A stretch of DNA of 59,778 bases from a virus (lineage: Duplodnaviria > Caudoviricetes). The stretch's first letter is position 1; each line of letters starts with the position of its first letter. This document shows, piece by piece, positions 1 through 59,778 of this stretch. The position numbers and the translations under genes were made by a program. The DNA is taken from positions 1 to 59,778 of the IMG/VR virus record IMGVR_UViG_3300020043_002033, one strand, 5' to 3'. Under the pieces are notes generated by a model that had not been told where the DNA came from, ran no database searches, and saw only the letters and a program-made list of their open reading frames with translations.

Positions 1-1
1 C

Positions 2-100
2 GAAGAAGAAAAAGAGGAAGCCGTACGCGAGTGGCTGAATGATCGCACTGTCCTGATCGGTGAGACTTCATCCGGTTTTGTTTATGGATCGGCGTTCTAA
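2..100 (+). CDS. 3' end of a phage hypothetical protein (truncated by window start)
   Basis: Open frame EEEKEEAVREWLNDRTVLIGETSSGFVYGSAF ends TAA at 100, 2 nt before the next ATG. Confidence 0.6.
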   Translation, partial: EEEKEEAVREWLNDRTVLIGETSSGFVYGSAF

Positions 101-102
101 TC

Positions 103-303
103 ATGTACTGGGTCAAAATTTCCTACTATGACGACGAGCCGGAAATACATGATTTCCAGTCTATGAGCGAGGCCGAGGAATCATTCTGTGAGGCTCTTAG
201 CATGGCTCAGGATAGAGTTCTGGGCGATGTTGCAAGAATCGGACTCTGGCGGAGACTTCCAGACGGTTCCGATAAACGTTTGTCCTGCCGTAACTATGAT
301 TAA
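103..303 (+). CDS. hypothetical protein (66 aa)
   Basis: ORF in a tightly packed + strand run of small genes. Confidence 0.6.
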   Translation: MYWVKISYYDDEPEIHDFQSMSEAEESFCEALSMAQDRVLGDVARIGLWRRLPDGSDKRLSCRNYD

Positions 304-312
304 AGGTAAAAA

Positions 313-498
313 ATGAAAACCTACGAAGTAGAAATTAAGCGTGAAAGCTGGGCCACATACACGGTTGAATCTGATTCCGAAAAATCAGCCATTGATGCGG
401 CGTATCGGATGATTGAGAAAGGTGCATCGCCTGATTGTGTATCCCTGTCTATGTTGAGCGTGAACGAGGTATCAGAAATCGAAGGGGAATTGAAATGA
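313..498 (+). CDS. small acidic hypothetical protein, paralog of 635-805
   Basis: AAAGGT SD-like upstream; starts MKTYEVEIKRESWATYTVE. Confidence 0.75.
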   Translation: MKTYEVEIKRESWATYTVESDSEKSAIDAAYRMIEKGASPDCVSLSMLSVNEVSEIEGELK

Positions 499-638
499 AC
501 ATTGAAAATCTTATTGACCACGTAATTGAGCAGATCAAAGCAGACATTGCACTGTGCGATGTGACATCGTTGGAAGAATTGCTACGGTTTATACCAAGGA
601 AAAATCTTGAAGCGTACTTGCCGGAGGAATTGAAATGA
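495..638 (+). CDS. hypothetical protein (47 aa, MNIENLIDHV...)
   Basis: ATGA overlap with both neighbours; GGGG SD-like; the ORF-track start at 435 is unlikely. Confidence 0.65.
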   Translation: MNIENLIDHVIEQIKADIALCDVTSLEELLRFIPRKNLEAYLPEELK

Positions 639-805
639 AAACCTACGAAGTAGAACTAAAACGCGAAAGTTATATTACCTACACAGTCGAGGCCAGCAGC
701 CCAGAGGAAGCCGAGGATTTAGCGTGGAAAGAACTTCAAAGAGGTTATGCAGATGATCATTGCGCCACTTGGGACATTGAACACATTGCAGAGGTTACAG
801 CATGA
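635..805 (+). CDS. small acidic hypothetical protein (56 aa), paralog of 313-498
   Basis: Hand translation MKTYEVELKRESYITYTVEASSPEEAEDLAWKELQRG...; GGAGG SD; ATGA overlaps at both ends; below the ORF-track cutoff. Confidence 0.75.
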   Translation: MKTYEVELKRESYITYTVEASSPEEAEDLAWKELQRGYADDHCATWDIEHIAEVTA

Positions 806-990
806 AAAAAGCCACAGAAATGAGCCGGGATGAATTGATCGAAGCCGCTCGGCAAATGGAGGTTCTGGGCGGCGCTTTTGCCTACGGCATAGCCCGAGCA
901 TTCTTCGCCGCCGATGGTGCCAACATGAAAAGGCTAGTTAAAGCCTTCCCTGAACTGTTTGAGAAATTCCACTACGAGGATAAAGAATGA
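802..990 (+). CDS. hypothetical protein (62 aa)
   Basis: ATGA coupling, GAGG SD. Confidence 0.7.
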   Translation: MKKATEMSRDELIEAARQMEVLGGAFAYGIARAFFAADGANMKRLVKAFPELFEKFHYEDKE

Positions 991-1127
991 AGCCCGGTCA
1001 ATACATCCGAATAGCCCTGTATGGGCATCTTGAGCGAGTAAAAATCCTAGCTGTTCACCGTGCCGGGACTATTGATGTCCAGCGCCACGATGGACGCTGT
1101 TTCCGAGTGTCTGGCCTTGCTGTTTAA
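987..1127 (+). CDS. hypothetical protein (46 aa, MKPGQYIRIALYG...)
   Basis: ATGA overlap with 802-990, GAGGA SD; hand translated. Confidence 0.55.
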   Translation: MKPGQYIRIALYGHLERVKILAVHRAGTIDVQRHDGRCFRVSGLAV

Positions 1128-1225
1128 GGTCACAATCAAACGGGGTTCGGTGTTCGGTCTTATGATCGAAGCCGAATCCCGTTCCCATCTTTTGAAGCTG
1201 ATAAACCAACTCGCTCAGGTACACA

Positions 1226-1447
1226 ATGAGAAAAAAACAGAAGTCCAAAAAATTGAGGCCGTCATTTCTGATCTACATCCAGCAGGACGAGAAAGGCCAT
1301 CTGTGGATTCAGTCTGACTCTGTCGGCCCCATCGGTAAAGCGTTCGAATTGGGCTGTGAGATTTTGAACAACTTAGTCGCCGCAGAGGCTCAAAATCCCA
1401 CCCATCTCACAGTCCAACCCCTTATGATTTCATCCGAATTTCAGTGA
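1226..1447 (+). CDS. hypothetical protein (73 aa)
   Basis: Last ORF of the + run, converging on the primase gene; overlaps competing ORF 1060-1317. Confidence 0.4.
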   Translation: MRKKQKSKKLRPSFLIYIQQDEKGHLWIQSDSVGPIGKAFELGCEILNNLVAAEAQNPTHLTVQPLMISSEFQ

Positions 1448-2227
1448 TTGACTAGCCCGGAACAGTCCTACCCTTCGGGCGTAATCGTTGAAGTCCTCTC
1501 CCACTACGTCACTCATCCAGTAAGGCCAGCCGATTTTCTTGGCTGTGTTCTCTCCGGTTTTTGATTCGTCGTTATCCGCAATCACAAAACCCCTCAGTCC
1601 CTCGGCAATCTTTGCCATGTTCCCGGCAGAAAAACACACATGGATGGTGTAGTTCTTCTTCTGCTGTTTGAATACGGTTCTCAGGCTTAACGCCGTGGCG
1701 TACCCTTCGCAAAAGTAGTGCGGCCCGTTGTTGTTGAAGATGAACTCTGCTTTAGATGTTCTCTGGCCTTTAAGAAACTTCTTCTGTCCTGTCGGGTCGA
1801 TCATCTGCAATCCGACAAGGTTCCTACCGTGCCACATAGGGATGACTAGGATTTGTACGCCATCCTTTAAGTAGATGTATCCCTGTTCGTCCGGGAATCC
1901 TTTTGCTTTCAGGTAGTCGTGCTTTCCAAACTGGCACTGGTCAAGAATCCATCTCGCTGTCTCGGCTGCTTTCTTTTGTCCGTCTGTGATCTCTTTGTCG
2001 GCTTGTCTAACTATCTGTTGGATGTTTACTACCTGCTCCTCCCCGTGCCACACGCTCACTTCTGTTTGTGTGGCGTGGTTCTGGGCGAATCCGAATGTCC
2101 CCATCCACTTCACCGCCCCGTTTCTTTTCTTGGGGTGGTCTACCGTGGGGAATCTCATCCACTGGCCCATCCTTGGCATATGCTGAATGAGTATGCCGTT
2201 TGCTCTTACAAAGTCTAAGAAATTCAT
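1430..2227 (-). CDS. TOPRIM-domain DNA primase-like protein (TraC/P4-alpha-like)
   Basis: YLKAKG, LQMIDPTGQKKFLKG, CEGYATA (TOPRIM Glu) and IADND (DxD) motifs. Confidence 0.85.
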   Translation of the reverse strand: MNFLDFVRANGILIQHMPRMGQWMRFPTVDHPKKRNGAVKWMGTFGFAQNHATQTEVSVWHGEEQVVNIQQIVRQADKEITDGQKKAAETARWILDQCQFGKHDYLKAKGFPDEQGYIYLKDGVQILVIPMWHGRNLVGLQMIDPTGQKKFLKGQRTSKAEFIFNNNGPHYFCEGYATALSLRTVFKQQKKNYTIHVCFSAGNMAKIAEGLRGFVIADNDESKTGENTAKKIGWPYWMSDVVGEDFNDYARRVGLFRASQSLKFG

Positions 2228-3693
2228 GCCGTCCTCTTTTTGCCTTTTAGGTATGCAATCATCCTCGATTTAATGAACTTTTCGCAGCTTAGGTCTGGTG
2301 TTTTTGGTACGTCCGCTAGTCCTTTAGGCCATACGCCAAACTTATCCCGGTAGGTGTGTGCCGCCCTCCCATCAGACCATCCAGAATACTTCTTTTTGTA
2401 GACCATCATGCTCCAGAAGTCTTGCTTGTTGTCTCTGGACATCACCCCTGAAAGTTCAGATAGTTCACCCGGCACAGAACTAACCATGCTCTTGCGTTCT
2501 CTTACGTGTCCGCAGTGGGCGCACATATCTCCACCTTTCCACAAGGCTCCGCACTTCGGGCATTTGGATGCTTCTTTTTCCTTCGCTGTTTTTTCTTTCT
2601 TGGCCTTCTCTTTGCCGTCATCTAATTCATGTACGCCGTCCTCAAAAACTTCGTCCCAGTCCTCTCTAAAACGGAGATAGTTCCCTGCGTGGTCTAGCCA
2701 GACTGCAAAGGTTTTAGATGGGTGTGGTCTCATCACCCGGCCCATCTGTTGTACGTGGCTAGATAGAGATTTAGAGAACGGCCTAGCGCTGATCGCTATG
2801 TGTGTATCTGCTACGTCAAATCCTTTTGTCAGGATGTCAGTAGCAATTAATCCGTTTATCTCTGTGTCTGGCCTTGAGAAGTCTTCAATCACATCTCTTT
2901 TGTATTGGTCGTCGTCTTGGTATGAGATAGAGACAAAGTTGTAGCCCTGTTCCGCAAACTTTCTTGATAGGTCAATGCCGTGGTTCACTCCACTAGCAAA
3001 CACAATGGTTTTCATTGGCTTGCCGTATATCTCATGGGTCTTTTTTATCCACTCCGCCACCACATCCCCGGTAATTTTCATCCCTCGGGTTTCTGCTTCT
3101 GATTGAGACCACTCTCCGGCTACTTTCTTCGCTCCTTCCATGTCTATCTCTTTGGCGATAAACACTCTCAGCGGTACTAGCGATCCTCCTGCAACCAGTT
3201 CTTTCGTGGTTACAGGGCTTACGATGTTGGTGTAAATCTGTCCCAGTCCCTTGGTAAACGGTGTAGCGGTAAGTCCTATCACCCTTACCTGCGGGTTCGC
3301 TTTTATAAACTCTATGGTCTGTTTTCGCTGCTGGTGTACCTCGTCCACAATCAAAAGAGATAGGCCGGGGAATGATCCCCGTTTCTCCAATGTCTGTGCA
3401 GAGCAGACTTGTATGGGTTCATGTGGGCGGTATCTCCAATGCCCACTTTGTAGAACTCCGTGGTCTATGTCGTACTTATCCAAGCGTTTGCTTGTCTGGT
3501 CACACAAAACAATCCGGTCTAGGATCATCGCTGCTCTGCTGCCTTTTTTTCTTGCAGCTTCCAAAAGTGCAATTGCGATTTCTGTTTTTCCTGATCCTGT
3601 TGGGGCCACCAAGATTTGCGCTTGGTGTCCCGCAGAAAAACCATCTCTTAGCTTATCAATCGCACCCGTTTGATAGTCTCTAAGCTGTAGCAC
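2224..3693 (-). CDS. superfamily II DNA helicase (RadD/YejH-like) with C-terminal Zn finger
   Basis: LRDYQ Q-motif, APTGSGKT Walker A, DEVH, TAT, QQMGRVMR motif VI, CPKC..CAHC. Confidence 0.92.
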   Translation of the reverse strand: MLQLRDYQTGAIDKLRDGFSAGHQAQILVAPTGSGKTEIAIALLEAARKKGSRAAMILDRIVLCDQTSKRLDKYDIDHGVLQSGHWRYRPHEPIQVCSAQTLEKRGSFPGLSLLIVDEVHQQRKQTIEFIKANPQVRVIGLTATPFTKGLGQIYTNIVSPVTTKELVAGGSLVPLRVFIAKEIDMEGAKKVAGEWSQSEAETRGMKITGDVVAEWIKKTHEIYGKPMKTIVFASGVNHGIDLSRKFAEQGYNFVSISYQDDDQYKRDVIEDFSRPDTEINGLIATDILTKGFDVADTHIAISARPFSKSLSSHVQQMGRVMRPHPSKTFAVWLDHAGNYLRFREDWDEVFEDGVHELDDGKEKAKKEKTAKEKEASKCPKCGALWKGGDMCAHCGHVRERKSMVSSVPGELSELSGVMSRDNKQDFWSMMVYKKKYSGWSDGRAAHTYRDKFGVWPKGLADVPKTPDLSCEKFIKSRMIAYLKGKKRTA

Positions 3694-4444
3694 GTTGCAT
3701 GGCCTTTATCTGTTTTTTGAGTTCGTTGTTCTCTTTCTGGAAAGCATCCCGGCTTTTCTTCACAGAGTCCAATTCAATTTTCAAGATTCGTATCTCTTCA
3801 TTCAATTCTTGGATGGTCTGTTTCGCCAAGCCTTTTTCTTCTTCTGTCCCCTCCATCGCAGCCAAAGCTAGGCGCGTTTTTAGGTGTTCGTTTTCTTCAG
3901 AAAGATGGTCTATAAGTTCTTGGTCTCTGTCGTCTTTTACTTCTTTTTCTTCCTCTACCTTTGTTGGTTTGGTGTAAGTATTCGTTTTCCCATGTCGGTT
4001 GAACTTAACTACCTGCACTTCTTTAACGCGAAGGCTTGCCACAAAAGGCTGTGAAACGTGGCAATGTCTGGCTATCTCTGCGCTGCTCCAATCCTGCCAT
4101 TCAAGATCATCCAGCATGGTCGTCACTGCTTTACGCTTGTCTGCGTTTGTCCTTCGCAGTCCATGCAAAGCGTTTACCCCGCAGCTATGCAGGATGGCGT
4201 CTCTCAAAGTTCCATTGACTACTTGTACGTTGATAGATGCTTTCCCGGCTTTCTTGTGGGCAAAGTAGCGGTGGAATCCATCTGCTAGGTAGTGGTCTAC
4301 GCCATCAAAAAATACCGTGATAGCCGGGAACTCTGCTCCATCTTCTATCTGTTCTGCGTATTCAGAAACTACGTCTTGGTTTATCTCTTGTCGTGATTGT
4401 GTTCCGCCATCAATCCGAATTGCGTTCAGGTTCATCTTAGCCAT
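3680..4444 (-). CDS. ParB/Srx N-terminal domain protein with HTH and coiled-coil tail
   Basis: LADGFHRYFA ParB motif, WSSAEIARHCHVSQPFV HTH, charged coiled-coil C-terminus. Confidence 0.8.
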   Translation of the reverse strand: MAKMNLNAIRIDGGTQSRQEINQDVVSEYAEQIEDGAEFPAITVFFDGVDHYLADGFHRYFAHKKAGKASINVQVVNGTLRDAILHSCGVNALHGLRRTNADKRKAVTTMLDDLEWQDWSSAEIARHCHVSQPFVASLRVKEVQVVKFNRHGKTNTYTKPTKVEEEKEVKDDRDQELIDHLSEENEHLKTRLALAAMEGTEEEKGLAKQTIQELNEEIRILKIELDSVKKSRDAFQKENNELKKQIKAMQRATA

Positions 4445-4586
4445 TGATCTCTTTCATGTTCCAGCCCATCAAAAAATAGCGCCACTTGGTTTGTATGTTG
4501 GCGGTGTTGTACTTCTTCCCGTCCCATACGGGGTAGATGTTTTTTGTCTGCATCATCTTTTCAAATGCTTGTCGTGCTTTGTTCAT
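4437..4586 (-). CDS. hypothetical protein (MNKARQAFEK...)
   Basis: ATGA coupling with the upstream gene; start trimmed from the ORF track. Confidence 0.55.
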   Translation of the reverse strand: MNKARQAFEKMMQTKNIYPVWDGKKYNTANIQTKWRYFLMGWNMKEING

Positions 4587-4789
4587 CCTAGGTTCCATGT
4601 AGTTGATACGGCCTTCTCTTTCTCTTTGTTCCTCTTTGGTAGTGGCGCCCATGCCAAGAAGTATTCGTTCCACGCCCCGGTCACACATACATGACCACGG
4701 GTAAGCAGTAGAACCTTGGCTCCTTCTTCGGGTTCTGGGTCGCCGTAGTCAGGGTAAAAATATTCGTAGTCGCCTGTTTGGTACTTCAT
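4583..4789 (-). CDS. hypothetical protein (DUF551-like W.PLP motif)
   Basis: P..GAKVLLLT....V.G.W...FLAWAPLP pattern. Confidence 0.55.
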   Translation of the reverse strand: MKYQTGDYEYFYPDYGDPEPEEGAKVLLLTRGHVCVTGAWNEYFLAWAPLPKRNKEKEKAVSTTWNLG

Positions 4790-5145
4790 CGTAGTAATCC
4801 TGCCCAAGGGCCTAAAGATTTGTGATAGTCAACATACCTTCTGGCAGATATGAGGAACTTGTTTTGCTCGTTGTACTTCTTGCCTATCTCTGATCTTGTG
4901 TACGGTTTTGGTTTTGGTGCATCAGGTTTATCCCCCATTGCATAGAGTGGTCGTAGTCTTCCTTTCCCCTCTACGTGTTCGTACTTCACTATCCTAACCA
5001 TCTTCATCTTCTTGAGTTGCGTGATGGTTTTCATCACAGAATTCTCTTTCAGTCCCATCATCCTCTCAAGTTCTATTCGGCTCATAGGGCCAACAAAAGA
5101 CAAGAGAGACACAAGTTGTTCTTGCCGTTCAGTCAGTTTTTCCAT
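4786..5145 (-). CDS. putative winged-helix DNA-binding protein
   Basis: LT..Q.QLV..L....PMSRIELERMMGLKENSV HTH-like, basic; coupled to neighbours. Confidence 0.6.
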   Translation of the reverse strand: MEKLTERQEQLVSLLSFVGPMSRIELERMMGLKENSVMKTITQLKKMKMVRIVKYEHVEGKGRLRPLYAMGDKPDAPKPKPYTRSEIGKKYNEQNKFLISARRYVDYHKSLGPWAGLLR

Positions 5146-5326
5146 TTCTCTTCGCCAGTTCCTTTTGATATTTGTTTACATATCCACGGTACTCGTTGGC
5201 TCTACCTCTTGCCTCGTCGCGCTGCCGGGTCAGCTTGCTGATCTTGCGCTCAAGTGTAGAAATCTTAGATGCCTGTGCTTTTGTATGCTCCTCGATCAGC
5301 TTTGTGATCTGTTGTGCGAGTGTCAT
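5129..5326 (-). CDS. small coiled-coil hypothetical protein
   Basis: Overlapping operon structure; heptad-like sequence. Confidence 0.55.
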   Translation of the reverse strand: MTLAQQITKLIEEHTKAQASKISTLERKISKLTRQRDEARGRANEYRGYVNKYQKELAKRNGKTD

Positions 5327-5985
5327 AGCTTGTAGTCCTTAAAAATCACACCTTTGCTTGCATCTCCAACCACACAGGAATTTACCCACACCTTCTTTTG
5401 TGTGGACTTGATAAATCTCCAATGTCCTCGGCGGTTATGCAGTCTTGGGCTGGCATGGGTTCCTCCTTGAGGTTCGTTCTTCTTACTTGGTGGCTTAATC
5501 TCTACCGTGTGCCAATCAAAAGTTGGTACTTTCCCCTGCCGTATTTTCTTGGCAAAGTTAGCCCGCCTCACCGGAACATGGCCCGTAACAGGCATGGTTT
5601 CCAGATATTCGAGAAAGGCAGCAATGAAAGCAATCACACCTACGGCGGGGCTGGTGCGGTAGTCAAACTGTGTGCCGTCCATGTGTTTACATTTAACGCC
5701 GTCATCATCTACCGTGTAAATAAATGGGGTAGTAGACTTGTATGATTTCTTTTCCAACTGCCAACCAACCACTGCGGTGTGTTCCTTTGCGCGGTTGGTA
5801 AGTAAAAGAACTTTCTTGTCCTCGTAAGCACACACCAATGCTGTGAAGTGGTAGGGCAACGGCGTACTCAAAAGTTTTTCATCAATGCGCTGCTCCTTCT
5901 TGTAAGCAGCCGTCATGTCAAACCATTGGTAGTTAATCGCTTCTTCAGGCTCAAGCGATACCATCTCTTGGATAAGCGGTGTCAT
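5323..5985 (-). CDS. phage hypothetical protein with HASPRxHxRRGHWR motif
   Basis: C-terminal GGTHASPRLHNRRGHWR...VWV...VG...G...KDY pattern, which I recognise from phage accessory proteins. Confidence 0.75.
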   Translation of the reverse strand: MTPLIQEMVSLEPEEAINYQWFDMTAAYKKEQRIDEKLLSTPLPYHFTALVCAYEDKKVLLLTNRAKEHTAVVGWQLEKKSYKSTTPFIYTVDDDGVKCKHMDGTQFDYRTSPAVGVIAFIAAFLEYLETMPVTGHVPVRRANFAKKIRQGKVPTFDWHTVEIKPPSKKNEPQGGTHASPRLHNRRGHWRFIKSTQKKVWVNSCVVGDASKGVIFKDYKL

Positions 5986-6173
5986 GGTGCGTTGTTGTTT
6001 TCTACTAGGTCATGCCAAGTGAAGAAGGGTGCCGGTTTGGGTTTGTTGACCTCGATGTAGTGCCGTAGCTCTGCGATCTCCTCCATCAGCAGCATCTGCA
6101 ACTCGGCTGCGTTCACAGGACTTTTCCGCTGATGTATGCGCTCGTTGAAGTGTTTGATGTCTTCGTATCTCAT
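5982..6173 (-). CDS. hypothetical protein
   Basis: ATGA coupling at both ends. Confidence 0.6.
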   Translation of the reverse strand: MRYEDIKHFNERIHQRKSPVNAAELQMLLMEEIAELRHYIEVNKPKPAPFFTWHDLVENNNAP

Positions 6174-6559
6174 TTGTTTTCCATGTATTTTTTGTACTCC
6201 ATACCGAACAAGGTTTTGAGGCCGGGTTTCAATGCTTCAAGAATTTCCTGACGGCTAACTTTCATCTCGGTTGGTTTTGGTACGTACTCAGGCACCTCAA
6301 ACTCAATACCTAAATGATCTGCAAGCGCACAGAGAACACATGCCGCGATATCTCTATCGGTTTCGTACCACTCATCAGCGTATTCGCCGTCTTGGGTTTC
6401 TATAAACGCCAGCATTTCTTCGACGCTGATGCTTGTTTTGTCTGGGACACCCAATGCAGCCTCAAGCGTAGGTGCTACCACGTTCTCCAGATAGCCAAAT
6501 GTCTCGCCCTGTTCAATCGCTTTGAGCGCAAGCTCTGCTGCTTCTCTTAACTTGTTCAT
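6170..6559 (-). CDS. hypothetical protein (MNKLREAAEL...)
   Basis: GAGG SD, start at 6559 coupled to the upstream stop. Confidence 0.65.
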   Translation of the reverse strand: MNKLREAAELALKAIEQGETFGYLENVVAPTLEAALGVPDKTSISVEEMLAFIETQDGEYADEWYETDRDIAACVLCALADHLGIEFEVPEYVPKPTEMKVSRQEILEALKPGLKTLFGMEYKKYMENK

Positions 6560-6833
6560 GCTTTCCTCATTCTTATAGTCGCCGCACACATACGCGCCAT
6601 TCCAAGTGAACCATCTTTGAATGCTTCATCATCGGGATGAAACATGCCACGATCTATAGACAAAATGTCGCACACCTTCGCACACATTTCTCGTTCATGC
6701 TCGGCGACAAGCTCGGCAAAGCGTTCAACTCATTCGTGAAATGAAAAGAGCTACGCGCAAACACAAACTCTTGAACTCCGTCAATTAGGAATCCCGCCTC
6801 CCGCGCCATGCGGATGATGTCTTCTCTATCCAT
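6556..6833 (-). pseudogene. frameshifted phage hypothetical gene (MDREDIIRMAREAGF...ERFAELVAEHERE.CAKVCD family)
   Basis: 278 nt, one short of 93 codons; adding one base near 6728-6729 restores ELERFAELVAEHEREMCAKVCD...CAATIRMRKA with a stop overlapping the next ATG. Confidence 0.6.
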
Positions 6834-7080
6834 GATTCTTCTCCTTGAGTTTGATTTGTATGCCCTGAAAAGCAAGAAGGTAATTTCCCCTCTCTGCGAG
6901 CTGACAGGCTTCTAAGAAGTCCTCATCCGTCAGCCCAACCCACTTGATTGGCAAATGAAAGTACCTGTTTCTCCACACAATCCTGTCGCACTTGTCATCG
7001 ACAAGCTGCACGTAGCTGTCTTCCCTGCGGTCGTCCAAGAAAGACCGCTCCTTCTGATATTGATTGTGGTCTCCGCTCAT
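6826..7080 (-). CDS. phage hypothetical protein (WVGLTDE...LKEKN family)
   Basis: C-terminal WVGLTDED...IQIKLKEKN pattern; coupled to neighbours. Confidence 0.65.
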   Translation of the reverse strand: MSGDHNQYQKERSFLDDRREDSYVQLVDDKCDRIVWRNRYFHLPIKWVGLTDEDFLEACQLAERGNYLLAFQGIQIKLKEKNHG

Positions 7081-7397
7081 TTCATTCCCTTTCCAATCTC
7101 AGCAGCAGCCCTGACGATGGCGCGGCGGGTTGTTGCACTCATATCGTCTGCGTTGTCTGCCGCCTCTTCGTACCAGTTTTCTCCTCGCCATTTCCATGCT
7201 GTCGCACTGTGGCTGTTGATCTGTATAAACAGCCCCAACTTCACCGCCAGCCGCAGCGCATCGCCATCGTCGGTGAGGGGGTTCCAGCGCCCTGCCTTTT
7301 CGGGCCAATCAAATGCCCCGTCTGAGTATTGCAGACAGCGCTTCGTATTTATCCCAGCTGCCTTCGCTGCAAGTTCAAGTAGTTCTTTGTCTGTCAT
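7077..7397 (-). CDS. phage hypothetical protein (WNPLTDDGDALRLAVKL family)
   Basis: MTD.ELLELAAKAAG...WNPL.DDGDALRLAVKL...ATRRAIVRAAAEIG pattern of proteobacterial phages. Confidence 0.8.
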   Translation of the reverse strand: MTDKELLELAAKAAGINTKRCLQYSDGAFDWPEKAGRWNPLTDDGDALRLAVKLGLFIQINSHSATAWKWRGENWYEEAADNADDMSATTRRAIVRAAAEIGKGMK

Positions 7398-7398
7398 A

Positions 7399-7512
7399 TC
7401 ACCACCCCAAATAAAGCATCAACAAATACATCCCAACGCAGACACCGACAAAGCCGATACCTGCAAGCACATCCAGCACACGCCCGACAAATTCGTCATG
7501 GTCTTCGCTCAT
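7399..7512 (-). CDS. small membrane protein (37 aa)
   Basis: Hand translation MSEDHDEFVGRVLDVLAGIGFVGVCVGMYLLMLYLGW; GGAGG SD. Confidence 0.55.
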   Translation of the reverse strand: MSEDHDEFVGRVLDVLAGIGFVGVCVGMYLLMLYLGW

Positions 7513-7688
7513 GACACCTCCCCAAAAGAGGCAACCACGCAAAGAACAACCGGCCAAGCGAAAACATGAAACAGGCGTATTGGATTGCTGTTCATCTTGG
7601 AGACTGCGCGGGCTGCACCGATCCCCATCGTCATGTAGAAAGCAGCGGAAATGCAGCCGATTCCAAGCAGCGCAAACTCATTGCTCAT
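7509..7688 (-). CDS. small two-TM membrane protein (59 aa)
   Basis: Hand translation MSNEFALLGIGCISAAFYMTMGIGAA...LFHVFAWPVVLCVVASFGEVS; ATGA overlaps. Confidence 0.55.
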   Translation of the reverse strand: MSNEFALLGIGCISAAFYMTMGIGAARAVSKMNSNPIRLFHVFAWPVVLCVVASFGEVS

Positions 7689-7948
7689 ACGCCACCCCCA
7701 GTCGCCTTGGCGATCGCGGCGCGGGCTTTTTCAACAGCCAATCTATCCATACCAACGCCATGCTTTTCTTCGTGCCAAGCTAGGCACCTAGTAGCCTCTT
7801 GCAACGCCTTCACCAGCTCTTGATTCAGTTCATGCAGGCGGCGCAGTTCGGCGGCAACCTCCCCACTTGTCAGATCAGCATTACTGTGCATCTGGTCTGT
7901 CGCTTCCAGCGCATCAGCAAAACGCAGGGCTTCTGGTTGTGTCACCAC
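7685..7948 (-). CDS. phage hypothetical protein (ALR.ADAL...AAELRRLH family)
   Basis: QPEALRFADAL...AAELRRLH...ARAAIAKATG pattern. Confidence 0.7.
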   Translation of the reverse strand: MVTQPEALRFADALEATDQMHSNADLTSGEVAAELRRLHELNQELVKALQEATRCLAWHEEKHGVGMDRLAVEKARAAIAKATGGGV

Positions 7949-8043
7949 GGTGCATCCTCATGGTTGTTAGGGTTAAACGGGATTGGTTTGTTGGGCATGG
8001 GCTTGGGCAGTTCAGTTGGAAAAGGCCAGTATGGATTGCTCAT
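7942..8043 (-). CDS. small Pro-rich hypothetical protein (33 aa)
   Basis: MSNPYWPFPTELPKPMPNKPIPFNPNNHEDAPW fills the gap; GGAG SD. Confidence 0.45.
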   Translation of the reverse strand: MSNPYWPFPTELPKPMPNKPIPFNPNNHEDAPW

Positions 8044-8222
8044 TTCCATGCTCCCTCATTGAACTTCGTTGCGTTCTCTAGTGCAAACACCATCAGCTTC
8101 TTCAAAACGTGCGGTGAAATCTTTATGGTTGCACCCTCACCATCTGTAAACATGAGCCAGTTTCCGTAGACTTCCATGTGTTTCACATCGTCAATTTCTG
8201 CGCCGTCACTGTTAAAGTTCAT
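8040..8222 (-). CDS. hypothetical protein
   Basis: ORF in the packed leftward operon. Confidence 0.55.
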   Translation of the reverse strand: MNFNSDGAEIDDVKHMEVYGNWLMFTDGEGATIKISPHVLKKLMVFALENATKFNEGAWK

Positions 8223-8223
8223 C

Positions 8224-8361
8224 TCACGCCCCCGTCAAAAAGAATGCCAGCTTGGCAAACTTCACGAAGATGCCGAAGATGAATCCAGCGGCCATCGCGC
8301 AGATGGCAACGCCGAGAAAGATGCCGAAGATAGCGGTCAGCCACATGAACAGTTCTTTCAT
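8224..8361 (-). CDS. small membrane protein (45 aa)
   Basis: MKELFMWLTAIFGIFLGVAICAMAAGFIFGIFVKFAKLAFFLTGA, hydrophobic; ATGA coupling. Confidence 0.6.
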   Translation of the reverse strand: MKELFMWLTAIFGIFLGVAICAMAAGFIFGIFVKFAKLAFFLTGA

Positions 8362-8567
8362 ACCAGCCCCCTGCTTGGCAGGGTGAACGCCACCAGTGAA
8401 CCGGGGCGGGGTACGTAGCCGCAAGGGTCTCCGTCGCCCACTTTGTAGGTTTTGCGTTTGAAGATGTCATTCTTCGGGGCTTGCACTTCGCCGGGTAGCT
8501 TTTTGCGCTCAAAATATTCTCCGGTGTGGATAGCTTTACGTGCGCCTTTTGAAAGTTTAATGTCCAT
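8358..8567 (-). CDS. hypothetical protein (RPGS..AF.LPSRG motif)
   Basis: GGAG SD; C-terminal motif typical of phage accessory proteins. Confidence 0.65.
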   Translation of the reverse strand: MDIKLSKGARKAIHTGEYFERKKLPGEVQAPKNDIFKRKTYKVGDGDPCGYVPRPGSLVAFTLPSRGLV

Positions 8568-8712
8568 CTTTTTTCTCCACGGGTTTAGCCAGCAGCCACT
8601 TATCTCCCAAAAAACGTACAGAGCGTACCCATGCTCTACGGTTGTGCCTGTCTATGCGGGGGATGCCAGAGTTAAAGTGTTGGCGCACTCTTGTCAGTAG
8701 TTTTGTGTTCAT
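8557..8712 (-). CDS. small basic hypothetical protein (51 aa)
   Basis: Hand translation MNTKLLTRVRQHFNSGIPRIDRHNRRAWVRSVRFLGDKWLLAKPVEKKDGH; AAGGA SD; first gene after a promoter. Confidence 0.65.
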   Translation of the reverse strand: MNTKLLTRVRQHFNSGIPRIDRHNRRAWVRSVRFLGDKWLLAKPVEKKDGH

Positions 8713-8754
8713 AGTCTTCCTTGGTTCATGCACTTATGTGTGTGCATGTGCAGA

Positions 8755-8782
8755 AGTCTACACTACTTTTCCAGCAATGCAA
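8755..8782 (-). promoter_or_regulatory. putative sigma70 promoter for the leftward accessory/replication operon
   Basis: TTGCAT-N16-TAGACT on the minus strand. Confidence 0.4.
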
Positions 8783-8813
8783 CTGCTTGTTCTGGTTTTT
8801 TTGTAACAGATGG

Positions 8814-9374
8814 CTAAGATTTACGCCAATCTGTCTGATCCCAGTTTCCCTTACCGTGGTTGCACTGGTGACAAAGAATTTGTAGGTTGCTCACATCCAA
8901 CGCCAAGTCTGGTCTCAGCTTCCTAGGTTGGATGTGGTCTACATTCATCACTGAGCCGTCGGCTGGCGTGGCCCCACAACACTGGCATCGTGGACCGTAT
9001 TTTTTTAGCGCCTCCATTCGCGCTTTACGCCAATGAAAAGTTTGCAAAAACGAAGACGAAGCAACATCAACTCCGTCTATGGTTTTAACTTTATTCGGCT
9101 TTCTAGTTTTTTGAGTTCTGTATATTTTTTTTGGCGCAGTTTTTGCCGGACAACTTTTTATTTTTTCAAACTGGTTTGTGCCAATGATGTGATCTATGCT
9201 CTCTTTCACCCACTGCTTGCTAGTCATGTTCATGGGCATCGGCATACCATCCACCTCAAGAGCCAAGCAAACAAGATCGTACAGGCCTGTGTTTTCTTTG
9301 TATGCGTAGCCCAATCTATCCTTGCAGTACCTTGTGAAAAAGACTGGTTTTATTAGTTTGCCATTAATCTTCAT
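8814..9374 (-). CDS. HNH endonuclease
   Basis: CQCCG...VDHIQPR...NLQILCHQCNHGKGN; GGAG SD. Confidence 0.9.
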   Translation of the reverse strand: MKINGKLIKPVFFTRYCKDRLGYAYKENTGLYDLVCLALEVDGMPMPMNMTSKQWVKESIDHIIGTNQFEKIKSCPAKTAPKKIYRTQKTRKPNKVKTIDGVDVASSSFLQTFHWRKARMEALKKYGPRCQCCGATPADGSVMNVDHIQPRKLRPDLALDVSNLQILCHQCNHGKGNWDQTDWRKS

Positions 9375-9399
9375 GATGACTCCGAGAGAGTGAGTGAGC

Positions 9400-9822
9400 T
9401 TCTTTAGGCAAGCCTATGCCTAGGGGAGAGCAAGCCCTCCGCCTATAGCATTACCTGACTCGTCGCTCGTTCATTCGCAACATTCAGGGGATGTGTAAAG
9501 TTGTTCGCCACATCCTATCTCCCGGTGTTATCCGCTCAACATGCGGCGTTCCCTAACCACACCACCGGAAGGCAACCCTACCCTCGCCACCGTGTACCGT
9601 CTCAATGAAGAACAGGATTGGTATAGCTACTCTACGGTCACTCTATCCCTATGCGCCCGGATGGGGATGCTTCTGATTCCGGGGATACAAACACAAGACA
9701 GAACTGTTGTGACTCTGCTCGCCCGGTACTACCTTTTCCCTGCCGCCATGACGCTTTACAGATACTCAGTTCCTGCCGTTTGTATGAAGTCTTTCCCGAT
9801 AGAACTTGTGTCGATCACCGTA
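9400..9822 (-). ncRNA. candidate large structured non-coding RNA
   Basis: At least eight closely packed inverted-repeat helices; G-U pairs favour the minus strand; no credible ORF. Confidence 0.5.
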
Positions 9823-9823
9823 G

Positions 9824-9922
9824 AAAACAAAAAAGCCGTTTACTACTGCTCTCGGTGGAAACCTCCTAAGAGGCAAGAGCATGAGTAAACGGCCTTTATC
9901 TGTCGCTTTCCACGGCAACGGG
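9824..9922 (-). ncRNA. C4-like antisense/attenuator RNA
   Basis: GTTGC-CGTGGAAA-GCGAC hairpin, then GCCGTTTAC...GTAAACGGC stem holding TTTCCAC and ending in a U-tract; architecture resembles phage C4-type RNAs. Confidence 0.6.
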
Positions 9923-9925
9923 GTT

Positions 9926-9934
9926 AGTGTAGCA
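9926..9934 (-). promoter_or_regulatory. putative extended -10 promoter for the RNA region
   Basis: TGcTACACT a few nt upstream of the first hairpin; no clear -35. Confidence 0.4.
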
Positions 9935-9940
9935 CAGGTT

Positions 9941-10411
9941 TTATTTTTTGAACTTGGTTAAAGAATCTTGTTCAACTATGTAGCCGTTCCCGTAGCCTAG
10001 GCTTCTCACGTTTTCTTTTCTGATCGCGCTGGCTGAGTCTATGTAGCCTACAAGGTCTACGTCATTTCCTTCTACGATAGCCAGCACGTATATGTCCACC
10101 TCGTCTACAGACTTGTCTATGTGTATAGCCAGTCTTCCATTCTTGTAGCGTGTGGCTTTTACGTCTATCTTCTTTCCCGTTCTCCCTATCAGGTCTGCTC
10201 CGCCTTTTCTTGGGAACACAGATAGGTCAGGGTACAGGTTAAACGCTTTGCCAAACGCCATCTCAGCCAGCATTCCATCCCGGTCTATTTCTATGGGGTC
10301 TTGTTTTCCCATCTGTTTGTCGGTTACGCCGTTGTTCCTTGCGGTGGCGTTCCTCATTAGCGCCAGCATTTGAGCTATGGCGCATTCAGATGGTGTCATT
10401 TTTACAAGCAT
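9941..10411 (-). CDS. putative PD-(D/E)XK restriction-endonuclease-fold protein
   Basis: G..AE.AF...GGADL......IDVKAT pattern; GGAGAG SD before the ATG at 10411. Confidence 0.6.
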   Translation of the reverse strand: MLVKMTPSECAIAQMLALMRNATARNNGVTDKQMGKQDPIEIDRDGMLAEMAFGKAFNLYPDLSVFPRKGGADLIGRTGKKIDVKATRYKNGRLAIHIDKSVDEVDIYVLAIVEGNDVDLVGYIDSASAIRKENVRSLGYGNGYIVEQDSLTKFKK

Positions 10412-10430
10412 CTGTCTCTCCGTTACGGGC

Positions 10431-10459
10431 AAAAAAAACCCCACCACACGGCAGGGTTA
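10431..10459 (-). terminator. Rho-independent terminator
   Basis: AACCCTGCC-GTGT-GGTGGGGTT hairpin running into a T tract, downstream of the VRR-NUC-like gene. Confidence 0.7.
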
Positions 10460-10485
10460 AGGTCGATTGACCAAGGGGAGATGGC

Positions 10486-10761
10486 CTATTCTATCACTGC
10501 TAGTGCGTCTTCTACAGAAGTCACTATGGCTATGATCCCGCCTGTCCACTCGTCAAAGAACTTTTTCTCTGCCGGGGTAAGCTGTCTCTGCGATGGCGCT
10601 TTGTCCCCGTCCTTCACCTCAAGCAGGTAAGTTACCCCCTTGTAGCCCACCAGCAGGTCAGGCAAGCCGTCTCCTTGGCTCACTATCCGTACATAGGCTC
10701 CCTTGGCTCTGAGGGCTTTCACTATGCAATTTTGATTGGCGTCTATGCGTTTTGCGTACAT
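10486..10761 (-). CDS. VRR-NUC-like / Holliday-junction-resolvase-like endonuclease
   Basis: R.DANQ..IV.ALR..G...GLPDLLVGY.G...LLEVKDG...LTPAE. Confidence 0.8.
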   Translation of the reverse strand: MYAKRIDANQNCIVKALRAKGAYVRIVSQGDGLPDLLVGYKGVTYLLEVKDGDKAPSQRQLTPAEKKFFDEWTGGIIAIVTSVEDALAVIE

Positions 10762-10785
10762 CGTTCTAAAACGTTTGAGAATAAA
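10757..10785. repeat. 29-bp palindromic site, copy 1
   Basis: TACATCGTTCTAAAACGTTTGAGAATAAA; near-identical to the reverse complements of 21022-21050 and 59639-59667. Confidence 0.8.
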
Positions 10786-10787
10786 TG

Positions 10788-10816
10788 TTGACTTGTGTGA
10801 TCCTATCTGGTACATT
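10788..10816 (+). promoter_or_regulatory. sigma70 promoter for the rightward recombination operon
   Basis: TTGACT-N17-TACATT with TGn extension; AAGGAG SD and ATG follow. Confidence 0.75.
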
Positions 10817-10844
10817 ACAACCAGAACAACCACCAAGGAGTGTC

Positions 10845-11048
10845 ATGTTAAGTCCAAAAGATCAGCGGATGTTGAAGGCCAGTTGCTTCGGTGACGGTAG
10901 CACAGGCAAGAACAATCCGGTACTCAATCAAACCATTAAAGAGATCATGGAAAAGAGTCCTTGGCTCTTTCATACAGATGTGTCATTAGATACGCGCCGT
11001 TTTTACCACAAGCCGTTCAACATTCCCTTCGCATCGGCGGTCAAATGA
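10845..11048 (+). CDS. hypothetical protein
   Basis: AAGGAG SD before ATG 10845. Confidence 0.6.
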   Translation: MLSPKDQRMLKASCFGDGSTGKNNPVLNQTIKEIMEKSPWLFHTDVSLDTRRFYHKPFNIPFASAVK

Positions 11049-11902
11049 AGTTAACCAACAAGCACAACCTGCCCCAGACGATCATCAATGTGATTGCACG
11101 GCCTACCTATACAAAGGGCAAGGCTAACTTCTCTGTAACTGAGTTACTTACCTCTCCGCGTATCGTTCAGCTAAAGCGTAAGCATTGGAACGATCTTGAA
11201 GAAGATGCTTCTGATATGGTGTGGTCACTGTTCGGCTCCGCCATTCACGGGGTTCTAGAACACGGTAAGGGCGATAACCATATCGTCGAAGAGCGAATCC
11301 ATCTTGAGATTGATGGCACTCACATCTCAGGTGCTATTGATCTGCAAGAGATCGAAGAGGATGGAATCATCTTGTCTGATTACAAAACCACCTCCGCATG
11401 GGTGGTTCAGAACGATAAGCAAGACTGGCATAACCAACTCAATGTCTACGCTTACCTTGTAGAGAAGGCTAAAAACAAGCCAGTCAAGAAGCTACAGATC
11501 GTTGCTATCGTTCGTGACTGGTCGCGCCGGGATGCCTTGAAAGAAGGTTATCCACAGGCTCCCATCGTCGTGCTTGATATTCCTCTCTGGTCATTTGCTG
11601 ACCGCGAGGCTTTCGTTAAATCTTGCATCGCAAAGCACACTTCTGCCGTGCTTGATATGGAGATTAATGAGCTTACCCAATGCACCCCAGAGGATATGTG
11701 GGAAAAAGAAACCACCTACGCCGTCAAGAAAGAAGGCGGCGTAAGGGCCAAAAGCGTTCACAAGACGCGAGAAGAAGCCGAGGCTGCTCTTACCAAGGGC
11801 TACTTTTTAGAAGTCAGAGAAGGAGAGCGTACTAGATGCGCCAATTTTTGTCAGGTCGCAGACTTTTGTGATCAATTCCAAACCTACAAAGGATCAATAT
11901 GA
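11045..11902 (+). CDS. PD-(D/E)XK exonuclease (RecB/Cas4-like)
   Basis: FGSAIHGVLE, ISGAIDL, DYKTT, QLNVY, C-terminal Cys cluster; next to the ERF recombinase. Confidence 0.85.
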   Translation: MKLTNKHNLPQTIINVIARPTYTKGKANFSVTELLTSPRIVQLKRKHWNDLEEDASDMVWSLFGSAIHGVLEHGKGDNHIVEERIHLEIDGTHISGAIDLQEIEEDGIILSDYKTTSAWVVQNDKQDWHNQLNVYAYLVEKAKNKPVKKLQIVAIVRDWSRRDALKEGYPQAPIVVLDIPLWSFADREAFVKSCIAKHTSAVLDMEINELTQCTPEDMWEKETTYAVKKEGGVRAKSVHKTREEAEAALTKGYFLEVREGERTRCANFCQVADFCDQFQTYKGSI

Positions 11903-12060
11903 ACTCAACAGCTATCGGGATTATTGGTGTACTAAGCACCTTTGCTTGGCTCACTCATGTGTTTACTTGTTTTGCTCAGGCCGCGTGGGGTTTCCTACTC
12001 GCCGGGGCAGTCTTCTTCCCTATCGGGATTCTTCATGGCCTTTACCTTTGGTTCAAATAA
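11899..12060 (+). CDS. small membrane protein (53 aa)
   Basis: Hand translation MNSTAIGIIGVLSTFAWLTHVFTCFAQAAWGFLLAGAVFFPIGILHGLYLWFK; AAGGA SD; fills the gap exactly. Confidence 0.7.
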   Translation: MNSTAIGIIGVLSTFAWLTHVFTCFAQAAWGFLLAGAVFFPIGILHGLYLWFK

Positions 12061-12369
12061 ATGGCAACTTACCCAATCCTTGAGTTGGATGTAATCCGCT
12101 GGGCAGAAGCCCGTAGGATCATCCCTAACAGCAGCCCAGAAACACAACTCCTTAAAGCTGTGTCTGAATTGGGTGAACTTGCAGACGCAACCATCAAGAA
12201 AGATCGCTCCAAGATCGCAGATGGTGTAGGTGATGTGATGGTCTGTCTCATCAACTACTGCGCTTTGCAAGACCTTGACCTTGTTGAGTGTCTTGAGCTT
12301 GCTTACAACGAGATCAAAGACCGTAAGGGTACTCTCCTGCCATCCGGCGTATTTGTGAAAGAAGAATAA
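12061..12369 (+). CDS. MazG-like nucleotide pyrophosphohydrolase
   Basis: QLLKAVSELGELA...IADGVGDVMV...AYNEIKDRKG, all-alpha NTP-PPase pattern. Confidence 0.85.
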   Translation: MATYPILELDVIRWAEARRIIPNSSPETQLLKAVSELGELADATIKKDRSKIADGVGDVMVCLINYCALQDLDLVECLELAYNEIKDRKGTLLPSGVFVKEE

Positions 12370-13037
12370 TGAAAGAAATATCAGCCGCTCTAGTCAAGGC
12401 GCAAACCGAATTCGGCCCTGCACTCAAGACACATACCAACCCGGCTTTCCGTTCTAAGTACGCCAATCTTTCTGCGTGTGTAGAAGCTGTTGTCGATGCT
12501 CTCAACGCCAACAAAATCTTTCTCATGCAGCCCACCCACCTGTGTGAGGATGGCGTGATTGTGGAGACCGTCTTTATCCACGCATCCGGTGAGCAAATGA
12601 GTTCCGGTAAGCTCCATGTACCAGCCTCTAAGCACGATGCTCAAGGCTATGGTTCGGCTCTTACCTACGCTCGTCGCTACTCTCTTATGGCCGCGTGTGG
12701 TATCGCTCCAGAAGACGATGATGGCAATGCAGCATCAAAGCCTAGGCCAAAACCCGAAGCTAAACCAGAGCCAGAACCCATCCCTAAAAAGATCGAAGGC
12801 AAGCCGGGTGCTTGGCAGATGGCTGTCTCTTCCTCTCCTTCTACTGAACCCGCTGAGTGGATTGACCTTGTGTGTGAGTCAGCAAACATTCAGCTTGGCC
12901 TTGCATCCAAGGCAGAAGATGTCACTGCTATCTTCACCGTCAATCGGGAAATCTTCAACACTCTCAAGTCTCAGTCGTCTGAAAAGTACGATGAACTGAT
13001 GGCCGTTTTCAAAACTACAAAGGCTAAATTCAAATGA
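12369..13037 (+). CDS. erf: ERF-family single-strand annealing recombinase
   Basis: NPAFRSKYA.L...QGYGSALTYARRYSL...GIAPEDDDGN. Confidence 0.9.
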   Translation: MKEISAALVKAQTEFGPALKTHTNPAFRSKYANLSACVEAVVDALNANKIFLMQPTHLCEDGVIVETVFIHASGEQMSSGKLHVPASKHDAQGYGSALTYARRYSLMAACGIAPEDDDGNAASKPRPKPEAKPEPEPIPKKIEGKPGAWQMAVSSSPSTEPAEWIDLVCESANIQLGLASKAEDVTAIFTVNREIFNTLKSQSSEKYDELMAVFKTTKAKFK

Positions 13038-13399
13038 ACTCTATCTCTGTCGCTGGCTCTCTGGGTAAAGATGCTGAAACCCGTTATCTCCCCAATGGGG
13101 ATGCGGTGTGTAACTTCTCTGTTGCCGATTCAATGGGCAAAGACAAAGGAACGATCTGGTGGAACTGCCAACTCTACGGTAAACGTGCTGAGTCTTTGAG
13201 CCAGTACCTTGTCAAAGGTCAGGCTGTTACTGTAACTGGCTCTGTCACTGAGCGTGAGTGGCAAGACAAAGAAGGAAGCAAGCGTAAGTCTATGGACATA
13301 CGTGTGAGTGATCTTGCTCTTCAGGGTGGGCGTAGGGATGAATCGCCACGGCAAGCACCAAGGCCAGCGCCTCTTGACGACAGCGATATCCCATTTTAG
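13034..13399 (+). CDS. ssb: single-stranded DNA-binding protein
   Basis: G.LGKDAE.RY...L.KG..V.VTG OB fold; acidic tail DDSDIPF. Confidence 0.95.
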   Translation: MNSISVAGSLGKDAETRYLPNGDAVCNFSVADSMGKDKGTIWWNCQLYGKRAESLSQYLVKGQAVTVTGSVTEREWQDKEGSKRKSMDIRVSDLALQGGRRDESPRQAPRPAPLDDSDIPF

Positions 13400-13402
13400 A
13401 CC

Positions 13403-13822
13403 ATGAAACCCTCTCAGTTTGAGGCGGTCAAGGTCGCCATTAAGCAGGACAAGACGGGTTACATCCTTACCCTGTCTATTCACCCTGATGAGATTCCAGC
13501 AGAGATCATGCGTGACTTTGTTGGCTCTCGCTATCAAGTGGTGATGGTCAGGCTTAATGGCGAAGAAAAGCCTATGAACCGCGAGAAAGAACACTCTCAC
13601 GATCTGGTTCGCACGGTAGGTATGTTGTGCCGGGATAAATCCTTCCACAAGTTCCTGCTTGAAACGGGCCAGATATTTGATGAGTCTGAGGCCGAGGCTA
13701 TCGCTTGGCTCAAATCAGAGTTAAAGATTGTCTCCCGCTCAGAACTCAGCACCAACATTCCAGCAGCAAAACAATTTAACCTCATCTACCAAGAATACTT
13801 AGCATGGAAACAAAACGTCTAG
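13403..13822 (+). CDS. phage hypothetical protein
   Basis: 139-aa ORF in the operon; SRSEL motif. Confidence 0.7.
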   Translation: MKPSQFEAVKVAIKQDKTGYILTLSIHPDEIPAEIMRDFVGSRYQVVMVRLNGEEKPMNREKEHSHDLVRTVGMLCRDKSFHKFLLETGQIFDESEAEAIAWLKSELKIVSRSELSTNIPAAKQFNLIYQEYLAWKQNV

Positions 13823-14085
13823 TCCCCTACTCAGTCCACCTCCGGGAGGATATCTACAACGCTCTTAAAGATGCTGCCAAGGATCGCAAGGCCACCTCTA
13901 TGGTGCGAGACGCCATCACGATGATTGTCGAAGGCACCAGTTCATTTGACAGTGGCTACAACAAAGGTATCCGTGATGCGATGCAAGCTGTCCAGTCGGA
14001 TGAACTCATCGGCAAAATCTCTTTTGACGGCAAGCCCATTTCAGATACCTTGTTGTCTCAGCTTGAGATGATGGTGGTGAAATGA
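13804..14085 (+). CDS. hypothetical protein, possible ribbon-helix-helix N-terminus
   Basis: YSVHLREDIYNALK...SMVRDAI pattern. Confidence 0.55.
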   Translation: METKRLVPYSVHLREDIYNALKDAAKDRKATSMVRDAITMIVEGTSSFDSGYNKGIRDAMQAVQSDELIGKISFDGKPISDTLLSQLEMMVVK

Positions 14086-14273
14086 GCGAGGGGCTGAACT
14101 CTCTTATTGAAAAGCCAGTCTCTATGTCAGAGATGCTTTTGTTTGATTGGTATGCAGGCATGGCTCTTATGAACTGCCAGTACACCGATCACAAAACAGC
14201 CGCTGAATGGGCTGCTTTAAGAGCTAAGGCAATGGTTGCAGAAAGGAGCAAATATGTACAAAGGGTTGTTTAA
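14082..14273 (+). CDS. hypothetical protein
   Basis: ATGA coupling; DWYAGMAL...A.AMVAER pattern. Confidence 0.6.
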   Translation: MSEGLNSLIEKPVSMSEMLLFDWYAGMALMNCQYTDHKTAAEWAALRAKAMVAERSKYVQRVV

Positions 14274-14487
14274 TTTCTCCTGCACCATCAGGGGCGTGGA
14301 TATGGAATGCTACGTTGACTACGAGGAGGAAGAGGAAGCTACATTCGATGATCCGGGAACGCCTGAATACGTTCAGGTCTTTCACGCCCATGTAGGTGGA
14401 GTGGATGTGATTGATCTTCTCAGTGATTCAGTCATTGATGAGATAGAAGAAAAAGCTCTAGAAGCCATGATGGACTACGGTGAATAA
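14254..14487 (+). CDS. acidic hypothetical protein
   Basis: AAGGAG SD before ATG 14254. Confidence 0.65.
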   Translation: MYKGLFNFSCTIRGVDMECYVDYEEEEEATFDDPGTPEYVQVFHAHVGGVDVIDLLSDSVIDEIEEKALEAMMDYGE

Positions 14488-14740
14488 CAAGCTCAACAAC
14501 AAGGAGAGGCTTCACTTGGCAAGGATTAAATCTTTGCCTTGTTCTGTCTGCGGAGATGTGGGCGGGAGTGAAGCCCACCACATCGAGCAGCACTATCAAT
14601 ACTTATGTATCCCTTTGTGTGCTGATTGCCACAGGGGGTCTTTCAATGGTCTGCACGGCCAGAAAAGAATTTGGAATGTTCTCAAGAAGACAGAGCTATC
14701 TTGTCTGAATGAGACGATTGAAAAACTGATCGGGAATTGA
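14480..14740 (+). CDS. small Zn-binding HNH-like protein (DUF968/Ref-like)
   Basis: LPCSVCG...EAHHI...CIPLCADCH. Confidence 0.7.
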   Translation: MNNKLNNKERLHLARIKSLPCSVCGDVGGSEAHHIEQHYQYLCIPLCADCHRGSFNGLHGQKRIWNVLKKTELSCLNETIEKLIGN

Positions 14741-14741
14741 A

Positions 14742-15107
14742 GTGCCTATCACACTCAGCCAAGAAAAAATTCGTACTGAGTTTGGATGTTGCGGAGACTA
14801 TGACAACTGCCAACACTCATGCACAAGCAGAGGAATTTATTTAGAAGCCTGTAGGCAAAGAGAAAAACTCTACAAACGTTTAGACAATAGGAACAATATG
14901 ACCGCAAACAATACACAAATAGCTGGCACACACTATAAGAAAAAAACTATCGAGCCGTGGGACTTCATAGCCGCAAACAATATTGGGTTCTTTGAAGGCA
15001 ACGCTATAAAGTACCTGTCCCGCTGGCGCGATAAGGGAGGCGTAGAAGACCTCCGCAAAGCTAGGCACTACATTGAAAAGCTGATCGAACTTGAGACTAA
15101 GAATTAA
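14742..15107 (+). CDS. DUF3310 (T7 gp1.7-like) protein; start uncertain, possibly 14898
   Basis: Q..GTHY...IEPWDFI...FFEGNAIKY..RW..KGG.EDL.KA.HY. Confidence 0.8.
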   Translation: MPITLSQEKIRTEFGCCGDYDNCQHSCTSRGIYLEACRQREKLYKRLDNRNNMTANNTQIAGTHYKKKTIEPWDFIAANNIGFFEGNAIKYLSRWRDKGGVEDLRKARHYIEKLIELETKN

Positions 15108-15156
15108 TAGTCTCTATTGAAATAGCAAACCAATAGGTTATTCCTATCGTAATTTG

Positions 15157-18100
15157 CTATTTCATACTCTTTCTGATGCTCTCTGCTTGCTCGGCGTACA
15201 TAGAAATAAGCTGCTTCATCTGATCAATCTGCTCTTTCTTTGTAGCGCCGTCTAGGTTCGGATCGTTTGTCACAATCCTGATCTGTTTACGCACATTAGC
15301 CATAGACTTCGCAGTCTTGTCATACAGCTTGTTCAGTGCAATCTTGTCGCTCTTTTCTGCCAAGATTTTCTGCACCTTCTCTGCGTCACCAATCTCTGCA
15401 TAGTGCCGCATGTCTGCGTAGGCTTGCGTAATCTCTTTGTCAGCTTCGTAGAAAGCAGTGGTGTATTTGGACATATTGGAAGGCAGTGTCCTCACCAGTC
15501 CAAGGCTTGCTTTATCCATCCAGTTTGTGTCGGGGTACTCACCCTCCCTAAACGGCATGGTGGCGTACATGGATGTTGTAGATGCCATCGCACCCAGCCA
15601 GCCAAAGTATGCCTTAATGGCATAGTCCACCTGTACCGGGCTGAGTTCTCCCTTTTCTCCAAGGATAGAAGTCATGCCGCCCAATGCCTGCGCCAGCGGG
15701 CTTGTGGTGTCGGTCATTCGTTCCTGCTTAGATAGCCTTTCCATACCTGCGCTTTCAATCGGCGCTCCGGTAAAGCTGTCTTTGTTTGCGTACAAGTCCA
15801 ACAGAGGTTTGAACATCTGCGGAACAGGGTTCATGGCAAAGGTGTCAAACAGCATACGGCTGATACTGTCGCCAAACGTTTTGCCTTCTGCGCCTTGGTC
15901 AAGTATCTGTTCCAAGATACGCTCAGTCATCGTGCCGAATGCGCCAATTTCAAATGGCTTGGGTACACGCAGTGCGTAGTCCATGTTCGGTAGTTTGATC
16001 CACCAGAAGTTGTCCCTGTCCCACTCGTCACGCTTCTTAAAGTCCTCATCGTCCTTGAAGGCCATATACAAGGCCATAGACGCAAGCGCAACAGAGGTTG
16101 TTACCAAACCAAAGGAGTAGGCTTTCTGTTTGTCTGTGTAGTCAATAGGCTTGCCGGTAATGGTGTTGTACAAGACCCGGCTGGTAGGCATGATGCCATC
16201 CCGGCCAAGTTTGTAAAGGCCCTGTACCCGTGCATTCAAGAACGGTACAACCATAGTCACAGTTCTAAACGCAGGCCAAGAGCCTTGCATAGAAAAGTCC
16301 ATCAAGTCCCTAGCGTTAAACGCAGCTTCAAGGTGGCTCATCCCACCGTCTCTGAGTTGTTTATACAGAGCAAGCCGGTTAGCCGCTTCTGATTTGTTGC
16401 CAAGTTCTTGGTACTTTTCCCACAGTCCTTTTAATCCTGCTTCAATCTTGTCTTTGGTGTCAAGGATGTGTTCTGATTTCACGCCCTGTTTAAGAAGGCG
16501 CTTCACCATTTTTGCTTGGTCACCTTCGTAGGTAGAGCCAAAGTTAAAGATAGCTCCGCCAGACAGTGCTTCTATGTATGTTGGGTTATTTTTATTTGCC
16601 AACCCAATACCTAGAGCTACATTGTAGAAAGGGTCTTTTTTCAAGTCGCTCACCGCCATCGCGGCGATGGAGTCTCGGATCAAGTTGTTTGTCTTGAAGA
16701 TCGGAGAGACTGTCACGCCAAATTGCAGCATGTTCTTAAAGTCTCTAGCCACATCCAAGAACTTGCTCTTTGGCCCCATGTATCCAATGGATGTAATGGA
16801 ATCCAGAAGCATGGGGTCTAGCACTTCAAAGTACATGGCATGACCATCTTTCATGATCTTTACCATTCCTTTACCAGACTCTGTGTACTCTGGTCGCAGC
16901 TTTCCGTCGCCTACAACTTCACCTGTCTTGGTGGATATAACCTTTCCGTCCTCGTAAGCCAGTCCAGCTTTCAAGTTAGGGATGGTTGCTCCGGCTTTCA
17001 TGGTCGCCTCTACCGTGCTATCGGCAGCTTGGTTCTTCATAGAGGCAGAAAGGATGTGACTCCAGTTCCTTAGAGTGTTCTCCATCAGATCACCGAAAGG
17101 TTTGTCGCTCATGCCTTTCAGTTCTGCACTGAATTTCTGGCTAGTCAAACCAGCGGAAGATACGGCGCTCTCTATGTCTCCATCCTCCATAGCCTTGTAG
17201 AAAGGTATGTAGAAGATGTCGCTTGTAAACCTCTCGTAAGCTCCGGGGTTGTTTCTCAGGTACTCAATGCGCTCTGCTTTCTTCTTCTCACTCATATCCG
17301 TGCGAGATTCAAGTTCTGCAATCTCTCGTTTGGATGAGTTGATAAGACCCATATTCAACGCAACGTCCAGCACAGATTTGTTCAGAGCGTTCATGTCTCT
17401 TTGTACGCTCTTATAAACTTCTATGCGTGGTTTGCCGTTCAGCATTCCTTGGGATAGCTGGTCTTTTTCTTTAGCCAGTTCAGTTAGCTCAGGTGACTTC
17501 TTATTGTCTGGCAGGTTTGATTCCCGGTTCAAAGCAATCCACATCATGTAGCGGTCTGTCTCGTTACCTACTGGCTTCAAAGCCTCCATCAAACCTTTGG
17601 TGTTTTTCTTGATGTTCAGCGCACCATCGTCATTGAATACGTGGCCGTGGAACATCAGTCCTTCCAAAGCTCCATCTTGGGTCTTGGACATACGCGCCAG
17701 CATGTAGGAGCGCATGTCGTAGTCTTTGATGGTTCTGTACTGGTCTGCTATTCCTTGTGCTGCTCGTCTCCAGAACCCGTCTTTCATTCCATCAATCTTG
17801 TCGATGATGGTTTTGCTTTGGGGATTGAATACTTTTCCAAGTCTTTCAATGTACTCTGGATCAACATCAGCCAGAGCTTCTTTGTTGATGGGCTGACGCT
17901 TCTGTAGGAGTTGTTGAGCTTTCTCTTTTGCTTTGTCTGCTTGAGAACGTAGGCTCTTTGCTTCACCCCTAGCTTCCCGTGCGCCAGCTTTGAGTTCGCC
18001 TTTTTCTACCTTGCCAAAAATCTGTTCGGCAGATTCCACTTTTGTGAGAGCAGATTTAATTGCTTGGAACAAACTACGCAGTCTGTTCAGCAAAGCCTGT

Positions 18101-21100
18101 AGCATCCCTGCTGGTGGTTTGGTAGCGTCAAAGTCCGCAAAGGCGTCAGCAACTGCCTCTTCGGTGATCTTCTCCATATCCCCTTTGTACTCACGCATGT
18201 AAGCGTCGTACCGGGATTCTTCGCCAGCTTTCAGTGGTTTACCGTCTACGTTTCTTTGCTTTAGGTATTGGTCAATCCACTTGTTCTTTGCCATGTTTGA
18301 CAAAGAGTTCCACTGGGCGTCAGTAAAGAATCCTAGTTCTCTCAGGGCGTGGATGGATTCATGCCGCAGGGTACGGATGGGGTTGGCGACATCGGCAGCA
18401 ACGCGGATAAGTTGTGCTGCGTAAGAGCCTTCGTCCCTCATTCCTTCTATGAGGTTTAGTCCTACTTGGTTTAGGCCAAACTTGTTTAGTAGATTACGGA
18501 GGGTTTGTTCAAAGTCTTTTACCTGACTGGTTGTATCTGCCCCGCGTTTGCTGAACAGGGGCAAGCCTTCGGTTTGCACTTTGCTCCGCATGGCGTCGGT
18601 GATGTCGAAGCCGGGTTGCTCAAACAATCGCCCATCGCGTCTCGCGGCAGGTTTTGCATCTTCTGGCAATGATTTTCCAACTATGCCTTGTTTATATACT
18701 TCGACACTCTTGATTCGCTCTCCGCCCAACTTAGGCAGCAGCTTGTTAAGTGCTTGCGGTACTATCTTGTCGTAGAAGGTCTTCATACCTTCGCCGCCGA
18801 CTTTGAGGTCAACACCAGAGAGGTCATGCACCCGGAAGCCAATCCCAGCGCGACGTGTTACCTTTGGCTTCTGTTGGAATAACTTCGCAGCAACTTCTTT
18901 CCCAACATAGTCTTCGATCTGAATTGGGTCGGAGATTTGCTGCTCCATTACTTTTTTATCGTTGTAATCGCGGGCAACCAGTACGCCGCTGCCAATAGGA
19001 CCATCAAGTCTAGGATCGCCAACGCCGCCGCTGCGGTTGTCAAGGTACTGCACGGACGCAATTTGCTTGCTCAGGTCATACCTTTCAGCAGACTGCTCAC
19101 CGTTTACAAATGCCACCTTGTCATAGCCACCTTCTGCTGCCATGACCATGATGCGCTTGAGGGCTAGGTTTAGCCAGCCTTCTGTTTTGGTAACGAATGG
19201 GGCTGTGGGGATTGCAGACTCTGATGCTGCGGATCGAAGAGATGCCATTTGATCAGACAGTGCGTCACGCTCTTCTGCGATCTTTTGCACACGGTCTTGC
19301 AGTTCTGCGAACCTGTCGTTGTAATCAGGAAGGTCTGCCATCTCCTTCTCTGCCGCCCTGCGCTCGGCTCCAAGAGCGTCATAGCGAGACACAAGGTCGT
19401 CCATTTTCTGTTTGGCTTCAGGGTCTGAGAACCCCTTCTTCTTCCCCTCTTGTCCCCAATCAGACTGAAGCTCTTCAACAAACAGCACCTTCTTGCCATT
19501 TGCGTCAGTGCGGTCGTTTACACGTATGTGGGCAAGAACATTGGGTTGTTGCCAATGAGATGACATGTAAGGAGTTGGCGACTTATCGTCGTCAATTTTC
19601 CTATGCACATTTTTCTTTTGCTCAGAAGAAAGTTGAGAATACTCTTTGCCATACAAAATACGGGCTGCTTGTACCGGCGATATACCGGCAACAGGATTAG
19701 TGCTTGGCAGCGTCAGAAGTACTTCGCGGTAGTTCTCACCACCGGGAATGACGTACTGTTCATATCTGCTTGGTTTTTGTTCAGCCTCAGATTTTTGAAC
19801 CCGATCTACAGTTTCTTGGTAACGCTCTTGATCTTTTTTAGACAGCATTTCAGGGAAACTGTCTTTGATCCTACGGAAATTCCCTTCAGGTCCAGATATG
19901 TCATAGATCGCATCAAGACCATATTTATCAGTCATTTCGTCAATGAAGTCGTCCACCTCAAAATTGGGTTCAACTTCATTTTTCAGCACCGTCTCTTCAA
20001 CCTTTACACCACCTTCTTTCAGGTAGTCCAAGATTGCTTGCTTGGTAACTTTGCCTTTTTGCAGGTCAAGGAAGTCGTTTACACCAGACCATTCGATCTC
20101 ATCAGGCTTGACTCCCTTGGTGGTCAGCGCCTTGATCATGGTTTTCCATTGCTCTGCTGGTGCTTGGTTTGGTCCAAGCGCTCCTATTTTTGATGCAAGC
20201 TCACTGTAAAAGCCTAGTTTTCCACGCAGGGAGAACATAGACTTTTGCCCAGCGGCTTCTGCCACATCAACGGGGCGGTCACTTCCCGTCAGGGTAAATT
20301 CACCTACCTCTTTGTCTGCTTTAGCTTTCTCTCTTGCTGCTTTTTCTTCGGCAGCAATGCGCTTCTCTTCTGCGGCTGCGCGTTCTTTTTGGGCTTTTAG
20401 TCCCTCTGGGGTGGGCGATGTTAGTCCTTCTTCAGCACCTTCTTCAGCAACTCGATTGTCGCTTTCGGGGGCAATGATCTCAGCTTCTTGATCAATTGCT
20501 CTTTGTTTTTCGATTGCTTCTTCAAGGAGGTAGTTTGCATCGTCAATTCCTAGTAGTTCACGTACTTCTGCTTCTGCTTCTTCAATGCTGCCAAACGCTT
20601 GTTTAAGAGCAACTTCGGTTTCGTATGAGTAATACTTACCGTTGCGGAGTTTTTCTTTGATGTACTCGGTGGCGTCTGTTTCGTCAAATGGCTCATTGGG
20701 GTTCTGCATACTTTGCCGCATGTTGTACGGCAAGAATTCATCTAGCTGTCCGTCTGCAACCAAGTCACCAATAGGTACGCCGCCGTTCTTTCCACGCAGG
20801 GCAATAAACTTCAGATCAGGGCTGATGTCGGTTACATCACTTTTAGTAAGCCGTCCGCGCAAGGCAGTCCATAGACTCATGCCCGGTTTCTTTTCAATTC
20901 GCCTGATCTCTTTTTCAATCGGCTCAACTGTTTCCGCTTCCCGCTGCCTAGCTTCCGTTAGCTGGATGCTCTCAGGCATTTTTTCTCCCTCGATGGGAGT
21001 GGCTTCTACGAAAGGCGGCGGTTCATTCTCAAACGTTTGAGAACGATTTACGAGTTCACTATCTTGCGGAGCGCTAGGCTCAGTGCTAACCGGCGGTCGT

Positions 21101-22776
21101 ACGGCTGCACTTTCATCAACTCCTTGGCTGACGGGAGCTTCTTGGATTCCCTTGCTTGGCGCAACAGTCTCTGCTCTAGCGGGTTGGGGTGGAAGTTGTT
21201 CACGTTCTTGCCTTTCTTTTATCAGGGCTTCCATTTGCTGGTTTTCAGCAAACCTATCTACTGGAGCTTGTGGTAGCTGCGGCAGGTTCACAAAGTTTGT
21301 AAACGCTTGTGCCATGCCCATGATGTTTTGAATACGGCCACGCTCTTGCTCGGACAGCGGCGCTTCGTTAATCAGCTTGAGCTTGCTGTTGATATCGTTA
21401 ATTGCCGTGCTGGCAAATTGGATATTGTTATCAAGCAAACTTTGAGCGCGGGCAATAATCCTGCCCTCTCTGATCCGTGCGTCAGTATCAACAATGGCGT
21501 TGTCCATTGTCTCTTTGGCACTTTGATCTTGGATGGTTGCAAGAGCTTGTTGCTGCTGCTGTTTGATTTTTAACTGGGCTTCTTCGTTGGCTCTAAGAGC
21601 TTCAGCATCTTGGTTCAACAAGCTCTGAATGATGGCCGTCTCATGCTCGTCTTTAATCCTAGCTACGTCTTGCTGTGTAGTAGGCGGTGCCGTTTGAATT
21701 TGTTTTTGTACGCCAGCTATTACGTCTTCAGGCCGCTCTGCTACTGCTCGTTGCTGCTGATAGATTCGTTTCTGCTCTGGGGTAAGTTGCTCCAGTCCAG
21801 TCTCTATCGGGGCTTCAGTGGCTTCCGGTTTAACTTCTGGCGTAACTTCAGGAGGCTTTACTTCAGGTGCTTCTGGTTTAGCCAATACGCGAGATGCTGC
21901 ACCCCCAACTCCACCGATGGCAGCAGCGCCAGCAGCAGCTTCTTTGTATTCCCTCTTTGCGTCTTCGTCTGTCAGAGATAGGCCAGCCTGCCAGCGCTCG
22001 GCGGCTTGTTCCAATACTTCTGTAGGTGCTTCTGCAACAATACCTAGTGTTGCCCCCTTTACTGCACGGCCAGCAACTCCAGACGTTCTTTTGGCTAGTT
22101 CTGCTGAGATTTCAGCGCCAATAGCTTTGGTCGGAAGTTTAGAAAGGCCAAGCGTAAATCTATCTGCAAAATACCCAATCGGAGCAGATACAGCAGAAGC
22201 AACGGCAGCTTTACCCGGCTCAAGCGTTTCACCAGTAGCACCTTCTTCAGCTTGGCGGCGCATGAATTGTCCAAACTGCTGAACTCCATACGTTCCTATA
22301 CCTGCCAAAGGTGCAACTACAGGAGCTAATGGGCCAGACATTGCACCAGCAGCAGCACCAGCAGCAAGAGGTACAGCCATACTAGGCGCACTCTGAAGCA
22401 CTTGCTCAGTGATAAATGAGGGTGCTTTTTTCAGGGCAGACATCAGCCCTTCTTTTTCGTAAGCCTTCTCAATGGATTCCCAAGATGTTCCTTGAGGTTC
22501 GGTGGCTTCTTTCTTTGCTTGCTCTCTTATTGCTGCTGCTTGTTCTCCTGCACTAGACATTCCCAGTGCGGATTTAATGCCCAGCCCAACGCCAGCAAAG
22601 CTCTCTGGTACAGCTTCAAATCCTTTTACGGCGGCGCGTTTTGCGCCCTCCATAAAGGTAGGTGCTGGCTTGTAGTTTTGTGCAGCTATCTGCTGAAGTT
22701 CAAAGTCTGTTGCATCATCTGGTCCTTCAATTTGGAGGATAGAGCCATCAGGGGCTTGTACTTTGAAGATAGCCAT
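15157..22776 (-). CDS. 2539-aa large polyvalent internal virion protein with HExxH module and C-terminal LPD38-like domain
   Basis: [10 protein letters not shown] zincin motif; DRDNFWWIK...[12 protein letters not shown]38-like signature; last gene of the morphogenesis operon. Confidence 0.75.
21022..21050. repeat. 29-bp palindromic site, copy 2 (inside the giant ORF)
   Basis: Perfect 18-bp palindrome TTCTCAAACGTTTGAGAA at 21026-21043. Confidence 0.75.
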
Positions 22777-22786
22777 TTATGTACTC

Positions 22787-24616
22787 TTATCGAATAACTT
22801 TGAACTGGGCCGCTCGGCTTGGGTCAATTGTAGGCGCGGCAGACCCGGCGCTTAATGTTACGTTGCCACCCATTTTTGCAATAGCTTCACGTACCTTATC
22901 AAGGTCTTGCTGAAGAGCTGCGCGTCTACGTTTTTCTTCTGGAGTTGAAATCATTGGATCAATTTTTCCAATTTCTGCCGTCAACTCTCTTCCAATCGTG
23001 CTAAGTTCTCTTAGCGTTTGCATCTTCTCATCTCTAGATGCTCTTGTATCTGCTGCTCTGGCTGTTAGTTGAGCTGCTTGATATTGCAAATCTTGGCCGC
23101 GTCGCTCTGTAACATCCCGGTTAGCAGAAGTTTTGGCCGCTTGGGCTGTAGAGTAGCCAGAGCTTGCGCCTTGAATTTGATCCGAGATAGCTTTTGCTTT
23201 CCGCTCATCGCCCTTCTCAATCATGTCAAGCATAGCTTTCTGCTTGGCAGTTGCTTCGCCACGACGGGTAGCTTCAACGGCAGTCATTACCTTATCTTGG
23301 TAAGCTGCTTGTGCTGCATCGGCTGCGCGTTCGCTCTCTACGGCACCGAGATACCCTGTACCAAACCCGCCCATACCGCCTTTACCAGCAGCACCAAGAA
23401 CTTTCATTAGTCGCTCATACGGGCGATCTTCTTGGCTCTTTGCATACTGTTCTTGCTGTTGCTTCAAACGCGCAAGTTGCTCAAGGCCAGCAGGTTTTCT
23501 AAGCTCATCAGACATCGTGGCTTCGTATCGTGCCTTGGCCTGCTCTGCTGTCATTCCTTGTTCGGCCTTAGCGCGTTCGATACCTTGAGACAGAGATTGT
23601 TCAAACCCACTAGGTAGAGATGCCACGCCTGCTTGGGGTGCGGGTTGGGGTGCAGTTGCCGCAGCCTGTGGCTCGGGCGGAGTCAGTGCTGCCGTTGCGC
23701 CTTTTGGCCCACGGATATTGAATACTGGAACGCCAATCCCTTCTTTTTCGGCATCGGCACGAAGAACCGCTTCCAGTTCTGGCGTCATTTGAATTGGTAC
23801 ATTCTGCGTATTGCCAGCGTCCCGTCCAACTTGACCGCCTGCCGGAACGGTTGATGCCGCAGTCGGTGCTGGCCTCAGCCCACTCTGACCTCCGGGAACA
23901 AAAATACTTCCTATACCCTGTGACTCAGGCATAGGCTTACCTCCTTGTAGAGGTGCCGTTGTTGGTTTTGGGCTTCCGAAATATGGTTTGTTCATACCAG
24001 ATTGCTGCAACTCAGCTTGGTATGTAGTCATCGCATCTTTTACAGCTTGCTGCGCTTCTGCTGCTTCTTTCTGCGCTTGTTGGTAGCCTTGAGGGTCTTG
24101 CTTTTGCTGGTTCAATCCGTAGCTTCGGAGCTTGGCAATTGCCTGTTCTGCGCGTTCTTTAACTGCGTCAAGATTTGCTCCAGTTTCTCCGCCATCTGCA
24201 AACCCAATCACACCACCTTGGCGGTAGTTAAACATCTGTGGATTGATAGATAGACGGGCAATACCGCCACCAGCCATCATTTGCGGCTGCGGTTGTGCTT
24301 CTGGCTGAGGTACACCTTGTGGTACAGCTTGTGGGGCTTGTGCCATCTGCTGCATCATCTGCTGCTGGGCTGCTTGCTGCTGTTGAGCTTGCAAGGCCAT
24401 CAGTCCAGCCTTTTGCTGCATCTGCTCAATCACGCTTGGCTGCGGACCTTGTGCTGCACCTTGTGCCATGCCTGCTTTTTGTTGGGCAGTCATGCGTTCG
24501 TTAAGAACAGCAGCCGCCAGCCAAGGTGGAGTGTTGGGGTCTTGACCCTGCGCTTTAGCTTGCAACGCTGGCAAGGGAAGCATCCGCAAATCGTCTTGCA
24601 GTTGTACGAGATTCAT
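22787..24616 (-). CDS. putative internal virion (DNA ejection) protein
   Basis: Q/A-rich helical 609 aa with MAGGGIA and FADGG motifs; position among ejection genes. Confidence 0.65.
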   Translation of the reverse strand: MNLVQLQDDLRMLPLPALQAKAQGQDPNTPPWLAAAVLNERMTAQQKAGMAQGAAQGPQPSVIEQMQQKAGLMALQAQQQQAAQQQMMQQMAQAPQAVPQGVPQPEAQPQPQMMAGGGIARLSINPQMFNYRQGGVIGFADGGETGANLDAVKERAEQAIAKLRSYGLNQQKQDPQGYQQAQKEAAEAQQAVKDAMTTYQAELQQSGMNKPYFGSPKPTTAPLQGGKPMPESQGIGSIFVPGGQSGLRPAPTAASTVPAGGQVGRDAGNTQNVPIQMTPELEAVLRADAEKEGIGVPVFNIRGPKGATAALTPPEPQAAATAPQPAPQAGVASLPSGFEQSLSQGIERAKAEQGMTAEQAKARYEATMSDELRKPAGLEQLARLKQQQEQYAKSQEDRPYERLMKVLGAAGKGGMGGFGTGYLGAVESERAADAAQAAYQDKVMTAVEATRRGEATAKQKAMLDMIEKGDERKAKAISDQIQGASSGYSTAQAAKTSANRDVTERRGQDLQYQAAQLTARAADTRASRDEKMQTLRELSTIGRELTAEIGKIDPMISTPEEKRRRAALQQDLDKVREAIAKMGGNVTLSAGSAAPTIDPSRAAQFKVIR

Positions 24617-24628
24617 GTCAGTTCCTAT

Positions 24629-26503
24629 TTACGGCTGAGGAGTGGTAGTGGTCGGTACTTGTCCCAACCCAGCAAGCGTTTTGTAAAGACCCATCAAACC
24701 TTGAATCTGAGAGCTTATGTTGCTAACCCCAGTCGTGTTAGCCGTCGTAGCAGCAGACGTAATTGGCAGACCCTGTAGCAAGTCTTTCTGGTACTGAGCC
24801 ATCTTGTACGGGTAGTCTCTTTGCTCTTCAAATTGAGCTTTGTCTGCTGCGATACCCTCGCCAGTGATGCCGCGCTGCACTGCCCCGAGGTTAGCCAGTT
24901 CTCCAAGAGACTTGAGGCCGTACTCTGCGCTGTATTGACGCGATGCTTCTCCTGCTTTTTCTGCGCCCAGCCTGCGGTCCTGTTCGGTGTTGAACTGACC
25001 CATTGCTTTATCGTAGGCAGTTTGATAGCCTTGTCCGATTGCTTGGCCTTGTTTCTCCAGCAGGTTACGGCGTGCTTCAGATTCCATAATGGCCTGTCGG
25101 CTACCGCCAAACGCACCAGCTTTTGAAAGCCTAGCGGCATCGTCCAGTCGGGCAATGTCAGACTGCCTCTTCATCTCTGCAAGTTGCGGGTTCAGCGCAG
25201 CAGAGATATATGGGTTCATGTACTGCTGGGCTTGTTGAGCGCCAAACGTACCGCCTTGGTATTGCTGAGGTGCATACCCTGCGCCAGCCAGTGAGCCAAT
25301 TCCAGCAAAGGCTTGTTGCTGCAAGTCAGATGCACCAGCAGTCAGTGGCCCTTGATAGGCTTGGAATGGCGTATTGGCAAGGGCTTGGCCTTTACCCAAG
25401 TATCCGGTTACGTAGTCTCCTGCCCAAGGAGATAGGCTAGAAGATGTAGATGTACCCAGCGGTGCAGTTGCAGTCGTGCTTAGTGGTCCTGCTGTTGGAG
25501 TTGCAGTGGGTACAAGATCGCCGGTAGCAAACTTTTGCACCGCGCCGCCACTTGCATAGCCAGCCAGTCCACCCGGCATGAACTTGTCAGGGTTTATACG
25601 TTTACCTTGTTGAGTGGTTCCAGTTCTAGCTTTGCGAACCTTGTCCATCATGGCGTAGAGCTTTTCTGCACCAGCTTCAGAGTTACCGTTGCCTAGATGC
25701 GACACCACATCCGCAGGGATTACAAACTCACCATGGCTCAAAGCAGCGGGGTCTTTGCCGTCGATAGAGGTTGGAATTTCATCTGCCATTCCATCGGTGC
25801 TACCGGCAAGGTATCTACCTTTAGCCATAGCTGCAATTCCACCGTCTGCCATGTTAAGACTTTCTGCTTTGGGTACTGGCATAAGCTGGGCAACGCCAGA
25901 TGCAGGCGCTGCTGCTGGTGCCGGGGTGGGTGCTGGAGGATTCCATTGTGCTTTGAACTGTCCTGCGTAAGGGTTTACTTGTGCAGGTCTTTGCGGCATA
26001 GCTGCGGCAATTCCTTGTGCTTGGGTGGCTGCTGCTGTCTGGGCTGCTGCCGCATCGGCAGGTGCGGTGTATTGCGTGTCAGTAAAGTACTGGCGTCCAG
26101 CTTCTCCGGGTCGGCGGTTTGGATCAGCAGCGTAGGGTACTTGGGCGCGTGTGGCAGTTAGTTGCGGTATGGGCTTGTTGTAGCCACCTGTTTGCACTTG
26201 GTTGCCACCCATAAGTCCGTAAATCGCCGCAGCGGCGGTGCCTAGCCCAGCAAGGTTTAGGTCACTTGTTCCGGGTTTGAACAGCAGAGATTTGATAGCA
26301 TTCCCTGCTGCATCCCCAAACTTGGAAACAACAGTGTCTACAACACTTTGCGCTTGGGCAGGAGTAGTAATGGTATCTAGCGCTCGACTAGGATCAGAAT
26401 ATATCGCCGACAGCCATGCGTTATCACCGGCATCTGTCTCGGCACCCCAATCGTATGAAGGTACATACTCGTCATACCACGAAGTGCTTCCATAGTCTTC
26501 CAT
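24629..26503 (-). CDS. putative DNA transfer/ejection protein
   Basis: DG.AD.IP....ALS.GEFVIPADVV segment; PFQAYQGP...QQYMNPY...GAFGGSRQAI podoviral pilot-like segment. Confidence 0.7.
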   Translation of the reverse strand: MEDYGSTSWYDEYVPSYDWGAETDAGDNAWLSAIYSDPSRALDTITTPAQAQSVVDTVVSKFGDAAGNAIKSLLFKPGTSDLNLAGLGTAAAAIYGLMGGNQVQTGGYNKPIPQLTATRAQVPYAADPNRRPGEAGRQYFTDTQYTAPADAAAAQTAAATQAQGIAAAMPQRPAQVNPYAGQFKAQWNPPAPTPAPAAAPASGVAQLMPVPKAESLNMADGGIAAMAKGRYLAGSTDGMADEIPTSIDGKDPAALSHGEFVIPADVVSHLGNGNSEAGAEKLYAMMDKVRKARTGTTQQGKRINPDKFMPGGLAGYASGGAVQKFATGDLVPTATPTAGPLSTTATAPLGTSTSSSLSPWAGDYVTGYLGKGQALANTPFQAYQGPLTAGASDLQQQAFAGIGSLAGAGYAPQQYQGGTFGAQQAQQYMNPYISAALNPQLAEMKRQSDIARLDDAARLSKAGAFGGSRQAIMESEARRNLLEKQGQAIGQGYQTAYDKAMGQFNTEQDRRLGAEKAGEASRQYSAEYGLKSLGELANLGAVQRGITGEGIAADKAQFEEQRDYPYKMAQYQKDLLQGLPITSAATTANTTGVSNISSQIQGLMGLYKTLAGLGQVPTTTTPQP

Positions 26504-26514
26504 ATCAAACCTCT

Positions 26515-31577
<5,063 letters not shown>

Positions 31578-31581
<4 letters not shown>

Positions 31582-31985
31582 AGCTTCATCCCTACAACTT
31601 GATATTTGGCATGAAGCCCAAGCCTACGAACCAAGCGAACCATAGAAGGACGCACACTACCTTCAATTGCAGTAGCGCCATTCTTCATAAAGAGATTTTT
31701 GACCTGTTCCCAAGCATTGGTGAACACGATGGAATTTCCACCAAGGACAAAAATAAAAGCTACCCGGTCGTTCATTCGGTTTTGGTATTGCATTGCCATT
31801 GCACCAATAATAACCCCATCCTCTTCAGCCACGATGAGCGCCCAGCGGTTCATAAAAACTTCCGTTCGCATCTGCTCAAGAGAGTAGCTTTGTGAGGCTT
31901 TTGCCACAACATCCGCAAAAAACTTCTCAACCTTGGGCCATGTCTGGTGTACAAGTTGAGGGGAGATTTGCGATACGACTATCAT
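31578..31985 (-). CDS. hypothetical protein, possible GNAT-fold
   Basis: W..VE.F...EQ...W.L......GA......AFI..LGG...GAT.IEG..R pattern; between tail and ejection genes. Confidence 0.55.
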
Positions 31986-31991
31986 TTATGG

Positions 31992-33377
31992 CTACCGGCT
32001 TACTTCTTCCCAGTCCAAAGAACCTAGCACTTGATCGCCGTTAGATGCAGATGTACATGCCAGCGTGATCTCATAGGCTGTTGCCGTGAAAGGATCGCGC
32101 TCAAGTTGCGTTGTAAAAAGAGCGGCTTTAAGAATGTCAACACTGGTTGCCCCTTGGTTGGAGCCTTGAAAGTATCCCGTTGCCAAGGTGCGACCCGTGC
32201 CAGTAGTGAAGGCCGAGCCGGTTATGTTGTATTCCACCGCCGAGTTTGTGCCTGCACTGACCCAAGTGCCGCCCGTTGTAGTCCCGGAAGCAACCACAAA
32301 CCACTGGTAGTTGGCATTGTTGGTTATGCCCAAGATTGATATCGCCGTCAAAATGGCAATTGCGTCCAATCGCGTTGACTTCAGTCGAAAAGACACAACA
32401 GGATAAAGCGTAGCAGCAGTGGTCAGTGTTCGTGGGCTTGTGATACCGTTTCCAGCAGTAAGTTGAGCGCCGCGCAACTCGTAGCCGCCTTCTGATATTA
32501 CCGTCGAGCAAACTTGTTTTAGAGTGCTTGCACCGCTTGTAGCCGCTGTGTTGGTCATCTCATACCGCAAGGGTAGAGAAGCAGTTGTGATGTACGTAGT
32601 GGTGACCAAGTTTGCATGGTCAAAATTGTGAGCGGGTACAAAAACCCCGTTGATGATGAAACCCGTGCGTACAGTTCCAAGACCAAGCCACTCAACGTCC
32701 ATGTACAGAATCTGGGCTTTGGATGAATCTAGGGTTAACCCGGATGGCCCTGTGCCGTCCAGCGGGTCTTGGTTCCAGCTTGCTTGAGCAACCCGTGTGT
32801 TCACTACAGAACCGGTCACGCTGCTGCGCTCTACCATGTAGTTCGTGGTTCCTTCGCGCTCAAAGTAAACGCCGTTAGCCGCGCCGTAGTAGCCAGCACG
32901 TTGGCGTAGATTTGTTTTGGCTTCACCAAACACAAAGGTGTTCATCACCAACAGACTCTTACCCGGCTGGTACGCAAACACTTTGATTGTTTCGCGGATG
33001 ATCTGGTCTCCGCTGGCGGACCCAACGGTCAAATTGACCAAGCCTTCGTCCGCGCTAAACGTGGCGGCTGCTGTTCCGGTGATGCTGTTTGCCCACAGAT
33101 TGTTGTCTGCGTAACGGTGGGACGAGTCAAACAAAGTCAGCGGATTACTCACCCGAACTCGGCCAAAAGCATCGGTATTTGTACCGCCGATAGAGACCGG
33201 TATGGTTTCCATTGTTGCCACAAGCTGTCCTAAGATTTTGTCGAGTTGATTGAAGTACAGCCGCAGGATGTTGTTTAGCTGGTCTGAATATCTCGGGTCG
33301 TATTGCAGAGGTGCGTCAGGAAGACGCGGCGCTACCGTCCGGCTAAGTTCATACTGAGATGTGACGATGAGGGTCAT
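31992..33377 (-). CDS. tail-associated structural protein
   Basis: Short N-terminal P.LP.AP..Y...N.LRLYFNQLD anchor, then a beta-rich DAFGR.RVS.P.TLFDS...YQPGKS domain. Confidence 0.6.
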   Translation of the reverse strand: MTLIVTSQYELSRTVAPRLPDAPLQYDPRYSDQLNNILRLYFNQLDKILGQLVATMETIPVSIGGTNTDAFGRVRVSNPLTLFDSSHRYADNNLWANSITGTAAATFSADEGLVNLTVGSASGDQIIRETIKVFAYQPGKSLLVMNTFVFGEAKTNLRQRAGYYGAANGVYFEREGTTNYMVERSSVTGSVVNTRVAQASWNQDPLDGTGPSGLTLDSSKAQILYMDVEWLGLGTVRTGFIINGVFVPAHNFDHANLVTTTYITTASLPLRYEMTNTAATSGASTLKQVCSTVISEGGYELRGAQLTAGNGITSPRTLTTAATLYPVVSFRLKSTRLDAIAILTAISILGITNNANYQWFVVASGTTTGGTWVSAGTNSAVEYNITGSAFTTGTGRTLATGYFQGSNQGATSVDILKAALFTTQLERDPFTATAYEITLACTSASNGDQVLGSLDWEEVSR

Positions 33378-33380
33378 AGG

Positions 33381-35225
33381 TCAGCGTCTGCCGTCAGGGC
33401 GAATGTCGATTCGCGGCGTACCCAACTGCCACTGCACACCCAGTCCAGACGACGCAACTTTGATGGACATCTGCCTGCCACGTACGCGGATGTAAACCTG
33501 CCCGGTGTACTGCTCAATAGGCACCGTCGCGCTTCGGGTTACAGGCTGAGTGCTGCTTCCCCCCACAGATTGCGGATTGTTGTAGCCTGAGCCGGAGTTC
33601 TGCAAGGGCAGGAGCGTAAAGTCTACGCTTGGGTTTTCTGTCTCAGAGCCACGGAAGGTAATGTCTGGGACAAGCCGGTACACAAATCCAAAGTTATGGC
33701 CGTCGCCAATGTCAAACTCTGAAGATGTGATGTACGACTCAATGGCCGCAGCATCCCCCGTGTAAACATCGTTGGTGCCGTACTCGTGGTACACAAGCCT
33801 GTCGCCGCCCGCAGCAATCGGGTACTGTCCAATAATCCCAGCGTCAACCCAAGCGGTTCGCTCCAAGCTACCAAAGTACCAGACCTTTTCCATGTAGTTA
33901 AACACTACGTAGCGGTCAATTGAGGAAGCATCCGCAGAGCAGTAGAACCACCAGACTTCGTTGTAGCGCTCCACGGTGGATGCAAACACTTGCTCCGACT
34001 GCTGCTCATTGAAGTCGCCAAATACGAACTGCCGTAAGTCGCAAGTAAGCGTGTTTACCCGGCCATCGTACATATAGAACTTATCCACACCCATCCAATA
34101 AACAACACCGGCAACGGTTACTGCTGCGCGGTCACTTACGATGGAAATGTTGTCTGCCAAAAGCGTAGAACCCCAAACCACAGGTGGTCCAAGATACTGC
34201 AATGAGTACACAGACGTATCCGTCAGAACAACAATTTCTTGCCGGGATTGGATGTAAGAAATGATCTGTGATCCGTGCGATAGAGTCACACTGCCCGCTT
34301 GGTTGGTTGCCGCTGGAGTCCAATTTGCCGGGTCTTCTTGGTCAGACCAACGGATCAGCATGGGATTTTGTACCAGACTGCCGTAGTCGTTTACACCAAA
34401 TGCAATCACAAACCGGGATGTATCCGACACCAGCAACAGGTTCTGCATCAGCGGTACGTCAGATGCTCCGGGCAGAGATGAGAGCAAAACACCACGAGTG
34501 TTTACACCAGTGGTTGCATCCCAGTAGTACATACCTCCGCCACGCGGGCCAAAGATCAGGTCTTCGCCAAAGTTGTTTTGGTTCCACACCCGCAGAGATT
34601 CTGTAGACGGTTGCCCAACACCCCACGCACCAAAGCCCCACGGGCCTGCACCCCATCCATTGAGCGGTAATACATTAGCCGAACCGGTGTTGACTTGGTA
34701 TGCCGCTGTAACCGTACCTCCGCCAGTTGCAGTAGATGACGCTTGCGTTGCCGCCTCGATGGTGTAGGTTGCGTTGTCAATAACGGTAATCTGGTACTCG
34801 CCATTCAAATCCAAGCCGCCAACCGTTGTAGCTCCGCTGTAGGTAACAAAATCCCCAGTCTCTGCGCCGTGTGCAGCGTCAGTTACCGTCACCGTGGTGA
34901 GAGTGTTAGTCGTGGAGAACGGGTTGGTAAGCGTTACGGTATCCCTGATTGGGGTTACGTCGTAATACTCCCCGCCTCGGGAGATGTAGAACTTTAGGTT
35001 TGTTCCAACGCCAATCAGCTTTGCAAAGCCAAGCGTCACCCATGTCCACAAAGAGCGGCAAGTGCCAAGAAACGTGTAAGGAGAAATCCGCTCCCAGCCG
35101 CCAATCTTCTCGGGAGTGCCTTGGCGAAAACGAATCTTGTCGCAGTCGTACCAGCCGCCCTCAGTGGTGTATCGGGTGTTTTCTCTGTTGACGCCGCTCT
35201 TGAGCTTTACGGACTGTAATGGCAT
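33381..35225 (-). CDS. tail hub / stabilisation protein (P22 gp10-like)
   Basis: RFRQG.PEKIGGW, IRWSDQED..NW, C-terminal R.RGRQ...W.LG..RIDIRPDGRR. Confidence 0.75.
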   Translation of the reverse strand: MPLQSVKLKSGVNRENTRYTTEGGWYDCDKIRFRQGTPEKIGGWERISPYTFLGTCRSLWTWVTLGFAKLIGVGTNLKFYISRGGEYYDVTPIRDTVTLTNPFSTTNTLTTVTVTDAAHGAETGDFVTYSGATTVGGLDLNGEYQITVIDNATYTIEAATQASSTATGGGTVTAAYQVNTGSANVLPLNGWGAGPWGFGAWGVGQPSTESLRVWNQNNFGEDLIFGPRGGGMYYWDATTGVNTRGVLLSSLPGASDVPLMQNLLLVSDTSRFVIAFGVNDYGSLVQNPMLIRWSDQEDPANWTPAATNQAGSVTLSHGSQIISYIQSRQEIVVLTDTSVYSLQYLGPPVVWGSTLLADNISIVSDRAAVTVAGVVYWMGVDKFYMYDGRVNTLTCDLRQFVFGDFNEQQSEQVFASTVERYNEVWWFYCSADASSIDRYVVFNYMEKVWYFGSLERTAWVDAGIIGQYPIAAGGDRLVYHEYGTNDVYTGDAAAIESYITSSEFDIGDGHNFGFVYRLVPDITFRGSETENPSVDFTLLPLQNSGSGYNNPQSVGGSSTQPVTRSATVPIEQYTGQVYIRVRGRQMSIKVASSGLGVQWQLGTPRIDIRPDGRR

Positions 35226-35227
35226 GT

Positions 35228-35680
35228 TTACCTCAACAATAGGGCTTCAGCATCGCGCCGTTTGACCAGTCCGGGGAGAACCTTACCCCCGCCGCGCACC
35301 CATTTCCCAAGTTCTTCTCGTGCCGCTTCAAGCTCTCCGGAGTTGATCTTCTTACGGAGTGTTGAGGACTGAAGTCTACCAGTACCGAGGTTATATGTGA
35401 AGTCTAGAATGGCCGCAGTGGGGCCGGGTCCAAGCGCTGGTAGATCAGGGCAAAGCCTAAGCACCTTGGGGTAGATAGTTGTGAGTTCGTGCATCAGCAT
35501 CTGCTCTGCACGCTCCTTGGTAACCGGGGGGTCACTCAGTGTGACCTTGACCCCGTTCTCATACATCGTCGATCCGAAACCAATTGTGGGAACATTGGCC
35601 GGACAAAGGTATGGTTTGAGATACAGCCCCTCAAAGCGCCTGCACAGGGCCGCTGCCAGAAGGAGAGCATCTTTGTTCAT
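35228..35680 (-). CDS. endolysin, GH24 lysozyme
   Basis: FEG...PYLCPA.VPTIGFGST, DF.YNLG.G....STL..K.N, W...GGKVLPGLV.RR..E. Confidence 0.92.
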   Translation of the reverse strand: MNKDALLLAAALCRRFEGLYLKPYLCPANVPTIGFGSTMYENGVKVTLSDPPVTKERAEQMLMHELTTIYPKVLRLCPDLPALGPGPTAAILDFTYNLGTGRLQSSTLRKKINSGELEAAREELGKWVRGGGKVLPGLVKRRDAEALLLR

Positions 35681-36147
35681 TTGCCACGCTTGCCAAGCGA
35701 CCTGTCAGCGAAGAAGAAACCCAGAATCGCACCGCCCAGTTCACGATCCCAGTCGTCCATGACAAACTTGTTGGCTATGAGCTTCAGCACCCACAGGAGA
35801 AGCGCAATGGTTGCCGCGCAGGGACGGATAATGCCGTTCCAAATATCCACCACTGAGTACCCGGTAGGCTTAAACGCTTGAGACACTGCAATCCCAAAAG
35901 CGTCTGCCTCTGCTTTATCCACCGCCGCCACGGCTTGCGCTTCGATGGTCTTTATTCCTAGTTCTGCTTGGGCTTTCTGAGCCTCAAGGGTTCGCTGATG
36001 TGCTTTGTCGTCCAGTTCAGACTGGAGCTTGAGCATTTCTACTTCATGTTTGTGGTCTTGCTTCTTGTTGAGAAATGCCGAGGCTTCGCCCCAAATCATT
36101 CTGAAGACTGACCCGCCCAGAAAAGAAAACAGTGCAGCAAACATCAT
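35677..36147 (-). CDS. putative holin
   Basis: N-terminal hydrophobic stretch, coiled middle, IRP + TM and GFFFADRS C-terminus; coupled to the lysozyme. Confidence 0.55.
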   Translation of the reverse strand: MMFAALFSFLGGSVFRMIWGEASAFLNKKQDHKHEVEMLKLQSELDDKAHQRTLEAQKAQAELGIKTIEAQAVAAVDKAEADAFGIAVSQAFKPTGYSVVDIWNGIIRPCAATIALLLWVLKLIANKFVMDDWDRELGGAILGFFFADRSLGKRGK

Positions 36148-36617
36148 TTCACCTTCGTAATGTTAAACCCCAAATTTTTGTGACTTGGGTAGTTGACTAC
36201 AACCTCGCCTTCTGGGCATTTGTACTTGATGTGCGCTTGTAACGTAGCAGGGCCGGTTGCCACCTTACCGCTGGGGTCAATTGTAAATTTGTACCCAAAC
36301 TTGTCCACCTCTGGGGAGGCAGGGCCAGAGAAGGTTGCGATGCTGGGAGAGGCTTTGTGCATCACAAATTCGGAATCACGGACTTCTAGTTTGAAGCCCG
36401 TGACCTCACAGTCATCCCGGTTCTTTTTGCGGGCCACTACAACCCGAAATTCACCGTTGGCTGGGCCGTCGCTGACTTGAAAATGCTCAGGCGCCCACTC
36501 CAAAATGTCTTTCTTGAAGACGCCAAATTTATCCGCAAGCGTATACCCCCCACCAGTCATTGCAATGACTGCGGTAACAGCACCTACGGTTTTTGTAACG
36601 TCTTCAATGGCAAACAT
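36144..36617 (-). CDS. membrane-anchored hypothetical protein of the lysis cluster
   Basis: N-terminal hydrophobic helix, two Cys in a beta-rich domain. Confidence 0.55.
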   Translation of the reverse strand: MFAIEDVTKTVGAVTAVIAMTGGGYTLADKFGVFKKDILEWAPEHFQVSDGPANGEFRVVVARKKNRDDCEVTGFKLEVRDSEFVMHKASPSIATFSGPASPEVDKFGYKFTIDPSGKVATGPATLQAHIKYKCPEGEVVVNYPSHKNLGFNITKVK

Positions 36618-36630
36618 CGGAGTCCTCTAC

Positions 36631-36855
36631 TTACTCTTTCGGAACAACGTCCGTAGGCTCTTTCTCAAGCGCTTGCTTCAGCATCCCAAGAAATGCGTCT
36701 CTGCCTACTGCCAGTTGATCCACGTTAAAACGAGCCGAAGCCAGCTTTCGGTCTAGATCGGCAACATGATTCACAAGAATCTGCTGTTGTTCCGTCATGT
36801 CTTCAAACTGGTACTCAACGCCGTCAATCGAGATGGGGGTTTTTGTATTTGCCAT
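36631..36855 (-). CDS. small tail-associated coiled-coil protein
   Basis: AAAGGA SD; I.IDG.EY..ED.T..Q..L..H..DLDRK pattern. Confidence 0.7.
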   Translation of the reverse strand: MANTKTPISIDGVEYQFEDMTEQQQILVNHVADLDRKLASARFNVDQLAVGRDAFLGMLKQALEKEPTDVVPKE

Positions 36856-36902
36856 CGCGGTTTCCTTTCAATGTGCTGCCAAGATCGGGTGGCAGCTTCC
36901 CG

Positions 36903-37103
36903 TTATTTCGATGCTATGGCAGTGGTGGTCAGCTCTCGCAAAACCAACATCAATACAGGCCACAAGAAGATGATGTAGTTCCTGTACGGGGCAGGGATAA
37001 ACTGCCCCAAGAATCCGCTGTTTGCTTCAATAGCCGTCAGCAATGCCCCAATAACCGCAGCCCAGTAAGTCTTGCTCTTGAGCCGCTGGATTATTGCATT
37101 CAT
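36903..37103 (-). CDS. small two-TM holin-like protein
   Basis: MNAIIQRLKSKTYWAAVIGALL...WPVLMLVLRELTTTAIASK; ATGA coupling. Confidence 0.6.
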   Translation of the reverse strand: MNAIIQRLKSKTYWAAVIGALLTAIEANSGFLGQFIPAPYRNYIIFLWPVLMLVLRELTTTAIASK

Positions 37104-37420
37104 GCTGCCCACGGAAGTGGAGGTTGCACAACAGGCGGATTGATCTGGTTGTTGATCATCTGCTGCACAGCGGCTTCCGTAGCGGTTTGGTCTACGCCGT
37201 TGGCCCAAATCCAGCCGAGTACTTGGTTTTGCGTAAGTTGGTCATAGGGGGTAAAAGTCCCACCAGCCGGGGTAGGAACTGCACAGGTGTTGTAAACAGA
37301 GGCGTTGTAAGTTCCGTCCGTACCCGCGCAAGTCCAATGGCAATTGAATACCACATCTGTCTCGCTGCCCTCTTGGGGGTAGCAGTCCATAGCGGTAATT
37401 GTCCAAGCGAATGTCGTCAT
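37100..37420 (-). CDS. tail fibre-associated protein
   Basis: W.I..MD.YP...DVV...HW...FTPYDQLT..QVLGW...PLPW, directly after the fibre gene. Confidence 0.7.
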   Translation of the reverse strand: MTTFAWTITAMDCYPQEGSETDVVFNCHWTCAGTDGTYNASVYNTCAVPTPAGGTFTPYDQLTQNQVLGWIWANGVDQTATEAAVQQMINNQINPPVVQPPLPWAA

Positions 37421-37431
37421 GATATTTCCTT

Positions 37432-40400
37432 TCAGGGTTTGGATTCAAGTTGTGCCACACGGGCGGTTAGGGACTCAATGAGGGCTTGCTGTTCTTGAAT
37501 GCACTTCATCAGCGCATACTGCAAGTCGGTCTGGTAGATAGCCTTGAGAGGAACGCCGTCTTCCGGCAACGTACCAAACCCAGAGTTGTCTACCAGTTCA
37601 GGACATTGTGCCTCAACCTCTTGTGCAATGACACCAAGGTTCAGTTGTTCGTCTGTTTGGTCTTTGTACAGGAACGTGCGAACCGGGATGGCGCAGATTC
37701 GATTCAGGTAACTTGGCGCATCTTGAATGTCTTTCTTGGTGCGAACATCCGACAGGTTGACATCGTTGGCAGAGAAGTTGCCTATGCCGCCGTTGGAACG
37801 AACCTCAAACTTGATTCCTACCGTATCGTTGCAAACAATAAACTGGCTCCCTGTAGTGTTTGGTGCCGCGCCACCATAAAACACGTTAAATCCAAGGGGC
37901 GTTGTAGCATTGCCGTTATAAGCAGAAAGCCCATAATTAGTGGAATCTTTTCGAATTACATGGAATGTTTGTCCAGTAGTTCCAACATTCAAGTTCCCAC
38001 TAGCATCCAGCGTCATTGCTTGGGTGAAGGTGATTGCTGTGCCTGCTGTGCCGGACGGGGCGTTAAACCAGCGGTGTTGGCCGCTTGATTGTTGATATTG
38101 AGAAGCGTAATCAGTCGCTATGTATTTCCAACTTGCCTCGTAATAAGCATTGTGCTGGAATCCGCTATCAACTCCAGAATATCCGTAAATACTAGCACGG
38201 CCTACTTGATATGCCTTAACTGTCGTCCAAGCACTCGGAGTAACCCCTAAGCCTAGGTTGCCACTAGCATCCAGCGCCATTGCCTGAGTAAAGGTGATGG
38301 TGTTGCCTGCTGTGCCGGAAGGCGCAATAGACCAATCATGCGCCCCAAGGGCTTGCTTGTAATAACTAGCGGCTGCGGTGTTTTTGTAAATCCAGTTTGT
38401 GCCGTTGTAGTAGCCGTTGCTTGCAACCCGTGTATCGGTGTTGCTGCCCATGTTCACAAAGGAAGAACCGGGGCCAATATCCAACGATCTGTAAGAAAGC
38501 GCAGTTCCCCATGCACTCGGCGTTACCCCTAGGCCAAGGTTGCCGGAGGAGTCGAGCGTCATCTTTTCTGTGTTGTTGGTGATGAACCCAAGAGGGTGGT
38601 TAGAACCTGTCCCGGTGTATGCGCGGGAACCCGTCGTGTACCCGGCGTACTGAGTAACAGTGCCATCAGTTGCCGTAATTTGAGGATTTGCCCCAGTAGA
38701 CCTGAAGGTTGCGGTATTTGCAGCACCGGAGTTGACATCTAATCGGGTTACAGGACTCGAAGTCCCAACACCTAGGTTGCCGGAGGAGTCTAGGCGCATC
38801 TGCTCGGTGAAAACCTGACTTCCTAGTGTTGTCGCTGTTGAGGATTCAAATATAAGATCAGCAACACTTGCCTTGATACGATGCCCGTAGTAATTTGAGG
38901 CAGTACCAACCCAACGCTGCAACTCAAAATACGGGTTATCCGCATTTTGAGAGATCGAGATTGGGGGGCTTCCAGCCCCTCCGGGGATTACTACAAATTT
39001 CCCAGTGGTGCTTGGCGTAGTGGTTCCAATGCCAAGATTCCCCGACGCATCCAGCGTCATTACTTGGCTAAGAGGAGCCAATGCACCTGCTGTGCCAGAT
39101 ATAGCAGTGAACCAGTTGTGCGCTCCAGCCGCTTGCTGGTAAAGTGAGGCTGTATTGGTAGCGATGTAGCGCCTTGCACCAGCAGAGTCAACGTATTGAT
39201 TTGAACTAACCTCTACAACATCGGTTGCATTTGCTCCAGAAAAAGCCGCAAGACCTATTTGAAAAGCTGTCCTGTATGTTCCTGCGCTCCAAGCGGCAGG
39301 TGTAACCCCTAAGCCTAGGTTGCCAGAAGCATCCAGCGTCATTGCCTGAGTGAAGCTGATCGTGTTACCTGCGGTGCCGGAGGGGGCGGTGAACCAAGCG
39401 TGAGCGCCTGTCAACTGACGATAAAGAGTCGCAGGTTCATTGCCTATGTAAACGTAGTTGGTTCCATCGTAGTATGAATTTGAACCTACAAGCAGGTTGT
39501 TGTACCCGTATATAGAACTTGCAACCGAACCTCCAATGACCTGTATTGCCTTGAACGTACTCCAACCACTCGGAGTAACCCCCAAACCTAGGTTGCCGGA
39601 AGAGTCGAGGCGCATCCGTTCGGCGTTGTTGGTCCAAAACTGCAAAGACGCATTGGCTCGATTCGCAACATAAGCATCGCTGCCGCCATCTTGAAACACA
39701 TCAAAGCTGGTGGTGCCAAATGTAGTTCCATTGCCAGCTAACTGAAGCGCAGCTTGCTGACCGCCATTTGCAAGAACACGAATCCGTGTAGCTGCCGCTG
39801 TTGGCTCGTACACATGAAGTTTTGCAGTGGGGCTTGTAACCCCCACCCCCAAATTCCCACTGGCATCCAGCGTCATTGCCTGTGTGAACGTGATCGTGTT
39901 GCCTGCGGTGCCGGAGGGGGCGGTGAACCAAGCGTGAGCGCCTTGCCACTGTCTATATTGCGTTGCGTTGTCGCTTACGATGTATTTGAAGTTGCCTGCT
40001 GCGTCGTAAAAGCTGTTACTTCCGACATAGGCTTGATTGTTGTTCAAGCCCCAAAAGGTCGCGGCAGTGCTAATCTGCATTGCCCTGACTGCGCTGTTCC
40101 AAGCACTCGGAGTAACCCCCAATCCTAGGTTGCCAGAAGCATCAAGGCGCATACGTTCAACCGTACCTAGCTTCCAGATAGCATCTGAACTAACCCCAAC
40201 TGGCACCGACTCAAACGAAACTTCATTGTTTTGATCCAGCAGCCGTAGCTTTGCGCCCCCCGTGCGAAGAACGTAAATGTTGCCTTGATTGACCTCCAAC
40301 TTTTCATTCGGTGAACTCGTCCCAATGCCTAGGTTTCCTGCGCTGGTGAGGCGCATTTGTTCAGTCGAGCCATTCTGAAAAATCAGGCTTCCAAGGGTTA

Positions 40401-41541
40401 CACTTGTATTATTCTGGCTGCGAATAGTCAGATCATATGGACTCGACGTTGCCTTAATCAGAGATGCTGTTCTGACATTCAGCGCGGTGCCGCCAATAAC
40501 GAGGCCCGTAAAACTTCCAGAATCCGCGTCCGAGCCATTGCTGACGTGCAACTTTGCTTGAGGAGAACTTGTCCCAATACCTAAGTTTGTACCGTCAAAC
40601 GTCAGCGCACTTCCGGTAGCCAGCGCACTGGTGCTGCTTGCGTAGACAACTCCACCAGAGGTGAAGCTAGTCAGTCCTGTGCCGCCGTTGGTTGTTGCAA
40701 GAGTTCCTGCTAGGGTGATGGCACCTGAAGTTGCTGTGCTGGGTGTAAACCCGGTGGTTCCTGCGCTGAATGTGGTCACTGCCACGCCAGACAGGGTTGA
40801 CCACTGAGGTGCGGTTCCTGAAGATGTCAGTACTTGCCCTGCGGTTCCAATTCCCAGTTTTGACAGGGCTGTGCCGGATGCGTAGTAGGGAAGGTCTCCA
40901 GCGGTAAACGATGAAAGTCCGGTGCCGCCGTTGGTTGTTGGCAATATTCCAGTCACCCCTGTAGTGAGCGGAAGTCCTGTAGCGTTAGTAAGAGTTACTG
41001 AGGTAGGGGTTCCAAGAACCGGTGTCACAAACGTCGGGCTGGTGTTCAATACAACCGAGCCAGTTCCTGTAGACGTAGTTACACCCGTGCCGCCAGACAA
41101 CACCGGCAGGGCAGCGGCAAGCGTCAGAGATGAATAATGGTTGGTAGCATCCACTACGTTCGTAGCGTCGCAGTACAGCACCATGCTTTTACCGTTGGGT
41201 ACAGAGATGCCTGTGCCTGCGGAGGTCTTCAGGGTTACCGCGTATCCACCGGTAGTGGTGTTCTTGATGAAGTAGAGCTTGGATGCTGCGGGGCAAATTA
41301 CATTCCGCGCTGCGGTGAGCGTACCTGTCAGGGTGACGAACATCTTCCGGGCTTCGTCGGTAGCTCCATTTACAGATGTCAGGGTATAGTCTGCGTCCGT
41401 CATCGTGACGGCGGCGGTGCCAGCTACTGATGCGTCAACAAGATTTGTGATGCCAGTGTTTACCGTATCACCCCATGTGCCTGCAAGTTCGCCTGTGACG
41501 GGCAGTGTCAATCTAAGGCTGGGGGTATATGAACTAGGCAT
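37432..41541 (-). CDS. long tail fibre with C-terminal S74 intramolecular chaperone
   Basis: About ten M.LD.SGNLG.G repeats; SDVRTKKDI, GVIAQEVE and terminal coiled coil. Confidence 0.88.
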   Translation of the reverse strand: MPSSYTPSLRLTLPVTGELAGTWGDTVNTGITNLVDASVAGTAAVTMTDADYTLTSVNGATDEARKMFVTLTGTLTAARNVICPAASKLYFIKNTTTGGYAVTLKTSAGTGISVPNGKSMVLYCDATNVVDATNHYSSLTLAAALPVLSGGTGVTTSTGTGSVVLNTSPTFVTPVLGTPTSVTLTNATGLPLTTGVTGILPTTNGGTGLSSFTAGDLPYYASGTALSKLGIGTAGQVLTSSGTAPQWSTLSGVAVTTFSAGTTGFTPSTATSGAITLAGTLATTNGGTGLTSFTSGGVVYASSTSALATGSALTFDGTNLGIGTSSPQAKLHVSNGSDADSGSFTGLVIGGTALNVRTASLIKATSSPYDLTIRSQNNTSVTLGSLIFQNGSTEQMRLTSAGNLGIGTSSPNEKLEVNQGNIYVLRTGGAKLRLLDQNNEVSFESVPVGVSSDAIWKLGTVERMRLDASGNLGLGVTPSAWNSAVRAMQISTAATFWGLNNNQAYVGSNSFYDAAGNFKYIVSDNATQYRQWQGAHAWFTAPSGTAGNTITFTQAMTLDASGNLGVGVTSPTAKLHVYEPTAAATRIRVLANGGQQAALQLAGNGTTFGTTSFDVFQDGGSDAYVANRANASLQFWTNNAERMRLDSSGNLGLGVTPSGWSTFKAIQVIGGSVASSIYGYNNLLVGSNSYYDGTNYVYIGNEPATLYRQLTGAHAWFTAPSGTAGNTISFTQAMTLDASGNLGLGVTPAAWSAGTYRTAFQIGLAAFSGANATDVVEVSSNQYVDSAGARRYIATNTASLYQQAAGAHNWFTAISGTAGALAPLSQVMTLDASGNLGIGTTTPSTTGKFVVIPGGAGSPPISISQNADNPYFELQRWVGTASNYYGHRIKASVADLIFESSTATTLGSQVFTEQMRLDSSGNLGVGTSSPVTRLDVNSGAANTATFRSTGANPQITATDGTVTQYAGYTTGSRAYTGTGSNHPLGFITNNTEKMTLDSSGNLGLGVTPSAWGTALSYRSLDIGPGSSFVNMGSNTDTRVASNGYYNGTNWIYKNTAAASYYKQALGAHDWSIAPSGTAGNTITFTQAMALDASGNLGLGVTPSAWTTVKAYQVGRASIYGYSGVDSGFQHNAYYEASWKYIATDYASQYQQSSGQHRWFNAPSGTAGTAITFTQAMTLDASGNLNVGTTGQTFHVIRKDSTNYGLSAYNGNATTPLGFNVFYGGAAPNTTGSQFIVCNDTVGIKFEVRSNGGIGNFSANDVNLSDVRTKKDIQDAPSYLNRICAIPVRTFLYKDQTDEQLNLGVIAQEVEAQCPELVDNSGFGTLPEDGVPLKAIYQTDLQYALMKCIQEQQALIESLTARVAQLESKP
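39331..39943. repeat. near-identical direct repeats inside the tail fibre
   Basis: 42-nt exact repeat at 39368-39409 and 39902-39943 within ~80-nt similar blocks. Confidence 0.9.
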
Positions 41542-41550
41542 GTTTTACTC

Positions 41551-43386
41551 CTATGTGGCAATGTCTTGCCAATCTGCTGTTTGCGTATCTGATACGCTTG
41601 CCCATCCGGGCGTTTGCGGGTTGATTATAGTATTCCACCCTGCTGTCTGGCTATCGTTTACATCAGTCCATACAGGGGTCTGCGGGTTGGAAATTCCCGT
41701 CCAGTTCGGGGTTTGTCCGTCGTTGATTGGCTCCCAAACTCGCGGGTAGATTGCTGCTGCAAAACCTGTCACTCCGTACACGCCGAAGGACGCCATCACA
41801 ATCCGGGTCTTTTGTATTTGGGCTACTTGTCCAGCAACTGAATAGCTTCCAGTATTTGCACTTAGGGTAAACCCTTGAAGGATTTGTGCGGCTTGTCCGG
41901 TTACTGCGTAGCTGCCTGCATCTGCGGTGAGCAGTACGTTCCTGATTACCTGTGCTGCTTGGCCGGTAACGGCATACGATCCTGCGTCTGCATTCAGTGC
42001 GTTGGACTTTTGAACGGTTGCTGACTGTCCTGTAACCGCGTAATAGCCGGTTGCTGCGATTAGCAGTTTGTTCTGCGTGTAAACAACTGTGGCGTCTTGG
42101 CCGGTAACTGAGTAAGACCCGTTGTCTACCTGAAGGTTCCATCCCTTGTACAGCCCCGCGCTTTGTCCGGTGACAGTGTAGGTTCCGTTGTTACCTGTAA
42201 CAAGACGGCTAACCAGAATCTCGGCGTTGCCTACGTAGTACCCATCAACTACATAGCCTTCGTACACATACCCAGTGACGATGTTGTAGGTTCCGTACCC
42301 AGCAACGATGGCTTTGTTTCTGACAATGGTGGCAGACTGCCCGGTAACGCTGTAGCTTCCGTACGCGGCGTTCAGAGCGATAGAGGTCTTGATGCCTGCT
42401 GCTTGGCCGGTAACGCTGTAAGTTCCGTACGCTGCCGTGAGTACAAATGTCCGTGCAAAGTCAGCAGGCTGGCCTGTTACCGTATAGGTGCCATAGGCGG
42501 CGGTAAGTACTTTCCCAAGCGTAAGTGCAGCAGCTTGCCCGGTTACCGCATACGATCCTGCCGCCGCAGATACAACTTTCGACTTGCGAAGTGTTGCCGC
42601 CTGTCCTGTTACGGAGTAGGTTCCGTAGTCGGCGAATAGATTGTGTGCGTGGCTAAGAGTTGCCGATTGCCCGGTAACCGCGTACGTTCCATTTGCAGCA
42701 GATACAACCTTGGACTTGAGCAGTGTTGCTGCTTGACCGGTTAAGGTGTAGTCGCCATGCAGGCCATCAATGATGTACGAGTTAACTGGCGTGTACGTAA
42801 CAGAGGCATCTTGCCCTGTAACCGCATACGTTCCGTTATTTGCCGTGACAAGTTTTGACCTGAGCAGCGTGGCCGCTTGTCCAGATACAGAGTAGCTTCC
42901 AGCATCTGCCGTGATGGCATGGCTCAGAACCAACGCTGCGGCTTGGCCGTTTACAGCGTAAGTGCCGTTGTTGGCCGTAACCAGCTTAGACCGCAGCAGT
43001 GTGGCTGCTTGGCCTGATACCGTATAGCTGCCTGCATTGGCTGTGAGAGCGCGGTTGCGGTAGACCCCCGCTGCTTGGCCTAGTACCGTATAGGTGCCGT
43101 GGTTAGCGGTGAGAACGATTCCTCTGGATATCGTTACTGGTTGGCCTAATACACTGTAAGAACCGCTATTTGCGGTGAGCAGAAAGCCTTGAGAGATTGT
43201 TGCAGGTTGCCCGTTAACATCGTAGGTGCCGTGGTTGGCAACTACCTGAAAGCCCTGTGTGATCGAGGCGTCTTGGCCTGTGACGGCATAGGTGCCGTGG
43301 TTTCCTGCAATCGGATAGTTGCCACCGCCCGCATCAATCTGAAACGAGTCTTCTTGAAACGCGCCAGACTGAAAGGCCGTTGCCAC
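41551..43386 (-). CDS. repeat-built virion/tail protein
   Basis: About 20 copies of a ~25-aa unit (A..GTY.VTGQ.A.L); C-terminal QT..W repeats. Confidence 0.7.
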   Translation of the reverse strand: MATAFQSGAFQEDSFQIDAGGGNYPIAGNHGTYAVTGQDASITQGFQVVANHGTYDVNGQPATISQGFLLTANSGSYSVLGQPVTISRGIVLTANHGTYTVLGQAAGVYRNRALTANAGSYTVSGQAATLLRSKLVTANNGTYAVNGQAAALVLSHAITADAGSYSVSGQAATLLRSKLVTANNGTYAVTGQDASVTYTPVNSYIIDGLHGDYTLTGQAATLLKSKVVSAANGTYAVTGQSATLSHAHNLFADYGTYSVTGQAATLRKSKVVSAAAGSYAVTGQAAALTLGKVLTAAYGTYTVTGQPADFARTFVLTAAYGTYSVTGQAAGIKTSIALNAAYGSYSVTGQSATIVRNKAIVAGYGTYNIVTGYVYEGYVVDGYYVGNAEILVSRLVTGNNGTYTVTGQSAGLYKGWNLQVDNGSYSVTGQDATVVYTQNKLLIAATGYYAVTGQSATVQKSNALNADAGSYAVTGQAAQVIRNVLLTADAGSYAVTGQAAQILQGFTLSANTGSYSVAGQVAQIQKTRIVMASFGVYGVTGFAAAIYPRVWEPINDGQTPNWTGISNPQTPVWTDVNDSQTAGWNTIINPQTPGWASVSDTQTADWQDIAT

Positions 43387-43394
43387 TATTTACC

Positions 43395-43925
43395 TCATCG
43401 CTTGGTGAGCGTTACGTGCAGGTCAGATGCTACGTTGGTGTAGTGCTTGAGCGCAAACGCTTGGACTTCCTGAGCGCGTAAGCCCCATTCTTCTGACAAC
43501 GCAAAGCCGTAGCCAAAATCAAAGTCACATTTTATGTCGTACAGGCCGTGCGTCAACTTGTTGTCTTCGCGCCATTTCTTGTTGAAGTACAGGAACGACT
43601 CGGCAAACACCGGAGGCCAAGCATGGGTGAAATCCTGTGCTGCCCGGACTGATCCGCCAAACGGCACGACGATAACGGCCTTGCAGTCCTTCTTCAGGAT
43701 ACGGTAGACCTCTTCCATGAACGCTGGCCTTTGAAGACCGGGGATGTGTTCAAAGAAGTGGTTGCAGACAATCTCGTCCACGGAGTTATCTTTCCACGGC
43801 CACCGTGGTTTCATCAGGTCAACGACCTTATCCACACTGGGGGTCTTGTACTTGTCCACCCCAATGAAGCCTTCTGTGCGATTGTTTCCGCAGGCAAGAT
43901 CAAGTTTGATAGTCTTAGTCACCAT
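43395..43925 (-). CDS. class I SAM-dependent methyltransferase
   Basis: KLDLACG motif I, GVD, WPWKDNSVDEI...HFFEHI, EEVYRILK. Confidence 0.85.
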   Translation of the reverse strand: MVTKTIKLDLACGNNRTEGFIGVDKYKTPSVDKVVDLMKPRWPWKDNSVDEIVCNHFFEHIPGLQRPAFMEEVYRILKKDCKAVIVVPFGGSVRAAQDFTHAWPPVFAESFLYFNKKWREDNKLTHGLYDIKCDFDFGYGFALSEEWGLRAQEVQAFALKHYTNVASDLHVTLTKR

Positions 43926-44653
43926 ATCGTGTCTGGTTGGCCGAACGTCCCAGCGTAGTCGTAATGCCCGACTTTAACCGAGCAGTCAATTGCGGCTTTG
44001 TGTCCGTGTTTGAATGCGTCTGCCCAAAAATACAGGTCTTGGGTCGCTACCCCGGCTGAATCCGCCTGCGTCTTGAACCAAGGCTTGCGGAGCTTCTTGT
44101 CCTTGAACATATCCAGCCGGAATAGGTTAAACCCCATGCCCGTACCAACGCACTCCACCAACCCCCCATTAGGGTCAGGTGGCATAGGTTTGAAGTTCAG
44201 CGGTTCTTTGGGATTGCCCCAGATTTGAGGCTGTCCCCCTTCGCCTTTTGTCCAGTACAGCCCACCAACGCAGTCGTACTCTGGATGCGCTTCAGCAGAC
44301 TGAAGGAGCCTAAGATGCCCGTCCGCAGGGGGAAGGTTGTCATGCTCCATCGTCAGGATGTACTTGAACTTGGACAACTCTGGGTGTTCCAGAATCATCT
44401 CAATACAGCGGGTATAGGCTTCACCTACCTCTTGCCCCAGCGCCCACAGCACAACCCGCTTCTGATTCGGCGGGCTGTACAGGTTCATGAAGCTGGCTGC
44501 TACTTTTGTAGGCAGCATACCCAGCGCAGGGATCACGACAATCGTTGACAGGTCTTTGTAAGCTGCTGCTTTCTCAAGCCGCTTTACCGAAAGACTCAGG
44601 TTCTTGTTGTGATACCCCGCATCAAAGGTGGTGACAATCTGGGGTTCGATCAC
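43919..44653 (-). CDS. GT-A (family 2-like) glycosyltransferase-like protein
   Basis: YILTMEHDNLPP (DxD-like), VGGLY, GTGMGFNLF, QDLYF, VKVGH. Confidence 0.7.
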   Translation of the reverse strand: MIEPQIVTTFDAGYHNKNLSLSVKRLEKAAAYKDLSTIVVIPALGMLPTKVAASFMNLYSPPNQKRVVLWALGQEVGEAYTRCIEMILEHPELSKFKYILTMEHDNLPPADGHLRLLQSAEAHPEYDCVGGLYWTKGEGGQPQIWGNPKEPLNFKPMPPDPNGGLVECVGTGMGFNLFRLDMFKDKKLRKPWFKTQADSAGVATQDLYFWADAFKHGHKAAIDCSVKVGHYDYAGTFGQPDTIW

Positions 44654-44805
44654 GCAGGTACCTCTGCCAGATCAATGATGTAAACAGTGGCAGGCATGGG
44701 TTCACCTTGCTTAATGGCGTACACCAAAGTACCACCCGCAGTGCCAAGTACAAGGTAGCTGGCACCGTAGAGAACAATCACCGTTCCAGTATCACCGATT
44801 GCCAT
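44650..44805 (-). CDS. small hypothetical protein (51 aa)
   Basis: MAIGDTGTVIVLYGASYLVLG... fills the gap, stop overlaps the next GTG start. Confidence 0.5.
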   Translation of the reverse strand: MAIGDTGTVIVLYGASYLVLGTAGGTLVYAIKQGEPMPATVYIIDLAEVPA

Positions 44806-44806
44806 G

Positions 44807-45730
44807 TTATGCGTCCAGTTGGATGTACATACGAATGTTGCTCACGATACGCCTAGCATCTACAGGGAATGTAGCTGGCGGCGCATTGGAAGTTGCAGAG
44901 TATATGAACCCATTGTAGTTAGGGATGACTGAAGAGTTACTCACAGTCACTCCAGTAGGTGCCAGCCTACCAAATGAGCCGTTGGTCATGTTGTTTAGCA
45001 CAAGGTGCGACATACGCAATGCACCTGTATTACCTACAGAAGTGGTACTTTGCTTCATCATGAAGTAATACTCACCGCCCTCAGACAGCAGAGTTGCCAT
45101 AGGCATGGCAAGAATACGCTGCCCAGTCCAAGCAGAAGTACTGCCTGTACCCGCGCTGGAATACGTAGTGCTGGTAGCTCCTTGGCTGATGGTATAGCCG
45201 CCAGATGCGTTAGAGGAATACGATGCAATGATGGCAATGCTGGAAGACTGCATCAAGCCAATCTGCGTACTGCTTGCTCCCGTACCCAAAGAATACCAGC
45301 CATATTGAATGGTCTGACTAACTGCATGGCTGTTGTTACTTGTGGCGTTGTTCAGCGAAATGAACATATTTACCGCTGTCATCGTAACGTCCATTGCTGG
45401 CTTGACAGGCAGGAAGTACAACGTGTTCTGACCAAACGAAGAGTAGGCAGTACCTGCCAGCATGTTTGGTTCCATGAAACTTGCTGTGACTCCACCACCG
45501 CCACCAGCCGCAGCAGAGAAAACAAGTTTGGAGTTGGCTGTATCAGCACTCAGCGTGACGTTGTTGCCTGCCTGAAAAATAACGTCTGAGCCGCTAATCT
45601 GGGAACTGCCTAGCGTATTGCCAGACAGGTTGTACACCATCTTGTGGCCGCTATTCCAATCACTCGGCCTGACAACAGATGTGGCCGTGCCATCAGCTAC
45701 CGTTTGGGAGTAGAAATGCTGAATAGCCAT
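44807..45730 (-). CDS. tail/virion structural protein
   Basis: V.PSDWN..H N-terminal anchor, Gly linker, S/T-rich beta domain. Confidence 0.65.
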   Translation of the reverse strand: MAIQHFYSQTVADGTATSVVRPSDWNSGHKMVYNLSGNTLGSSQISGSDVIFQAGNNVTLSADTANSKLVFSAAAGGGGGVTASFMEPNMLAGTAYSSFGQNTLYFLPVKPAMDVTMTAVNMFISLNNATSNNSHAVSQTIQYGWYSLGTGASSTQIGLMQSSSIAIIASYSSNASGGYTISQGATSTTYSSAGTGSTSAWTGQRILAMPMATLLSEGGEYYFMMKQSTTSVGNTGALRMSHLVLNNMTNGSFGRLAPTGVTVSNSSVIPNYNGFIYSATSNAPPATFPVDARRIVSNIRMYIQLDA

Positions 45731-45732
45731 GA

Positions 45733-46368
45733 TTAGGCAAATGGTGGAGACTTGGTAAGCGTACCAAATCTGCTTGTCTGGTAGAAAAAATCTACGCCAA
45801 TCAAAAAAATTGGTGCGGCAAAAGTATCCCCTACGTTACCGCCATCTCGGAATATCCTAGTCAAAAACTTCATGTTCTGCTGAACCGACGCGCCGGGGAA
45901 CTTGTCGGCTTCTTGATTGAAATTTATGTAATTGGTGTACGCAACCCCATCGGCTTGACTAGCATTTATGTAGATTGTTTGAGATGCTCCAAACCTACTA
46001 GTTGCCCCATTCGGCCCGTAAGAAAAGGCGTAGGTAAACTCAACCCCAAACCGCACGTTGCCTGTTGCAGAACTGTTCCCCGGACTCCAGTGAATTCCTA
46101 TGTATAGGTCTGTACCCGGCGCCCAATCAAAAGGAACGTCAAATGTGACGTATGCCTGAGACATCTGCCCATTTGGATATGACCACAAGTAAATACCATC
46201 TCGGAAAACTTCCAAAGATGGAGCATTGGCCGTACCCTCACGGACTTCAGGCTCACCGGAGAACTGCGACCAAGACAGTGCTGTCCTAGCCGCAAGGTCT
46301 ACGAAGTTCCCATCCAGCTCACTGTACGTGAGCGGGGAACCCTTTACCTCACGTAGAGTGATTGTCAT
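45733..46368 (-). CDS. virion appendage protein
   Basis: R..KGSPLT..ELD.NF N-terminal anchor typical of fibre-like proteins. Confidence 0.65.
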   Translation of the reverse strand: MTITLREVKGSPLTYSELDGNFVDLAARTALSWSQFSGEPEVREGTANAPSLEVFRDGIYLWSYPNGQMSQAYVTFDVPFDWAPGTDLYIGIHWSPGNSSATGNVRFGVEFTYAFSYGPNGATSRFGASQTIYINASQADGVAYTNYINFNQEADKFPGASVQQNMKFLTRIFRDGGNVGDTFAAPIFLIGVDFFYQTSRFGTLTKSPPFA

Positions 46369-46779
46369 TTAGGTCGCTTGGAATACGCCGGTCGTTCCGT
46401 CGAGCGTTACCGTCACGGTTTCGCCAGCAGCAACTGCCTGCGAAGAACCGTAGTCCCAGTAGCCAACCGGAGTGGAAGTCGTGCTGTCCCACAGGATGGC
46501 GTAGCGGAAAGTAAATCCACCGCCAGTTGCAGTCCACACAGCAGGGCTGTTCAGCACCAGCTTGAACGTGCCAGCGGATTGCGTGGCAGATGAAGTGGTA
46601 GCTGCGTTACCGCCAGCAGTGTAGCCACCACCTGTTGCGAGGTCAGTGGTGCCGGGTGTAAACGTGGTGTCTGCGGCGTTGATGGTGTTGCTCAAAGCAA
46701 CTTTCCATGCGTCCGAACCGGCATTGATACCCTCAAGCAAAGGCTCAATCGCTGCGGTGTACTTGTTGTAGGTTGCCAT
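46369..46779 (-). CDS. virion structural protein
   Basis: KVAL...GYTAGG...W.A.GG....RYA.L.D...GYWDYGS pattern. Confidence 0.7.
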   Translation of the reverse strand: MATYNKYTAAIEPLLEGINAGSDAWKVALSNTINAADTTFTPGTTDLATGGGYTAGGNAATTSSATQSAGTFKLVLNSPAVWTATGGGFTFRYAILWDSTTSTPVGYWDYGSSQAVAAGETVTVTLDGTTGVFQAT

Positions 46780-46787
46780 AATAACTC

Positions 46788-47216
46788 CTAGGTAACTGAT
46801 CTGATCAAAGCACTATCTGCGGCGTTGGCAGGCATGGTGATCAAAAAGGTTGTGGTTGACGTCTTGTCAGCCCCGAAATCCAGCACAGCGATAGATTTAT
46901 TGCCCTTGCTGGAATTGTAGATCAACGCGCCTCTAGCGGTGATCGCCGCAGTCCACGATACATCAGCAAAATCCACGTAGGTAGTTTGTGCAGAAACCGT
47001 AGACGAAGTGTTTATGGTGATGCCCGTCAATTGAGAGCCACCGGGGTTGTAGCCTGATGCCACCACCTCGTTGGTCAGTGTGTAAACGGTGGTGCTTTGG
47101 TTAAGCGTGGCGGAGTTTGTGTACAGAGCAATCTTGATAACGTCTGTTAGCAGATCATGCACCCCTTGGTACAGTTCTGCCTTAAAGCTATTGGTCTGAC
47201 ACTGAGTGAGAGCCAT
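46788..47216 (-). CDS. virion structural protein
   Basis: SFK.EL..G.HD...KIALYT...ARGALIYN...AVLDFG.DKT pattern. Confidence 0.7.
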   Translation of the reverse strand: MALTQCQTNSFKAELYQGVHDLLTDVIKIALYTNSATLNQSTTVYTLTNEVVASGYNPGGSQLTGITINTSSTVSAQTTYVDFADVSWTAAITARGALIYNSSKGNKSIAVLDFGADKTSTTTFLITMPANAADSALIRSVT

Positions 47217-47869
47217 TACTGCACCTGTGTCCTAACTTGGCCGCTGCGATAAGCGTCCTGACGCAGCTTGCCGTCACCCAGATTCTTGAGCAATGCGATT
47301 GATTGCAGGTACATATCTTGGTAAAACTTAACCATGTCCTGCTCACCCTTCATAAACCGAATGGCTTCTACCAGCGCACCATTCAGAAGAGCAGAATCAA
47401 AGTTGTCACCAAGCCATGTTTCCTGTGCCGTGACAATACTTTCTGGGTAGAAGTAGTAATGCAGTTCTGCCGAGTAAACCACATTAGGCGTCGGGCCGAC
47501 AATAAAACTTAGCTCATTGGCAGCGTCTGACCGTGGGCCAAAGATAGCGTAGTACTTAGGCGCTCCTGTATCTGCCGCAGATGGATATGCTTCACGAATG
47601 AAGTTGACATCCTTGTTTAGCAGATATGAGTAGTCTGACGTTACCGGATCAATGATGGCAAGTGAAAACGCCGACAGGAAGTCCAGCGGGGCAGACAAGT
47701 ATTTGTTCCCTGCCGTCAGCACACCGGTAACATTCTTCCTGAGAGAAGGAAGCTGAACTGTGTTGTAAATACGCTGTTCCGTCTGCTTTGTAAACAGAGC
47801 GTACTCAGACGCTGTGAAAGTGTTTTCACAGATGTCAGCGATATTTGTACACAGATCAGTGTAGTTCAT
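47216..47869 (-). CDS. head-tail adaptor-like protein
   Basis: MNY..L...I......E.RIY...P.YYA...PTP......L.Y...P...LL.G.L.EA..F.K. Confidence 0.7.
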   Translation of the reverse strand: MNYTDLCTNIADICENTFTASEYALFTKQTEQRIYNTVQLPSLRKNVTGVLTAGNKYLSAPLDFLSAFSLAIIDPVTSDYSYLLNKDVNFIREAYPSAADTGAPKYYAIFGPRSDAANELSFIVGPTPNVVYSAELHYYFYPESIVTAQETWLGDNFDSALLNGALVEAIRFMKGEQDMVKFYQDMYLQSIALLKNLGDGKLRQDAYRSGQVRTQVQ

Positions 47870-48129
47870 GCCATCGGACCTCTAGCCATAACGCCTTTAG
47901 TGGCAGCGCCAGTACCGCGAATCTTGATGCCGCTGGTCTTTGGCTCTTTGTAGGCTTTGCTACGCATATCGGCCACGGACACAGCCAGATCACCAAGGGT
48001 GCCGCGATCACCACCTTCGTAACCAGCGCTCTTCAGGCTGACCTTACCGCCACTCATGGTGTGCGGCTTGGCGTAGACGGCAGCGTCACCAACTTCCTTG
48101 CCCATCATCTTTTTGCTGAACGTAGCCAT
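47866..48129 (-). CDS. small basic K/G/M-rich protein
   Basis: KTSGIKIRGTGAATKG.MARGPMA; coupled to neighbours. Confidence 0.7.
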   Translation of the reverse strand: MATFSKKMMGKEVGDAAVYAKPHTMSGGKVSLKSAGYEGGDRGTLGDLAVSVADMRSKAYKEPKTSGIKIRGTGAATKGVMARGPMA

Positions 48130-48257
48130 TATTTGCCTCGTTTCTGTGCAGCAACTTTAGCCAGATTGCGGCCAAGTTTCTTCATCTCTTCGTTGGTTTT
48201 GCCGCCGAAGCCACCTTTGCCACCGGTCTGGATGGGAACATTTTTCTGCGTAGCCAT
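48129..48257 (-). CDS. small basic peptide (42 aa)
   Basis: MATQKNVPIQTGGKGGFGGKTNEEMKKLGRNLAKVAAQKRGK; AGGAG SD. Confidence 0.6.
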   Translation of the reverse strand: MATQKNVPIQTGGKGGFGGKTNEEMKKLGRNLAKVAAQKRGK

Positions 48258-48265
48258 ATCTACTC

Positions 48266-48622
48266 CTAAGAGGTTTGCACCGTAACTATACCAACATAAC
48301 CGACTGACACCAAGGTATTTGGCGTAAGCGCGGCGTCAAAGAATTTTGATCCGCCTACGGGGTTCCAACCCCACTGAATGTCCCGATTCTGAACATACCC
48401 AGCAAAGTCAGGGCGTGGATCACGAACAGCCTGTGGGTCAGCAATTGGATACATACCAAGTTGCAACTGCGGTTGATCAGGTTCCCAGCATTCATTGCAG
48501 ACCTTTATGGCTACTTGTTTGGTCTTGATAACAAGGTTTTTAAGCTCCTTGAGCTTTACACGAATGCCACACCTGTCGCACTCCGCGATTGCCTTATTGC
48601 CAAGAGTAAACCTATTTGCCAT
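48266..48622 (-). CDS. Zn-finger hypothetical protein of the head module
   Basis: CDRCG...VC.EC.E...PQL...DPQA.R.PRPD. Confidence 0.75.
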   Translation of the reverse strand: MANRFTLGNKAIAECDRCGIRVKLKELKNLVIKTKQVAIKVCNECWEPDQPQLQLGMYPIADPQAVRDPRPDFAGYVQNRDIQWGWNPVGGSKFFDAALTPNTLVSVGYVGIVTVQTS

Positions 48623-48624
48623 GA

Positions 48625-49314
48625 TTAGGTGATGAACATCTGCCGTGGGACGAATCTGACCGCAGCCTTGTCGCGGTCTTCGTCAGACGCTTGGTTCCAT
48701 GCCTCGTCGTACTGAGCTTTGAGAACCTGCATACGCTCAAGCGCACCGGGAATCTTCATCGACAAGTAGTAGGCTAGGCCAGCAACCATAGCTGGAATCA
48801 TCCGGAACGGCACATCCATTGTGTTTACACCGTTACCTGCATCTTCAATCCTACGAAGCCTCCAGTACACCAATGTGTACGGTTGCGATCCATCAGGCAC
48901 AGGCCAGACAGTCACGCTAGGAGCATCCAGACGATTGATCAAAATCTGAATCGGCCTAGCCTGCGTCAGCTTGTTTGGGATGCTGGAGTAAGTAGAAACA
49001 CTGATACGGGTAATGGTCAGGTCTGCCTGAGTTGAGATACTTCCTGCCCCGGTGCGAATTACATGCTCAATCAGATCAACTGTTTCTGTAGGCAGAGCAT
49101 ACGTGGCAGTGCCTTGCACCAATGGGATCGAGCCTTGCTCAATAGTCCACATATTGATGCCACGGTTTGCCCAGTCAGCAAACAGTAAGTTCATGGAACG
49201 CCGTGCAGTCTTCAGGTCATAGCCGGTACGAAGCTCTGCGCCGCAGCGCTCAAAAGCCTCCTCAACTATTTCACTGAGGTCTAGGTTGAAGTCTGACGTT
49301 CCAGAGGTTGCCAT
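48625..49314 (-). CDS. head-tail adaptor / tail tubular protein A-like
   Basis: EEAFERCG...ARRS.NL...WANRG.N.WT...WPVPD...GLAYY. Confidence 0.75.
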   Translation of the reverse strand: MATSGTSDFNLDLSEIVEEAFERCGAELRTGYDLKTARRSMNLLFADWANRGINMWTIEQGSIPLVQGTATYALPTETVDLIEHVIRTGAGSISTQADLTITRISVSTYSSIPNKLTQARPIQILINRLDAPSVTVWPVPDGSQPYTLVYWRLRRIEDAGNGVNTMDVPFRMIPAMVAGLAYYLSMKIPGALERMQVLKAQYDEAWNQASDEDRDKAAVRFVPRQMFIT

Positions 49315-49317
49315 TAC

Positions 49318-49563
49318 TTACCCTTTAGCCGTCTTAGCAGATTGCTTGAAAGCGTTAGCTGTAGGCGCACCTTTTTGCCCCACAGAGCGCATCTTTTCAC
49401 CAGAGCCTTGAGCGATTCGCTTACGCTTTGCATGAATGTTTGCATACAACCCCACGTTTCCGCCTTCTGCGTATAAACCGACAGGCTCATTCCCATCCCG
49501 TTTAACGGTAGATTTGGGAATCTTGGAGGGGGCAATAGCCCCCATTCCACGGGATGCTCTCAT
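49318..49563 (-). CDS. small basic protein
   Basis: MRASRGMGAI...GLYANIHAKRKRI...GAPT..AFK.SAKTAK. Confidence 0.7.
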   Translation of the reverse strand: MRASRGMGAIAPSKIPKSTVKRDGNEPVGLYAEGGNVGLYANIHAKRKRIAQGSGEKMRSVGQKGAPTANAFKQSAKTAKG

Positions 49564-49829
49564 ACCACCTTGCCGCGAGTCTTGCCTCGCTGGGCGCAAC
49601 CGTCAATGGCACCGCCTTTAGCATAGCCCTTAACCTTGCCGCCTTTTTTCATAGCGGGAGGTGCAGCTTGGGCAGCTTGAGCGCCTTGATCCATTGCATC
49701 TTCACGAGCTTGCTTGATCATCATGGCGCGTTTAGCCCGCTCTTCGGGGCCAGCAACATCATCCATCGTCATTCCGGGGCGACGGGGCATGTAATTTTTC
49801 ATCCCAGCGCGAGTGCTACTTACAGGCAT
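49560..49829 (-). CDS. small basic protein
   Basis: AGGAG SD; MKKGGKV..YAKGG..DGCAQRGKTRG. Confidence 0.65.
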   Translation of the reverse strand: MPVSSTRAGMKNYMPRRPGMTMDDVAGPEERAKRAMMIKQAREDAMDQGAQAAQAAPPAMKKGGKVKGYAKGGAIDGCAQRGKTRGKVV

Positions 49830-49839
49830 TTTTGGCTCC

Positions 49840-50223
49840 TTAACATTTACCACCACGGTTCATCGTGATCATTTTGCCCTTGGTTTTACCCTTGGACTCT
49901 ACACCGCCACCTTTGGCGTACTTGCTAGGCTTGTCCATACCGGACTTGCCATGCACACCTTCAGCCTTTTCGCCCTTGCGATACAGAGCAGGACTCATGC
50001 GTTTGATCTTCATTTCCTTGGCTTCTTCAGCCTTGGTCTCTTTACCCATGAAGGGAGGGAGTTTCTTAGTAGCCATGTCACCACCTTTTGCAAATTTGCG
50101 ACCTTTGTCTGCCGCTGCGAAATCACGCCCCACGGATTGCGGGACACCTGCCTTCTTTGCAAACTCAGGGCTATGCGCCACGGCCTGCATGAAATTGTGC
50201 TGCTTCTTACTGCTGGATGGCAT
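49840..50223 (-). CDS. small basic protein
   Basis: MPS.SKKQHNFM.AVAH.P.FAKK.GVPQSVG.DF; three xxGG motifs. Confidence 0.7.
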   Translation of the reverse strand: MPSSSKKQHNFMQAVAHSPEFAKKAGVPQSVGRDFAAADKGRKFAKGGDMATKKLPPFMGKETKAEEAKEMKIKRMSPALYRKGEKAEGVHGKSGMDKPSKYAKGGGVESKGKTKGKMITMNRGGKC

Positions 50224-50452
50224 TATTGCCTCTCAAGCTGTCTAACTTACGCTCTATTCGATCAAACCTATCCAGCAACTGCTGCATGTCTGCCCTGAAT
50301 TCTGAACGGGTGATGTGATCTCGTGCAACTTCCTCGCGGGTTTTGTTCAACAGAATACTGAGCCGGTTCAACTCGGCAAACTTTTCTTTAATGACAAACC
50401 CCAACAGCGCCACGATAGCGGTCAAGACTACGTTCCAGATCATCATTTCCAT
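50207..50452 (-). CDS. single-TM coiled-coil protein
   Basis: Hydrophobic N-terminus, LLNKTREE.A..., DR.E.KLD. Confidence 0.7.
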   Translation of the reverse strand: MEMMIWNVVLTAIVALLGFVIKEKFAELNRLSILLNKTREEVARDHITRSEFRADMQQLLDRFDRIERKLDSLRGNNAIQQ

Positions 50453-50455
50453 GAC

Positions 50456-50701
50456 TCAACAGTTCCACGCTTTCAGGGATTTATTGATACGGCTGTTTGG
50501 GTCTTTGGCTGTCTTGGCGCTGGTCAGCTTGCTCTTCATGCCTTCCATCCGGGCGCAAAAAGAGTCTCGGCGTTTGCCGCCCTCGGGCTGAGGAGGTTTG
50601 AGGTTCATACCTTGGGCTTTGGCCGAAGCCCTGCCTTTGGCGTTCAAACCGCCCTTCTCGCTCTTGCCCTCTTTGCGCTGCCATGCCGGAGTCTTAGCCA
50701 T
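50456..50701 (-). CDS. small basic phage protein (DUF6321-like)
   Basis: GGLNAKGRAS...RRDSFCARM.GMK...DPNSRINKSL.AW.C. Confidence 0.75.
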   Translation of the reverse strand: MAKTPAWQRKEGKSEKGGLNAKGRASAKAQGMNLKPPQPEGGKRRDSFCARMEGMKSKLTSAKTAKDPNSRINKSLKAWNC

Positions 50702-50972
50702 AGAACACTACCGCAGTAGTAGACGCACCACAAACTGCCGAGATGTTAGTGTTGCACTTGATTCCCTCGCCGGGGAACAAAATATGCAATGAGCCAATAG
50801 CTGCTGGCGCTGTAAACGAGAACATCGCTGTTCCGCCCGTACCGTCGTTTAGTACAACCGTGCCGCCAGATGCGTGACTGATAGTCACACCTTTGATCCT
50901 AGTGGGGCCAGCAAAAATTGTGGTCGTTGCACCAGCCGCTGCCGCGCCAGATTTAACGTCTGTCTGCATCAT
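50694..50972 (-). CDS. small head-associated structural protein
   Basis: Beta-rich R.KG.......PGEGI......FYG pattern; GGAG SD. Confidence 0.65.
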   Translation of the reverse strand: MMQTDVKSGAAAAGATTTIFAGPTRIKGVTISHASGGTVVLNDGTGGTAMFSFTAPAAIGSLHILFPGEGIKCNTNISAVCGASTTAVVFYG

Positions 50973-50985
50973 ACCGTTCTCCTGT

Positions 50986-51007
50986 AAACAAGGGGCCGAA
51001 GCCCCTT
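50986..51007 (-). terminator. UUCG-capped hairpin / weak terminator
   Basis: AAGGGGC-TTCG-GCCCCTT followed by GTTT. Confidence 0.55.
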
Positions 51008-51014
51008 AGGTCAA

Positions 51015-51503
51015 TTAGGCAGAAGCGGGAACGCTAGTACCATCCGAGTTACGCACAATGTACTCAATCACCAGCGTACCGGCACCAGTGGTCAGAACGC
51101 CACCTTTGGTAGCAGTATAGGTGACGATAGCGTCTGTAGAGCCTACGTTAGCCAGAAGAGCAACAACTGCTGCGCTTGTACCAGCTGCCATTGCGTAGGG
51201 GGCCGCAGGGCCGGTAACTGTAGTTGCGGTGTAAATGTCTTGGCCGCCCATCGTCAATTTGACAGTAACGGCAGCAGAATATGCCTCCGTCGTGTAAAAC
51301 TGTGCCGAGGTAATCATTGCACCAGCGGGAAGAACAACAGCATTGCCAGTCAGGCTGGCGTTGATGGCGGCGAAGCCAAAGGAAGCGGAATTGGTCTGTG
51401 CAACGATGGTTGCGCCAGTATTGCGGATAGTGCCAGCGGTGGTGCCGGTGGTGTCCTTAACGGTACCCAGCAGCCAAGGACCGAGGTGAGTAGCAAATCC
51501 CAT
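51015..51503 (-). CDS. putative capsid decoration/minor structural protein
   Basis: A/T/G-rich beta protein, LPAGA.I motif; own promoter; follows the major capsid gene. Confidence 0.65.
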   Translation of the reverse strand: MGFATHLGPWLLGTVKDTTGTTAGTIRNTGATIVAQTNSASFGFAAINASLTGNAVVLPAGAMITSAQFYTTEAYSAAVTVKLTMGGQDIYTATTVTGPAAPYAMAAGTSAAVVALLANVGSTDAIVTYTATKGGVLTTGAGTLVIEYIVRNSDGTSVPASA

Positions 51504-51590
51504 GATTTTTCCTTACATACAAGCTAGGCACATCAATCGGTATGTCGTCCAGCCGGGACTGGTTTGATGTACCGGTGACCCCGGAGTAAC
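51504..51590 (-). ncRNA. candidate cis-regulatory structured leader (pseudoknot next to the SD)
   Basis: GGTACATCAA/TTGATGTGCC stem, inner CCAGT/GCTGG hairpin, loop ACATAC complementary to GTATGT abutting AAGGA. Confidence 0.45.
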
Positions 51591-51593
51591 TGC

Positions 51594-51622
51594 AATATAC
51601 CATGTTGATGTAAACAACGCAA
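51594..51622 (-). promoter_or_regulatory. sigma70 promoter
   Basis: TTGCGT-N17-TATATT with TGn extension. Confidence 0.6.
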
Positions 51623-51623
51623 T

Positions 51624-51650
51624 AAAAAAGGCCCCCGAAGGAGCCTTTCT
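51624..51650 (-). terminator. Rho-independent terminator after the major capsid gene
   Basis: AAAGGCTCC-TTCG-GGGGCCTTTTTT. Confidence 0.85.
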
Positions 51651-51664
51651 TACAGCCCGAGGGC

Positions 51665-52582
51665 TTAGGACGAACCGGGGGAACCGTAGGCACCCAGCGG
51701 ATCGGATACACCGAAGCTATAACGCTCACGGGCTTTGTAGCGCTGGTTGCCGGTGTCGAAGTCACCATCCATGGAGGTGGACAACGGGGTACGCACAAAG
51801 TGCTTCAGGCCGTTCGGAACGTCCGTGGTCAGGAACCAAGCGTTCGTGTCGGTCAAGAAGTGGTTAACGGTATAACCTTCGGGGATCGAACCGTTGTTCT
51901 TCAGCGCGTTGATGTCGTTATCGGTTGTGCCGACACGCAGCGACGTTTCCAGCAGTCGTGTTGCAACGAACTGGAGAGCCGGAGGAACAATCAGTTTACG
52001 GGGCTTGGCTGCAATCAGCAGACCGCGCTCATCCGTCCACGCGGCGATCTGAATAACGGCGGCTTCCAAGGAAGTCTCGTTCAGGTCAGCGCCAGTGGTG
52101 GGACGATTGCTGTTGGTGCCGCCGCCGACGAGCGGGTGAGCCGTCGAGAACAGAACCTGACCGTCACCGTAGGTGGGGTTGCCAGCACCGGTAAAGCCTT
52201 GGTTCAGAATGGCAGCAGCTTTGATCTGCTTGGTGTATGCCATCGCACGAGCCAGAGACTTCGTGTAACGTGCCGACAGGCTGTCGTACAGGTTGTCTTC
52301 CATCGCCTCTTCGGTGATAGAAAAGCCCATAGCGATAGTCTCGTGGACGTAACGTGCGGTCCATGCCTCTTGAGCGTTGTCATAAGCAATCGCCTGACCT
52401 TCGTTCTTCACAGGCGCTGCGGCGAAGCCAGAGAGCTTGGTCTCTTCTTCGAACGAACGCTCAGAAGTTTCGGTTTCGTAGATTTCCTTATGCTCTTCGC
52501 CATAACGAGCATACTCCATGCCAAACAGCGCGTTGAGGCCGGGGAGGAGTTCTTTGAGTAGTTGCGAACGTGAAATTGCCAT
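51665..52582 (-). CDS. major capsid protein (HK97 fold, Mu gpT-like)
   Basis: MAISR.QL.KEL.PGLNALFG.EY, DG..LFSTAHP, YKARERYSFG.SD; strong codon bias, AAGGAG SD, terminator. Confidence 0.9.
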   Translation of the reverse strand: MAISRSQLLKELLPGLNALFGMEYARYGEEHKEIYETETSERSFEEETKLSGFAAAPVKNEGQAIAYDNAQEAWTARYVHETIAMGFSITEEAMEDNLYDSLSARYTKSLARAMAYTKQIKAAAILNQGFTGAGNPTYGDGQVLFSTAHPLVGGGTNSNRPTTGADLNETSLEAAVIQIAAWTDERGLLIAAKPRKLIVPPALQFVATRLLETSLRVGTTDNDINALKNNGSIPEGYTVNHFLTDTNAWFLTTDVPNGLKHFVRTPLSTSMDGDFDTGNQRYKARERYSFGVSDPLGAYGSPGSS

Positions 52583-52592
52583 GATTTACTCC

Positions 52593-53204
52593 TTACAGGC
52601 CAACAGCGTTGGTATAGGTGTGATAACCGGGGTTGATCTTCACCAGAATGTCCGTAGCGGCATCACCGGGGGTAGAAACAAAACCGATAACACGGAAAGC
52701 AGCGGTAGTGGTAACAGCCGATGCGCCAGCCACGACAGAAGCGGTGGAGTTACCAGTGGTCGTAGAACCAGTAGCAACTGCGCCAGTCGAGAAGAACACA
52801 TTCGCGCCAACTGCGGCTTGCGTGACGCTGCCAGCAGATTGCACTTGGAACACTGCGTCGTAATCATCAACCACAGAGGCAGTAATCACGCCGGTCACAC
52901 CGGTTGGGTAGTACTGCGACCAAATTTGCTGGCCTTGTGCATTGACGTAAGAGCAGCCCACAAACACGCCGACAATGCCGGTGTTTTGCGTACCAACGGG
53001 GAAACCGTTCGTAGTAGCATCAGCGCCGGTAGCGGTAGCCACAGCCAGATAGCCGTTGGCGTTGATGTAAACGGGCGAACCGTTGTAGATGTTGGAAGCG
53101 GTGCCAGCCGGATCAATCAGATACGTCCGGGTGCTTCCTGCGTACGGTTGACCACCGATCAGGTTTACAGGCTTTAGCCCGTAGGGTGCAGCAACAGATG
53201 CCAT
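52593..53204 (-). CDS. putative capsid cement/decoration protein
   Basis: A/T/G/V-rich, PYGL.P, GVF.GC.Y, V.DD....F.VQ; directly upstream of the capsid gene. Confidence 0.65.
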   Translation of the reverse strand: MASVAAPYGLKPVNLIGGQPYAGSTRTYLIDPAGTASNIYNGSPVYINANGYLAVATATGADATTNGFPVGTQNTGIVGVFVGCSYVNAQGQQIWSQYYPTGVTGVITASVVDDYDAVFQVQSAGSVTQAAVGANVFFSTGAVATGSTTTGNSTASVVAGASAVTTTAAFRVIGFVSTPGDAATDILVKINPGYHTYTNAVGL

Positions 53205-53221
53205 TTAGGGACTCCTAAAAT

Positions 53222-53677
53222 TTAAGAACCGCGTCCAAACGAGACCTTGGATTGACGCTCACGGAAGAGCGGCATACGAGGATCGTTCTCGCGCATGAAG
53301 TTGTTGTCAACAGAATTCATCTGGCCGTCCGCTTGCTGACGGTAGTAAGCATCGCGTTGCTCGATGAACTCAGTGGGTGTTTTGCAAAGAAGCAGGCCAC
53401 CGATCTCAATGCTGTCGGGGTAGGTCTTGCTACCGCCGCCCATCAATTGAATCTCGGGATGCTCTGACGCCTTTACAGGCTCCCAACCCTCACGCATTTT
53501 TGAGGAGACGTTCATGGGATCGGCTTCACCTCGGGCGCTAACACGAATCCAGCGAAATGCGTAGCCCGGTTCCGGATGGGGATCAGGCAACAGTTGCGGG
53601 GGCATCCACTTTGCAGGGCGCTCCAGCTTTGCGCGGGTTTCGTTTTCACGAGTCAGTTTAGGTCCATTCATGTTCAT
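53222..53677 (-). CDS. conserved head-module hypothetical protein
   Basis: W.PP..LP.P...G...RWIR...REGWEPV...GGLLLCK.P. Confidence 0.7.
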   Translation of the reverse strand: MNMNGPKLTRENETRAKLERPAKWMPPQLLPDPHPEPGYAFRWIRVSARGEADPMNVSSKMREGWEPVKASEHPEIQLMGGGSKTYPDSIEIGGLLLCKTPTEFIEQRDAYYRQQADGQMNSVDNNFMRENDPRMPLFRERQSKVSFGRGS

Positions 53678-54627
53678 TTCCTCATTTCTTCAGCAACCTT
53701 ACGGGCATACAGTTCCAGAGGAACTCCAAGCCTTTTGGCGATATTCACCTGCGTTTGGGTAAGTACGACTTTCTTGGGCGCAGTACTCCTTGTGGCGGGT
53801 GCAACCACGTTCCTTTTATTAGTGCGCTGAGATTGAGCATCAGCGGTTTCCTCAGAGTCGAACTTCTCTGGAAACACTTGCCGCACACGAGAATTGACTC
53901 GTTCGTAATATTCATCAGACCGGGGATCAACTCCTTCTTTTACTAACTTGCTATGCAAGCCAAGAGCGAAGCTGGTCATCTCATCGTCAGAACCAAACCA
54001 ATCGTTTTCCCGTTGCCACGCAGCAGCTTTTTCGTCTACTGTGGTTGGCTGTGGCGTTTGTACCACAGGTTTATCTTCTTGTATAGGGGCAGGTTTGAAA
54101 TTGTTTACACGCTCTGCCTTCATCTTCACCGCAGTCATTTTTTCCTGCGCTGCGACTAGAGCATCTGCGTCACCTGACTCATACGCGCTTTTGTATTCGC
54201 GCTTTGCGTCGTCAAGCTCCCGCTCTACTACTTTCTTGGCCTGCTCAAGAAGAGCTTTCTGCCCTTCATTCAGGGAGCCTTTGAGTTTGCGGTTCTCTTC
54301 CGCAATAGCTTGAGCGGCCCGAACAGCTTCTTCCTTTTCTCGGAGAGCCGCTTCTTTAGCTCGGCGCTCTTCGTGATAACCCTTGGTGAAGTGTTTGATG
54401 CGCTTCTTAGCACTTTCAGAATACGCTTCAAGCTCTTCGTCCGTAGGATCAGAAGGAGGTTCTGCCATTGGTTTGCGGTTTCGATCCTTTTCAGGGGTAT
54501 CGTCCACAATCTCAATTTCAGTATCGGCTTCAGGAGTAACCACCTTGCCGCCTTCACGAGGATTCTTTTTCTCCTCTACCTCGTCAGGAAATACAAACTC
54601 GGTCTTTTCAATTTCTGCCATGATCAC
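53674..54627 (-). CDS. putative scaffolding protein
   Basis: Acidic N-terminus, long coiled coil, W...N.WFG, LT..Q..IAKRLGVP.E.YA C-terminus. Confidence 0.7.
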   Translation of the reverse strand: MIMAEIEKTEFVFPDEVEEKKNPREGGKVVTPEADTEIEIVDDTPEKDRNRKPMAEPPSDPTDEELEAYSESAKKRIKHFTKGYHEERRAKEAALREKEEAVRAAQAIAEENRKLKGSLNEGQKALLEQAKKVVERELDDAKREYKSAYESGDADALVAAQEKMTAVKMKAERVNNFKPAPIQEDKPVVQTPQPTTVDEKAAAWQRENDWFGSDDEMTSFALGLHSKLVKEGVDPRSDEYYERVNSRVRQVFPEKFDSEETADAQSQRTNKRNVVAPATRSTAPKKVVLTQTQVNIAKRLGVPLELYARKVAEEMRK

Positions 54628-54630
54628 TCC

Positions 54631-55035
54631 TTAAACACGCTGAACACCACGCGGGTCTTCAATGGTTGCTTCAACAGAATCGTCATTGATGATTCTGAAT
54701 TCACGACCATGAATCTTCATGCGCGTACCGGAGTTAGGACGAACGATTACAAAATCCCCTACCTTGCAAGACGGTCCTGATGGGAATCGCTTCTCATCTT
54801 TGAACGCATCCGGCCCCATCTTCATCACGAATAGAACGGGGGATAAAAGCTCCTCGTACATCATCGTCTGACCGGCTTTAAGTAGTCCGCCCTCGTACTC
54901 TTCCTTGGCTTCAGGCAGCATACACAGCAAGTGATACGTCTGAGGCTCAGGAATTTGGCTGGCTTTTTCCTCTGAAGTTTTGCCAAGTACCCCCGAAAGG
55001 TCTACGGCGTTTACATCAAATTCATTCATCTTCAT
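54631..55035 (-). CDS. GroES/Cpn10-like co-chaperonin
   Basis: P....L......E...GG.L, MGPDA, CKVGDFV......G......G.EFRIINDD.V.A. Confidence 0.8.
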   Translation of the reverse strand: MKMNEFDVNAVDLSGVLGKTSEEKASQIPEPQTYHLLCMLPEAKEEYEGGLLKAGQTMMYEELLSPVLFVMKMGPDAFKDEKRFPSGPSCKVGDFVIVRPNSGTRMKIHGREFRIINDDSVEATIEDPRGVQRV

Positions 55036-55213
55036 TGTCTTCCAATCGTCGTCGCAGGTCTTGAATGTGCATTTTTACGAGGCCAAGACCGTGTAACACC
55101 CCGCAAATTCTCTGGTACTCACCAAAGTCCTTACACCGCCCATTTTTCAGGGCGTCCGTCATATCGGCCTCATTGAGGCCCATCATCTTTTCCAGTGCGT
55201 CTAGCTCTGTCAT
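55022..55213 (-). CDS. small helical head-module protein
   Basis: L..G...D...Y....G...GL pattern; coupled to the portal stop. Confidence 0.65.
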   Translation of the reverse strand: MTELDALEKMMGLNEADMTDALKNGRCKDFGEYQRICGVLHGLGLVKMHIQDLRRRLEDNEDE

Positions 55214-57765
55214 TCTTTAGGCTCCGGCTTGTTGGAGGCTTTCTGTGCCATCAGTTCCGCATGTGACAATTTTTGTCGGTGAGATTGGTGGGCATGTGTC
55301 AATTTTTGTCCATGCACCTGACCGCCATGAGCCATGCCTTGCTGGTGTTGCTGCTGCGCCATTTGCAACTCTTGGGCGTGTTTCTGCTGCATCATCTGCA
55401 TCTGAGCTTGCTGTTGGGCCATCTCAAGCATGTGGCGTTGTTGCAACATCTCTGGTGTTTCACCGATACGGGATGCCAGTTCCTCCTGTTTGAGGGCAAG
55501 TTCTGCCTGTTTAACTGCGAGATCGCCATCGACCTTTTTCGCCTTGGTGGCGGCTTCTTGCGATTTGATTTGCAGTTCTGCCTGCTGAATTTGAACCAGC
55601 GGGTCTTGCGCGGCCTGTTGGGCTTGCTGTTGTTGGGCCTGACCTTTGCTCTGCGCCAGAACTTGCTGGGCTGCTTGAGCAACAATCTTCGCCAGAGCAA
55701 CTTCCACTTCAGGCGGCATTTCCTCGTCCGGAGGCGGCATTGGGACTCCAAGTTGCTCTTCAACCTTCTTCCGGTAGGAGAACGCCAAATGCTCTGATAC
55801 GTGGGCCATGATTTCCGCTTGCATCTTCTGAGCTTGCGGGGTTTGCCCAATCTGCGCCATCAAAAGCGGGTCTTGCATCATCGCCGTATGAACGGCAATG
55901 TGCGCGTCGTGGTCTTGATAGATGAACGCCTTGACGGGTTTACCAGTAAGGAGAGCCATGTTCTCAGACACCGGATCACGCGGCGTCATGTCGTCTTCAA
56001 TCGGGACTAGCTTGGCTGCGTTCTTGATCCCCAAGACTTCAAGCATCTGCCTATGGAGTTGAGGCAGGTCATAAATCTGCGGCGCACCCTGAGCTAGTTG
56101 GATAGCTGCTTGGTACTGCATGATCCGCTGCGCCATCGTGGAGCTATTGGGATCACTGACAGGAATTACCTCTACAAGAGAATAGTCTTCCCGTTTTGCT
56201 CGGCGGTCACCTGTAGAAGGATCGAACTCATACTCCGTGGGAGCGCTGTCTCGGATGATTGCTGCCAGAAGTTTAAACTCCTGCTTCATCGAGGCGTGTA
56301 CACGGGCTTGAACAGCACTCATCGTTTTAAGAGTGCGCTCCAACAAAGCTAGAGTGGTGCCGACAGGAGCATTAGCACTCATGTCGCTGATCTTCATATC
56401 AGAGATCGCACCCAGCCTACGGGCTTCGTCGGTGATCTGATTCAGAAGAGCCAAGAGGGTTTGACTAGGCTCTTTATACGGAAGCGGCATGATGTTGTCA
56501 CGCACTGTCCCCGAAGCGACATCTACGTCACGGAACTCACCCGGAGCAATTGGGGTGTCGTCACCCTTGATTCGGAGTCCTTTAGATTTCAAACCACCCG
56601 GCAGGTTAGCCAGTGATCCTGCATCTACCAACTGACGGATCAGGCTTGTACCTGCACGGGCGTAGCCGCCAATCAGGTTAATTAGTCCCAAGCCATAAGG
56701 CCCGAAGCCGGGGATGTACGTGTACTGAACGAAGTATTGGTTCTTGATCTTCTTGGTATCTTCCTCGTTCCAATTACGCCGAATAGCTAGAACCTCATTG
56801 GTTCCGCGCTCGATGGTGATGACGTAAGGAAGCGCAATCCCATCTTCGTCTTCATACCCCGGTAGGTCGTAGTCAACGTGGATTTCCAGAAGCTGGAACC
56901 GCTCATCGTCAGTTAGGGTATACCCTTGCTCCTCTGCCTTTTTCTTCTCTACATCCGTGGAAATCTGAACCGGATCGCCAAGATCAACTTCTCTATAGAA
57001 CCCAGCTACCTGAAGTTTCCTGACTTCGTTCTGGGTTTTACGCATCACATGGGTCACACGTTCTGCTGCACGGGCGTCGGAAGCCCCATAAGGAATGATG
57101 ATTTCCTCTGCCGGGATGAAGATAGAAACCTGCCGCCCGAGCGTGGGGTCTTCGTAGACTTTCTTAAACGCCGCCCCTGAGAGGCCGAGGTTGAACAGCA
57201 TCTTCTCATGTTCAGGACGGTATTCCGGCATCTTCTCCAGAATCTGGTAGTTCATGTCCTCCTGAACCCGAGCGGCGGCGTCTTCCTTCATCTTGTCGAT
57301 GGCACCGACGATCTGAGTTTTGACCGGACCGGCGGCAGGGAATGTCTCAGTAGCCATCTCCGCTTGGAAACGAATGGCAGCTTCTGTGAGGACTGTTGAA
57401 TAGACTCCACAAGCCCCAGACCAAGGTTCAGTACGTTCGTCGTACTTCATTCCCAAGACCTCAAGACCTTTTACATAGGCATCTACCCAGTCTTTACGGG
57501 AGGCGATGTCCGCATCTACCAAGCCGATGAGTTCCGAGGACAACATGGTGAGGTCTTTTTCATCCATGTACTCCGCCAGATTTGAATCAAACGACTCACC
57601 CATTTCTGCATCAGGAATGAGGGTGATCTCTACGCTACCATCCGAGAGAGTGACCTGCTCAGGATTTTCAATTTCAATTTGTAGTCCCTGATCAAACTCA
57701 TCTGGAACGATAGAGTCCAACCCCAAAGGGGCTGCGTAAAGGGATTTGTCCATATTGGTAGCCAT
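55210..57765 (-). CDS. portal protein
   Basis: 851 aa right after terminase; EPW.GA.GV, G.AFKKVY.D, PLPYKEPS, Q-rich C-terminal barrel as in P22-like portals. Confidence 0.85.
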   Translation of the reverse strand: MATNMDKSLYAAPLGLDSIVPDEFDQGLQIEIENPEQVTLSDGSVEITLIPDAEMGESFDSNLAEYMDEKDLTMLSSELIGLVDADIASRKDWVDAYVKGLEVLGMKYDERTEPWSGACGVYSTVLTEAAIRFQAEMATETFPAAGPVKTQIVGAIDKMKEDAAARVQEDMNYQILEKMPEYRPEHEKMLFNLGLSGAAFKKVYEDPTLGRQVSIFIPAEEIIIPYGASDARAAERVTHVMRKTQNEVRKLQVAGFYREVDLGDPVQISTDVEKKKAEEQGYTLTDDERFQLLEIHVDYDLPGYEDEDGIALPYVITIERGTNEVLAIRRNWNEEDTKKIKNQYFVQYTYIPGFGPYGLGLINLIGGYARAGTSLIRQLVDAGSLANLPGGLKSKGLRIKGDDTPIAPGEFRDVDVASGTVRDNIMPLPYKEPSQTLLALLNQITDEARRLGAISDMKISDMSANAPVGTTLALLERTLKTMSAVQARVHASMKQEFKLLAAIIRDSAPTEYEFDPSTGDRRAKREDYSLVEVIPVSDPNSSTMAQRIMQYQAAIQLAQGAPQIYDLPQLHRQMLEVLGIKNAAKLVPIEDDMTPRDPVSENMALLTGKPVKAFIYQDHDAHIAVHTAMMQDPLLMAQIGQTPQAQKMQAEIMAHVSEHLAFSYRKKVEEQLGVPMPPPDEEMPPEVEVALAKIVAQAAQQVLAQSKGQAQQQQAQQAAQDPLVQIQQAELQIKSQEAATKAKKVDGDLAVKQAELALKQEELASRIGETPEMLQQRHMLEMAQQQAQMQMMQQKHAQELQMAQQQHQQGMAHGGQVHGQKLTHAHQSHRQKLSHAELMAQKASNKPEPKE

Positions 57766-57773
57766 AGAAATCC

Positions 57774-59279
57774 TCAGTAATAAGCTGCTTTGCGCCGAAA
57801 GCCTCTCGGCTCTTCTCTCTCATCTGAGTTTAGCCGAATAAAGCCGCCCTGCCTAAATCTCATGATCGCTTGGACAGTGGAGTCTGTCAGGTCGTCGTGA
57901 TCCGAATTGGGAAAAGCCGCAATCTGATCCCTGACCTCATCTGCCCAGCGGGTCTCAGGTGACCACACCTTCCCTGAACTGAACACATCAGAGATAGAGT
58001 TCAAACGAGCGATCTTGTCATTAGGAGCCGACTTGGTTCCACGGCTTGGGGTGTACTCCACTACGGGAAGTCCCGTAGACCTCATCTCAAAAACCAGAGG
58101 AGCGCCTGCCGCTTTGGCTTCGATAATGCAAGTGTCAGGCTCCCACTCCTTGTACATCTGAAACGCTTTCTCCTTCAACTCAGGGAATTCCATTCGTTTC
58201 TGAAAAGCATCCAAGAGAATAATGTTTACGTCATTCTCATCGTCGTTTAAGTGGAATAGCCCCCAAGTAGTACAGGCCGAGAAGTCACTTCGTTCATTCT
58301 TGGTAAACGCAGTATCCCAAGACTGGATAATGTAAAAACACGGGGGTGGATCGTCTTTTTCCCATACTTTCCACCACTCTCTTTTGACAATAGCGCCTTC
58401 TTCGCTGGTGGGGTTTTGCTGATACTGAGCATTCCATTTACTTGCAGGGAGTTCTTCCCTCAGTGCTTCTAATTCCTTAATAGACCAGAACTCAGGCCAT
58501 AAAGGATTCCCAGAAGGCATGATCGCAGGGAACTCAATAATCTCCCACTCTTCGTCTTTACCCCTCGACATGGCGTCTTTGAGGATTCGTCCCACCAAAT
58601 CCCTCTTAGACCACCGAGTCATGATCACAACAATAGACCCGCCCGGCTGCAAACGCTGACGAGGGCCAGATGTGTACCACTCATAGGTGTTATCAAATAT
58701 CTCAGGACTCGTGGCCGCTAATTTAGCCTCTTGTTCCGAGTGAGGATCGTCAATAATCAGCAAATCCGCACCCTTACCAGTGACAGTACCCCCCACACCA
58801 ATAGCAAAATACTCGCCATTCTTATTAGTAGCCCACCGACCAGCACTTTTGCTGTCTTGTCTCAGAGCTACATCGGGAAATACCTTCGTATATTGTTCAG
58901 AATCGACAATATTTCGTACTTTTCTACCAAATCCAACTGCAAGATCAGCCGTGTTGGAAGTCTGAATGATTTTTTTCTCAGGAAATTTTCCCAAAAACCA
59001 CGACGGCAGTAAAAAAGACCCCATCTCAGACTTCGAATGCCGAGGCGGCATACAAATAATCAGCCTTTTTAGCCTTCCTTCGGCGATGGCTTCAAACTTT
59101 TTAGCCATCACTACATGGTGTCTACCATGCACAAACCCCGGCCACATCATTTTCACGTAGGCCATGAACGACTTCTGAGCTTTCTCCCTCTCAACGGCTT
59201 CTTTGTACTCAGAAACCTGAGCCAAGAGTTGCTCTTGTTCATGTAGAGGCAACTTAGCCAGCAAATCCTCAATCTTCAC
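57774..59279 (-). CDS. terL: terminase large subunit
   Basis: MPPRHSKS Walker A, LLIIDDPH Walker B, MTRW, SWDTA, IEAKAAG, FPN..HDD..D nuclease; probable GTG start overlapping the upstream stop. Confidence 0.93.
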   Translation of the reverse strand: MKIEDLLAKLPLHEQEQLLAQVSEYKEAVEREKAQKSFMAYVKMMWPGFVHGRHHVVMAKKFEAIAEGRLKRLIICMPPRHSKSEMGSFLLPSWFLGKFPEKKIIQTSNTADLAVGFGRKVRNIVDSEQYTKVFPDVALRQDSKSAGRWATNKNGEYFAIGVGGTVTGKGADLLIIDDPHSEQEAKLAATSPEIFDNTYEWYTSGPRQRLQPGGSIVVIMTRWSKRDLVGRILKDAMSRGKDEEWEIIEFPAIMPSGNPLWPEFWSIKELEALREELPASKWNAQYQQNPTSEEGAIVKREWWKVWEKDDPPPCFYIIQSWDTAFTKNERSDFSACTTWGLFHLNDDENDVNIILLDAFQKRMEFPELKEKAFQMYKEWEPDTCIIEAKAAGAPLVFEMRSTGLPVVEYTPSRGTKSAPNDKIARLNSISDVFSSGKVWSPETRWADEVRDQIAAFPNSDHDDLTDSTVQAIMRFRQGGFIRLNSDEREEPRGFRRKAAYY

Positions 59280-59599
59280 TCTAGTCCTTTGAAGTTGATA
59301 TAGCAAGGCCGAACACTTCGCGCTTTCCCTTTTAGTCTTTTCAGAACTCCTAACTCCACAAGCCGGTCAACAATCACTTTCGTATTCCCAAGCCCGCTCT
59401 TCTTCCTCATCTTCGCGATCTCTCTCAGACTAGGAGCGCAGTAAAACTGTTTCCAGTACTCATCTATACACAGAAACACCTCTCTCTGAGCATTCGTCAC
59501 GATCCTCTCCATGCTTGCTTCAAAACTTAGCTTACCTTTGTTAATGCTCATATCATTGTTTATCAACAACGTCAAGCCTTTTTTGTACTTCACTTCCAT
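59276..59599 (-). CDS. LexA DNA-binding-domain-like winged-helix protein (no peptidase domain); start uncertain
   Basis: T.AQREVF..I..YW......PSLREIA.........V..L...G.L.R..GKARS. Confidence 0.75.
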   Translation of the reverse strand: MEVKYKKGLTLLINNDMSINKGKLSFEASMERIVTNAQREVFLCIDEYWKQFYCAPSLREIAKMRKKSGLGNTKVIVDRLVELGVLKRLKGKARSVRPCYINFKGLE

Positions 59600-59638
59600 T
59601 TTTACAAAACACCTGCACGTATCTGCACTTTTTCTTCG

Positions 59639-59667
59639 TTTGTTCTCAAACGTTTGAGAACGATGTA
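59639..59667. repeat. 29-bp palindromic site, copy 3
   Basis: Perfect 20-bp palindrome GTTCTCAAACGTTTGAGAAC at 59642-59661, upstream of the LexA-like gene. Confidence 0.8.
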
Positions 59668-59750
59668 GTTTTTTTGCTGAAAAATAGTAATAACCATACG
59701 GATTAGTCGGGAATGTTTTTGGAAATTTTTATACTATCCGGGGTGTTTGG

Positions 59751-59778
59751 CTGAAAAGACTAAAAGGGAAAGCGCGAA
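59751..59778. repeat. 28-nt exact inverted copy of 59317-59344
   Basis: CTGAAAAGACTAAAAGGGAAAGCGCGAA is the reverse complement of 59317-59344. Confidence 0.85.

Follow-up and report, generated by a model that had tools for sequence, protein, structure and literature searches.

The locus described here raises the question of whether a gene-poor interval in an otherwise gene-dense tailed-phage genome encodes a structured RNA, and whether that RNA serves the HNH endonuclease whose gene follows it on the same strand. The window, meaning the whole 59,778-nt stretch of DNA that was analysed (IMG/VR record IMGVR_UViG_3300020043_002033), had been the subject of an earlier note that placed a candidate ~420-nt RNA in this interval and proposed either a new RNA–HNH ribonucleoprotein or mobile element, or a ColE1 RNA II-like replication primer that had taken up an HNH gene in its flank. 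The features concerned are as follows, in window coordinates.

9377..9813, (-), type-1 structured RNA of ~437 nt, defined by 13 homologues and covariation, with no Rfam match
9813..9805 with 9697..9688, (-), helix P1, which closes the 5' domain
9519..9571, (-), helix 12 (12 pairs) around hairpin 13 (9532-9546), among the best-supported helices
9489..9515, (-), hairpin 14 (9 pairs)
9416..9451, (-), 3' hairpin 16 (14 pairs), followed by a conserved single-stranded motif
9456..9461, (-), X, internal copy of a co-varying direct repeat (GAGTCA), from the longest-common-substring test
9377..9382, (-), X', 3'-junction copy of the repeat and last conserved bases of the RNA, from alignment A5
8814..9374, (-), free-standing HNH endonuclease gene, 186 aa, from Pfam, PHROG, PDB and AF2
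9824..9922, (-), long terminator-like hairpin with core stem 9894..9835 and U-run 9834..9824, from folding
9941..10447, (-), upstream gene, 168 aa, weak DUF5843 / phrog_18407 match
10486..10836, (-), VRR-NUC-like nuclease gene (PHROG 93), the syntenic anchor upstream of the slot

Extent, fold and strand of the RNA

The minus-strand segment 9813..9377 is a real, highly structured non-coding RNA, in which helix P1 closes a 5' domain; a central domain and 3' hairpins follow. In the type-1 alignment A5, whose 13 homologues share 75–90% nucleotide identity, 98.2% of the 1302 cells of 93 pairs are paired and 32 pairs are compensatory, with both sides changed; none of 500 shuffles reaches 32 compensatory pairs, and slid controls are paired at 39–42.5%. 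The type-2 alignment of 45 distinct copies is 94.4% paired, with 54 of 91 pairs compensatory (0/500 shuffles). The covariation check on homologous regions that had been proposed for this locus thus comes out in support of the RNA. Homologues were detected with nhmmer profiles in place of a covariance model, for which the RNA is too long in practice, so that divergent subtypes are under-counted.

Changes on both sides occur at four pairs of helix 12 and two pairs of hairpin 13 (98.8% and 100% of cells paired), at four pairs of hairpin 14 (99.2%), and at three compensatory pairs of hairpin 16, which is 98% paired in the type-1 alignment. Hairpin 16 and its adjoining single-stranded motif form a module common to types 1 and 2 in the combined alignment. 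Three of the helical regions drawn up from the sequence, 9454-9488, 9489-9515 and 9519-9571, coincide exactly with covariation-supported helices, while the remainder overlap only in part with the supported helices at 9416-9451, 9572-9641, 9656-9684 and 9688-9813. The earlier estimate of a ~420-nt RNA therefore stands as to the existence of a structured RNA on the HNH strand, and its bounds are revised to 9813..9377, ~437 nt; the ORF-free stretch opens with ~110 nt (about 9922..9824) that form a separate hairpin and are not part of the RNA. The HNH start codon had been placed ~30 nt past the last hairpin; the ATG (9374) in fact lies 42 nt past it, and 2 nt past the end of RNA conservation.

The strand assignment is supported by both energy and structure. 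Specifically, the minus-strand single-sequence fold reaches -204.7 kcal/mol versus -183.95 +/- 7.17 kcal/mol for shuffled sequences (z -2.89), a value matched by 0/100 shuffles, and the suggested fold-versus-shuffle comparison is thereby passed; the plus-strand fold is not better than its shuffles (z -1.39; 11/100 as good). The observation that several mismatches become G-U pairs on the minus strand only is likewise confirmed, the structure being 98.2% paired on the minus strand versus 83.5% on the plus strand. No conserved ORF is present in 9375-9940, in agreement with the original reading of this interval. A coding interpretation of the plus-strand ORF 9541-9888 was rejected, because each of the 13 homologues carries 2–7 frameshifting indels within it and substitutions are distributed 200/251/211 over codon positions 1/2/3.

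Contigs of 155–288 nt from four RNA-labelled runs (four studies) fall in the RNA core of relatives and cover 9546-9675 and 9579-9803; they may contain DNA, and they constitute a weak hint of RNA expression. These contigs were selected by the RNA's own words, and missing cover of the HNH and upstream genes is therefore uninformative. No more than 27% of the sampled words occur in any DNA run labelled drinking-water, aquatic or freshwater, and no habitat is inferred from these runs.

A superfamily of large phage RNAs and its genomic slot

The window RNA is "type 1" of an undescribed superfamily of large structured phage RNAs with at least three divergent subtypes, in which types 1 and 2 align end to end in a joint profile and type 3 is recognised by eye. 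Its hallmarks are the X/X' repeat, an AGAAG loop, a UAGGCA motif after a 3' hairpin, and a P1-closed 5' domain in which the strings UCUAUCGGG and ACNAC(N)GUUCU are invariant; the window copy has every one of them. Across copies, the RNA measures 370–455 nt and contains ~90 conserved pairs together with long invariant unpaired runs. Within the searched data, the superfamily is confined to one clade of uncultured ~60-kb tailed phages.

Comparison with known RNAs places it outside the described families. A cmscan search of Rfam 15 (4227 families, among which HEARO is presumably counted) at the gathering score returned no RNA match in the window or in ten relatives' loci, five of them type-1 or syntenic and five type-2, where only tRNAs and chance matches appeared; the Rfam/Infernal check thus finds the RNA absent from that collection. 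At E values up to 10, positions 8700-10100 gave only two chance matches, both outside the RNA, and one relative's locus (L169) gave only chance matches. The GOLLD, ROOL, OLE, RNase P RNA and tmRNA models did not match (Rfam, with ARAGORN for tmRNA), and ARAGORN scans of the window and of 20 loci gave no tmRNA. In three type-2 copies an RNase P-like reading of GAGGAAAGUCCG was rejected, since the string merely replaces a hairpin loop, and a tRNA-like CCA end in the type-2 tail was set aside, having no matching acceptor strand and being absent from type 1. Blastn searches of GenBank phages with the RNA and with positions 8000-12000 gave no match. Two exact-pattern scans of bacterial and archaeal genomes yielded 4 + 15 hits, which are attributed to chance because none is confirmed by three nhmmer profiles at E up to 10; as the scans used exact patterns, absence from cellular genomes is not proven. 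The literature searched contains no description of such an RNA. A survey reporting 8495 candidate structured RNAs from IMG/VR (PMC10690425), in whose main text the term 'HNH' is absent, may include it among its unnamed candidates.

All RNA types occupy one early-operon slot in this clade, which follows the long terminator-like hairpin and which tRNA genes adjoin in some relatives, flanking three of the 14 type-1 copies. The hairpin closes the upstream gene, and the RNA begins ~10 nt later. An equivalent hairpin and T-run precede 38 of 59 RNA copies under a strict automatic rule, and the hairpin is conserved at 72–85% in further loci without the RNA. The 168-aa gene, which separates the VRR-NUC-like gene from the hairpin, is an optional insert and is unmatched in the RNA-bearing relatives listed; in 20 loci the RNA starts 245–2307 nt past the VRR-NUC-like gene. 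Around the slot lie genes for replication and recombination (Erf, exonuclease, VRR-NUC, ParB, helicase, primase), and the RNA heads a long series of small early genes. A promoter scan found no sigma-70-like promoter between hairpin and RNA.

The HNH gene and its association with the RNA

The HNH protein consists of a helical N-domain (residues ~1-66), a disordered linker and a C-terminal HNH domain (130-177). It matches Pfam PF01844 (3e-9), PHROG 144 (2.4e-20) and PDB 5h0m (8.3e-6), and its AF2 model (pLDDT 73.6), in which the N-domain is a helical bundle, returns 5h0m as the top Foldseek match. The protein is an ordinary, GVE2-like phage HNH whose best solved relative is the HNH of phage GVE2. 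Pfam detects the HNH domain only, with no RuvC or PLMP signal (PLMP being judged from Pfam and the AF2 fold), as had been stated for this 186-aa protein, and no IscB chain occurs among the Foldseek matches listed.

The association between the two elements is non-random, as the linkage proposed in the earlier note implied. The RNA 3' end is followed within 25 nt by the start of an HNH ORF in 11 of 14 type-1 and 14 of 45 type-2 copies (distances that include the likely true start of L035), and at least four HNH architectures are found, each starting 0–25 nt past the RNA. Among metagenome hits, a motif ORF follows 22 of 25, in a set that includes re-finds of viral type-1 copies. A sample anchored on PD-(D/E)XK genes, and thus chosen independently of RNA and HNH (80 loci, 48 of which span the slot), has HNH in 10 of 20 RNA-positive loci versus 0 of 28 RNA-negative loci, for an exact p of ~3e-5 with relatedness ignored; the 28 may hide undetected RNA subtypes. 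In the opposite direction, among 40 loci anchored on the HNH and covered upstream, the profile finds type 1 or 2 in 12, blastn and eye find type 3 in four, and 24 have none of the three.

Within this phage clade, the HNH depends one-way on the RNA. Of 59 distinct RNA copies, 25 carry the HNH, whereas no intact HNH motif ORF lies downstream in the other 34, including three of 14 type-1 copies. The idea of an obligate RNA–HNH ribonucleoprotein is not supported by these counts, and the co-occurrence check set for it, namely whether RNA homologues usually lack the HNH, goes against it. L106, counted as HNH-less, keeps an HNH remnant without an ORF beside an intact RNA; L084 has a 92-aa N-domain-only stump beside an intact RNA; the remaining HNH-less copies are followed by at least eight different other ORFs. 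On the type-2 RNA tree, the 14 HNH-positive tips require nine changes versus a shuffled mean of 12.2, RNAs of 92% identity differ in HNH presence, and homology downstream extends past the HNH in relatives. The frequency of the type-1 linkage (11/14) is high enough that a functional partnership may exist.

Readings of the RNA–HNH arrangement

A direct repeat connects the interior of the RNA with its 3' junction. X, a 6-13-nt internal hairpin-loop sequence, is repeated and co-varies at the junction as X', which in the window overlaps the HNH ribosome-binding region and ends 2 nt ahead of the ATG. The longest common substring of X and X' is 6.6 nt for own pairs versus 4.4 nt for mismatched pairs (0/5000 permutations), C/U-rich anti-SD-like bases stand before both copies, and the co-variation is equally present in 31 HNH-less type-2 copies. 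A search for a cis partner complementary to X gave no covarying helix except a self-complementary AUGU artefact, and the reverse complement of X lies nearby in 6 of 45 copies versus 15% in controls. The repeat links the body of the RNA to the region in which the downstream ORF starts, which a purely trans-acting RNA does not predict, and to our knowledge such a co-varying internal-loop/3'-junction repeat matches no known RNA class.

One interpretation, which we consider distinctly unlikely, makes the RNA a cofactor or guide of the HNH nuclease, as in OMEGA systems and IshB: loop X would specify DNA site X', RNA and HNH together would form an RNA-programmed homing module, and HNH-less copies would be relics or be served by an HNH in trans. 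As in IscB, IsrB and IshB loci, a large structured RNA lies upstream of and co-oriented with an HNH-domain nuclease ORF, here always 0-25 nt past the RNA on the same strand, as omega RNA precedes IscB; the association recurs across three divergent RNA types, HNH occurs only with RNA in the independent sample, and the variable loop equals the HNH-junction DNA and co-varies with it. IshB, an HNH-only OMEGA protein with an omega RNA, is likewise ~180 aa according to PMC11610941. However, X/X' co-variation is just as present without HNH, 34 of 59 RNAs have no intact downstream HNH ORF, HNH presence is scattered on the RNA tree, the N-domain varies over at least four architectures on a constant RNA, and none of the three RNA types is seen at 24 of the 40 loci anchored on the HNH. 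Moreover, X equals X' and does not complement it, as is true of any RNA and its own gene. Unlike OMEGA loci, this one has no HEARO match, no RuvC/PLMP signal and no apparent IS200/IS605 context; its protein has a helical N-domain and finds its nearest structure in the GVE2 HNH, it occupies a fixed syntenic phage slot, and the RNA 5' flank is a semi-conserved leader past a terminator, not a variable guide. The full RNA-guided version, in which X would read X' in HNH-less relatives and direct to it a minimal non-RuvC HNH unrelated to IscB and Cas9, has a slimmer chance still.

A very large cis-acting leader of the following operon is somewhat easier to credit, though it too is unlikely. Such an element would control translation initiation of the next ORF, or transcription past the hairpin, with X competing with the ribosome-binding region X' or serving as its decoy. 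The position after a terminator-like hairpin and ahead of a long run of small early genes is consistent with this, as are the presence of an ORF that begins no more than 30 nt from the RNA end in 12 of the 14 type-1 copies and in most copies of type 2, the overlap of X' with that ORF's Shine-Dalgarno region and spacer, its co-variation with the internal hairpin loop, and the anti-SD-like bases. Yet the downstream ORFs are diverse (HNH types, ParB, a terminase-small-like protein and several small proteins) and lie 85–159 nt away in some copies, no cis partner complements X, the tRNA neighbours suggest a stable-RNA gene cluster, and the length, pairing and invariant unpaired runs of the RNA far exceed the needs of known leaders. 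A replication element is highly improbable, whether a ColE1 RNA II-like primer transcript or an origin structure. Like RNA II, the RNA is a structured non-coding transcript of several hundred nucleotides amid replication genes, and size is all that could be found in favour of the primer proposal; unlike RNA II, it is optional within the clade, with a detectable copy in only 20 of 48 slot-covering relatives, and its conservation and G-U asymmetry are those of a folded RNA with invariant loops, not of an R-loop-forming primer. The site shows no GC-skew or composition break, and no antisense partner, iterons or plasmid-type origin features were seen. The least probable origin of those considered is a degenerate self-splicing intron or intron-derived ribozyme with a homing endonuclease gene at its 3' end. 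HNH genes are common in phage group I introns, and group I introns with HNH ORFs, or GIR1 before an endonuclease mRNA, similarly couple an RNA of comparable size to a homing endonuclease gene; the large conserved fold and the short repeat near the boundaries would also suit an intron. Nevertheless, no group I or II match appears even at E up to 10 over positions 8700-10100 or in the L169 locus, which upholds the original statement that no intron core is visible, the flanks are a terminator hairpin and unrelated ORFs in place of the halves of a split host gene, the endonuclease lies after the RNA and not inside it, and the element occurs without any endonuclease.

On balance, the RNA is probably an autonomous gene used by a free-standing homing HNH as its landing pad, and not half of an obligate ribonucleoprotein. 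An early leftward transcript would yield the RNA, its 5' end probably being set at or past the hairpin, either through read-through or because the long duplex is cleaved, and the RNA would work on its own as an RNP scaffold or as a catalytic or regulatory RNA. The HNH at its 3' end would be a homing endonuclease gene that targets, or lands beside, the very conserved RNA gene; by cleaving alleles that lack the HNH in co-infecting relatives it would spread through intronless homing with co-conversion, while X' would double as the ribosome-binding region for whichever ORF comes next. The 'mobile element' of the earlier note survives here in altered form: it is the HNH that behaves like a homing gene, with the RNA gene as its site.

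Several hundred nucleotides in length, rich in conserved helices, phage-borne and beside tRNA genes in three of 14 type-1 copies, the RNA resembles GOLLD and ROOL, which associate with tRNA genes. It differs from them in lacking any sequence or structure match, in being smaller than GOLLD, in its hosts and phage clade, and in its X/X' repeat and HNH linkage. Large ornate RNAs with strong covariation are rare, and RNase P RNA, introns, OLE, GOLLD, ROOL and HEARO each pointed to unusual biochemistry. That one RNA occurs both with an HNH gene abutting it and without one constitutes a natural experiment, in which the phage's need for a 440-nt folded RNA can be tested, as can homing of the HNH by protein alone or with RNA aid.

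The closest known counterpart of the landing-pad arrangement is T4 SegB and the Seg/Mob group, in which a stand-alone endonuclease gene is likewise wedged between conserved sequences of a phage RNA-gene region. SegB belongs to the GIY-YIG family, whereas the window enzyme is an HNH, its neighbouring RNA is ~440 nt long and not a tRNA, and its ORF abuts that RNA at 0-25 nt. According to PMC13565253, SegB is a free-standing homing endonuclease that cuts tRNA genes and so promotes inheritance of the region that holds them. As in Seg/Mob intronless homing, the window HNH is patchy in close relatives, has decayed copies and appears in several architectures at one site. It is a stand-alone ORF amid conserved sequences, and gain, decay and loss have left their signs in the L106 remnant and the L084 stump.

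Gene order and fold of the conserved RNA

The RNA at window 9813..9377 is a new, autonomous and heavily constrained minus-strand fold with an established strand, family and genomic slot. The window spans an entire IMG/VR virus record (59,778 bases, estimated completeness 95%) and derives from a tailed phage carrying large terminase, portal and head genes. Its early region encodes Erf, a PD-(D/E)XK exonuclease, a VRR-NUC-like nuclease, ParB, a helicase and a primase. Elsewhere, a 2539-aa ORF (15157-22776) matches PHROG 18222 (unknown function, 8e-162) over its C-terminal ~680 residues, and its remainder has no family match. Around the RNA, the minus-strand order is as follows, with a run of small ORFs after the HNH ORF.

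10836..10486, minus: VRR-NUC-like gene, first in the local order
9941-10447, minus: 168-aa gene, flanked by the VRR-NUC-like gene and the hairpin; weak match to DUF5843
Between the 168-aa gene and the HNH ORF, minus: ORF-free stretch in two parts, hairpin and then conserved element
~9922..9824, minus: long hairpin, then a U-run (core stem 9894..9835; from the fold)
9813..9377, minus: conserved RNA element, type 1 (homology to relatives)
9461..9456, minus: X, short internal-loop repeat copy
9382..9377, minus: X', its 3'-junction copy
9374..8814, minus: 186-aa HNH ORF, downstream of the RNA

The 168-aa gene has no match in the RNA-bearing relatives compared and occupies another position in other relatives; it looks like an optional cassette.

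As a single sequence, the minus-strand fold beats dinucleotide shuffles (z -2.89, 0/100 shuffles as good) and the plus-strand fold does not (z -1.39). Comparison with relatives is the stronger evidence for an RNA. Blastn against loci fetched with two flanking proteins places the element in seven loci at 75-90% nucleotide identity, all of them fetched through the HNH protein, which is itself just 44-73% identical among them. A 17-base invariant motif identifies 12 viral contigs, five of them new, and one copy without the motif comes from searching 80 exonuclease-anchored loci with a profile. A curated 93-pair structure for the 14 type-1 sequences (alignment A5) has 98.2% of its cells paired and 32 pairs that change on both sides; of five measures, four are each reached by 0/500 column shuffles, and further pair types, the fifth, by 38/500. 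When the partners are slid by 1-3 columns, pairing falls to 39-42.5% and 3-8 both-side-changing pairs are left; this control is somewhat favourable because the structure was derived from the same 14 sequences, but the independent compensatory changes remain numerous. Because 199 of 1302 cells hold G-U and just 7 hold A-C, pairing reaches 98.2% on the minus strand; read from the plus strand, the same fold would pair in 83.5% of cells.

Three of the eight helices drawn in the earlier note coincide exactly with covariation-supported helices, and the remainder overlap them. The coding signal that it had considered for ORF 9541-9888 is not borne out: the frame is not conserved, with 2-7 frameshifting indels in 13/13 homologues and no third-position excess.

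Superfamily and X/X' repeat

In the same clade of phages, some homologues of the HNH are not preceded by the type-1 element; the regions upstream of them, likewise ORF-free, have short strings in common with it. A profile built from five such regions reveals type 2 (~350-380 nt) in many loci, and a gapped pattern places it in 63 viral contigs. Types 1 and 2 align end to end under a joint profile, with a P1-closed 5' domain, several invariant strings and a 3' hairpin module in common. Over 45 distinct type-2 sequences (alignment A4; RNAalifold structure, 91 pairs), pairing is 94.4% and 54/91 pairs change on both sides, values reached by 0/500 shuffles. Type 3 (~430 nt), recognised only by blastn and by eye upstream of full-length HNH genes, carries the same CGAC-X / CUCG-X' repeat and lies behind the same hairpin in the following loci.

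L040:3441-4012: type 3
L041:2785-3285: type 3
L043:1253-1729: type 3
L055:3537-3856: type 3, partial

The nhmmer profiles do not pick up type 3, and counts of RNA-minus loci are therefore upper bounds. Hybrid copies match the 5' half alone in L198, L203 and L252 (profile positions 4-181 only), with L253 matching positions 18-308; the 5'-half-only copies suggest modular exchange of the 3' half.

X, preceded by CGAC in types 1 and 3 and by CUCC-RR in type 2, sits in an internal hairpin loop and is repeated as X' at the extreme 3' end of the conserved RNA, there overlapping the ribosome-binding region of the ORF that follows. X and X' co-vary between phages; the 14 type-1 copies show six variants, the 45 type-2 copies at least 13. 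The longest common substring averages 6.6-6.7 nt for own pairs versus 4.4-4.5 nt for mismatched pairs, and 0/5000 permutations reach the own-pair value in either type. Although relatedness inflates this test, the many distinct variants argue for a real coupling, which is seen with and without HNH. Neither the RNA nor its flanks yielded a partner complementary to X.

Types 1, 2 and 3 match no Rfam family, GenBank phages contain no DNA similar to the RNA region, and all pattern matches in 185,579 species genomes are chance. A metagenome scan yields 25 contigs with the RNA, 25/25 confirmed by the type-1 profile. No description of such an RNA was found in a literature search outside of which lay the candidate list of one large IMG/VR RNA catalogue; ornate phage RNAs of the GOLLD/ROOL type are the nearest objects, yet unrelated.

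Genomic slot, upstream hairpin and expression

The RNA occupies one syntenic slot, starting 245-2307 nt past the VRR-NUC-like gene in 20 exonuclease-anchored loci. In L076 (His, Pro) and in L079 and L089 (Met), tRNA genes separate the RNA from the VRR-NUC-like gene; the window itself carries no tRNA gene. Under a strict rule, 38/59 copies have, ≤75 nt upstream of the RNA, a long and stable hairpin that finishes at a T-run; in some of the other copies, such as L036, L037 and L076, inspection by eye shows an extra hairpin intercalated. The ~95-nt terminator-like hairpin of the window (9824-9922, minus) is itself conserved at 72-85% identity, recurs at L014:2762-2853, L002:116-219 and L009:3534-3628, and occurs in related loci without the RNA. 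In some of the RNA-less loci, it precedes the DUF5843-like gene instead of following it. The hairpin may be a module redeployed for termination or processing, with an RNase III site as one possibility.

The interval from hairpin to RNA contains no sigma-70-like promoter, and the RNA would probably arise by read-through or processing. In contig-level data from four RNA-labelled runs of four studies, contigs of 155-288 nt match the core of the relatives' RNA at 90-95% identity (9546-9675, 9579-9803) and one further contig matches the hairpin, a weak hint of transcription. In the syntenic relative L088, tRNA-Tyr, tRNA-Leu and the hairpin come before the slot, which is filled by an unrelated ORF-free stretch of ~380 nt without HNH (L088:5795-6175; partly L090:6466-6687); this stretch may be yet another RNA.

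One-way association with the HNH gene

The 186-aa protein carries a C-terminal HNH domain (Pfam 3e-9) and falls in common phage HNH families, its sole solved sequence relative being the phage GVE2 HNH endonuclease (8.3e-6). An AlphaFold model from 12 sequences (pLDDT 73.6) predicts a helical N-domain (residues ~1-66) that a disordered linker joins to the HNH core; GVE2 HNH is also the top Foldseek match (E 7.9e-3), with no match reaching E 0.001 and no IscB chain among the matches listed.

Among 59 distinct full-length RNAs (14 type-1, 45 type-2), an HNH-motif ORF directly follows 11/14 type-1 and 14/45 type-2 copies. In the metagenome set, 22/25 rows have such an ORF; of the other three, one is truncated at its contig end and two belong to the HNH-less L161 type. 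At least four HNH architectures occur, each beginning 0-25 nt past the RNA. Intact RNAs also stand beside an HNH-domain remnant without an ORF (type 2, L106:2765-2902) and an N-domain-only 92-aa ORF (type 1, L084:1855-2133), both of them decayed endonuclease genes. Other copies precede unrelated ORFs, including a conserved ~97-aa protein, ParB and a terminase-small-like protein. HNH presence differs between RNAs 92% (L226/L206) and 89% (L197/L150) identical, and a FastTree of type-2 RNAs requires 9 changes to account for its 14 HNH-positive tips, where shuffles average 12.2 with a minimum of 7. In the exonuclease-anchored sample, chosen independently of RNA and HNH, 48/80 loci cover the slot, with HNH in 10/20 RNA-positive versus 0/28 RNA-negative loci, the total of 28 being an upper bound. 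HNH-anchored loci with upstream cover hold type 1 or 2 in 12/40 and type 3 in four more; the remainder, which show none of the three types, are mostly C-terminal-domain-only matches in other contexts. From these counts and sampling tests, the RNA does not need HNH, and within the clade HNH is found only behind the RNA: a one-way association with a patchy, multi-architecture and sometimes decayed gene.

This distribution leads us to infer that the HNH gene is a free-standing homing endonuclease gene, for which the RNA gene would be the target or landing pad. T4 SegB does likewise in a tRNA cluster, according to PMC13565253, and intronless homing beside a stable-RNA gene is the closest match for how the locus works. 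The earlier note had favoured either an RNA-HNH ribonucleoprotein or mobile element, or a ColE1 RNA II-like primer. The locus recalls OMEGA/IshB in layout but fails each testable feature of OMEGA membership, and with so many RNAs lacking the gene we consider an RNA-dependent HNH improbable. Somewhat better odds, though still low ones, go to a giant cis-acting leader, given an X' that reaches the ribosome-binding region. A replication element is very improbable, and an intron remnant marginally more so. As to what the RNA itself does, our leading guess is a catalytic RNA or the scaffold of a stable RNP, with a 3' tail that would also form part of the following gene's start region.

Across both RNA types, the non-HNH gene that most often follows the RNA encodes a conserved protein of ~73-97 aa bearing an (I/M)EPDYP motif.

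L137, L140, L141, L143, L234, L236, L244, L246, L249: (I/M)EPDYP protein downstream of type-2 RNA
L076:41-262: (I/M)EPDYP protein downstream of type-1 RNA
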